A stretch of 64,000 nucleotides of DNA from Octopus vulgaris (Eukaryota): the NCBI GenBank assembly GCA_951406725.2, contig OX597815.1, positions 130,820,001 to 130,884,000 of the forward strand. Reading direction: 5' to 3'. The notes beneath the pieces are model-generated. The model searched no databases, was not told the origin of the DNA, and was given only the letters and a program-made list of their open reading frames with translations. The stretch's first letter is position 1; every line of letters begins with the position of its first letter. The translations under genes and the position numbers were made by a program. Of the stretch, positions 1 to 64,000 are shown piece by piece.

Positions 1-359
1 AATATCAGGTAGATGACAATTCGAAGAGATCAGGAAAAAAAAAACCAGAGGATAAAACCAAACACAATGAAGGAATGAATGGAAAAGATCTGACAAGAGA
101 TAGAGAGTAGATGCCCAAATCCAATAGTTATGGAAAGAAAACAAGTAAAACAGGGGGATAACAATGGTAGATTTGATTGATTGATTGATAATATATCAAG
201 AATGAACATTTGTCAGAATTTTAAAAATAGCATGGCTGCTTTGCAATCACATGGGATTTGGGTTCAGTATTGCTTTGAAGTACCTTAGACAAACATCTAC
301 TATTATAGTGCTGGACCGATCAATGCCTTGTGAATGAACTTGGTAGATGGAGATCGTAC

Positions 360-552
360 ATCATCATCATCATCATCGTCGTCATCGCTTAACATCTGCT
401 TTCCATGCTGGCATGGGTTGGTCAGTTTGACTGAGAACTGGCGAGCCAGAAGGCTGCACCAGGCTCCAATCTGATCTGGCAAAGTTTCTACAGCTGGATG
501 TCCCTCCTAATGCCAATCACTCTGTGCCACTGGCATGAGGGCTAGTCAGGCA
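360..552 (-). mobile_element. RTE 3'-tail element (short truncated LINE or RTE-derived SINE)
   Basis: Reverse complement of the 3' end of the RTE at 32340-32497 including the (GAT)n tail. Similar copies at about 15657-15801(+), 20760-21100(-), 22680-23145(+), 23150-23440(-), 26360-26600(-), 26650-27340(-), 27520-27840(-), 27850-28150(-), 34250-34550(-), 36945-37325(+), 43860-44470(-), 46580-46840(+), 51985-52235(-), 59068-59210(+). Confidence 0.85.
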
Positions 553-574
553 GTTATATATACATATTATGCAT

Positions 575-1111
575 CTTTTATTTGTTTTAGTCATTAGACT
601 GCGGCCATGCTAAGGCACTACCTTGAAGAATTTTAATTGAATGAACTGACCCTAGTACTTATTCTATTAGACTCATTTGTTGAACTGCTAAGTTAAAAGG
701 ACATACACACAGTACAGACACACAAACATATACATATGCATACATACACATATACATACATACGTATATATACACATATGTATACATACATACGTATATA
801 TACACATATGTATACATACATACATATATATACACATATGTATACATACATATATATATACACATATGTATACACACATATATATATACACATATGTATA
901 CACACATATATGTATATACATATGTATACATACATATATGTATATACATATGTATACATACATATATGTATATACATATGTATACATACATATATGTATA
1001 TACATATGTATACATACATATATGTATATACATATGTATACATACATATATGTATATACATATGTATACATACATATATATACATACATATGTATACATA
1101 CATATATATAC

Positions 1112-1156
<45 letters not shown>

Positions 1157-2643
1157 CATGCATATACATACATGCATATACATACATGCATATACATACA
1201 TACATATACATACATACATATACATACATATATATACATACATACATATATATACATACATATACATACATATATATACATACATACATATACATACATA
1301 CATATACATACATACATATACATACATACATATACATACATACATACATACATATACATACATACATATACATACATACGTATACATACATACGTATACA
1401 TACATATGTATACATACATATGTATACATACATATGTATACATACATATGTATACATACATATGTATACATACATATGTATACATACATATGTATACATA
1501 CATATGTATACATACATATATATATATACATATATATACATACATATGTATACATACATATATATATACATATATATATATATACATATGTATACATACA
1601 TATATATATACATATATATATACATATGTATACATACATATATATATACATATATATATATACATATGTATACATATATATATATACATATGTATACATA
1701 CATATATATATACATATATATATACATATATATATACATATATATACATATATATATACATATATATATACATATATATATATACATATGTATACATACA
1801 TATATATATACATATATATATATACATATGTATACATACATATATATATACATATGTATACATACATATATATATACATATGTATACATACATATACATA
1901 TGTATACATACATATATATATACATATGTATACATACATATACATATACATATGTATACATACATATACATATACATATGTATACATACATATATATATA
2001 CATATGTATATATACATATACATACATACATATACATATGTATACATACATATACATATATACATACATATACATATATACATACATATACATATATACA
2101 TACATATACATATATACATACATATACATACACATGTATACATACATATACATACACATGTATACATACATATACATACACATGTATACATACATATACA
2201 TACACATGTATACATACATATACATACACATGTATACATACATATACATACACATGTATACATACATATACATACACATGTATACATACATATACATACA
2301 CATGTATACATACATATACATACACATGTATACATACATATACATACACATGTATACATACATATACATACACATGTATACATACATATACATACACATG
2401 TATACATACATATACATACACATGTATACATACATATACATACACATGTATACATACATATACATACACATGTATACATACATATACATACACATGTATA
2501 CATACATATACATACACATGTATACATACATATACATACACATGTATACATACATATACATACACATATATACATACATATACATACACACACACACGTT
2601 TACATACGTATATCTACATATACATGCATACACACACACATGA

Positions 2644-2678
<35 letters not shown>

Positions 2679-2815
2679 TATGACAGGCTTCTTTCAGTTT
2701 CCATCTACCAAATTTACTCACAAGGCTTTGGTCACCTCCGAGGCTTTTGTACAAGGTGGTATGCAGTGGAACTGAACCAAGAACCATGTAGCTGGTTCTT
2801 ACCACACAGCCATGT
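575..2815 (-). mobile_element. tRNA-derived SINE (internal-microsatellite family) with a ~2-kb expanded microsatellite
   Basis: 3' half (CAGTCATTAGACTGCGGCCATGCT...) at 575-725 and 5' half (GCTTCTTTCAGTTTCC...CACAAGGCTTTGG...CTTACCACACAGCC) at 2681-2815 flank the satellite, with the same layout as intact copies such as 12257-12657 and 53393-53787. Confidence 0.8.
725..2680. repeat. Compound (TA/CA/TG) micro-/minisatellite
   Basis: Includes about 18 near-perfect copies of 24-bp CATACATATACATACACATGTATA (about 2120-2560). Confidence 0.97.
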
Positions 2816-3474
2816 CTGTGCAAATACACACACACACATTATGTCTATATGTCTATGCTTGTTACATCACAACCAACTGACCACAGGTGCTGGTTCGTTT
2901 CCATCTCTGTAACTTAGCAGTCGGACAAAAGATACCAATAGAGTATATACCAGACTTAAAAAGACAGTTTCACTAAAGCCCTACAAAGCAGTGTCCCAAC
3001 ATGGTTGCAGCCCAATGACTAATACAAGTGTAAGATTAAAGAATTCTCCAGCAGTAAATTGGCAAAATTTTAAAAGATTTGATCCTAAAATGTTCATAAT
3101 TAATTTTCCCTAGTTTCTTAAAATACAGTCGAAGCAGGAAAGTTTTTCTTCTGTCATACTAACAGCAATGGAATGATTTTAATTTGTTCAAATAATTGTA
3201 ATTGTGTGAGCAATTATTTTGATAGTAGGAAGTAAGATAAGCCTGTTGAGGGAATGTTACCACTTTTAGGTCTAGCAAACTGGAAAAAGCAAACTAATTT
3301 GCAAAAAGCTTTGAAAAATTCCAGTACCTTCTACTTGCTAAAGCCACTGGGCTATGGCCATGCTGAAGCATTGCCTTGAAGGGCTTTAGTTGAACAAATT
3401 GGACTCTGTTTTTATGAAGACTGAGACTTATTCTTTCAATCTCTTTTGTTAAATTACTAAATTATATATATTCT

Positions 3475-3681
3475 TTATTCTCTTATTTCTTTCAGTCACT
3501 TGACAGTGGCCATGCTGGAGCACTGCCTTTAGTTGAACAAATAGACCCCAGGACTTATTCTTTGGAAGCCTAGTACTTATTCTAACAGTCTCTTTCGCCG
3601 AATGGCTAAGTTACAGGTACGTAAACACACCAATATCGGTTGTCAAGCGATGGTGGGGTGGGGGCAAACACAGACACACAA

Positions 3682-3720
<39 letters not shown>

Positions 3721-3880
3721 GTGGCCTTCTTCTTTAGTTTCCGTTTGCCAAATCCACTCACAAGGCTTTGGTCAGCCTAACACTATAGCAGAAGACACTT
3801 GCCCAAGGTGCCATGCAGCGGGATTGAGCCAGGAACCATGGAGTTGGGAAGCAAGCTTCTTACCACACAGGCCACGCCAG
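3475..3880 (-). mobile_element. tRNA-SINE, internal-microsatellite family
   Basis: Full-length copy with internal (TA)(CA) tract. Other copies or halves at 23845-24250(-), 24875-25280(-), 25840-26245(-), 51300-51570(-), 44480-44765(+), 58895-59450(+, interrupted). Probably one of the described octopus SINE families; exact name not verified. Confidence 0.85.
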
Positions 3881-5849
3881 CATCTACACACACACACACA
3901 CACATACATACATACACTGAGGACAGGCTTCTGCACAGTTTTTGCTAACTAAATGCATTTACAAGGCATTGGTTGGCCCAGAGCTATAATAAAAGTCACT
4001 TGCCCAAGATGCCATACAGTGAGACTGAACCTGAAATCATATGGTTGCAAAGGGGGCTTGTTAGCCACACAGCAGGACATCTTGCAGTCACAACATTGAG
4101 CTCAAGTTCATGGTTTTAGCCCCAGAGGTCACTGCAACAATCTCTAGGGATGAAACCCTATCATGCTACGAAATGTTCAAAAGATTACAACATAATATAT
4201 TGACACTAGAGTCAATAAACTCAATATGATATTGATAAGATATGAAACATCTGCATGATGTAATACATTGAAAAGAAAACCTATATTTGATCATATAAAG
4301 GACAAAAGAGAAAATTAGAAGCACCACAATTTCAACAGTGCCTAATTAAGAGTTAAAAAAATGTGTTAAGTTTTATCATACTGCAATTAAAATACACTAC
4401 CTATATTTCAGTTAATTTTGAAAATAATGAGGAAATTAGTAAATGAGCTTTGTCATTTTTAAGCTGGTGTTTGGAGCATGAATTAGCATGAACCTTTGAT
4501 GGAAGATTTTAACTTAATCACTTTAAAACAAGAAGTTTGCATTATAGAACCAAGTGCAGGTTCAGGCATGTTGGTGTCAAAGTGGTTAATATAGCTTCAC
4601 ATATACAATTTGGGGTGATTCTCTTGATATTTTTTTGGTGAAAAATGTGTCTTATATGCCCTACAGTAATTTCAATAACCTTATTTGTGTGCTTGAAATG
4701 GTTTAATCATTTATTTTTCAGCTTCATTAATGCCTATCATTAATTTCAGCAGCCACTCATTTCCAATCCTCGCCCAACTTCTATTCATTTTCTCACTGAC
4801 CTTCAACTGGTAAAAATAAGACTGATACATAAATACATGTCACCATGTTATTGTAGAAGGATGTAATTCTTGAAAGAAAAAAGAAAAAAAAACCTAAGCA
4901 ACAACAAAAAAAAACCCAACAGACTTAAATGCTTTAGTAATGTTTTAAAATGATAAGAACACACAAAAGGTTATTATTCACTATCAGAACAAGACATAAA
5001 CTCATAAATTCTCAATCAATACCCTTTCTGATAGATATGCCATAAAAGGTATTGATTCAACTGATCAGCCTCATATTCTTCTCAGGAACATTTTAATTCC
5101 CCACCTACAATTTTCGACCATAAAATTAACATAATTGTACAAGACCTGCTTAAACCATCTCCTTTATAATTAGGAATCATTTTTCTTGCAAAACAGTACA
5201 ATGATTATAATAATAATAAATATCTTCGTCTGCTAAACAATTCCTTTATGGTGCAGTATAAAAAAAAACCCATTGAATCAAATGTTATTTTTGGGGGGTG
5301 GGGGATAGAGGAAGGGAGGTCATTAGGTTATTGGTGCAGTTTCATTACATTTTATACATCCTTCATCTAAGGCCAATGTATTATTAATAATTTTTAGGAC
5401 TTGGAAGAGGGAGATGAATCATTCATGTTTCAACTATAGTGAAATCCACTTTTGTTATCTCATACAGAACATCATAAGCAAATGGAAGTCACAAGTAGGT
5501 CTGGAGCCTTTATAGTATACAATTAGAAATGAGGAAAAGCTATATAATAACATATCTGTCTCGTGTTGCAGTGAAAGAAGAAGAAAAAGATTAAGTGGAG
5601 GCAAAGGGCTGAAGTAAGCCATCTTATATATGTGATAATCACACTGCAGCAGGATTACAAATGCTGGCATTCACACGAAATTGATTTCCTTACATATGTG
5701 CTACATTGATGTAATTAATAAATAGGCCATGCCAATTAAAAACAAACCACGAGGGAGAGAGAGTACCTTAATACTGATAGAGCTAACATTGCAAAATAAA
5801 CTCATTAGTTGAAAGAAAAGTACTCAAATTTTTACAACATTCATATACA

Positions 5850-7540
<1,691 letters not shown>

Positions 7541-7751
7541 TAAAATTGAAGTTATTTAAAAGTTAGAAGATATAGAGGATCAATTCCATCTCAATCACAA
7601 ATATTTTAATTAATTTTTTTTTTAACTAAACAGTTTCATACTTCGAATACTGGTAGAATTTCTCACATAGAACACTGTCTGCTATGAACGTTTTTGACAA
7701 AATCTCGTATTTTAGAAGTTATTTCGTGTTAAAGATGGAAACAATGTGAAG

Positions 7752-7804
<53 letters not shown>

Positions 7805-8454
7805 CATACAAGTATAATAATTTAAAACAAATTGGATTTTTGCAAGTCCACAGAAATGTCAGTGTTTTGTTTTCACTTCTCATTAATTGGAGCTAGCAAA
7901 ATGATTGACAAATATATCTGTTGTTGTGGTTGGGGGTTATGAATTAACAGAGACTACATATGCTTTTAAGCCAACAAGAAATACAGCTTATAGATGATAT
8001 TATTTAAAAAAAAACAAAAACAGACAAAACAATCAGAAACAAACAATAAGGGTGAAAAACAGTGTTATTGACTAATTTAAGGGGGAAATAGAATTTTTAA
8101 GAATGTTAATTGATTGGAAACTAAGACAAGAGTATAAAATATTGAATGAGTAATAGACTGGACATGTAAGATCATCCACCTGTCGGTTGAAGTGTAGAAC
8201 ATATGTAATATAACAACACATGCATCTTGCAGATTTCTTCAAATCACTGCTCTGTGTGTGTGTGTGTGTGTGTGTTAAAATAGACAAAAGCAACCAAAGC
8301 TTCGGAACCCCTCCCCACTACCAGCTTTCTTGAAGGTTAAATGTAACATCAAATAGTAAACAAAAACTATCATTATTGATTGAGGGATGAAATTAAATCA
8401 TGGAAATCAAGAATAAATGTTATCAAATGCCAATATATGTCTGTAAGTGCATAT

Positions 8455-8850
8455 ATTTATATGTGTATATGTATGTGTGGGTGTGTGGGTGTGTGTGTGT
8501 CTGTACGTGCATATGTGTATGTGCATGTGCATACGTGTATGTGTGTATGTATGTATCTATGTGCATGTGTGTGTATATGTATATATGTATGTACGTATGT
8601 GTGTGCGTGTATGAATGTGTGTGTACGTATGTCTGTCCGTATGTGTGTGTGTGTGTATATCTGTACGTATGTGTGTGTCTACGTATATCTGTACGTATGT
8701 GTGTGTCTACGTATATCTGTCCGTATGTGCGTGTGTACACGTATATCTGTACGTATGTGCGTGTGTACACGTATATCTGTACGTATGTGTGTGTGTACGT
8801 ATGTCTGTATGAGTGTGCTTGTATGTATGTGTATATACATGTATATAATA
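8455..8850. repeat. Degenerate (TG/TA) microsatellite
   Basis: Repeated GTGTGTACACGTATATCTGTACGTAT-like units. Confidence 0.9.
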
Positions 8851-10891
8851 TATGTAATAATCAGTTTCCACAATGCATATATTATTATTATTATTATATT
8901 ATCATCATCATCCATCTGCAAAGACCTAGATATATTTTTGTAAATCCGATTTAACACCACAGCCTGACCCTTGATGGCCTTCAAGCAGAAGAAGCCCTCT
9001 GTTGTAAGCATTCGAAAGACCTGTAACCCGGATTGATAGTAACCCATAACCCATGAGATAGCTTATTCCCTCCAGCATCACCACTTGTGTCATAGACCCA
9101 GCAGGAAAGGTCACAGACACTAACCACCCTTCATCCATAGACCGATCCACAAATTAAAAACAAAAATTACAAATGCATCGAATTTTTAATGTAATTCATC
9201 AGAACGCTCTTTTTTCTTACGAAGGTCATTTATTTTATTTATTTATTTTTATTGATACACATTATTGATTCAGTTAGTTAATCTAACGCCACCCCCGTCT
9301 TTTACATATGTATGAACCGAAATATTAGACTATTCCTCCCACCAACTTGGCGTCACGTGTGAATAGCAATTCGACCAACACACACAAGTGTTGGCTTCAC
9401 TTTATTGCTTTCAAATTCACAAGAAAAAGCAGACGATTGATTTAGGTGAATAGCCAGTTGCTTATTAACACGGTGCAGCCTTGTACCTCCACCACCAATG
9501 TAGTAACAACATAGGCACTCACTGCTGTAAGCATTATCGCAACAACGACACTGGATTTACGGGGATTCACTCGTCACATTGCAGACAATAAATCGAGTTA
9601 ATAATTTCTTTAAGGGTTTTCCTTTAACAACAGTAAGAAAATAACAATAATAATAATATCAAGAATGATTCCTTATATTTTCCACATGGGTATTAGTTGA
9701 GGGGGTACATTGCAAAGACAGTGTACAATTTGTGTGGGAGTTTATATAACAGATGAGTGGGAAGAAAAAGAAAAGGGGGTGGAATGAGAAATTTATTCCT
9801 AAAGAAAAGATGAATTTATATTTTCTCTGTCAACTACAAAAACAGAAGTTTTATTTTATCTTTTTTATTCCACCTTCATCTCCCCGCTCTAAGGTAAAAG
9901 TAGACATTATGTGAGAGCGGTCAACCGTATAATCTGAAGTAAACCAATCTATTCATAGAGAAAGAAAAAAAAACTTGATTTACATATGTGAGTCTGTACT
10001 CACATTCCCAAATGTGCATCCGCATAGTAGGGAAGGAGTAAGGAAAGACGAGGAGATTGATTTTCTTGGAAGGTGAGGTGATAACTTCCTGCAAATATCT
10101 ATGTAAATCAATTTAGTTGATCGCATTGCTTCGAGAAATCAGTGCCTCACAAATAAATTGGTGCATTTTCTAATTACTTTATACAGCATTTATTGCAGGT
10201 CGATAAGGTTTGTTACTTATCTCAAAAAGAAGTTGTACAACAGCAGGGTTTCATTGTCATATATATATGTAATATACCCGAAGTATAATCAATCAGCTAA
10301 ATTGTTACTAGTAGTGTTCAATAATAAAATTGCTTGAATGACTACGGATAAAATATAACAACTTCACTTCGAAAACGTCTTTAAGAAGATTATACATAAA
10401 TATCTTTTAATATTAATTAATATATTAGAACGATCATCGATACGTAAGCTGGAGAGCGTATAAAGTGATGGGTTGTATTACTGGGTGCAAATGCTACAAT
10501 AAATGAGTGAATTAAACTTTTCAATTATGAAATTAATGAATAAATAAATCCCTGATAATTCAGGAAATGTAAATTGAAACTATTATAAAAAAAAGTAGTT
10601 TTCTTTTAAACCAGTCAAACAATATCCAGACTTATTTTGGGGGAGGAAAAACAACGTGTTAAATGTCAAATTAATATTCCATATTTTAAAGAAAGCAAAC
10701 AATTCCAATGAGAGGAAAATGTTTAAAATTGAGATTGTGTTTAAGTGAATTGTTTCAATGATACTAAGATCATTTGATCCAATATCACAAATATATATAT
10801 ATTTATATATATTAAAAGACAAAAAAAGGATTATACTTGAAATAAGCACTTTCTTTCCCATATACACACATACACACGAACGCATGTAAGT

Positions 10892-10942
<51 letters not shown>

Positions 10943-11125
10943 CATACACACCGGAGTAAACACAAATGTGAAACAAGGTGGAAAAAAGAGTACTCAAATA
11001 CCAGGGATAGAGTAATATGCTTTATTTAAAAGCAGCATACTTTAAAATCCATCTATCTATCAATCTACTACTTCCTATAGACACACATTCACTACATATA
11101 CAGACACATACAGATTATACACATT

Positions 11126-11167
<42 letters not shown>

Positions 11168-12118
11168 CATTGCAAAGGTGACTAATACCCAGGATTGGCT
11201 TGTTTGTCCAAGCACATGATGAAGCCTACCCAGACAAAGAATCATCTACTAGGATAAGAATGGGAAGGTACACGAGAGAGAGAGAGAGAGAGGGGGGGAT
11301 CGTTAACATATACAAGTACATGTATATGCACATACACAATAACTAACACACATGTACATAATACATGCATATATGTACATACGTACATAATTAAAATACT
11401 TGCTTATTAATATTGTCTTAATTCCAAGAGCGTTCTCTAGGCTAGAAACCAGCACTTTCTCCATTAGTAAACACATACACACACATATATGTGCATACAT
11501 ACATATATATATACAGGTGTGCATACGTACATACAAACACACGCTTCTATGAAATTTAATGCCCTAAACTGCAGATTGTTGGAAGTTCTGTAAAATCATT
11601 GGGGTCATCTGCACCTGCAGTATTCGTGGTTTCAAAAGCCAGCGTTGTCACCTATGAAAGGTCACATGTCAGGAGACCAATATGAGATGTTTATATGGAT
11701 ACAGTTGCATTAGTTCCTCACGAGAAATGCTATCCTTTATGTTCAATGGTGTGCACATCTACTGCCGGCTTGAAAATCCATTTTGGATGAATGAATGAAC
11801 AAGGTCAAAGCTACTAATGCTTAAGTCCTTGATCAAATTTCATGCTGTATAAACAATAGGGGTTTGATAGTCACCTAAGGTTCCAATGCAGAGAAGTTAA
11901 CACACCTGACATGGATACATGAATGTAATAGAGTGGCTATGCTTCAAAGCTGATGGACACACACACACTGCACTTACGGGTATGTGTGTGTATATTATAT
12001 ATATATATATATATACAAACACACACACATAAATACTAACAGTAGCATATGTACAGATGAATACTACCACACGTCAGTAAAATATGTACAGATGCACACT
12101 ATGACGACACACAGTAAC

Positions 12119-12159
<41 letters not shown>

Positions 12160-12216
12160 CACACACATATATACACACACATATACACACACATATATAT
12201 ATATACACACACATAT

Positions 12217-12256
<40 letters not shown>

Positions 12257-12410
12257 GTGGTAAGTAGCTTGCTTACGAACCACATGGTTCCGGGCTCAGT
12301 GCCTCTGCGTGGCACATTGGGCAAGTGTTTTCAACTATAGCCTCGGGCCGACCAAACCCTTGTGAGTAGATTTGGTAGACGGAAACTGAAAGAAGCCCGT
12401 CGTATATATG

Positions 12411-12465
<55 letters not shown>

Positions 12466-12657
12466 GTGTGTCTGTCTGTCCCCCTCAACATCGCTTGACA
12501 ACCGATGCTGGTGTGTTTACGTCCCCGTAACCTAGCAGTTCGGCAAAAGAGACCGATAGAATAAGTACTAGGCTTACAAGGAATAAGTCCTGCGGTCGAT
12601 TTGCTCCAGCATGGCCACAGTCAAATGACTGAAACAAGTAAACAAGATTAAAGAGTA
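12257..12657 (+). mobile_element. tRNA-SINE, internal-microsatellite family (CpG-intact copy)
   Basis: GTGGTAAGTAGCTTGC...GGTTCCGGGCTCAGT head, internal (TA)n, tail ...ATGGCCACAGTCAAATGACTGAAACAAG. Confidence 0.9.
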
Positions 12658-12664
12658 CACACAT

Positions 12665-12712
<48 letters not shown>

Positions 12713-12908
12713 GGACAAGATCGCTAATTTAAGTTAAATAACGATCTTATCAAGTGGCCAGCATGGAAATAAAAACCTTCAAAGGTAATAATTATTATTA
12801 TTAAAATTATAATTAAAATTAGTTTTAGAGTCAGATCTTGGCTGCTATTTTCAGCATGGTGGTATCTCTTAGATACCCTAAATTATATATATATACATAC
12901 ATACATAT

Positions 12909-13091
12909 ATGTTTATACACACACATATATCACTTATATACATATATATATAGCGGTTTGTTCTTCCTACTTGTGCAGAGTCGCTCTCTCTCTCTCTATA
13001 TATATATATACATACATACATGTTTATACACAGACATATATCACTTATATACATATATATATAGCTGTTTGTTCTTCCTACTTGTGCAGAG

Positions 13092-13182
<91 letters not shown>

Positions 13183-13245
13183 GTGTGTGTGTGTACTTAT
13201 ATATATATATATGTGCGTGTTTATACACAGACATATATCACTTGT
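12909..13245. repeat. Local tandem duplication (~110 bp, two copies plus a partial)
   Basis: TGTTTATACAC...GTTCTTCCTACTTGTGCAGAGTCGCTCTCT occurs at about 12910 and 13020. Confidence 0.85.
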
Positions 13246-14019
13246 GTATATATATGTATATATATATATATTTATATATATATGCATACACACACTATCA
13301 CCAATATATATGTTTGTACCCATACATGCTCATACATTAAAATATATATGCATAAACAGAATATATTTATTACATACACACAACAACACAGGGAAATAAA
13401 TTAAGGACAATATATGTGTTGGTGAATGTAACTGATCTGAAACCTAACAACTGTAACTGTCAAATAAGGTTTTCTGTAACACTGTTGAATAAACCAATAC
13501 TTCACCTAAAACTAAACATAATGCCATGACATAAAGTCAGCTGATAGACAGATTGCGGAACTAGAGTGGGGTTGGAATTGAAACATTTCTAGAATTGAAA
13601 TCATAGTTGAAAGAAATCAATTTAAGAGAAGAAGAAGAAAAATGCAAACGAGAAGTTAATACAAATAAAAAAAAAATCTTTAAAAAAACTGTGCAACAGC
13701 CATACAAAAATTAAACACACGATATGTCGATATAATAAACAATTGATTATATTAAATGGAAACTCCCACCCGTTTACGTGAGTTGGCAGTTGATAAGAAA
13801 ATAAATTGTCAATTTATTTTTTATAAAGAATCAATAAAGTGGCGTCTCCCATGTGAGTTATTTTTGTCAACAATAAAAAAAAAAAAAACGGGAGGGTGTA
13901 TCATTTTCTCATGCACACACCCCGGTAGGACGAGATATAAGAGGACTGGTTCAACAATCTATGCAAATATATGCATGGGAAAAACAACCAAATCATAAAT
14001 ATGTAAATGAGCAACCTAC

Positions 14020-14097
14020 CTGCACAGCCCTGTTCAGAGCAGTAGCAGCTGACAATGCAAACTTCTTCATCTTGGCGTTAACTGAATCAAAATCCAT
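14020..14097 (-). CDS. SH3GLB: Endophilin-B (SH3GLB1/2-like) first coding exon, N-terminal amphipathic H0 region
   Basis: Minus strand reads ATG...GTG CAG|GTAGGT = MDFDSVNAKMKKFALSAATALNRAVQ with a phase-0 donor. This matches the endophilin-B N-terminus as I recall it (human B1 MNIMDFNVKKLAADAGTFLSRAVQ), where an intron also follows RAVQ. Exon 2 (xTEEKLG...) was not found in 1-14019, so intron 1 is >14 kb. Confidence 0.85.
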
Positions 14098-14710
14098 AAT
14101 CGCATCAGTTTTATACAATTGACAACCAGTTCCGGTTATTACCGCAGTGAATAATATGCATTTATACTATATATATATATTTTTCCTAATTATAGTAGAA
14201 TTGGATAATATAAGATATTTCTTAAATGTTTAAAAAATTTTAGAAACATGAACAAATTTTCAGAATTCATAATTTTTTTATTTTAATATATAAAAAAATG
14301 AATATATTGGCTCCTGCTTTCGTTACTATGGCAAGCGTCAAAATGGTAGTTTATATCGTCTGCTGACTTAGGTTGGTTTCTTACATAATTTTTCGGGTCT
14401 TATTTAATAACTCACAATAATAATGTAGAAAAATGATGATAATCCTTTCTTTGTTTATCACAAGGGAGATATATGAGGGCATATTACGAGGGAAAATTGC
14501 CTAAACAGTTGTAGTTTACATAGAACCAACTACGAGAAACTTAGCCTGAAAACAAGGTATCAGCAATGGTGTAATTTTTTTTTTCAAAACAAATAATCAT
14601 AAATAAAATTTTCAATTAATTTTTTTATGTATATAAGAATAAACTTTCTACTAAAATATGACAGTTACTTTAAATATTTTATTTTGATGAAATTATTTAT
14701 ACAAATACAG
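14098..14710. promoter_or_regulatory. Probable bidirectional promoter / 5' UTR region between endophilin-B and the plus-strand gene
   Basis: Lies between the minus-strand ATG and a CpG-rich plus-strand exon ending in a GTAATG donor. It is free of interspersed repeats, retains CpGs, and has an ETS-like TTCCGG near 14150. TSSs are not visible from sequence. Confidence 0.5.
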
Positions 14711-14831
14711 TTGCATCTTCGGCGGGAGCTGGACGATTTTGACTTCATTAGCGTCCCGTTACCTTCGAATTTTCTTATGATGGTCGGAAGGTATATGTAT
14801 GTTCCAGCGCTCAGCTCCACAACTTCACTCG
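14711..14831 (+). other. Candidate 5' (probably untranslated) exon of the plus-strand gene
   Basis: CpG-rich island in AT-rich flanks, preceded by CAG (14708-14710) and followed by the donor CG|GTAATG at 14832. Confidence 0.4.
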
Positions 14832-15068
14832 GTAATGTAGTTGCCTCAAAATTTTTTTAGAAATATATTCTAGTATTTTCCGGAGAAAATCATTTTGTTT
14901 ATTTACGAACTTTGCTTACTTTTATATATTTTTTTGTTACTATTTTTGTTTTGCAGATTACTTTTGTTCAAGTTACTTTTGATTTAAAAATTAAGCTATT
15001 TCGTTTTCATTTTTATTTATTTTTCTCCAAATATGGATTTCTTAATTCGTATTTTCATTTCTCTACGC

Positions 15069-15302
15069 CAGTGGTCCACAACTGGGGTCCATATAAGATT
15101 TAGTTGTTAAGGATCATGTACAATAAATAGGTTACACTTCTACAATACACAAAACATTAAATTTTGTTTTTCACAATTATCAATAATATTTAATTATAAA
15201 CATATAATGGGATTTCTTAAAACTTCAAATGGCTATGGAAGATCAGTAGAATAAAACAGGGATCAAAGGGTCCATAGGCAAAACATGGTTAAGAACCTCT
15301 TG
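15069..15302. mobile_element. hAT-type MITE (degenerate)
   Basis: Begins CAGTGGTCCACAAC and ends GTTAAGAACCTCTTG; a related fragment lies in reverse at about 52240-52370. Confidence 0.5.
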
Positions 15303-16140
15303 TCTACACCTTGCACTAAACATTTTTCTCAATATTTCATTGAAGAGCAACCCCCTGAAATTACTCTTCTCTTCAGATTAAACTGTATAAAAGAGAAACG
15401 AGATGGAATTCCAGAGGGTTGATGTTATGGGAAGGAAGGAATGTGTATAGTGGTTTATGCAAATGGTAGCATACTTAAGAAGAGTGGGGTGACAAGGGGC
15501 AGTCTATCTTGGCCGATGCTTTTATTAGGGTGGCACTTTTAGGTTGGCTGTATAAGGCCTAGTGGGATAGGATAGCAAACAAAAAGGCTGCCCCTGGGCA
15601 GCACAAACTTTAGCTACACTACTGAATGCAGGAACAAAAAATCATTGAGATAAATTTGGCGTTAGGAAGGGCATCCAGCCGTAGAAACACTGCCAGATTT
15701 GACTGGGCCTGATGAAGCCCTCTGGCTTCACAGACCCCAGTAGAACCGTCCAACCCATGCTAGCATGGAAAACGGACGCTAAACGATGATGATGATGATG
15801 ATACAAATGTGTGATAAGAAGAAGAGAGACAAATGAATTGGATGAGTCTGCTGTCAGGTGAGCTTACATGAGACTAGATAGTTTGAAGAAACAGGGGCCA
15901 TGGCAGTATCTGTAAAAAAAATTTTTAAATAAACAAAAACAAAAAAAAAACAGGAAGGAGACTGTATAGCTAAGTGCTGGTGGTTGAAGTTATTGGTTAA
16001 TTAATTCCCAAGCCAATCAGTTGTTAGGTGATCTTTTTGCGAATACAGCGAATACAGCTGCAACACCAACTTAGTTGTAGTATTAGTACTCCATTGGGTG
16101 TTTCAGTTAAACCTTTACATTAAAAGAAAGACGTTTCAGT

Positions 16141-16538
16141 CAGGGACGTGCCATCTAGGTAGGCAGTGCCTACCCTGAATAAAATAAATCGATAGTAGCA
16201 TTTTCCTTTTATGGCAAAATATGCACCTAATTCAGTAAAATTATGAAGGTTACTCTGATTACAATGCATAAAATGCAAAATATTTTATTTTTTTATAGAT
16301 TAGGTAGGCATAATTCACTCGGGCTTTTCAGTCTCAGTATTTAAGCTACATATAGAACTGCTGTAGTACACGTACTGTGTACATTCCTACAACAACATTT
16401 TCTTTACGTGCTATAAAAGCAGAAGTAAATATGCCTGCAACTCAGCCGCGCATCTGTGTTTCACTTATTTTTTGCGTGTTTTACTACATAAAGGTCACCA
16501 ACTGTCTACCCTGAGTAATTACTGATAGCACATGCCTG
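16141..16538. mobile_element. hAT-type MITE with 8-bp TSD
   Basis: TIR CAGGGACGTGCCATC / GATAGCACATGCCTG; perfect TSD GTTTCAGT at 16133-16140 and 16539-16546. Confidence 0.8.
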
Positions 16539-16542
16539 GTTT

Positions 16543-16827
16543 CAGTGTTTCCCAAAGTAGGCGGTATTGCCCCCCCCCCCCGTGGGTGGATGATTTGAAA
16601 GTTCCTAGGAGGCATTGAAGAAAAGTGGGGCAATAATGGGGTAGCAATTCATGTAAAAACAACAAAATAATGGGTTCATTAGGTTAGGTTTTACTTGTGA
16701 AATACAGTTGCTTTGAATTTGCTTCAGAAAGATGTCAGTGTTTGTGATGGTTAGTTGGGGGGGGGACACTAGGAATGTGGCCTGGGTATCAAGGGGGTGG
16801 CAGCCCAAAAATGTTTGGGAACCACTG
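16543..16827. mobile_element. hAT/Charlie-type MITE
   Basis: TIR CAGTGTTTCCCAAA / TTTGGGAACCACTG. Confidence 0.75.
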
Positions 16828-17229
16828 ATATATTTAGTGATTAGGTTTATTAAACACAATAATGTTAACCCTAAGAATTGATGTAAAACCCAATTGGTGA
16901 GCTGACAGAACTGTGAGTACACTGGACAAAATGCTGCCAGGCATTTTGTCCATCTTTACATTCTGATTTCAAATTCTGCTATGGTCGACTTTGTCTTTCA
17001 TCTTTTCAGGATCAATAAAATAAGTACCAGTTGGTCATAGGGGTCGGTGTAATTGACTTAAAGCATCCTATGAAATTGCTGGCCTTGTGCTAAAATTTGA
17101 AACCATTATTGAGTGAGAGAGCAGCACATGCCATCAAAATCATGCTGGGACACAAGTATATGAAACCCAATATAGCCAATATGTGCATGAAAGGTGATCT
17201 CATATCAAGATAAACAGTGCATCATCCAC

Positions 17230-17520
17230 TAAAAAGATCCCTCACCAAAAAGCTTCTAACACAAATAGACAACTGCTACACAAGAATGTTAGGAATGGTT
17301 CTAAACGTTAGATGGGGAGCTACCCAAAGTGACTGAGAAGATTCAGCAGAGAAGAATGAGAATTCCTGGTCATTGTGTCAGGCTCCCAGAAGATCCTGTG
17401 TGTCAACTGGTCTAATGGCAATCAATTAAAGAAAATGCCTAACCTATGTGGACAGTGAAATGGCAAATGTTGATGAACTAAGAACATGCATGGGGCACTG
17501 TAATGGATGGCATGCTCACG
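17230..17520 (+). mobile_element. RTEX-like LINE 3' ORF fragment
   Basis: Translates SLTKKLLTQIDNCYTRMLGMVLNVRW / GELPKVTEKIQQRRMRIPGHCVRLPED, typical of RTE/RTEX C-termini. Confidence 0.65.
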
Positions 17521-18269
17521 TGAAATTAATGAAGCATCTGGGAGAATGGCCAAACTGAAATTGAAAGTTAAGGATGATGAGCGAAGCACCCATGTTTCCA
17601 GAGGTGAATTATTCAAACCCCAAAGAACTCCTTTCAAAACATGACCATGATTCCCCCACCCCACTACTTCTGCTTGTAATCAGAGATGCATATATCATTG
17701 GTCACTAAGGGATATGCTCAACTGGTTAAGATCAAGCAACTGACAAGCAAATTTATGGTAATGAGCTGAATATTTGCTGTAGCCCATCTTCTGGAACAAG
17801 GAAAAACTTTTACACCTTGACACTTCCAATCAGTTAAGATCAGAAGCCACGAGTGTATCGGATGCTGTTTCTTTTAGCACCAGCAGAATACTCAGTAACC
17901 TATGACATGTAGACAAAGGAGGGGAGTAGGAGAAGGAACAATAACTGTAGAGAGACCTGAAATGGGTAGTTGAGACATGAGGAGTAAAAGTGTAAATGTA
18001 GAGAGTACTTAAAAGCCTTGAGGACTTACATTTGCTTGAGTGACTTTGGAAGTGATAGGAGGCAGATGAGAGGCAAAGTATCAGAAGGGCCAAAATGATG
18101 AGAGGGTGGAAGTATGATGGGAAAAGGTAGGAACATTTGCAGGTGGAGTTAGTGGAGGAGTGACTTGGCAATAGCAGAGGTGAACAAAGATAAGTGTGGG
18201 TGAGCAAATAAAGGCACGAGTAGATGTTCAGTGGCAATAAAGCTGGCCCAGAGAAGTGTTTTATTAATT

Positions 18270-18850
18270 GTTATTATTAATACTCTTACATGCTCTATTA
18301 TTTATCAAGGATGGTGTCTTGAGTTTGGTGACAATAGGTCTCTCTAAATCTCCAGAATCTTTCTTAAGATTCTTGCAGAATACATAATTGTACTTTTCTG
18401 CAGCTCAACTCTATGAATCTAAATTCCAGTATCTTTCAGCCCCTTATGTAATGGTCTCAGTGTTGAACTTAATGCATCAATAACTATTGGAACAGTTGTC
18501 ACCTTTGTCTTCTGCAATCTCTTTATCTCTCTGCTTAGGTCCTGACATTTTTCAATTTTATCAATTTTTTTGATATCCTCTCTATTATCATATGGTGTTA
18601 TAAAGTCTATGATCTTAAACTATTTTTTCCCCTTATTTGCCCTCTACAATCAAACCTGGTTCCATTACTTCAATAACATAGTCAACTTTTATTGACAAAT
18701 CCCATAAAATCTTGAAATTATCATTCACCACCACCACAGCCTTCAGCCCATGTTCTTACTGCTTTTCTGTTAGTTTGAATCCACATATTCACTTTATATC
18801 TGAATACTCTTTTACCAACTCAGTCAAACCTGCTATGCTTATACTCTTTT
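18270..18850 (-). mobile_element. R4/Dong-like non-LTR retrotransposon 3' remnant (REL endonuclease region)
   Basis: Minus frame gives KILWDLSIKVDYVIE...IIDFITPYDNREDIKKIDKIEKCQDLSREIKRL...VPIVIDALS...ELQKSTIMYSARILRKILEI*; AAT-rich tail. Confidence 0.7.
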
Positions 18851-18864
18851 TGTGCAAGATTACT

Positions 18865-20100
18865 GCTATTATTATTATTACTATTTCTTTTTATCACAGG
18901 TTTTGTTGGAACTCCTGGAGTCTTGCATGCGTAGCTGGCTTGCTACCTGCGGCCTACGGTACCATGCTATCCATTCTTTTCAGCTATATAATATTTTCCT
19001 GATTATTATAGCCATGCCAACAAGGCAAACCATTTGTAACAGTTCTACTGGGCACTCTATTCCAATTTCCTTTATATTCCTCTTGATGCCTTCTGATACT
19101 GTCCCCAAGGACCCAACAATAATTGGCACTATCTTCACATTCTTCATTTTCCAATGCCAGAATATTTTGTATTTAAGAGTGTTGTATTTATCTATTTTTT
19201 CACCTTACTTCTTGAATATTCGTGGGTCAAAGGGGCATGTAACATTAACTATATAGTACATGTGGTGCATCTTGTTGATTCCACCAGGTCCAGTCTGTTA
19301 TGCTCTAGCACCTGCTCCGTTGTGAACTGGGAACTCTTCATGTTCCTTTTGTAATTTTTCCTTTTTTCTTTGCTTTCAATACTAACTGCCACTAGCAAGG
19401 TTTCCTTACTTTGGGCTAGCTATCTCATTAAGCTCTTGAGTTCGATACACATGCAGTATTCCACACTTACCAGTCTTCAGCCTCCATTTGTTCTGTTCAT
19501 GTATAGGTGATCAGTATCTGCACGTGGATAATGAGTTCCATGCATCATTAGAAGCTTTCTTGACTTCCTGACCATCTCCTTTAGTTCCTTCTCTGTCATT
19601 GCTGAAATTATGTTTCTGGTATCCAGCTTTGGGGCCAATATTTTTCTCACTTACTACAGGTACTCTCTTTTTGTATTTTTTTTTCATGCCATTGTGCTTA
19701 ATTCCATCTACCTCAAGTATTCCCAGGTATTTATAGCTGGATTGAGGTTTAATTGCCTTCATCATTTCACCACTTAGAAACTCTATGCCTTCTGTCTTGA
19801 CGAGCTTCCCTTGTCTCATCATCATAACACATTTTGAGAGCCCAAACACCATCTTAATATCATTGGAGAAAATCTGCACAGACTGGACTAGGCTATCCAG
19901 TTCTGCCTCAGTTTTTGTGAATAACTTCCAAGTCGTCCATGAATAGCTAGTGGCTCAGTTTTCCCTCACCACTTCCCAGATCATACCCCAACTTTGTTTT
20001 CTGTAGTGTTTCACTCAAGGGGATTATTCCCAGCACAAAGATTTCTTGATTTTCACCTCTCCCAATACTCAATTCCCTGCAGTTAATTCCATTCTCCACC
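18865..20100 (-). mobile_element. R4/Dong-like non-LTR retrotransposon remnant (RT C-part plus REL endonuclease)
   Basis: ORF 19511-19879 FSNDIKMVFGLSKC...YKYLGILE; downstream VTCPFDPRI..EKIDKY..VPIIVGSLGTV; (TAA)n tail at about 18865-18880. Confidence 0.75.
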
Positions 20101-20423
20101 ATTTTGTACTGTTGTCATCATCATCACCACCATTATCATCATCAACATCATCATCATCATTCAGTAGTCTTATTTTTATCATGTGCTTTCACTGCACCAC
20201 TGAGCTCAGCTCTGTGTGCTTTGGGTATGTGCTGTAGTTTGTTGTGGTGGTCTTATTTTCATTATATTGAAAGTGTTTTATGTTGGGTGTATGTGGTGCC
20301 TAGTAGAGCTATTTTCTGTATGTTATATATACTTGTAAGTCCTGGTGTTTTCGTTATGTATTCGTCTGAATGTTGTTGTTATTGTTATTGTTATTATTAT
20401 TATTATTATTATTTCTTTTGCAG

Positions 20424-20530
20424 ACTTCCACTTATAACTTGGCTGGTGTGTATCTTGGGATTCTGATTTCGGTGGCGTCAGACAAATGAGAGATAAATCT
20501 TCTATTGGACTGGATGCCAATCTATAGCAG
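20424..20530 (+). other. Candidate 5' UTR exon
   Basis: TTTCTTTTGCAG acceptor and CAG|GTAATT donor; 107 bp with stops in all three frames, so non-coding. Confidence 0.45.
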
Positions 20531-22205
20531 GTAATTATTTGCTTTTTGTGTGTTCACCTTATTAATCTCAGTCACTAGCATTCTCTCCTCAACCCAATCT
20601 TTGTAATAGTACTGGCATCATACAATCTCTGTTGGTTTAGTGCAACTACAGAGAGTAACAAATAAAAAAATGAAGCTCAGCTAAATGTTGTATGTTCACA
20701 CATGTAAAATGTTATGATAAATAATGAGTATTCACAATAAATTGCATATGGGTAATTTCATCATTATCATCATCATCATTTAGTGTCTGCTTTCCATGCT
20801 GGCATGGATTGAATGATTGAACGATTTGACTCTGAGATCTGGTAAGCCAGGAGGCTGCACCAGGCTCTGATTTGATTTGGCATGGTTTCTACAGCTGGAT
20901 GCCCTTCCTAATGCCAACCACTCTGAGAGTGTAGTGGGTGCTTTTTATGTGCCACCAGCATGGGGGCGAGTCAGGTGGCATTGGCATTGACCATGCTCAA
21001 ATGGTGCTTTTTACATGCCACCAGCATGGGAGCCAGTCAGGCAATACTGGCATCAAACACGCCTGAATGGTGCTTTTTACATGCCACTAGCACTGGCATC
21101 AGCGTAATAAATAAATTGGCAGTCTGTAATTACAATGACAAGGGTTCCAGTCGATCCAATCAATGGAACAGCCTGCACATGAAATTAAAGCAAGTGGCTG
21201 AGCACACCACAGACATGGCCTTTTGAAATACAGGTACAACTCATTTTTGCAAGCTTAGTGGACTGGAGCAATGTGAAATAAAGTAACTTGCTCAAGGACA
21301 CGGTGTACCGCCAGGAATTGAACTCAACATCATTTAAAGTCCGTCTTTCATTCTAGCATAGGTGAGACAGTTTGACACGAGCCAGCCTGGTAGAAGCCTG
21401 CACCAGAGTTTTGTGACTGTTTTGGCAGGATTTTTACAGCTGGATCCCTTTCCTAGCACCAACCACTCAGCAGAGTGAACTTAGTGCTTTTTTACGTGGC
21501 ACAAGCACAGGTGAGGTCAGTTTGGGCAAGTTTTTACAGCTGGATGTCCTTCCAAATGTCAACCAATTTACAGTGTGTACTGGGTGCTTTTAAATGGCAC
21601 CTGCACCAACAGGGTCGCCAAGTATTTGCAAGACAAAAAACAAAATAACCTTCAAGAGGGGAGGGGGCATTGGAGGAGGTGATCTTGTATCAGATGATGA
21701 AAGGTTATAATGGGACAAAGAGACAGAAACTGGTGTCTTGTTGTTGCAGATAAAGTACAAGGTTACCCAGCTGGAGAGAAAGAGAGAGAGAGAGAGAAAG
21801 AAAGAGGGAGAGAGAGAGAGAGAGAGAAAGAGGGAGAGAGAGAGAGAGAGAGAAGAGAGGGAGAGAGAAAGAGGGAGAGAGAGAGAGAGAGAGAGAGAGG
21901 AATATATAACCAGAAGAAAGAATACTAGACATAACAATATATATACAAGAAGTGATTTCTTTATTGGTTCCTTTTGTCACTGTTCACTTTGTTTCTTTCA
22001 GGTAACAGGAAGACAAATGGATGGAGATGGGATGAGGTGGATTTAGTCAAAGGCTTTGGGAACTCATTGTGTTATTTCCTTTTCATTGGTCAATTTTGAT
22101 TAGACAATAATGTTTAGGATGCAGAATTGGGCATGTAGCCACATAAGCTAGCTCGTTCTTTATATTGCAGGGTCTCTCAATTTACTCGACACTTGTGCAC
22201 ATTAA

Positions 22206-22429
22206 CCCATTAAATCCCACTGTCCTATAAATAGGACACTAAATGAGAACATTAAATATGCTATATCACATTGTCTCAGTGTCCTCTTTATAGGACACTG
22301 AGTATTTAAATTTCTACTTGAAGTAAAGGAGTTTTAATAAATTTTTTTTTCATTTTAAGCTATTTTTCAATCATCTGTAAAAATTTAAAAGGAATATTCA
22401 CAAGTTTCAGTAGTCTGGGACTTAATGGG
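22206..22429 (+). mobile_element. piggyBac-type MITE
   Basis: TTAA on both sides (22202-22205, 22430-22433); TIR CCCATTAAATCCCA / TGGGACTTAATGGG; internal palindrome TGTCCTATAAATAGGACA. Confidence 0.85.
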
Positions 22430-25400
22430 TTAAAGGAGAATTGCTACTATATGAATATTAGAACTCAAGAGTGGTCAGGTATGCAATAGAAGTCTTTCTA
22501 CTATAAGCACAAGAGCTGAGATTTTGGGGAAGGAGGTTAGTTGATTATATTGACCCCATTGCTTGACTGGTGGTTATTTCGTCAACCTGGAAAGATGAAG
22601 AAAATTGTCTGGCATGATAATAATTGATTCTGCCAGTTTATTTCCCTTGGGTGTAGATATATCATCATCACCGTAACCGTGGCCTATGCCAGTGGAACAC
22701 AACCAGCCCATTTAAGAGCACTCTTCAATCATTGGACAATAAACTGAGCTTGTGAAGACCTGTTGAGGCAAGTGAAGTCGTTGTCATGGCCGATGACAGT
22801 ACCACCTGATTGGCACCCATGCCGGTGGTATGTAAAAAGTACCATTTGAGAGTTGTCAATGCCAGTGCTGCCTGACTGGCCCTTATGCTGCTGGCGTGTA
22901 AAAAGCACCATTCAAGCATGGCCAATGCTAGTGCTGCCCGACTAGACCTCCTGCTGGTGGCACATAAAAAGCTCCCACTACACTCTCAGATTGGTTGGTG
23001 TTAGGAAGGGCATCCAGCTGTGGAAACATTGCCAGATTGGATTGGAGCCTGGTGCAGCCTTTTGGCTTTCCAGACCTCAGTCAAACCGTCCAACCCATGC
23101 CAGCGTCGAAATCAAATGTTAAATGATGACAATGATTATGATGATGATTATATTTCAGCATCTGTTTTCCATGCTGGCATTGATCGGACAGTTTGATTGG
23201 AATTGATAAGCAGAGAGCTGTACCTGGCTCCAGTCTGATTTTCGCTTGGTTTCCCTTCCTAATGCCAACCACTCCAAGAATGTAGTTAGTGCCTTCTATG
23301 TGTCACCATCATGGGTGTCTTTTTATGAGTCGTTGGGACTGTCTATGACTATGATTTCACTAGGCCTTATGAGTCTTCTCAAGCACAGCAAACCATAAAA
23401 GGCCTTGATCATTTGCGATCGCCTCCACAAGACCCAACAGCCGGAGGCCATTAATTTCCTGAAAGGGGGTAAATTAATTACATCTACCCCAGTGCTCAAC
23501 TGGTACTAATTTTATTGACCCCAAAAGGATGAAAGGCAAAGCTGACCTCAACAGAATTTGAACTCAGAACATAAAGACAGACAAAATGCTGCTTAGCATT
23601 TTGCTTGGCCTGCTAACAATTCTGCCAGCTTGCTCCCTCAGGTTACAACCTTCTGAGTTCTTTTATAGGGCTTAGAAAATCTGGAGGACTGCTGCAATAA
23701 GTATGTAAATCTGAGAGGGGGATAATTTGAATGAAATTATAATTAACTGATATTTCTGTATTTTCTTTTACCCAAAGCCAGGAACTTTTCAGGACTCCCA
23801 TATGTGTATGTATATATGTGTGTGTGTGTGTGTATTTTATCTTTTATCTTTTACTTGTTTCAGTTATTGGACTGTGGCCATGCTGGGGTATCACCTTGAA
23901 GAATTTTAGTTGACCCCAGTACTTCATTTTTTCTAAGCTTGCTACTACTCTATCAATCTTTTTTTTGGCCAAACTGCTAAGTTATGGAGATGTAAACACA
24001 CCAATGCTGGTTGTCAAGCAATAGTGGGGGCCAAACCCAGGCACAAAGATACACACACACAACACATGCGCGTGCACACACACACACACACACAACGAGC
24101 TTCTTTCAGTTTCTGTCCACCAAACCCACTCACAAGGCTTTGCTTGACCTGAGGCTATAGTAGAAAACACTTGCTCAAGGTGCCATGTGGTGTGACTGAA
24201 CCCAGGACCATGTGGTTGGGAGCAAACTTCTTACCACACAGCTATGCCTTCATCTATGTTTGTGTGTACAAGGAATGTTGCTTGTTTCCAGTTGTCTGTG
24301 AAAAACATGTCTGGACATGGAGAAATATTATTTTGCTTCGAAACAAGTGAAAGTAGGCAACAACAAGAGCATTGACTTATAAAAAATTTACCTCAAATTT
24401 CATCTGACCCATGGAAGCATGGAAAACTGGACATCAAATGATGATGATGAAGTGAGGGGACTCTGAAAGGGGTCTCAGGGAGTAGTGTTCCTGCCTTCTT
24501 AAGATAGTTTTCCACCACATTTCTTAAAAATCGTGGTAGAGGCCTTGATCTTGGGACTGCTCATGTCTAGAAACTGAAGTTGGGGTAAACAAAGGCATGC
24601 TCCCTGTAGAAAATCCAGCTTCAAAAAAGCCTCATGATAACAAAGGAGAATAGGCACCTTCCAGTCCAAAGGTTGGGGTGGGCTGCACCTGCCTGCCTCA
24701 GTTGCTACGGCATTGAGGTAGATCTGGTCACCTCCCTTAACGGGGACAAAACCGAATTTAAAACACTGGAAAATGATGATGCAGTATGTTTAATCCTGCT
24801 TTTTGAAAGATATCAGCCTGGGCCAGATTGAGACCCATAGAGGCCGTAAGCACTTAAAAGACTTTTGTGCCCTTATTCTTTTATTTGTTTCAGTCATTTG
24901 ACTGCGGCCAGGCTGGAGCACCACCTTTAGTTGAGCAAATCAACCCCAGGACCTATTCTTTGTAAGCTTAGTACTTATTCTATTGGACTCTTTTGCCAAA
25001 CTACTAAATTACAGGATTGTAAGCACACCAACATTGGTTATCAAGCGATAGTGGGGAACAAACACACAGACATACAAACACACACACACACAGATATATA
25101 GGTATATAAATATATATGACAGGATTCTTTCACTTTCTGTTTACCAAATCCACTCATAAGGCTTTGGTTGGCCCTAGGCTATAGAAGAAGACACTTGCCC
25201 AAGGTGCCTTGCAGTGGGACTGAACCTTCAGCTATGTGGTTGGTAAGCAATCTACTTATTACACAGCCACTCCTGCACCTATATATAATTCAAAATATAA
25301 TCAATAATAAGCCATAAAATAAATTTTTATTTTACAAAATGAAACAAAACTAACAGTAAGATGGAAAATAATGTTTTATTTTGACACTATGAACTCTTTG

Positions 25401-25984
25401 AAATTATATTTCCAATCATGTAAACCATTCTGTTAATTATTTTAGCAAGTTTAAAGTAATTTCTTTTGTGCTGTAAATCATTTACTATTTCTGTGGTACC
25501 CCAACAAATGCTTACATTTTTCATCTGGATATTAGCAACATGGAGTTCCAGTTACTCTAATTCAAAGTCTCCCATCTCACTTTTCTAAATTCATTTTCCA
25601 CCCAACTAATCTCTGAATGCCTTCAATTAACAGTTGTTTGATCATCTCTTGTTGCACATTATTGAACAAAAACACCTATCTTTCTGTTGAAGTCATTACT
25701 CTTGATTAATTGCTGGTGGGGACACCATATTTCATTATGCAACCATGGTATACAACCAAGTATATTAAAGGCTTATAAGTCAGCCCAGTGTCCTACTTGT
25801 GTTAGCAGTGCTCTAAATTCACTTTGTAAAGTTAGCTTTTACTCTCTTTTACTCCTTTCAGTCATGTGACTGTTGCCATGCTGGAGCACCACTTTTAGTT
25901 GAGCAAATCCAACCCAGGACTTGTTCTTTGTAAGCCTAGTATCGGTTGTCAAGTGATGTTGGGGGGACAAACACAGACACACAA

Positions 25985-26061
<77 letters not shown>

Positions 26062-26814
26062 CATATATATATATACATATATACGACGGGCTTCTTTCAG
26101 ATTCCGTCTACCAATTCCACTCACAAGGTTTTGGTTGGCCCGAGGCTCTAGTAGAAGACACTTGCCCAAGGTGCCACACAGTGGGACTGAACCCGGAACC
26201 ATGTGGATGGTAAGCAAGCTACTTACCACACAGCCACTCCTATGCATATCTCTACAGATTTTCTATAGAAATTGGAGCTAACACTGAAAGTTATAATGTT
26301 TTGTATATGAATACGTCTATGTAAACAATGCGATTGAAGATAGAAAAATAGTTAATGTGTCATCATCATCATCATTGTTGTTTAACGTCTGCTTTCCATG
26401 CTGGCATGGCTTGGACGGGTTGACTGAGGACTGGCAAGTCAGAGAACTGCATCAGGCTCCAATCTGATTTGGTAAGGTTTCTACAGCTAGATGCCCTTCC
26501 TAATGCCTACCACTCTGAGAGTGTAGCGGGTGCTTTTTATGTACCACTGGAACAGGAGCCTATCAGGTGGCACTAGCATCAATCATGCTCAAATGGTGCT
26601 TCAGGAACTTTTGCTCTTTCTTCAGTATCACATCCAACCCATTAACCATCCATCATCATCGTTTAACATCTATTTTCCATGCTGGCATGGGTTGGAAGGT
26701 TTGACTGAAGTCTAGAGAGCCAGCAGCTGCACCAGACTCCAATCTGATCTGGCAATGATTCTACAGCTAAATGCCCTTCCTAATGCTAACTACTCTGAGA
26801 GTGTAGTGGGTGCT

Positions 26815-27340
26815 TTTTATGTGCCACCAGCACAGGAGCCAGTCAGATGAGCTTGGCATCGATTATGTTCGGATAGTGCATTTTACGTGCCACCGGCATA
26901 GGGGCTAGTCAGTGGGTACTGGCATCAACCACATTCAGATAGTGCTTTTTACATGCCACCAGCACAGGATCCAGTCAGGAGGTACTGGCATTGGCCACAT
27001 TTAGATGGTTCTTATAACGTGCCACCGGTACAGGACGCAGTCATGAGGTACTGGCATCGGCCACGTTTAGCTGGTTCTTTTTACATGCCACCAGCACAGG
27101 GGCAGTCAGGGGGTACTGGCATCGGCCATGTTTATATTGTGCTTTTTAAGTGACACCAGGACGGGGGCCAGTCAGAGGGTACTGGCATTGATCACGTTCG
27201 TATAATGTTTTTATGTGCCACCAGTATGGGAGCCAGTCATAGAGTACTGGCATTGACCATGTTTGAACGGTTGTTTATATGTACCATCGGCACAGATGCC
27301 AAGTGAGGCAGCACTGACATCAGTCATGCTCAAATGGTGC
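26815..27340. repeat. 66-bp tandem array (8 units) within an RTE 3'-UTR-derived element
   Basis: GTGCCACCAGCACAGG-like motif at about 26820, 26886, 26952, 27018, 27084, 27149, 27214, 27280. Confidence 0.85.
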
Positions 27341-28289
27341 TTTAGGCACTCTTACACTTTCTTCTGTATCAGATTCGACCTATTAACCATCCACATTGCT
27401 AAAATAGCCATTAAGTTTAGCAGAGCAACACAAACTGGATGGAGCAATTTTACATAATAAACACATTCCTGGCAATTGGCACATCGATATTAGTTAGTGG
27501 TAGGGACACAGTGGTACATCATCATCATCATCATCATCATTGCCATTTAGTGTCTGTTGTCCATGCTGGCATCGGTTGAATGATTTGAGCTGGGCTGGCA
27601 AGCTGGAGAGCTGCTCCAGACTCCAGTCTATTTTGGCATGGCTTCTACAGCTGAATGCTCTTCCTAATGCCAACCACTCCAAGAGTGTAATAGGTGCTTT
27701 TACGTGTCACTGGCATGGGTCCTATTTGCATGACACCAGTACCTGCCACAGCTACAATTTCACTTGGCTTGATGGGCCTTCCTTTTCAAACACAGCATAA
27801 TGCCAAAGTTCTCAGGCATTCGCTATTGGCCCTGTGAGGCCATTGCAACATCATCATCATCATCATCATCATCATTTAACATTCATTGTCTATGCTGACA
27901 TGGGTTGGACAGTTTGACCAGAGCTAGTAAACTGAGGGGCTTCACCAGACTCCAGTCTGATATGGCAGTGTTTTCTATAGCTGGATGCCCTTCTAAATGC
28001 CGACCACTCCGAGAGTGTAATGGGTGCTTTTACATGCCAGTTACATGATACCAGTATCTGCCATGACTACAATTTCACTTGGCTTGATGGGTCGTCCTAT
28101 TCAAGCACAGCATAATGCCAAAGGTCTCGGTCATTTGCCATTGCCTCTGTGATTATTCTTGGTGTCTTCAATCAGCAAAATCCTTCATGACTCTCACACA
28201 CGTCCCCTCATGCTAACGCTGCTAAGGCAAAAGTGAAACCCTTTTTAATCCATAAGTCTCTGCAGTAATTAGTATTGTCATTCGCATGT

Positions 28290-28700
28290 ATGTAGTGATG
28301 GTGGTAGTGGTACGAGTGGTGGTGCTGAAAGTCAGGATGGTGATAGTAGTGTTAATAATGATAATGATGATGATGGTAGTGATTGTGATAACGGTGATGG
28401 TGGTTGTAATGGTGTTGGTTGTTGTAACGGTGGTAGTGGTGGAGGTGGTGATGGAGATGATAAGGCAGATGATGATGATGACAAAAATGTTGGTGGTGGT
28501 GGTTGTTGTGGTGTTGGTGATGATGTTGATGGTAGTAGCGATAGTGGTAGTGGTGGTGGTGATGATGAGGAAGATGATGTTGGTAACAGTGATGGTGGTT
28601 GTGGTGGTGGTATTGGTAATGATGATGGTGGTAGTGGTGATAGTGGCGGTGGCAGTGGTTGTGGGGGTAGCAGCGGAGCTAGCGGTCTTGGTGTTGGTGC
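28290..28700. repeat. Degenerate (GGT/GAT)n trinucleotide tract
   Basis: Low-complexity GTG/ATG repeats; source of the poly-V/M and poly-P ORFs. Confidence 0.9.
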
Positions 28701-28890
28701 CTTCGACAACGATGCATTTTCATGCTCATTCGATAGCTTGATTTTGTTTGTTGTTACCAATGGAATCCTTCAATAAGCATTTTCATTTTTGTTGTTCTTT
28801 TTCCTTTCCCCACTTTTTTCTTCAGTTTGTTCTTCTTCACTTTTCAGTATAAATCAGTGATTTCTTGGAAACATTAGAAGATTTGCAACC

Positions 28891-29053
28891 ATGGATACTT
28901 TGTTCATACACCACACATGCTGCAGTCCACTTTGCCAACATCCTTATTGTTGGAAATCTGAAAATAACATAGAATATTGCTGTCCTTTGAATACACAAGG
29001 AAAATGTTCAAAAACGTCAAATAATGGAGACAAAATCATCAAAGATAAAGAAA
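28891..29053 (+). CDS. First coding exon (exon 28848-29053) of a Cys-rich protein resembling the C9orf43/DUF4647 N-terminus
   Basis: Long pyrimidine tract plus TTTTCAG acceptor at 28847, Kozak-like ACCATGG, open frame MDTLFIHHTCCSPLCQHPYCWKSENNIEYCCPLNTQGKCSKTSNNGDKIIKDKE, donor A|GTATGT (phase 1). TCCSPLCQHPYCW resembles human C9orf43 TCGLAVCQHPQCW as recalled. Confidence 0.6.
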
Positions 29054-29989
29054 GTATGTGATAATTGATTTGGTATCATAGATGTTTTTTTAAACTGATG
29101 AATAATTTGAGATATGGTTTAATGAAATGATAACTATATTGTAGTGATTAGATTTAATTTGATTAATCTCTTGGCTGGTTAGATGGCTGGCTGGTAAGAA
29201 TATGAGACAGAAAAGAAAACTAATGAGATAGTAAAAAAGAAAATAGTGGGGTAAAAAGAAAACAAATGCACTTTGAAGATGAAATCTAAACATAGATATA
29301 TTGAGTTTAGATACAGAAAAAAAAAATGAAATAATAATAGCCAGTTAGAAGTATAGCAGGATATGTTTTGTGGCTAAGTGACTTGATCATCTCAACTGTT
29401 CATCTTAGGTCATTAATTCTGTGTAAGAAAATATTTCTAGTCTTGTTTTAAAATACTTTCAAGGTTATAATGACCCAAAAGAAATATGTATGGGTCCACC
29501 AATGAATAATCCTGTCGATCTATTGGAACCTTACACAGCATTAGCCTAATCAAAACTTTGAATTTTCTCTCATTTACATTGTATTATGTTCACTTGTTTT
29601 TGACTTACATTCATTTATCCATGCTAGTATGGATTGGATGAAAACTTGTTGAAGCTGCATTTTATGGTTGGATACCCTTCCTGTCTACTGTCCTTATCTG
29701 TTTTACTAGTAAAGGATTTATAATTCCAATTGTTTTCAAACCATACAGAGTTACAAGGCATATTGTTCACTGGAATACAAAAATGACATCCCTTTGTTGC
29801 GCAGATGGTGTCATGGGAAGGAATGGAATGCCAGCTACTCACACCCATCCTTGTATAATGTGGAACAGCCATGTTATTTTCTCTATAGCAAACACTTGGG
29901 CTTGTCTTTCTAACATACTTCAGCCCCTAAACCATATCAAATCTGATATTGAAGCTCAGCCCTTTATACACTCATATGTATGTGTGTGT

Positions 29990-30059
<70 letters not shown>

Positions 30060-30197
30060 AAATAAGTTCAAAAAGAACAATTCATAATTTTTGAAGGATC
30101 CATACATATTCAATTTTGTATTAAATTCAATTTTGATTTTAACATATTTTCTCCATTTTTATATTTGTTTATGGTATCTTTATACTTATAACGAATT

Positions 30198-32497
30198 AGC
30201 CCCCCGCCCATCAGGTATCATGAAGACAGGGAAAGCCCCCCCAGCCCATCAAGAATCAATGAAGACAGGGAAAGCCCCTGGTCCATCAGGAATCATGAAG
30301 ACAGGGAAAGCCCCCAGCCCATCAGGAATCATTGCAGAGATGCTCAAAATATCTGGCAGTGTTGGCTATAGCCTAGTCACTTGTATAGTTAACCAGGTGA
30401 TACATGAAGGAGTCATACCCAATGACTGGTGTAGCAGCACCATAGTCAACTAATATAAAGGTAAAGGTAACGCTTTAGATACAAATAATTACAGAAGTAT
30501 CAAGTTATTGGATCAGGTAATGAAGGTCATGGAGAGGGTCATAGCCCAACTGATTAGGGAGAGAGTCTGTTTAGATGAGATGCAGTTTAGGCTCATGCCT
30601 GGGAAAAGCACCACTGATGCTATATTTCTAGTAAGACAGCTGCAGGAGAAATACCTAGCCAAAGATAAACATCTGTACCTGGCTTTCGTTGACATGGAGA
30701 AAGCCTTTGACAGGGTCCCCCAATCTCTTATCTGGTGGTCAATGAGGAAACTAGGGATAGTTTCCTCATTGAATGGTTAGTGAGAGCTGTGCAAGCCATG
30801 TACAAGAATGCTGTCAGTAAGGTGAGGGTTGGCAACTAGTACAGTGAAGAATTCTGGGTAGGAGATAGGGGTTCACCAAGGTTCAGTCCTCAGCCCTCTC
30901 CTATTTATCATAGTCCTCCAGGCAATAACAGAGGAATTCAAAACAGGATGCCCCTGGGAGCTCCTCTTTGCTGACGACCTTGCTCTAATTACTGAGTCAC
31001 TATCAGAATTAGAAGAGATGTTTCAGGTGTGGCAGCAAGGATTAGAATTGAGGGGCCTTAGAGTCAACCTAGCTAAAACCAAAGTCCTAATAAGTAGGAA
31101 GGCAGGCAAACCACAAATCCTTTCAGGTAGATGGCCCTGCTCGATCTGTAGAAAAGGCGAAGGTAGAAACTCTATAAGATGTATACAGTGTAAGCTATGG
31201 ACACATAAGAGGTGCAGCAATATCAAAGGAAGACTAACTGGGAAAATAGTTTTTGTATGTGGCAGATGCTCAGGAGCAATAAACACTGAAAATGTGCACA
31301 GAATAACTTCTGCCATATTCCAGGGAGAAAAACTAGAAGTAGTTGATAGCTTCTGTTACCTAGGTGACCAAGTCAGTAGCAGAGGAGGATGCACTGAAAG
31401 TGTAGCTGCTAGAATAAGAATAGCCTGGGCAAAGTTCAGAGATGTCTTACCTCTGCTGGTGACAAAGGGCCTCTCACTTATAGTAAAAAGTAGACTGTAT
31501 GATGCATGTGTACAAACAGCCATGCTACATGGCAGTGAAACATGGGCCGTGTCTGCTGAGGACATGCATAAGCTCGCAAGGAATGAAGCCAGTATGCTTC
31601 ACTGGATGTGTAATGTCAGTGTGCATACTCGACAGAGTGTAAGCGCCTTGAGAGAAAAATTGAACGTAAGAAGCATCAGTGTGCAAGAGAGACGACTGCG
31701 CTAGTATGATCATGTGGCGAGAATGGATGAGGATAGCTATGTGAAAAAGTGCCACACCCTAGTGGTTGAGGGAACATGTGGAAGAAGTAGACCCAGGAAG
31801 ATCTGGGATGAGGTGGTGAAGCACGATCGTCGAACATTAGGCCTCACTGAGGCAATGACTAGTGACCGAGACCTTTGGAAATATGCTGTGCTTGAGAAGG
31901 CCCAGTAAGCCAAGTGAGACCATAACCTCGTGGCCTATGCCAGGGTTGTAACCAGCCCACTTATCATACCTTTCCTTCATTGGACACTAAACTCTGCTTG
32001 TGAAGACCTGTTGAGGCAAGTGAAATTGAAATCGAAATCAAATTCGCTGACTGGCATCCATACTAGTGGAGCGCTACGAGCACCATCCAAGCGTGATTGT
32101 TGCCAGAGCAGCTAACTGGCTTGTGTGCCGGTGGCAAGTAAAAAGCACCATTCGAATGTGATCATTACCAGCATCGCCTTACTGGTACTTGTGCTGGTGG
32201 CACATGGAAAAACATTCGAGTGTGGTCGTTGGCAGTACCGCTGGACTGGCTCCTGTGCAGGTGGAACGTAAAGAAACACCATTTGAGCGTGGTCGTTGCC
32301 AGTATCGCCAGACTGGCCCTCGTGCTGATGGCACATAAAAGCACCCACTACACTCTCAGAGTGGTTGGCATTAGGAAGGTCATCCAGCTGTAGAAACTGT
32401 ACCAGATCAGAATGCAGCCATCTGGTTCACCAGTCCTCAGTCAAATCGTCCAACCCATGCCAGGATGGAAAGCGGACATTAAACGATGATGATGATG
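30198..32497 (+). mobile_element. RTE-clade LINE, 5'-truncated, frameshifted
   Basis: RT motifs KAPSPSGI, LAFVDMEKAFDRVP, VHQGSVLSP, LLFADDL; PHD-like CSIC..CIQC..HKRC..CGRC; FCYLGD; LHGSETW; 3' UTR with about four 66-bp units and a (GAT)n tail. Confidence 0.95.
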
Positions 32498-32785
32498 TTG
32501 ATATATTTATATTTATATATATATATATAGTTGAAATTTACAGATGATGAAGGGTTGAAGTGTGGCAGAGAGACAGAGAGGCAGAAACAGGTGTCTTGCT
32601 ATAAAGGAGATACATGGTTTCCCAGTGAGAGAGAGGGAAGAGAAAGAGAGTGAGAGGAAGAGAGAGAGAGGAGAGAGAGAGAGGTACAAGAAAGAGGACA
32701 GAAACAGGCATGATGATGTAAAGGAGATACTAGGTTACCCAGCCAGAGGAAAGAGCAAGGGAAAGAGAGAGAGAGGGAGTGAAAG

Positions 32786-32824
<39 letters not shown>

Positions 32825-33219
32825 GTGGGAAATAGCAAAAATGCAAGAGAGAACAAGAGAGAATGGTAGTGAAGTGCTAGGGTACACTCACAAGTAACAA
32901 GGATCAGTGCATAGATGTGATTGTAGAGTAAGGAAAAAGAGAGGTACAAAGGTCACAATATATGCGGTCAGGTATTGCCAAGAATGTGCATGTAGGGAGT
33001 GGTGATTGCAGTGACTGGTGAAAATCTGGGTGTAAAGATGGGGTGAGGGAATGCAGCAATACAGTGAGCAGGGGAGGGGAATATGAAACAGTGATAGTGT
33101 ATGAAGAGAAAATGTGAGGAAGAGAAAGATGCAGTTTAGAAGAAGAGATGTAGTTTGGTTTCTTGGGATAGGATGTGTGAAAAGTTTATTGTTACATGTA
33201 GGTGGGACACAATGCTTCT

Positions 33220-34010
33220 AGCACTGTTTCACTGACATGGGTGGGTCTTCTCTAGAACCTCATATCACCAAACATCTTTGTCAATTGTCATTCCCTCAAT
33301 GTGCCCTAACATCCTGAGATCGGCCCTCACCACTTAATTCCATGTCTTCTTGGGTTTTCCTCTTCCACAGGTACCATCCACTTTCTGTGAGAGGCACTTC
33401 TATAAACTGCTGTCTTTACTCATACGCATCACATGTCCAAACCATCACATTCTCCTCTCCTGCATGTTGCATCTAATTCCTCGTATGCCTAACTTTTCTC
33501 TCAACACAATTGTGCTTTGTTGGTCATGCACTCTGATGTTGCACATCCAAAAGAGAATACTACCTTCATTCCTCTCCAGCCTACACATGTCCTTTGCATT
33601 CAAAGCCCATGTCTCTCTACTATGGAGTATATCCATTCATACACAAGCATCATACATTCTACCTTTCACTCTGAGAGAGAGTCCTTTTGTTGCCACCGGT
33701 GGTAGTAGCTCTCTGATCTTCTTCCATCCTGTTCTTATTCTATAAACAATACTTTCAGAGCATCTGCCACCATTACTAATTTGGTCGCCTAAGTAGCAGA
33801 AACTATCTACTACCTCAAGAGAGCCTCCTGGGTATCTAAGAGAGTCTAAGTTCCTCATGCTCTTGGTACTTGCCATTCCTGCGCATCTGCCGCACATGAA
33901 AGTTACCTTATCTGTTAACCTACCTGCGATTCTACTGCATCTCTTGTGCATCCATAGCTTACACTGGGTGCAGCAAATGGAATTACTTCCCATTCTTTTC
34001 CTACATGTTA
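33220..34010 (-). mobile_element. Older RTE LINE fragment (related subfamily)
   Basis: ORFs 33637-33993 and 33445-33636 are homologous to 31018-31704 (CTQCKLWMHKRC, FCYLGD, KGRMYDACV). Confidence 0.9.
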
Positions 34011-35236
34011 GTAGTGCTCCGAAGATTCAAACTTAGATTCCGATGTCTTTACAGGGATCAATTCCATAGGGTAAAGAAAGGTTTATGAGAGGGATCAAGT
34101 TGAGTTGCTATAGAAGCAAATATGCAGATAACAAATTAGATACATCAGATATATTAAATATATTAGATACATATATATATATGTGTACATGCAAAATGAG
34201 AGAAAACAAAAGGTGGAAACTTCCAGATGATGAATTTTTATGTATAATCATCATCCTCATTGTTGTTTAATGTCTGCTTTCCATGCTGGCATGGGTTGGA
34301 CTGTTTGACTGAGGACTGGCAAGCTGGGAGACTGCACGAGGCTCCAATCTGATTTGGCATGGCTTCTACAGCTGGATGCATTTCATAATGCCAACTACTC
34401 TGAGAGTGTAGTGGGTGCTTTTTACATGCCACCAGCATGGGACCCTGTCAAGCAGCACTGGCATTGACCACGCTTGAATGGTGGTTTTTATATGCCACTG
34501 ACATGGTTGCCAGTCAAGCAGAACTGGCATTGGTCATGCTCGAATGGTGTCACGCTCTAAATATATAAATATTTAAATTAATAGGTCCAACTTACACAGA
34601 GCACAAATGACAGAGAAAAGGGGTGGAAGAAAGGTGTTATAAGTCTAACAGCTGTTTCTGGAAGTTTGGCTATCCATAATAATGTTGGTAGATTTAGTTC
34701 ATCATAATATGTGACCATATGGATGCAAATAACATAGGATAAGATGAACATCCATCAGCAGGGTAGAGAAATTCTGGCATTTTATCTAATTTATAAGAAT
34801 CAATTTGATAAAACTGTTTTTGTTACATTATTCTGTTACACAAACAGAAAAATTGTTTCTTTCTATGCATAACACACACTCATACTCATGCACATACACG
34901 TGTGCACATGCATGTGCACACATGCATATATATGCACACACACTAACACACACACAGATGCACACCACATACACACAAACATACACGTGAACCCACACAT
35001 GCACACACACTAATATGCGCACACAAACACACATGCACACACACACAAACACACACAAACATGCACACAGACACATAAACACCACACACACACACATACG
35101 AACATACATAGACACATACGAACACACACACACCACACACACAAACACACACGAGTTTGATTGCATGCACATACATACAAACCAGACATTCAAATCTATC
35201 CAAACTTTATTGCATTCTAATGTCTATTCTTTGTAG

Positions 35237-35375
35237 TTATCATAGTTCCAATACCAGTGTTAGATTTAGCAAGTTCATTTGCACTGGAAAATAACTACAC
35301 ACCAGTGAAGCATACCAATTGTAGATTTTGGAAACATGTTGCTCTAATGAAATCCAAATCACTGGCAAATCAGAG
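35237..35375 (+). CDS. Probable second coding exon of the DUF4647-like gene
   Basis: TCTATTCTTTGTAG acceptor and GAG|GTAAGC donor. The only open frame is the one compatible with the upstream phase-1 intron: (I)IIVPIPVLDLASSFALENNYTPVKHTNCRFWKHVALMKSKSLANQ. Confidence 0.55.
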
Positions 35376-35459
35376 GTAAGCAAAATACTTTCCTTTTTAT
35401 CTTTCAAATTATTCTATTAAAGTAGAGAGATTTTCATTTTGGTTGTAACATTAGATTTA

Positions 35460-36150
35460 ACATCTTCTGCTGAGGATAGCATCGACAAAGATTCCTTGAA
35501 GGTGAGCAGATGTGGTTTTCCCTTGTTGGATGCAACCTTCCACAGCTTTTCTCTTTGACAGAATTGCAGTTCAAGGTCTTTGAAAGATCAAAACAGGGCA
35601 CCTAGCGTCCAGATTATTGCCAGGCACTGAAAGCCAGTTTTACAGTGTGGTTGGTGGGACATCAGTGCTGGCCATTTAAGGAAAACTATTGGTGGGGAAG
35701 AGTGATGGTGTTCTGATGAAAATGTGAGCATCAAAGCGACTGACTTGCTGGTTCTGTTCCAGTAGACTTTTGGTCAGAGGATTATGGATATTTTTCAGAA
35801 ATCTTTAGCCTGATAGTGATGCCAAAATGCATTACTAGTTCCAGATAAACTCAAGAAGAAAAGAAGTGCCATCGACAGGGCAAGTAGAGTGATGAAGCCA
35901 TTTGCATGTATGCATTCAGTGTCTGAATATCACAGGCAGGTGGCTATGGTAAAAGAGGATGAATGGTGAACAAGACTGAAAGGATTAAAGACAGATTTTT
36001 CTTTTCTGTCAAGTCCTCATCAACATTTTCAAGTTGCACTTGGAAGGGAAGTTGTAAGGGGAGAAGAAGGTGGTCTCTGCCAGTATATTTGTTAAAAGTA
36101 TGACAGTAATGAACACGGCATAAGTGAATGGATCCATTTTTCGCATGCAC
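35460..36150 (-). mobile_element. Highly decayed LINE RT fragment (RTE-like)
   Basis: Minus-strand pieces FDLSKTLN and KLWKVASNKGKP resemble the FVDLxKAFD..LW.VL..G.P RT block; many stops. Confidence 0.35.
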
Positions 36151-36632
36151 CTGTAGTGTTACCAGCTTACATCATCCTTCTGTGCTACTAGCCATCATGC
36201 CCATCCTTCTGCTCACTCTTTATTGACAGCCATTGTTGTTGTTGTTGTTGTTGTCGTCGTCGCCGTCGTTGTCGTCGTCATCGCCGTCGTTGTCGTCGTC
36301 ATCGCCGTCGTTGTCGTCGTTGTTGTCGTCATCGTTGCTGCTGCTGTTCTCCTCCTCCTCCTCCTCCTTCTTCTTCTTCTTCTTCTTCTTCTTCTGCTCA
36401 TTATTGTTATTATTATTAAAGCAGTAAGCTGGTAGAATTGTAAGCACACCAGGCAAAAAGCTTACTGACATTTTGTTTGTCTTTATGTTCTGAGTTCAAA
36501 TTTAACTAATGTCAACTTTGCCCTTCATCCTTTTGGGGGTCAATAAAATAAGTACCAGTTGAGTACTGGGGTTGATGTAATTGACTGGTCCCCTCCCCAC
36601 AAATTTCAGACCTTGTGCCTGTAGTAGAAATA

Positions 36633-36685
<53 letters not shown>

Positions 36686-37634
36686 AGTGGCAAGCTGGCA
36701 GAACAGCTAACTTGCTGGACAAATTGCTTAGTGGCATTTCGTTTGTCTTTAATGCACAAATTTTTATGTTGCTTCCTTTTAGCGTCAATAATACAAGTAC
36801 CAGCTGAGTACTGGGGTTGATATATTAGACTATCCCCCTGCAACCAAATTTCTTGCCTTGTCCCTATAACAGAAAAAATTATTATTATCAGCTGAACCAT
36901 TGTGAAGGTCATCCCAAGCAGTGCCTATTTGTCTGGTTGCCTTAGTGAAAGAAGTTGTGTGGTGCACTGGGCCTCACAGAGACAAAGTGGCTGAGATTCT
37001 TTGGCATTATGTCATGCTTGAGAAGAATTTGCATCAAGCCAAGCAAAATCACAGTCATGGTAGATACTGGTGTCTCACAAATTGACACCCATACCAGTTG
37101 TGTGCAAAAGCACCCTGGTGCCACACAAATGGCACCTGTGCCGGTGACATATAAAAGTACCCATTACACTCTCAGAGTGGTTGATGTTAGGAAGGGCATC
37201 ATGCTGTAGAACACCATGCCAAATCAAACTGGAGTCTGGTGCAGCCTTCCAGTGTGCCAGCCCAGTCAAACTATCCAACCCATGCCAGCATGGACAATGG
37301 ACGTTAAATGATGATGATGATGATAATGTGGATGAATGTGACAAGAACGATCCATTTATAACTATCTCATGAGGTCAAAGCAAGGAGACACTAAACCACA
37401 CACACACATGACAGGCTGTTTTTAGTCACTTCCACCAAATCCACTCACAAGATTTTGATCAGCTCAGGGCTAGAGTAGAAGATATTTGCCCAAAGATCCA
37501 CACAGTGGAAATGAATATGAGACAATGTTTGTGAAGAAAACCTCTTGCCATACAGTCATGCCTGTACTGATACATACATGTGTGTGTGTGTGTGTGAGGG
37601 TGCTAGTTTGAGTGTGTTCCTGTTTTGACATCAA

Positions 37635-37859
37635 CCCATTAAATCCCAGAATACTTAAATTTCTGAATATTACTTTTAAATTTTTACAGATGATTGAAAA
37701 TAGATTAAAATGAAAAAAAATTAATTATTAAAACTCCTTTGCTTTAAGTAGAAATGGAAATACTCGGTGTCCTATAAATAGGACACTGTGACAATGTGAT
37801 ATAGCTTATTTAATGTTTTCATTTAGTGTCCTATTTATAGGACAGTGGGACTTAAAAGG
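37635..37859 (-). mobile_element. piggyBac-type MITE, second copy of 22206-22429 in reverse orientation
   Basis: TCAA/TTAA flanks, same TIRs and two GTCCTATAAATAGGAC-type palindromes. Confidence 0.85.
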
Positions 37860-39061
37860 TTAAGGTGATGGATGTAAATGAGCACCACCATCATACAAAT
37901 GATGTTGTTTATCTCCTGTCTTCGATGTCTGGTCCCGGGGGGAAAAGGTGGTGGTTGGTGACAGAAGGGCATCGAGCTGTAGAAAATCTGACTCAATAAA
38001 TTCCATCTGATTCATGCAAGTATGGAAAAGCAGACATTCAATGCAGAGGATGAATAATTACATTTGATAAACCAGAAATATTTCTGTTGGTGTGAAACGA
38101 CATCCCTAACACATCCTGAAAACATATTACGCATCTTTGACTTTCCTGATTTTTAGCTTTGTTAGTACGTGTGCTGCAATTTCAATTGTTTCCTTTTAAT
38201 TCAATATGTTCCTCTTCAGAAAGAATACATTTACATTGGAATCTCATTCAGCTAAATTGTCTGTCAGTCTCATTCTTATTGAAGAGTACTTCCTCTGGCT
38301 GGCATTAGTGCTTTTGTAGTTTTTTATATTATTTTATTTTATTCTATTTATTTATTTTTTCATTTGACTTCTTGCACTTATATGTCAGGAAATCTTTAGT
38401 GAGACCATTGACTCACTATTACTAATCTATATTGTTTGTATTGCTTATTTAAGCATTATCTGCAATTCTACCAAAACTGTTTTATTGATTGTTGTTGAGT
38501 ATATGTACAACAGACACACACACACACATGCATGCATGCACTTACACACATGGATACACTTACACACACACACACATACACTTACACATACACACACATA
38601 CAGATGCACTCACACACATGGATACACTTACACACACACACACACACAGATACACTCTCACACACAGATACACTCACACACATAGATACACTTACACCAC
38701 ACACACACAGATACACTTACACATACATACACACACACACTCTGTATATACAAGTAAGTGTTTGTACATATGTGTCTACATATGTACATGTACACTGCTA
38801 TTATATATTTTTATTACCTGGTGTTGCTCTTTCTGTATTATAGAAATGTAATTTCTTTCTGAGATTATTCATGCTTTAAGCTAATAACTTTCAGTGAAAC
38901 AGATGGATATGTCATGTACAAGTATGTGAGCAAAGTGAGGATTGGGAGATGGAGAAAAATAAAGAGAGAGAGTGAGGGAGAGAAATAGAGAAAGTGAGAG
39001 AGAGAAAGGAAGAGAACACAACAAAGCATTTCAATGTTGGTGAAAATACAGATAGATAGAT

Positions 39062-39100
<39 letters not shown>

Positions 39101-39297
39101 ACGATAAAAATGAAAAGAAAGCATTAAAAGAGTCTCTCTCTTCTGCTGATTTAAAATACTCAAGTGTCTGTACAAGAAAATATTGAGTAATTCAGCTGAA
39201 ATATTAAAGTGTGTGGTTCTAATGATTGCTTTGACACAGTTAAGTCATGAAGTGTCTCTGTTGTTACATCTTGTCTCCACTGCTTTCTTCCACATAG

Positions 39298-39350
39298 CAT
39301 GATTTATGACATGGGAATTGTGCTTTTCATACCTTTCCCAAAGGTGTTAG
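39298..39350 (+). CDS. Possible third coding exon
   Basis: CTTTCTTCCACATAG acceptor and TAG|GTATAT donor; phase-2 entry gives (S)MIYDMGIVLFIPFPKVL. Weak support. Confidence 0.3.
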
Positions 39351-40110
39351 GTATATAACAGAATTAAATTTATTTTGTTGAGAAATGAAATTATGCCACA
39401 AAATTCAGGATGCTGAGAACTTTCTTTGGTAGCATAATCCTATTTGTTTTACATTCATGGTTATTAATTGAAAGCTTAATTTTATTTTTGTTTTCACAAA
39501 AGCTGTTGTTTTTAAAAGCAAATATATAGCAAACCACTTTAAAAGTGAATTATCAATATTTCTAGAGAGTTTATCAGCTCTGTGTGATACCAATCACATC
39601 ATGACAAGATAGTATTCAAGAACATGGGGCCTTTTAGTGAACCATCTATTTGTGGCCATTTTCATTTCTATTTCAAAGCAGACTGTTTCTAAAATTTGGG
39701 ACTTTAAAAAAATTGTCTACTTTTAGAAAAGTTAAGTGATTGCATAAAAGGTCAATGCACGAAGGCACTCCTTGGAACCACTTCCCAGTTTATGGAATCC
39801 ACTTACACCACAGATCATCCTTTACTTAGAAATGTAGAGTAAAACACCTCATATTTACTTTAGGAACTTCTTTGCTTACAAGAAGTAATGAATGCTTCTC
39901 ATTATCCTTTCGAATCCTGTTTGATTCTAACCTGCCTGAGACAGCTGCTGGTTCTCAGATACAAACATTCTTTTTTAAAGTGGTCCAAATTAAAATCTTC
40001 CAAACACTAGCTTTATAGCAACAAAGTTCTTTTAGTAAATTTTTTGTTCCTAAAATTGAGACAATGGCAGTGTATTTCAACAGAAATACAGTAATAAAAG
40101 AGGTAACATA

Positions 40111-41033
40111 TTGGGTCATCCCATAAATAATGTGGATTTTTCAATTGCATGAACTAAAAGTCGGAGGAGGATGGGATAAACTTACCTGCATCAACTTGCT
40201 ATATAAGCAGGTAGTAATTTTACCTTGTGCTTATTCTTCGTGCAAATTTTGAAGAGTGCAATTCGATTTTAGCAGTTATTTTATCAAAGCTATAATGGAA
40301 GTGACAAAGGAGTATATTCGGCATATTTTGCTTTATGATTTCAATAAAGGCAACAACACAATGGAAAGTGTGAGGAATATTAATGCAGTATATGGGGATT
40401 GAACAATAAGTGTAAGCCAGTGTCAACAGTGGCTCCAGAAATTCCAAGCTGGAAACTACAGCCTAGAAGATGAGTCTTATCCTGGAAGATCTGTAGAGCT
40501 CAATGAGGACATCTTGCAAACCCTGGTGGAACAAAATGCCATTGTAATTGTCGAGGAACTAGCAGAGAAGCTTGGATTTGGTCATTCAACCATTCATCGA
40601 CACTTGCACTAGAAGGAAAAGGACCATCTTTGGTTTGAAGACGAAAGGTGTTCTTCCATCAGGATAACACTTAGCCACATACCACAAGGATGATATTCAA
40701 AAGGCTGGAGCAGTTTGAATGGGAAACGATGCCCCACCTACCATATTTGCTGGACATGGCCTCATCTGATTATAATTTATTCTTCAGTTTTCAAAATCAT
40801 TTGGATGGAAAAAGTATGAATTCTGTAGACGAGGTCAGAACAATACTGGAAAAGTATCTTCATCACGGACAAGTGGATTTTGGAAGAGGGGCCTTGCAAG
40901 TCTACAATATAGATGGAAGAGCATTGTAGAAAATGAAGGAGAGTATATTTTAGATTAAAAAAGAACTTTGTTTATCTTAATTTTGAAAAGTAAAAGAAGT
41001 ATAAAAAATTGCATTATCTATGGACTGACCCAA
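40111..41033 (+). mobile_element. mariner transposon, internally deleted, pseudogenised
   Basis: TA flanks; TIR TTGGGTCATCCCATAAATAATG / CATTATCTATGGACTGACCCAA; ATG 40295 MEVTKEYIRHILLYDFNKG... (HTH region) joined to FHQDN...HLPYLLDMASSDYNLF (decayed YSPDLAPSDY). Confidence 0.92.
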
Positions 41034-42003
41034 TATTTCCATTTTGTCAACCCTATTATACTTTCTTCATGTTTTTTTTAACCTAACACTTTTGCTTGAT
41101 TTTCAAAATTTACCCTGTTTCCTTCTACATTTTTCAAGTATGCCAGCCACCATTTTTTTACTTCTTAAATTTTCCAAGATTCTTGTTGATTATATTTCCA
41201 TTTTTCGTGCTATTACTGGACTGATTTGTGATCCACTTCCTTTCCTCTTCTTCATTATTTTCTTTACTTCACTTTTCTTATTCTTCCTTATTTAATCTAC
41301 TTCCTTCTTTCTCAATTACCCCAGCCAGTCTATTTATATCATGCCTCATGAAAACATTTTATATCTTTCCCTGGTCCTGTTCTGCTTGAAAGGTTTTTCT
41401 CTTCCTCATTATAAATCAATTTATACAACTAACAATTCACATTCTTTGTGTATTGGCTTGTTATATATACAGCAGGAGTGAAGAACTCTTTTCTCATGGG
41501 ACACATTCATTCCACAATCAAATTTGAAACAACTCTCCAATAAACCTCTAAAAATTCATGGAAAAAAAAACTGAAAATGTTAAACTCTTTTGTAGGCAGA
41601 TAACTTTTCAAGTCCTTGTGATACAGATGAATAATTTTCAGAGAATTTGTATCCTGGGTATTTTATATATTTACTTATGAATCCTATTTTCAAAAGCTCA
41701 TTGTATATCAAGCACATGGTTGCTACAAATGTATTTTGGAATGTTTTTGAAGTGATCCCATTATTTCCTGCATGGGTAATGTGGGATTTACTGTATAGTT
41801 AAGTAGGACCTACTAAATAACGGGCAAAATATTTATTGGTGTCTGTCAAGATAATCCTTATGTGAAAGCCCAGCACTAATCAATTGGCCTAGGTTTAGTT
41901 GGTGTTCATAGAGGTTCATCTTGACCAACAAATTCATTTATAACTAGGAGTTTGAAGTCTCTTACATGTCTCCAGTTATTTGCAGAGACTTCATCTGCAT
42001 TGT

Positions 42004-42093
42004 CACTACACCATATGCTCATGGGTATACGGCATAGTGGTTAAGAGCGTGGGCTACTAACCCCAAGATTCTGAGTTTCATTCCAGGCAGTGA

Positions 42094-42174
<81 letters not shown>

Positions 42175-42199
42175 TGATGATGACGATGACAACGATGAC

Positions 42200-42257
<58 letters not shown>

Positions 42258-42395
42258 ACATCAAAAAATATCTTAGGAATGAGAACCCAGGTTTGAAATT
42301 TCCCCAAGACACCTGATGAAGGCTGGAGGATATATCAGCCAAAACATGTTAACAACAAACAAGATGAGGACAGAAATCTGTCAAATGTAAATAAC
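42004..42395 (+). mobile_element. tRNA-headed SINE with 3' minimal-hammerhead remnant
   Basis: A-box-like GGCATAGTGG, anticodon-like GGG-CTACTAA-CCC, B-box-like GAGTTTCATTCC, (AAT)n, then GACAC-CTGATGA-A-GGCTG-loop-CAGCC-AAAAC at 42308-42345. Confidence 0.8.
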
Positions 42396-44143
42396 TTACT
42401 TTTACCGCCAAACTCAACATTACATGCATATCTTGCACATGTATTATATTCATAATCTGATTCAGTAGCTGAGTCATAAAAACAGGACAAACCATGACCA
42501 CTTCCTCTATCCAGACTGTCATTATTACAGTCAAACATCTGTGAGATATCAAATATTTTATCTACATTGAATGAGGGCTGCTTTTTGCAAACAAAACAAC
42601 ATACATTTCTCAACAGAGAAATCAGTCACTGGTAATAAGCTCTCCTCAAAGCAATGCTCTGACATTGCCTGCTTACTCCATTTTAAATGGCCGGCAGCAA
42701 ATCTGATAAAAAGAATACACTCACAAAAAGAAGAAGGAAAAGAGCAACAAAAAATCCCCTTTAAGAATCTTTTGTTAATTTAATGTAAATATAAAATATA
42801 AACAAGAGGCAAAATATAAACAGAGAGAGAGCTCCCCACCCATACTTGAGTGAAGAACCATTGCCATATGCTTCTGGTATTAGAATCTAGGACTTGTGAG
42901 CATTCTCAGTGTTGGATATATGTAATCTGTTTGTGGATAGTTCATATGTTGTTCTTGATAGACTGCTTGGTTGGTTAATTATGTGAAATATTCCTGGGTA
43001 GTTTATTTGTAGTTATTGATAGAATGCTTGGTAGGTTAACTGCATGTGAAATATCTCTAGGTTGTTCTCCCGTAGTTCTCAGAATGTGAATGAAGAAGTT
43101 TTAAATTTCAGAGAATAATTTGAATGCTAAAGGATTAAACAACAAACTCCATTACACTGAGTTTCATAGTTTTGTCAGATGACTTATTAAATACAGGTTG
43201 TTTTGCTATTTCACTTATAGGAGCTACCATAACATGTGGTCTACCTCAGTATATCATCGTCATTTTAATATCCACTCCTCCATGCTTACATTGGTCAGAT
43301 TTTCTACAGCTGGGTATTCTTCTTGTCAGTAATCTTTGCTCACTTTCAAATAAAATAATATTTTCCTATAATTCAACATGTTTTCATGGAAGATTGCAAA
43401 AAAGGAATGACAAAAACTTGTATGCAGGTGACATTGGTTTACAACTATCACATGGTGGTAAGACAAGGAAGCACATACACACACACACTCACACTCACAC
43501 ACACACATGCATGTTCACTGATATACAATCGGTTTTTTTCCTTTTCCCACCTATCAAATCTGCTCATAAGGCTTTGGTCAGACCTATAAAGATGTTCTAG
43601 AAATCTTTACATCTTTACAACATCTTTACAGCCCTGTAAAGATGCTGCGTTGAACAAATGTTGAGTAATGACCTTTTCCATCCCTTGCTTTTCTAAATAT
43701 CCTGAAGAAGGGTTCATAGCCCCGAAATATAGAAATATAAGGTAAAACTACAACTTTGTTTTGTTTTGTTTTCTTGGCCAAGTATTTTTTTCTATAGCCT
43801 TAGCCTGACAGAAGCCTTACGAGTGGGCAGAAACTGAAAGAAACCTTTTGCATCGTCATAATCATCATCATTTAATGTCTGTTGTCTAAGCTGGGATGAG
43901 TTGGACAGTTTGACTAGGGTTGGCAAGCTGGAAGGCTGCTTCAGACTCGTCTGATTTGGCATGGTTTTCTATGGCTGGATACCCTTCCTAATACCAACCA
44001 CTCTAGGGGTGTAATGAGTGCTTTTATGTGCCATCGGCACGGGTACCATTTGTGTGACACCAGTATCTACCACGACTGTGATTTTGCTCAGCTTGATAGG
44101 TCTTTTTCTCAAGTATGACGTAATGCTAAAGGCCTTAGTCATT

Positions 44144-44378
44144 GCCTCCATGAGGTCCAACACTTGAAAGGAACTCAGCCACTTTACATTCATGAGGCCC
44201 AACACTCGAAAGGAACTCAGCCACCTTGCCTCCGTGAGGCCTACTCAAAAGGAACTCAACCATTTTGCCTCTATGAAGCCCAACACTTGAAAGGAACTCA
44301 GCCACTATGCCTCCATGAGGTCCAACGTTCGAAAGGAACTCTGGCACTTTGCCTCCGTGAGGCCCAACATTCAAAGGT
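44144..44378. repeat. ~42-bp tandem array (about 5.5 units) derived from the RTE ORF end
   Basis: GCCTCCATGAGGCCCAACACTCGAAAGGAACTCAGCCACTTT-like units; compare GAGGCCCAACGTTCGAAGG in the RTE at about 62480. Confidence 0.85.
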
Positions 44379-45665
44379 TAATTTTTCATGTGCCACCAGC
44401 ACAGGTGCACTTGGCTTGACGGGTCCTCTTAAGCAGAACACATCACCAAAGGTCTCGGTCACTAGTCATTGCGTGTATATACATATATGTGTGTGTGTGT
44501 GTGTGTGTGTTTGCATGTGTATGTCTGGGTGGGTGTTGTATCTTTATCTTTGTGCTGTTCCACTTGACAACCAGTGCTAGTGTGTTTATGTCCCTGTAAC
44601 CTGTAACTTTGTGGTTTAGAAAAAGACACCGAGACACCGATAGAATAAGTACCAGGTTAAAAAAAAAGTAAGTACTGGGGTTACTTTGTTCAACTAAAAT
44701 TCTTCAAGATGATGCCCCAGCATGGCCATAACCTAATGACTGAAACAAGTAAAAGATAAAAGATCTCATAGGAGACAGTAACAGTCAAAGTTGCCTAATG
44801 GCAGTCCGTCAGTTGCGATGATGAGGGTTCCAGCTGATTTGATTATATCTTGCATCTGCATGTTGCTATAAGCAACAATGCATACGGTTTAGTAAACTAA
44901 ACAACATCCTGCTCTATTGAAAGATGTTCTCGCAAATGTTTGAGAATAGCTGGTAAGAAAATAGATCATGATTTAATATCTTCATATTTGAATTGTCATA
45001 GAAATGTTATCTTGCTTGACAATAAGGTAACAGGAAAGAAGTCGGTGAGCTGGCAGAAATGTTGTCATGCTAGCCAAAATGCTTAGTCACATTTCCTCTG
45101 TCCTTGTGTTCTCCGTTCAAATACCACTGAGGACGATTTTGTTTTTCTTCCTTTCGGGGTCGATAAAAAAAAACACAGTATCGGTTGATCATTGGGGTTG
45201 ATGTAATTGATTTAGCCCCTTAGATCAACGGAACAGCTTGCTTGTGAAATTAACCAGCATGTGGCTGAGCACTCCACAGATACATGTACCCTTAATGTAA
45301 TTCTCAGGGAGAATCAATGGGACACAGAGTGACAAAGCTGGCCCTTTGAAATACAGGTACTATTCATTTTTGCCAGCTGAGTGTACATATAAAGATATAA
45401 AATGCTTGAAATTTTAAATTCTGTTTTAATAGATAATTGATACATATTAGCTAATAGCTCTTACTGTTTATTTCGTGTAAAGCCCTTTAACACTTTGATC
45501 AAACAACTCTGATTACTACAGAGACTTTATTAGTTGTTCAGACAGGGGAAACCCGACATTTTGGAAGCAGGAAAATTGGCACCAAATCACTCAGGGAGTC
45601 ATGTTTTGATACTTTCATCATTTAATAGATTTTGTATGTGTACATCATTATATCTATAACATTAA

Positions 45666-45871
45666 GGCGGTGAACTGGCAGAAACATTAGCATGCCAGGC
45701 AAGCTGCTTAGTGGTATTTCGTCTGTCTTTATGTTCTGAGTTTAAATTCCACCGAGGTTGACTTTTCCTTTCATCCTTTTAGGGTCGATAAATTAAGTAG
45801 TACTGGGGGTCGATCTAATCAACTGGCCCCCTCCCTTCAAAATTTCAGGCCTTGTGCCTAGAGTAGAAAAG
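45666..45871 (+). mobile_element. tRNA-derived SINE, second family (core CTTTGCCTTTCATCCTTT..GGGTCGATAA)
   Basis: GGCGGTGAACTGGCAGAA head, B-box-like GAGTTTAAATTCC, tail TTTCAGGCCTTGTGCCTAGAGTAGAAA. Other copies at about 16895-17105, 23455-23640(-), 36420-36630, 36685-36880, 45045-45220, 48925-49140, 58395-58520. Confidence 0.85.
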
Positions 45872-47142
45872 TTATCTATAACATAATCACACAATCATTT
45901 GTTAGACTAGGCTATCAAATGTTGTTACACATCACTGGTCACTATGCGCTTTGCATCATTTTGGCTTTTGAATGATGCCACCCCACTGGCTGAGCAAGCA
46001 GACCAACATCCATCCCCCCACCCCCGATCAGAAAGCTAGTCTGTCACTGGGTGACCCATTTGCAGCTGAGTGAACTGCAGCAATGTGAAATGAAATGTTT
46101 TGCTTGAGAACATAACACACCGCTTTGGTTCAGGATTGAAACCCATGATCACTAGACCTTGAGTGCAACTTCCTAACCACTGGGCCATATGCCTTCACAT
46201 TAAATTCTATATGTGGTCATTCGATCTGCTAGAAATAGTAACTAAATCTCAAGTAAATCAAATCCCTTCAGTTTTAAAAAGCAAAGAGCATGCTTGATTA
46301 GTTTAAGAAAAAAATGATTGCATGATTATAGCTGGAAAGCCTTTGTGCTTTTAGGGCTGATTTGGGAATTAACAGCAACAACAATGACAGCTATGTTATG
46401 GATGCTAAGGCATTGACAGTGACATAGCTGGAGTGAGTGTTACCTAGAGCAGTCTAGGTTTGTTGCTCTCATGAAAGCATCACCTTGGGCAGAATCCCCA
46501 CCTACTTATATTACTACGCATTAAACTAGTCCAGGTGTAAAAACCTTGAATAATGAAAATATGTTATTAATGTGTCTTTGTTTTTGTCTTGCAAAGTATT
46601 TGGTGACCCTGTCATTGATAGTGCCACAGAGACAGCACTGGTACTGGTGCTACGAAAAGAGCTCTAGTATACTCTGTAAAGTGGTTGGTGTTAGGAAGGA
46701 CAATCAAGCTGTAGAAACCATGCCAAAACAGATGATGGAATCTGGTATTGCTCCTGGCCTTTCCAACTCCCATCAAACTGTTTAACCCATGGCAGCAGGG
46801 AAAACAGACATTAAATGTTGATGATGATGATGATGACGACAATATTATTAAAATTAGAATGTGGGCTCACTAAAATGAACAGAACTGTGTGATTCAAATT
46901 TAGTTCTAGTTGTCACAAATATTGAATTGTCAATGAGTTTATAAGGTATTTATTCGAGTGTTTGGATTTCATCATTTCATGTTTATAATTAAAGAGAAAA
47001 TAAATATTGAATATTAAATGATTTTTATTTTAACTGTCTGGCATCACTTGTTAATGGTTGTTTGTGACTATTTTAGTAGTAATTGGTTTTATAATGATTC
47101 AATATATGAAAAAATAAGAGAATTTTTATTTAAATGTAAAGC

Positions 47143-47287
47143 TATTTTGGTTAACATGCTTATAAAAGTATAAATATATTTTGGCAAATATGTTTATAAA
47201 ACTATAGAGACATTTTGGCAAATATGTATATATAAATTGAGAGATATTTTGGCAAACATGTTTAATAAAAGTATAAAGATATTTTGC
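47143..47287. repeat. 34-bp AT-rich minisatellite, about 4 units
   Basis: TATTTTGGCAAATATGTTTATAAAA-like units. Confidence 0.8.
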
Positions 47288-48850
47288 TTTCTAGTGAATG
47301 GGAACTGAAGCAGCATGTGTTGTGCTGTTAACAAAGAAGATACTAAGTTTTAGACAGCACTATTTCTTGGCATGGAATACTTTCTTCTTCAATAAAGAAC
47401 TCTGCCTGAAATAATAGCTTCTAGTTAATCTCACAGTTCAATAACACACATCACTTCAGTTCTCAATTCCTAATTTAATTGTTGTATATGGTGAACCATC
47501 ACTACTTAACCAATTGTAGAGACCATTCTGTTTTCTAGAGACTTTAAGTTGTGCTGGTTTATATGTTTGCTTTTCATAGTTCATTGGGCAAACACACAAA
47601 GCTGAAATTTCCTAGAAGTAGATAGGGATTTTAGGAGTGAGTTATTTTGGTTAAGAATATACGTTTAAATTTCAGTACCCTGACTCTGAAACTAAATGTG
47701 ACAGATAGGAAACTGGCTTTTTACACAGTCAGTTTTTATTCTGGATTCTAAAGTTGTGAGTTCAATTCCTACCAAGGTCAGCTATGCCTTTCATCCAGGG
47801 GCGTGGGGTGGGGGTGATAACGCATGAATTTATGACAGTGGACATGCTGGTGTCATGTAAAAAGCATCTATACTGGCACCATGTATAAAGCACCTGTGCT
47901 GGTGCCATGTAAAAAGCTTCTGTGCTGGTGCTACTTAAAAACCACTCAGTACACTTTGTAAAGTGGTTTTGTGCTAGGAAAGGAATCCAGCTGTGGAAAC
48001 CTTGTGAAAAGAGACAACTGGAGCCTAGTGCTACCCTTCAACTTGCCAACTCCTGTCAAACCATCTGACCCATGTCAGCAGGGAACACAGAATCAGAAGA
48101 CTACATTTTCTTTGTCCATTTTAATGTTTTCTATGACTGGATGCTTTTGCTGACCCCAATCACTTTACAAAATGTATTGGGTGCACCTTGTGACACCAGC
48201 CCTAGAGAGGTTGTCATCTCCTCAACATGACAAAACTGAAGGGTCTTCTTGAATCTATAATGTCTACACTCTTCTGTCAATCTCTTTACTGAAAATATTT
48301 TACTGTGGTACCAGCTCTTGTGAGTTTCTCTTGTGCTTTGCATAACAAAAGGCAGTTCTCACTATGCTGTATCGTCTCTGCTTATTCAGAGTAAAAGTAA
48401 CCAACAGTGAGTAGAAGAAAGAATGATTGCAGAGAATGAAATATGTGAGAAAGAGAAAGAAAGGACAGTATGAAAAGAGAAAGAGAGTGAATGGAGTGAT
48501 AGTTTGGAAAGAGGAATAAGGAATGGAATAGGTAGTGGGAGAAGTGAAGAGAGACAGCAAAAGCAGAGAGTAATGAGAGAACAATAATAGCATTGGGTAA
48601 TGGGAGAGAGGCACTTATGGTAGTTTGTAGATAAAGGAAAGAGAGAGAGGGAGAGAGAGAGATGGATAATGATGAAAATGGTTTGTGGTAAGAAAGTGTT
48701 ATTGGTGTTAGTAATGAGTGACCATAGCAGCTAGCAGTATAGAAGATTAGGGGGGATACTAGCTGATAAGTGAGAGTACAAGTGATGGATAGTCAATATG
48801 ACAAATGATAAGAGAGAAATGGATGTTAATAACAGTAATCTGAAAGAAAG

Positions 48851-48889
<39 letters not shown>

Positions 48890-50213
48890 AGGGAGGAGAA
48901 TGCAAGTAATTAAAAGTTATGAAAATCAGCAGTTATTAGAGAGGGTAACTACACTGGGCAAAATGTTTGGCAGCATTTCGTCCAAGTTTATTTTCTGGGT
49001 TTAAACTCCGCCAAGGTCGATTTTACCGCTTGTCTTTTCAGGGTTAATAAAATAAACACCATTTGAGCACTGAGGTCGATGTAATTGACTAACCCCTTCC
49101 CCACACCATTTCAGGCCTTGTGCCTACAGTAGAAAGGATTAGAGAGGGTAAAGGATGTCACTAAAACTTAGCAATTAATCCATAATTTCTATTCAACTTC
49201 TTACACTAATTTTATAACCTTTATTTAATAAGCACTGCGGTTGTTGTTGTTGTTAAGCAACAAGATGGGTAAGGGTGATTAGGTGATGGTCTAGGGCTTA
49301 GGGGCGGGAGACCCCAGACCTTAGAAAAAAAAAACTTTGGTCGTCTTGTTGTAGTCGAGGGCTCTTCGTTGACACCTGACACCACTGGGAGGTGGCCCTC
49401 GAAGTCACTGGAAATGGAGATCTCCAGGTCCAAATTCTTGAATGGCTGCTGCTGTTGTTGTTGTTCCTGCTGCTACTGTTGCTGCTGCTGCTGCTGCTTG
49501 ACTAATTCAGCCCCAATGAAGCTGGCTCATGAGTAAAAGCATTCTAACTGTGGTCATCCTAAAGTTTGTTTCAAAGATAGTATTTTTCTAGGACTTCATT
49601 GACCAATGCACCCTTATGTTCATAAGATTGTGCAGGGAATGATTTGGCTGCTATTTATTGCCAATTGAACAACCACATAAAGCAGTGATGGTGAATTTGT
49701 AGAATGCCAGTCAGTAATGACATGCAGCAGAGTTTTAGCTACTACACAATGGAAGAAAATCCCTCAGCAACAGCATGTTAAAAGATCATTTATCTAAAGC
49801 CAAAATGCATGTATATATGTCCCAGTTCATCGTCCTCAAAATAGAGAATTTCTTGTTATTCCACTGTGCTTCATCATCATCATCACAATGATGATGTAAA
49901 CTACCACCACTACCAACAGCAGCACCAGCACTAAAGCCACCGCTGCCACCACCACCACCACCATCATCATTTAATGTCCGTATTTCCATGCTAGCATGGG
50001 TCAGATGGAGTTTGCTGCAGCAAATTTTCCCCTGCTTGGTACCTGCCCATTTCCAAACAAGGTAATATTTTCCCTCCATGACAAGACATGTCTTTCACAC
50101 AAGACACGAAATGAGCAACATTGCTCATCTGATGGTGACACATGTTTACCAACATCACATGTTTACCAACATCACATGATGTCAAGACAAGTGTATACAC
50201 ACACACACACATA

Positions 50214-50531
50214 CAGGCTGTTCAAAAAGTCTCTCCACAGTGAATTCTTTTCATCCTGTGCATGCAGTGAACATATTATTTCAAAGGGACTTTGGCCACC
50301 AAGATCACTTGATTTAACACTGCCACACTTTTTTTTTCTGGGGAGCAAGTAAAGGATCAGTGTACGAGAATCTACTTAAAACCATTAATGAGCTAAAAGA
50401 TGCAATCATAACTTTCACACAGTGCATACCATGTCAGACACTCCAAGATGTATTTCAAAACATGTGTAGAAGAGTCAACTATTTATTTTGCAATAAAATT
50501 CTTACTGCAGAGAGACTTTTTGAACACCCAG
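50214..50531 (+). mobile_element. Tc1/mariner-superfamily deletion derivative
   Basis: TA flanks; TIR CAGGCTGTTCAAAAAGTCTCTC / GAGAGACTTTTTGAACACCCAG; retains WPPRSLDLT..FFF (WPPRSPDL motif) and VYEN..KTINELKDAI. Confidence 0.88.
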
Positions 50532-50535
50532 TACA

Positions 50536-50590
<55 letters not shown>

Positions 50591-53392
50591 ACACGTATAT
50601 TACTCCATTTTAATAGCTTAGTGGAAGCTATAGAATATTATAGAACCACTCAGCTCTGATTGCACTGCTTCTTAGGTTACGAAAAAAAATGTAACTCATT
50701 ACATCATTAATATATTGTGTTTATAGTGAAATACTTCAGCATAATCACATGTAACCTCATGTAAAGTACATTTCATCATGTGACTGCCAATGGATTGTAG
50801 TGTTAGAAATCTTTTAGAACACATTAAGGTGTTTAAAAGTGTCTTATCGAATTTTTCCAGTCTTTTATCCATTAGAAAAACAAATAGAAATTTAACATTT
50901 ATTTATTTGTGTTTATTTCTTCCTCGCAAAGTATTTTAACAAATGTCTAAGCATATCTTATTTTAAAAACATATCAATTTAGAAAATCTCAAAAAAGTAA
51001 AGAAAATAAAAATAAAAAATTTTTTTTATATAATTTTGATATAGGAAGGATTTACTGTTGTTGTTATTATTTTTTTTTTCTGAATGTTATTTTCCTTTAA
51101 AAGTTCAAATTGGTAAAATGTGTTGAATTAATATTGCAATGAAAAAAAAAAAATGCTGAAAGTGTCTTTTATAGATAATTAAATTTCAAGTAAATATCAT
51201 ATGCTACTGCTGCAATGCTGAAAACATCCTATTTTTGGACAGTTATCATGTAACTGTGATGATATGGGGTGTCATATTCCAGTTGTTACAGTGTTATTTA
51301 CCTCTTTTATTTGTTTCAGTCATTTGACTGTGGCCATGCTGGCACACTGCCTTCAGCCGAACTAACTGACCTGAGGACTTATTTTTTTGTAAGCCTAGTA
51401 CTTATTATATCAGACACTTTTGCCGAACTGCTGAGTTATGGGGATGTAAACATACCAACATCAGTTGTCAAGTGATGGTGGGGAGGACAAACACAGACAC
51501 ACACACGCACACATACACACACACACACACACACACATGATGGGTTTCTTTCAGTTTCCGTCTACCAAGTGAATGATGGAAAGGATGATATTAATGGGAG
51601 AAGACCAAAAACGCCTGCCGATTTTTTGCTTCTCTTAAACATTATTCTCTTTCTTTTTTCACAGAAAAAGACAAAATGAGGTAATGAACTTCTTACTTCA
51701 GTTAAGCAAGCTTCTTACCACACAGCCACTCCTGCACCTATAGTCACTCCTGCACCTATGACCACTCCTGCCTATGCTCTGTTGTCTAATTTTAATACAG
51801 GACAATGGTGCAGTGAATGAGTGTTGATTAAAAGTCATGTGTTAAGTGTTGCTGTTCATCTAGTACAGTAATTCTCAACTATTTTTTTCTTTTTTTGCCT
51901 ATGGTTCCCTTTGATTTCTATGTTACTTCACTGTACCTTAAACATTCAATGTTCAAAAATGTCCCATTATATTCTCATAATTAAATCATCGTCAACATTT
52001 AATGTCCGGTGTCCACACTGGTATGAGTTGGATGGCTTGACCAGGGTTGGCAAGCTGGAAGGCTGCACCAGACTCCAATCTGATTTGGCATGGTTTTCTA
52101 TGGCTGGATACCCTCCCTAACGCTAACCACTCTGAGAATGTAATGAGTGGTTTTATGTGCCACATGCATGGGTGCCATTTGTGTGACACCAGTGTCTGTC
52201 ACAACTGCAACTGTGCTCAGCTTGATGGGTCCTATTAGGAATTATATAAAAATAAATATAAGAATATTTTGTGTATTGTAGGAGTATATTTAGTTTATAG
52301 CACATAAATTTTGACAGCAAAATCTTATATGGGTCCTCAAGGTTCATATGAGCCCCAACTGAGAACCTCTAGTCTCGCTGGTTTGGGCTGAATCCTTAGG
52401 GCAGTGATCTATCTATGATCTAGTTCCAGTAGAATGAACATGCAACATCACTAGAATGAAAATAACTGAGAGAGAGAGAGACAGAAGGAGAGAGACAGGG
52501 AGAGAGAGAGAGTATTTCTTGCATGGATAGTGAAATGCAAACTGATTTACTTTCATGAATTAAATGGTAAAAGGTTTGATTAAAAATTCTCAGAATGTTA
52601 CTGAATATGACTGTCACCTGAAGAAGGCCTAAACATTGTGACTATAACAACCATAGTTGAATACTAGTCTGAATATATTGGTCATCATCATCATCATCAT
52701 CATTATCACCATCATCATCATCATCATCATCCAGTTTCTTGTGCAGGCATAGGTTGAATGGAATTTGTAGAGGCAGATTTTTTATGGTCAGATGCCTTTC
52801 ATCTATTTCTGAGCAAAGTAATATTTCCCCTTAGCCAGACATGTTTCCACAGAAGACTGGAAATGAGGGAATCCATTTGTATAATGTGATGTTCATTTGT
52901 AGCTATCTGTGTCCTGATGACAGGACACAGATTCACAATCACACTCACACAAACACACAATCATATATACACAAATATGATGGGCTTCTTGCAGTTTCCA
53001 ACAAGCAAATCTACTTCAGGAGTAAGAAACTCCCCAGAGGAGTTACAGTTATATGAAATATCCAAGTGGTTTAAATGCACAAGTCTCCAATATCCAAGGG
53101 GTTAAAAAGTCTCAACAGAAGGGTATCCAGGAGTCATGACCTGGATGTGGCCCAGCCCCTTTAGAGTATAAGAAGTTAAGGCCAAAACACTTGCCAGAGG
53201 AGAAGTTTCTTCTCTGAAGACCTTCTGTTGTTCACTTTCCTCGAGAGTTTTTTCATACCACTGAAGACACTTTGCCCAAGACACTTTGGGAAGCAAACGT
53301 CTTGACTCACAACCATGCTTGTACCAGTGTATATGAAAATAAAATTCTTTATATGTTTTTTACTTCAGGAAGCAAAAAAAAAAAAAAAAGTA

Positions 53393-53787
53393 GGTGCAGG
53401 CGTGGTTATGTGGTAAGTAGCTTGCTTACTAACCACATGGTTCCAGGTTCAGTCACACTGCATGGCACCTTGAGTAAATGTCTTCTATAGCCTCGGGCCA
53501 ACCAAAGCCTTGTGAGAGGATTTGGTAGACAGAAACTGAAAGAAGCCTGTTGTGTGTGTATATATATATATATATTTATACACACGTGTGTGTGTATGTT
53601 TGTCCCACCACCATCGCTTGACAACCGATGTTGGTGTGTATACATCCTGCAACTTAGCGGTTCGGCGAAAGAGACCAATAGGATAAGTACTAGGCTTACA
53701 AAGAATAAGTCCTGGGGTAGATTTACTCAACTAAAGGTGGTGCTCCAGCATGGCTGCAGTCAAATGGCTGAAACCAATAAAAGAGTA
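53393..53787 (+). mobile_element. tRNA-SINE, internal-microsatellite family, full length
   Basis: GGTGCAGGCGTGGTTATGTGGTAAG head through ...GCAGTCAAATGGCTGAAACC tail. Confidence 0.9.
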
Positions 53788-54784
53788 ACTTATTTCAATA
53801 TCTTTAATACCAACAACCAAAAACTATATTAAAATTTTGCTTTGTATGCAATTATTTTAGCCATAATCTTAATCTGGGTATTTTGGAGTTAAATACAGCA
53901 AGAATCTTTTGCTTAGATTTTATCTTTCAACAGACTTTACAGCAACATTTCATTAATCATTTACAGCAATGCTTTATATAGTACTGAACTGATCAATTTT
54001 TCATAAAAGGTCATATTTATTTATAACATTTACAAAAATGCCGTTTTTCCAGTTGATAAATGTAACATCCTAAAAAGAGTCTTGGAGAATGTCTGAAGTA
54101 GGTTTGACCTTTTCTCACTAATCTTTTCTCTGGTTATGAACCACAGTTCATAGAATATTATTTTAGAATAGGCTTCTTTTAGTTTTGTTCCAACTTTACA
54201 AATTCATTAGGAATCTGCTTTCTACTTACCATAAGGTAGAATTCCTGTCAGTGTGTTTTTAGCTCAATAAATTATGTACTTGGATAAGGGAAAGAAAAAA
54301 ATTCTGAGTAAGAAATAAAAATATATTATTTTCCCATCCCGGTTCTCTCCCCCCCTTCTCCCCCTCCCCTTCCTATTTTTATAATTTTTTGCAGCAAAGT
54401 TATTTTTGTACTGCACAAATATCATTTTTGTATTTCAGCACATGTCCACATATTTATAGGAGGGGTGTAATACAGATGACTGTATTAACTCCAGTGTGAG
54501 GCTGCTACTTAATCTATAGACCCAGGAATGAGGGCCTATAGGATTTAAACTCAAAATATGGAAAAAAACAAACTCCAATTTAACCACCTCCACTGTCAAC
54601 ATCATCTTTGTCATTTCTAACATTGTGGTCATTATACTCCTCCTCCTCCTCCTCCTCCTCCTCATCATCATCATCATCATCACTGTCATCATCATTGGGA
54701 TAGCATTGTCATCACCATCAGTGGTGGCAATGGCAAAAGCAGCAGTGTCAGCAATATTGATGGAGGAAGCAGTGGCAGTTTTTG

Positions 54785-55090
54785 TTGTTTGTTCCTTCTT
54801 GAGCCGCACTTGGCTCATAAGGGCTGGTTTCCTGGTTTCCTTGGCGTATAGGTTCCCCACCTGGATGGGACACCGGTCCATCACAGGTGAGCTGCAAGAT
54901 ACAGGAGGAAAGAGTGAGAGAAAGTTGTGGCAAAAGAGTCAGCAGAAGTTCGCCATTACCTTCTACCAGAGCCACGTGGAGCTTAGGTGTTTCGCTCATA
55001 AACACACACATCACCCAGTCTGAGATTCGAACCCACGATTCCTCAACCGTGAGTCCACTGCTCTAACCACTGGGCCATGTGCCTCCACAA
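54785..55090 (-). mobile_element. tRNA-SINE (third type)
   Basis: A box TGGCCCAGTGG, B box GGTTCGAATC; tail CTGTGATGGACCGGTGTCCCATCCAGG...GGAAACCAGGAAACC. Confidence 0.8.
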
Positions 55091-55346
55091 AATAAATGCA
55101 CCCTTTTTAAAGCCTAGCCGGGCTCATGGGCCCAGTTTCCTGGTTTCAATGGCGTATGTTTTCCCCAGTTGGACGGGACGCCAATCCATCGCAGCATTAC
55201 TCATTTTTGCCTGCTGAGTGGACTGGAGCAACGCGAAATGAAGTGTTTTGCTCAAGAACACAACGTGTCGCCCGGTCCAGGAATTGAAACCACAATCTTA
55301 TGAACATGATGCTAACACCCTAACCACTAAGCCACACGCCTCCACA
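55091..55346 (-). mobile_element. tRNA-SINE with GCTCCAGTCCACTCAGC..AAAATGAGTA central domain
   Basis: A box TGGCTTAGTGG, B-box-like GGTTTCAATTCC; shares a tail with the adjacent SINE. Related pieces at about 21120-21330, 45230-45385, 45880-46200. Confidence 0.8.
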
Positions 55347-55940
55347 AGCAGTGGCAGTGGAAACAGTGACATTGGCGATGACTTCATCATTATCATTATC
55401 ATCACTGTCATCATTGTCATAATCCTTCTCATTTTACTTTTCCTTATTCTCCTCACCATCACCAGAGTTTTACATCCATTTTTTTATGCTGGCATGTGTC
55501 AGATTGATTATTTGAGGCAGTGTTATATGGCCTAACGTCCTTCGTCACCAACCCTTTTACTCACCTCTTTAGACATTCCAGGGTGCAGTGCACTAATTCT
55601 AAAACCAGGATGCACACAGTAACCAAATGACAACTTATATAGGCACAAAGAAAAGGGAAAAGTCCATCCTAGCACTTGATTCATACTTTCTTTTATCAAT
55701 ACCAGGAGGATGAAGAGCAAAGATAACCTTGATGAAATTTTTTTTGTATGGGGAATCTCTACAACCCTGGGATTGGCTAGGTGAACTATACTAGTTAGTA
55801 TAAATGAGCATGCACAGAACAGTCTGGGGAGAGTGTCATATGCACAGTCGTAGTGTACGGGTCGTAGGAATTATTGAATAGAGATATCATGGAGTGCGTG
55901 TTGAAAATATACAGTTGGAGAGTAGTAAGCAAACAGGAAC

Positions 55941-58000
55941 GTTATTTACATTATTTACATTTGACGGATGTTTGTCCTTATCTTGTTTGTTGTTAACTAG
56001 GCCTCGAAACCGGTTTTCTATTATGATCAGTAAAACCGAAACGGATTTGCCAAAACGGTTTTAATGCTTGCTGTTTCTATTTTTTTTCGCAAAACATTTC
56101 TCCATTTTTTCTTTTGAAGAAATATCGTTGAAACTGAACTAACTGAACTGTTGTCGATTGCCTTTGGTTGAGAGTGCTGTCTGTTTCATTGAAACACATC
56201 GCAACATATCAATTCTCATCTTCTCTCCCCTTGAGCCTTAGATCAGCACCTTGTCATTTCCTTTGCTAACCCCTGACTGACTCTTTGAATTTGGAGGTAA
56301 CAGAGTTTATTCATAGCAAGTCAAGGGAATACTGTTAGTCTTCAGTCAGGTGATCTTTCCTGTTGAGCATATGTAATAACCAGTTCCAGATTCATTTCAA
56401 GGAAGTAACACTAACTAAATTTTTTTAAAATTATTTTCATTAGCCTAGCATGATAAAAAGAAAATCAACTGTTTGGAATTTTTTCGATTGGAAAAACAAA
56501 GATGAAGCTCAATGCAACAAGTGTGATAAGATCATGAAGCCTTCTGGAGGATCTATTACGTCTCTGATCTTGCACTTGAAGAAAATTCATCAAATTGACA
56601 TAAATCAAGATGCAAACCAGCCTCCTGTGGAAATGACAAGAACAATGGAACACTTTTTAACAAAGAAATCAATGGAAGAAGTTTCAAAGTTAGCTGCTAT
56701 GGATGGATTCTCTTTCAATTCAATTGCTAAAAGTGATTTTATACAGAGAAATCTTCATAGTCAGAGAAGCAAATATGATAAATTACAACCAACATCTGCA
56801 ATCAGAGTCAGGAATATAGTAATGAATATTCTATAGAATTTTTATTGAATAAACTTAATATCGTTGGCAACCCTTTGACTCTAAATCTTCATGAAAAACT
56901 TATGTATAGATATAATAAAAGAAGAAATGTCGAAACCTTGACTCTCTTGAGGTACTTACATAACCCAAGGAAGTTTAAAGGTGAATCAATTTCTGGACCT
57001 TTTCTTTTTTTAATGAAACAGCATTTGAGGAAGTATTCTGAACAAACATATAGGAGATTATTTCCTGAACATGACGCTGAGAACACAACAGAATTATACA
57101 AAGAAAATGAAATAGGAGGGAACCTAAAAACAAACATTACTGTTGTCTCATCTACTTACGAAGGTAATGAACCCATGCGTGAATACACAAGCGCAATGAA
57201 GAAAATGAATGAAGAGCCCAAGATAGTAACAGATGGATTTGAAATCTCTAAAGAATTCGAATATTTTGAAGCAACTTCGAACAGAAGTGAAAAGCTCGAG
57301 AAACTTTTATAGAGCATTGCTTACAACTAAGGCAACTAGTGTCCAGTCGGAAAGAGCTTTTTCAATTACTGGACTTTTCAACACAAAAATTAGGACAAGT
57401 TTGTCAGGTAAAACACTGAATGCATTGTGTCTTTTAAAAGATTATTTTCGAAGGAAAGTGAATCATCAAGAAAGTCAAAAAACTTGATTGATTCTCAAAA
57501 ATACAACTTGGGAAAACGTTGCATTCCTGATTAAATGAATATAATACCATTATTTTTTGTTATTGTTTGTACATAGATACAGATATAGGCACCATCAACA
57601 TATTTGTGGATATCAGTCAACCTGTTACTTTCTCTCTTTCTCTGTGTATGTATATAAACAAAATACAATATACGACAAATTTCTTCATCACAGGGACACC
57701 ACTCTAAATCTGTGAAAACCGGTTTTTAACCGGTTTTGAGAATTACTTATACTTAAACTCGGTTTTGAGAATTATCAGTTTTTGCAAGCCCTATTGTTAA
57801 CACAACATTTTGGCTGATATACCCTCCAGCCTCCATTAGGTGTCTTCGGGAAATTTCGAACTTGGGTTCTCGTTCCTAAGGTATTTGTTGATGTTATTAT
57901 TATTATTCAGGTCACTGGAATCGAACTCAGAATTTTGGGGTTAGTAGCCCACACTCTTAACCACTATGCCATATGCCCATGAGCATATGGTATAGTGGTT
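55941..58000 (-). mobile_element. Second copy of the hammerhead-bearing tRNA-SINE, split by the hAT insertion (55941-55997 plus 57794-58000)
   Basis: Both halves match 42004-42395; intact B box GAGTTCGATTCC; remnant GACAC-CTAATGG-A-GGCTG..CAGCC-AAAAT-GTT-GTGTT. Confidence 0.85.
55998..57793 (+). mobile_element. hAT transposon, internally deleted (BED finger and hATC dimerisation region retained)
   Basis: 8-bp TSD TTGTTAAC (55990-55997, 57794-57801); termini TAGGCCTCG / CAAGCCCTA; subterminal AAACCGGTTTT repeats. ORF 56450 has a BED finger (STVWNFF..AQCNKC..HLKKIH); ORF 57233 has ATSVQSERAFS..RTSLS..LNAL. Confidence 0.93.
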
Positions 58001-59809
58001 TTAGAATCAGTGCACTGCATCCTGGAATGTCAGGAACATTGATATTATAAAAGTTCAGATATAACAGTATGACAAGAAGTCATACATAATATCAAACTTG
58101 AACTTGGAAATTTAAGCTTTGCATTTTGTACGACACTAACAATTCTGCCAAAATAGGAAACATTCGACTACTTTTGTCACACCATTGTGCTTTTCAGTTG
58201 ATATTAGTTCTAAACACATTTACAAAGATATAGACTTATCATTTGGATTTAAGTGTTGAAAGTTGAATTTTTTTTCTAAGCTATAATCGCAAAAGCTATA
58301 CATGAATATTGAACATGTTATGGCTCACAATGAAGATTCTGACTTTTTTAACCTTTGAGAAAATGTTTCATAATTCCAATATTTTATATGTGTGGGTGAA
58401 TGGGCAGAGTAGTTAGAGTGTTGGATTGAATGCTTTGTTGTTTTCTCTCTAGTTCTCTGAGCCTTGAATTCAAATCCAACCAAGGTTGACTTTGCCTTTC
58501 ATCTTTTCAGGAGTTGATAAATCATTAACAATCCAGGGCAGTGGATTGACAGAACAGTAAGAACATTAGACTGGATGCCTTGTAGTATTTGTTCCAGCTC
58601 TTTGTATTCTGAATTTAAATCCCACCATGGTCAACGTGGGTGGTAAACTTAAAATATCACCTAGTTTAACAACAGTACCTGGTATCTTGTGAATCTTTAG
58701 CAGAGTCCACTCCATTGCATTCAGGACAGGTCACCTGTGAAATCTCTCAAGAGTACTACTGGTAATAGGGAATTCAGTACAACCTCTTGCATGGTCGAGT
58801 CATTAGGGACTAAGCCAGCACCCCCACTAACCTTACCTGGTGAGGAGGGTTGCTTGAAACCCAGCAGGACTAAAATGCACTTGTATACACTTATGTGCAG
58901 GTGTGGCTGTTTGGTTAAGAAGTTTGCTTCCTGATTACATGGTTTTGACCTCCGTCCCAGTGTGAGATACCTTGGGCAAGTGTCTTCTATGATAGTTCCA
59001 GGCCGGCAAAAGTAGATTTGGTAAAGAGAAATTGAAAGAAGCTTGTCATATATATAGATATATATGTGGCGTTAGGAAGAGCATCCAACTGTAGTAACTT
59101 TGCTTGATCAGATTGGAGCCTAGTAGCGCCTTCTGGTTTGCCAGTCCTCAGTCAAACCGTCCAACCCATGCCAGCATGGAAAGCAGACGTTAAACGATAA
59201 TGACAATGATGATCACATGCACACACACACACACACATACACACACTTACATACACACACACACACACACACACACGTGTGTGTATGTGTGTGTGTGTTT
59301 GTGTCACTTCTCTCACCGATGGCAAAAAAATATGATAGGACGAGTAGCCAACTTCAAAATAAGTACCGGGTTTGATTTGCTCGACAATACATTTCAAGGC
59401 AGTGCCCCAACATTGCCAGAGTCCAATGACTGAAATAATTAGAAGATAAAAGAAATCATATCACTTTAGATAGATCTTATAATATAAAGGATTTGTCCGT
59501 AGTTTACAACACTAAGAATATTTTAAGCTTTCTTCTACTTAGACATGGCTCATTAAAGTTTTGAATGTCTTTCTCGATTGCTTCATGCTAAAACAACATG
59601 TCTACATACTTCAGTATACATGTCTTGCTTTTTATTCTCTTCAATCTTATCATATTGTATTGGTGCTTCTTGTTGCCATTTGCTTTTATTAGATATGGGT
59701 GTGTCTGGATCTACTGAGACATTTTTCTTCCACCTGCAACTCCCCAAAAAAAAAAAAGAGATAAATCATTGATTTTGAAAGAAATCAATGCTTACTAGAT
59801 CTATTTACT

Positions 59810-60165
59810 TCTCTTCTTTGACATCCCGAAGACTAGGCCCCTGTGCAATGCGTCCCCTACAAAGGTCGAGATCAAATCACATAAGAAAAATTTTTTCACT
59901 GCAAATGGTCCTGCTGCTTTCAATGTTATTCTGAAAGAAATTAAAGTAGAAAAAGACCCCACAACTTTCAAATGGTACCTGGACAAATTCCTCCAGGAAA
60001 TACTGGATAAACCACCTACACCTGGATACATCTCAACCAACAACAACAACTCTCTGCTTGAGTGGTCCATGGTGTCCCGAAATGATTAACTAAAAGACTT
60101 TTCCAGGTGGTGCTATTGAGTTAGTCATGGCCTGGACCAATAATGGCTGAAACCAATCTCAGTTA
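59810..60165 (+). mobile_element. CR1/L2-group LINE 3' end
   Basis: Translates NFFTANGPAAFNVILKEIK..DPTTFKWYLDKFLQEILDKPPTPGY...NSLLEW, typical of the ORF2 C-terminus of this group. Confidence 0.6.
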
Positions 60166-61111
60166 TTTAAGTTACTAAAACTAGCTTTTATTATGTATCA
60201 TACATTGCATTGTGTCCTTAATTAAACCACTTTATTATTTAACCCTCTAGTTTTCAGATTACTCTATTAAATGCAATGCTTATTTAGTCACATTATTTTG
60301 AATTAATTATGCATTATCTCATAGCTTTGAGATTTCAATGATGTGATTGTTTATTTTTAGAATGACATTGTCGTATTAGTGTGGGAGACTGGATCTGGCC
60401 AGTTTAAATGGTTAATAACTCATGTATGTATCCACAGACATGAACAACATCACTTTCTCTCACTCTCTCCTCTCCCCCCTCTCTCTTGTTTCTCAATATT
60501 GAGCAAACAGAAAGGGCTTGACATATTAAATTCTTCACTCTTCAAGGCAATGGAACTTATCAAATCCTTTCATAAATTTTTCAATTTACAATGCAGTCTA
60601 TTTATCTTAAATGGATAGCATAAAAGAGATACAGTTATGGGCACACTGGGCAGGGGAAAAGGGCATAGTTCTAAGGGCCCATTCTAATCCATGTAGGCTA
60701 TGACTTGTGCCAATGAATAAAATGCATTAAATTTCCCAGCTGCCTATAATGCTGCTAAAATGGTCCTGGATGCAACCTCATGCTGTAGATAGCATGGGGA
60801 CCTGTGTATAAGGGATGATTAGTTCAATATGTAGTAGTCATTCATTGTTGTTGTTGTCATTGTTGTTTTAATGTCCATTTTTCCAAGCTTGCATGGGTCA
60901 GATATTTTTTTAATGACAGATTTTCTAAGGTTGGGTTCCTTTACTGCTGCCAACACTCACATATTTCTGAGAAAAGTAATATTTTCTTAAGGCCAGACAT
61001 GTTTTGGCAAAATACTTGAAATAAACAACAGGGACAATCATTTTACAACTATCACACAATGTCAAGATAAGCAGATACATATATACACTCACATTTACAC
61101 TTGTATACACA

Positions 61112-61154
<43 letters not shown>

Positions 61155-61269
61155 AGGGCATTATTACACATAAATGCTCACACTAGAGGGACAAAGTCAT
61201 TACTACCAAAAATTATACTAATCATACCAAATGCAGTTTTTCAAAGCAAGACATTTAAAAATGAATTAT

Positions 61270-61325
61270 GTTCTGTATCACCGTGATTTCACATACAACT
61301 TGCGTCTAATGATCGTCAGCAGAAC
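61270..61325 (-). ncRNA. Type I hammerhead ribozyme motif (left arm, mirror copy)
   Basis: Exact reverse complement of 61441-61496. Confidence 0.8.
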
Positions 61326-61440
61326 TGATTCTGAATACATCATAAATAAACTACCAACCTTACGTAGCGAAGACGAACAGACTGTCTGTTCGTCTTCGCT
61401 ACGTAAGGTTGGTAGTTTATTTATGATGTATTCAGAATCA

Positions 61441-61496
61441 GTTCTGCTGACGATCATTAGACGCAAGTTGTATGTGAAATCACGGTGATACAGAAC
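61441..61496 (+). ncRNA. Type I hammerhead ribozyme motif (right arm)
   Basis: Stem I GTTCTG/CAGAAC, core CTGACGA, imperfect stem II capped by GCAA, GAAA, stem III ATCAC/GTGAT, NUH = AUA; predicted cleavage after 61490. Confidence 0.8.
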
Positions 61497-61754
61497 ATAA
61501 TTCATTTTTAAATGTCTTGCTTTGAAAAACTGCATTTGGGTATGATTAGTATAATTTTTGGTAGTAATGACTTTGTCCCTCCTAGTGTGAGGCATTTATG
61601 TGTAATAATGCCCTCTATACAATATAGATATAATTAATTTGTTCAAAGGAAAAAAATTATTTTCGGATTCTTTTCTTTTATGAGGTTTTCACGCTAGCTA
61701 CCCGATAATTTCTTGTTAAGATCCCTTATTAAGAGATTATCCTTAATTGTTAAA

Positions 61755-61803
<49 letters not shown>

Positions 61804-61805
<2 letters not shown>

Positions 61806-63410
61806 CATCATCATCATCATCATTCGTTTAACGCCCACTTTCCATGCTAGCATGAGTTGGACGATTTGACTGAGGACTGGTGAACCAGATGGCTGCACTA
61901 GGTTCCAATCTGATCTGGCAAAGTTTCTACAGCTAGATGCCTTTCCTATTACCAACCACTCTGACAGTGTAGTAGGTACTTTTATGTGCCACTGGCACGA
62001 TGGCCAGTCAGGCAGTACTAGCAATGGCTATGCTCAAATGATGTTTTTTATGTACCACCTGCACAAGAGCCAATCCAGCGGCACTGGCAACGACCTCGCT
62101 TAAATGCTTTTTCATGTGCCACCAGCACAAGTGCCAGTAAGGTGATGCTGGTAAAGATCACGCTTGAATGATGCTTTTTACATGTCACCAGCACAGAAGC
62201 GAGTTAGCTGCTCTGGCAATGATCAAGCGTGGATGGTGCTCTTAGCACTCCACTAGCATGGACGCCAGTCATTGAATTTGATTTCAATTTTGATTCTGAT
62301 TTCACTTGCCTCAACAGGTTTTCACAAGCAGAGTTAAGTGTCCAATGAAGGAAAGGTATGCATAAGTGGACTGGTTACACCCCTGGCATAGGCCACGTGG
62401 TTATGGTCTCACTTGGCTTGCCGGGTCTTCTCAAGCACAGCATATTTCCAACGATCTCAGTCACTAGTCATTGCCTTGGTGAGGCCCAACGTTCGAAGGT
62501 CATGGCGCACCACCTCATCCTAAGTCTTTCTGGGTCTACCTCTTCCACAGGTTCCCTCAACCACTAGGGTTTGGCACTTTTCATACGGCTATCCTCATCT
62601 ATTCTTGTCACATGACCATACCAGCACAATCGTCTCTCTTGCACACCACATCTGATGCTTCTTAGGTCCAACTTTTCCCTCAAGGTACTTACACTCTGTC
62701 GAGTATGTACACTGACATTACACATCCATTGGAGCATACTGGCTTCATTCCTTGCGAGCTTACACATGTCCTCAGCAGTCACGACCCATGTTTCACTGCC
62801 ATGTAGCATGGCTGTTTGTACCCATGTGTCATACAATCTACCTTTTACTCTGAATGAGAGGCCCTTTGTCACCAGCATAGGTAAGAGCTCTCTGAACTTT
62901 GCCCAGGCTACTCTTATTCTAGCAGCTACACTTTCAGCGTACCCTCCCCTGCTACTGACTTGGTCACCTAGGTAACGGAAGCTATCAACTACTTCTAGTT
63001 TTTCTCCTTGGAATGTGGCAGAAGTTGTTCTCTGCACATTTCAGTGTTTATTGCTGCTGAGCATCTGCCACATGCAAAAACTATCTTCCCAGCTAGCCTT
63101 CCTTTAATATTGCTTCACCTCTCATGTGTCCATAGCATACACTGAGTACATCTTATAGAGTTTCTACCTACGCCTTTTCTACAGATCAAGCAGGGTCATC
63201 TACCTGAAAGGATTTGTGGTTTGCCTGCCTTCCTACTTAGTTGGACTTTGGTTTTAGCTAGGCTGACTCTAAGGCCCTTTGATTCTAATCCTTGTTTCCA
63301 CACTTGAAACTTCTCTTCTAGTTCTGATAGTGACTCAGCAACTAGAGCAAGGTCGTCAGCATAGAGGAGCTCCCAGGGGCATCCTGTCTTGCATTCCTCT
63401 GTTATTGCCT
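61804..63410 (-). mobile_element. RTE-clade LINE, 5'-truncated (same family as 30198-32497)
   Basis: GCPWELLYADDL, FRYLGD, LHGSETW; 3' UTR with 66-bp units and (GAT)n tail at 61804-61822. Confidence 0.95.
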
Positions 63411-63424
63411 GTCCTATATATATA

Positions 63425-63612
63425 GATAGATTAGTAGTCACTACACACATTCTTTTCTCTCCTTGTTTTTTTCTGAGTCCCTTTCTTTAGAAGAGCGTAG
63501 GCTCGAAACGTATAAAAGACTTTTCTATTTCTGAACATTATACAAATACATCTGTTTGTTTTGTACACCACCTGTCTTCGTCTTTTGTTTTTTTCGTGAA
63601 ATCTCCCTACAT
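63425..63612 (+). mobile_element. Short microsatellite-flanked element with a partial hammerhead (Penelope pLTR-like)
   Basis: Contains GAGC-GTAG-GCTC-GAAAC-GTA (63493-63512); ends CTCCCTAC into (TG)n and starts after (TA)n. Confidence 0.5.
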
Positions 63613-63750
63613 GTGTGTGTGTGTGTGTATGAATTTAAATAATAAAGATAAAAATTGATATTAATTAAATTAATATCAATTTAAACCAGTGGCCTGGCAT
63701 ATTGAAAAATATCTGAAGATTCAGAACGTTATATTACATATATATAAGGG

Positions 63751-63940
63751 GAATGACCACTAGGTGGATTCCTTAAATGCTAAAAGTAGCCACCATATGG
63801 TATGTGACTAATCACTATATTTTGTATCTTTTCATTTGTCTTGCTCACTTTTTGTTCTGGTGTTTACTGAAATTTCTTGAGAACAATTTTTCTTAGTGGT
63901 CAGACCTTTAGCATATTAGGAATCCACCTAGTGGTCATTC
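63751..63940. mobile_element. Inverted-repeat element embedded in (TA)n
   Basis: Perfect 23-bp IR GAATGACCACTAGGTGGATTCCT (63751-63773) / AGGAATCCACCTAGTGGTCATTC (63918-63940), extended by TGCTAAA/TTTAGCA. Confidence 0.75.
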
Positions 63941-64000
63941 TTATATGTATGTATACATATATATATATATATATGTGTGTGTATGTGTGTGTATGCGTGT

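Follow-up and report, generated by a model that had tools for sequence, protein, structure and literature searches.

The window, that is, the whole stretch of 64,000 nucleotides of Octopus vulgaris DNA analysed here, carries at 61152-61759 a palindromic insertion with (TA)n on both sides. Its core consists of perfect inverted arms of 156 nt (61227-61382 and 61384-61539) around a 1-nt centre, and the mirror symmetry reaches about 61152 and about 61620 once four small gaps are allowed. To this extent the fold-back of about 470 bp that an earlier sequence-only reading had described is there. That reading also let the element end at 61620 and took an arm of about 235 nt as its unit, and here it has to be corrected. 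The right arm continues for another 140 nt to 61759 and only then meets (TA)n, which leaves the two ends unequal. The true unit is a tandem repeat of 479 nt, and a 127-nt tail makes the ends asymmetric.

In the coordinates of that unit (u1 to u479), the left half of the insertion is a short arm of 231 nt on the minus strand (61152-61382), which runs from u1 to about u237-248 and has four small deletions in its outer 80 nt. The right half is a long arm of 376 nt on the plus strand (61384-61759; u1-u375), 99% identical to an array unit over 376 nt. The arms meet head to head, without microhomology, at one base (61383) that is also u479, the last base of the unit. Both point with their 3' ends outward into (TA)n; the tracts at 61117-61155 and 61757-61805 are the left and right halves of the target microsatellite. 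The TA-rich site at which the short arm ends (u237-248, to about u248) is read through in the long arm at 61620-61632 (plus strand). It is followed by the tail (61633-61759), which occupies the interval between the two end sites and is present on the long arm only. Within the tail, 18 nt before the long end at 61759, there is a conserved motif with a hairpin (61686-61741, the hairpin itself at 61704-61741), a candidate protein-binding element. All 19 inspected arm ends of the family meet a TA-type repeat. The window insertion is the cleanest case in the family, with arms that differ by the tail alone and a blunt 1-nt centre. As a locus it is ordinary within its family.

The surroundings are transposon relics, and no host gene is evident in 56000-64000. 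A broken relic of a hAT-like transposase lies at 56444-57487; by eye it has a BED-finger-like start and a dimerisation-like end. An inverted pair of a dispersed repeat (59073-59197 and 61824-61948) is 84% identical. A 66-bp tandem unit occupies 61979-62210, with similar arrays at 20937, 22785, 26810, 32115 and 34414. The dispersed repeat and the 66-bp unit probably belong to a SINE-like family.

Each arm also carries the type I hammerhead motif that the first reading had proposed. A motif scan of all 64 kb returned two hammerheads only, at 61447 on the plus strand and at 61319 on the minus strand. The right copy (61433-61504, plus) is made up of a distal stem I, stem I, the core at 61447-61453, stem II with a U.U pair at its base and a palindromic stem III; its predicted cut falls after 61490 (u107). 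The left copy (61262-61333, minus), placed by the scan and as the mirror of the right one, has its predicted cut between 61276 and 61275. The type I core CUGANGA / GAAA / NUH, the three stems and an open stem I are all present. Across copies of the family, core position 7 varies freely (all four bases occur), and the base at the cut is A or C. Self-cleavage is a prediction from the motif.

How good is the ribozyme call? The proposed search with Rfam hammerhead models was negative: among 51 matches in 58000-64000 none is to a hammerhead family at E<=10, so the call rests on motif and covariation. The isolated motif folds no better than shuffled sequences (z 0.25), and the predicted hammerhead fold, at -10.5 kcal/mol, lies 1.2 above the minimum of -11.7, with stem III weakly populated. 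Such weakness is common for the palindromic stem III of animal type I motifs, which can work as dimers (PMC4209133). Genomic copies with covarying stems, which the earlier reading had asked for, do exist. In a set of 15 variants picked from 62 distinct hammerhead sequences, 8 of 18 pairs have changed on both sides and 92.6% of cells are paired, against 24-42% in slid controls; the changes trace to a few subfamily splits, and the row of the 482-nt relative is misaligned. Pair 10.1-11.1 at the base of stem II departs from the Watson-Crick rule. It is U.U in the young family, G-C in an older one and A.C or A-U in intermediates. The mismatch, previously entered as a caveat, is therefore real, but since young-family hammerheads carry it generally, it is a trait of the family and not decay of the window copy. 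The hammerhead of a resident Penelope-like element (PLE), the 775-codon family discussed below, likewise has U.U.

A search of the genome (2.8 Gb) with one arm gave 1674 first-look candidates, and the 40 that were scored gave full-length matches of 97-100%. The 479-nt unit exists in hundreds of near-identical copies. Single, tandem and inverted copies, which the sequence-only reading had proposed to look for, are all among them, and many stand in arrays of 479-nt period with up to 12 units. The unit is low in GC and codes for no protein (its longest ATG-opened frame has 79 codons), and its copies are dispersed, with ends on many contigs. A frame for reverse transcriptase (RT) plus GIY-YIG, as an autonomous PLE would have, is absent from the 479-nt unit. 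Tandem units with one type I hammerhead each are what defines a non-LTR retrozyme at the level of sequence, and this is what we find. There are two relatives, an older one of about 476 nt (3083 candidates) and a third family of 482 nt (983 candidates); both form arrays and inverted pairs too, and the tail motif and the hairpin are kept in all three. The 482-nt family, seen at L257:847-1330, is young and has U at core position 3 and a mismatch at 10.1-11.1; it too shows an inverted insertion, with the same tail motif and hairpin as in the 479-nt family.

Public sequencing runs also contain the unit. Among 24 runs listed, 18 hold half of its words or more. Contigs of four runs were examined. Three of these runs, whose RNA nature is a guess, contain the unit at low depth together with its head-to-tail joint, which arises from arrays as well as from circles.

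Some other elements were seen next to copies of the family. A 5.3-kb L1/Tx1-like LINE (L109:1957-7242; L097:1-1278; L028 junction) with open frames of 495 and 1133 codons (APE endonuclease and RT) interrupts a retrozyme unit at u15-20 and is accompanied by a short target duplication. Another copy of it, on a different contig, abuts the identical retrozyme base. We considered a LINE dedicated to this target and rejected it, as only 2 of 555 exact LINE 3' ends lie in the retrozyme (the two patterns differ); the position at u15-20 is a sequence preference and not a dedicated target. Several LINE 3' ends lie in 1.67-kb tandem arrays. Near another retrozyme copy there is an intron-free open frame of 265 codons that looks caspase-like by eye (L118:900-1697).

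The ends of the copies are more informative. Genome-wide, exact junctions with (TA)n number 129 at the long end, u375, and 177 at the short end, about u248, while reversed control junctions number 0 for both types. The two end sites are thus fixed and 127 nt apart. How they combine was counted at 80 loci, 40 long-end and 40 short-end, drawn from the first 100 junctions of each type. Long-end loci were taken in listed order, the short-end set leaves out loci with an exact long-end match nearby, and loci examined earlier were left out of both. Head-to-head two-armed insertions account for 51 of the 80. Of these, 49 pair a short with a long end, two have one end off site (u223, u354), and none pairs like with like. 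Another 28 loci are single-armed (13 long, 15 short), and at the remaining one a short and long pair is split by a LINE. Since 15 of the 40 short-end loci are without a second arm, the short site can stand alone.

This pairing rule bears on two other origins of the palindrome. One is an inversion at the DNA level, independent of reverse transcription, that followed the insertion through a replication template switch or through break repair in a satellite-like array. The unit does form tandem arrays and sits in unstable TA tracts, and local amplification at the DNA level is allowed for in the preprint of Li, Clavereau and Pollet (bioRxiv, 10.64898/2026.07.22.740005). Yet a duplication would copy one end and give like-with-like or random pairs, whereas 0 of 51 are like-with-like and 49 lie at the fixed sites; nor are the flanks duplicated. 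Such an inversion seems very unlikely to us.

The other is an artefact, a fold-back read chimera or a mis-assembly at the window locus itself. Here the suspicion comes from the four deletions of the left arm. They are of homopolymer type, and among copies at loci L101-L180 three of them occur in 0 of 57, 0 of 117 and 0 of 138, the fourth in 3 of 35; moreover, the window locus is known from the assembly. Because three deletions are absent from other copies, the outer left arm probably contains consensus errors or private mutations. A chimera, however, would hardly end its arms at the two different sites of the family and between flanks that differ. The 51 other inverted insertions share the plan and both end sites and differ in their centres, and the joint of the short end with (TA)n is present in contigs of independent runs (three of the four examined). 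This largely removes the worry about a chimera, which the first reading had kept open and to which we would now give very little weight.

The insertion in the window has an inverted 5'-truncated copy, a tail at one side and a microsatellite target, the marks of mobilisation by a PLE. An inverted 5'-truncated copy together with a tail at one end is the published signature of PLE insertions (PMC8557442, PMC3846280), and for this reason we regard the palindrome as a by-product of insertion. It represents a single insertion of a hammerhead tandem repeat of 479 nt that is young and codes for no protein, and not a ribozyme pair. The element itself is very probably a retrozyme-type repeat mobilised by a PLE. 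The earlier proposal, that of a young hammerhead retroelement linked to Penelope which codes for no protein, is associated with microsatellites and takes the form of an inverted pair, is supported in this respect by the copies, their ends, the TA targets and the PLE-type anatomy.

The same proposal had treated the two back-to-back ribozymes as something special. One can imagine a selected functional unit in which dsRNA, as a substrate for ADAR or siRNA, acts as a switch against self-cleavage. A transcript of the locus would indeed fold into a hairpin of great length (273 pairs; predicted -418 kcal/mol). But the centres of the inverted insertions are scattered, many of these insertions have one ribozyme or none, the locus stands among transposon relics with no evident host gene nearby, and transcription of the window locus is without support. 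We hold selection for such a unit to be extremely improbable; the palindrome is a routine insertion product of the family.

The inner ends, at which the two arms meet, allow the process to be narrowed further. In 17 of the 49 short and long insertions they coincide on the template to within 10 nt, where 2.4 would be expected and 100000 permutations never gave more than 11, and in 30 the distance between them exceeds 15 nt. In the other 19, with inner ends 15 nt apart or less, the short arm extends further 5' in 8 cases and less far in 7, and in 4 the two arms are level. Seven of those 8 further-reaching short arms are without tail sequence, so neither arm is a plain fold-back copy of the other. 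Later asymmetric deletion at palindrome centres could mimic further-reaching short arms. The arms of one insertion differ by 0.8% (34/4400) as against 3.0% to other loci, a comparison made at 30 loci with enough overlap in which two older-family loci raise the 3.0% figure. Gene conversion from arm to arm could be a source of this high identity.

The centres are of several kinds. They are blunt, of 1-2 nt, in the window and at L102, L106 and L136; loop-free on self-complementary words at L117, L140 and L155; and hairpin-like at L115, L127 and L144. Further centres carry short inserts. At some junctions (L003:2001-2241 and L021:2698-2928) the arms are separated by 50-240 nt of sequence that is unrelated or scrambled, which suggests that the template was changed while they were being joined. 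As for the ribozyme, 62 of 130 arms read through its cut site, and this site shows no excess of inner ends (4 of 130, as against 4, 4 and 10 in the neighbouring bins), for which reason we rejected cleaved monomers as the usual template.

The reading that we favour, though with only fair confidence, is twin priming. Each side of a TA break would start a separate cDNA on one and the same RNA, each using one of the two sites 127 nt apart, with the RT-endonuclease of a PLE acting in trans. The PLE enzyme, probably as a dimer, would cut both strands of (TA)n. One 3'-OH would start at u375 and the other at about u248, where the RNA itself is UA-rich, on a template that may be an uncleaved multimer or a circle. 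Both cDNAs would often stop at the same point, an RNA end or a break, and would be joined head to head, either bluntly, by pairing of a few complementary bases or across a short insert. Each of the joined cDNAs could then prime the second strand of the other. The hammerhead likely processes array transcripts to monomers and circles and would be dispensable at insertion. What is observed under this scheme is the unit, the family of copies, the fixed ends, the TA targets, the pairing of short with long, the coincident inner ends and the like anatomy in autonomous PLEs of this genome. A purified PLE protein behaves in a suitable way (Frangieh 2024, PMC11167929). It cuts and extends both strands at AT-rich DNA, it starts at two internal RNA sites, which bound the genomic tail, it is predicted to dimerise, and ribozyme cleavage is not needed. 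Counting against twin priming are the 30 of 49 insertions without coincident inner ends, the three centres that resemble short hairpin fold-backs (L115, L127, L144), and the length of the tail, since 127 nt far exceeds both the published 30-40 nt and the roughly 30-50 nt of the PLEs resident in this genome.

The same element and the same PLE enzyme could also produce the palindrome from a single priming event. A long cDNA would fold back and copy itself, and the short end would be set at resolution, by the endonuclease or by pairing of the TA site with the target. This directly accounts for the coincident inner ends, for the identity of the arms and for the hairpin-like centres. Self-priming is the published reading of PLE palindromes (Arkhipova 2013, PMC3846280), tail resolution mediated by the endonuclease (EN) has been published as well (Craig 2021, PMC8557442), and the short site is TA-rich. 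But in seven near-coincident insertions it is the tail-less short arm that goes further 5' than the long arm, and loop-free centres (L117, L140, L155) and blunt 1-nt centres (the window, L102, L136) cannot be hairpin loops. Non-matching inner ends in 30 of 49 insertions, the 15 of 40 short ends that stand alone and the extension of both strands by PLE protein in vitro (PMC11167929) speak against it too. We consider a fold-back unlikely, though well short of negligible.

Twin priming might be taken one step further. If an RT-endonuclease dimer binds a single retrozyme RNA, which may be a circle, at two fixed sites held by the conserved structured tail and copies it from both ends of the break at once, then inversion, tail and second strand would be parts of one concerted reaction, and the retrozyme would have evolved a recognition element of its own, with no detectable likeness to resident PLEs. 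This is a tentative suggestion and leans somewhat to the doubtful side. The short site being TA-rich, its position may also be set by base pairing alone.

Which enzyme could it be? At least four young PLE families are present in the genome. Their intact frames measure 781, 775, 753 and 784 codons, and RT and GIY-YIG domains were confirmed for the 781-codon family. All five two-armed PLE insertions with both ends in view (L043, L223, L244, L246, L256) pair short with long, and all five lie in (TA)n. We found no meaningful DNA similarity between the 479-nt unit and the examined loci of these four families, a comparison that takes in upstream sequence in the 781-codon family only. In the 775-codon family the distance from cut to short end is about 138 nt, as against 131-141 nt in the retrozyme, and its hammerhead shares U.U, which is suggestive; as a partner this family is a lead only. 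Two other candidates were rejected. A 75% match near a GIY-YIG fragment (L063) is an inverted copy of older date, and the piece of PLE next to it is unrelated, and a motif match at L220 is a nested piece of the 482-nt family.

Some further features of the resident families were noted. They are Neptune-like, with many intact frames (L051-L062, L211-L225, L241-L256). The 781-codon family has an upstream frame of 479 codons without a Pfam match. By eye, the 781-, 784- and 753-codon elements have candidate minimal hammerhead-like motifs with a U3-A8 core variant, 70-100 nt before their short ends.

We know other elements with which this family can be compared. Metazoan non-LTR retrozymes (Cervera and de la Pena 2020, PMC7229834; preprint 10.64898/2026.07.22.740005) are, like the octopus family, non-coding low-GC tandem units with one type I hammerhead each, dispersed as monomers to multimers and proposed to depend on PLEs, the dependence of animal retrozymes being proposed in the preprint. 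The units described for them measure 220-390 nt, as compared with 479 nt here. Inverted arms with a tail are the rule in the octopus family, while a word search of the available text of the two papers returned none described for retrozymes. Cleavage and circles have been demonstrated for the metazoan elements, whereas the octopus family is known here from sequence. The plant LTR retrozyme is a different matter. It has type III hammerheads in its LTRs and a 4-bp target duplication, in contrast to the type I motif, the tandem plan and the microsatellite ends seen here.

Twin priming as such is familiar from L1, in which the second nicked strand primes on the same RNA and a head-to-head inversion results. 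The twin-primed L1 cDNAs copy adjacent, non-overlapping parts of the RNA from a variable internal site. Unlike these, the octopus cDNA copies overlap and start at two fixed sites.

The closest likeness is to insertions of PLEs themselves (PMC3846280, PMC8557442, PMC11167929). They share the head-to-head 5'-truncated inverted copy, the tail at one end, palindromes at the inverted junction, (TA)n or AT-rich targets, two internal start sites and a hammerhead upstream of the ends. The octopus unit differs from them in having no open reading frame, in a 127-nt tail with a conserved hairpin instead of 30-40 nt, and in showing no sequence similarity to the resident PLEs examined. Non-autonomous Chlamys elements, e.g. 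MRC1, are likewise dependants of PLEs and form multicopy head-to-tail insertions (PMC8557442). These resemble their autonomous partner at the 3' end, whereas no partner similarity was found for the octopus unit, and the clade to which they belong is reported to be without canonical hammerheads, while the octopus unit keeps one.

Pairs of hammerheads on opposite strands, 100-700 bp apart, have been noted before (PMC4209133). Our literature search, which drew mostly on papers outside subscription and on their available text, returned none that describes this retrozyme anatomy, gives counts for the pairing rule or puts forward twin priming as a PLE mechanism. What is novel here is a non-LTR retrozyme that depends on PLEs, has a long structured tail and forms palindromes as by-products of insertion. 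The retrozyme is tied to the PLE machinery via the anatomy of its insertions and not via phylogeny. This touches on questions that were raised before. PMC8557442 names the origin of tandem and inverted PLE insertions and of their one-sided tails as an open question, PMC11167929 leaves it without validation, and the mechanism by which animal retrozymes are mobilised is left open in preprint 10.64898/2026.07.22.740005. A short, young, high-copy and protein-free family yields counts that autonomous elements rarely give, namely strict pairing and coincident inner ends. For an in vitro test it also provides an RNA of 479 nt with two predicted start sites and, from the same genome, four candidate enzymes. 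If the concerted reaction proves correct, the family would be a natural read-out of an unreported PLE mechanism.
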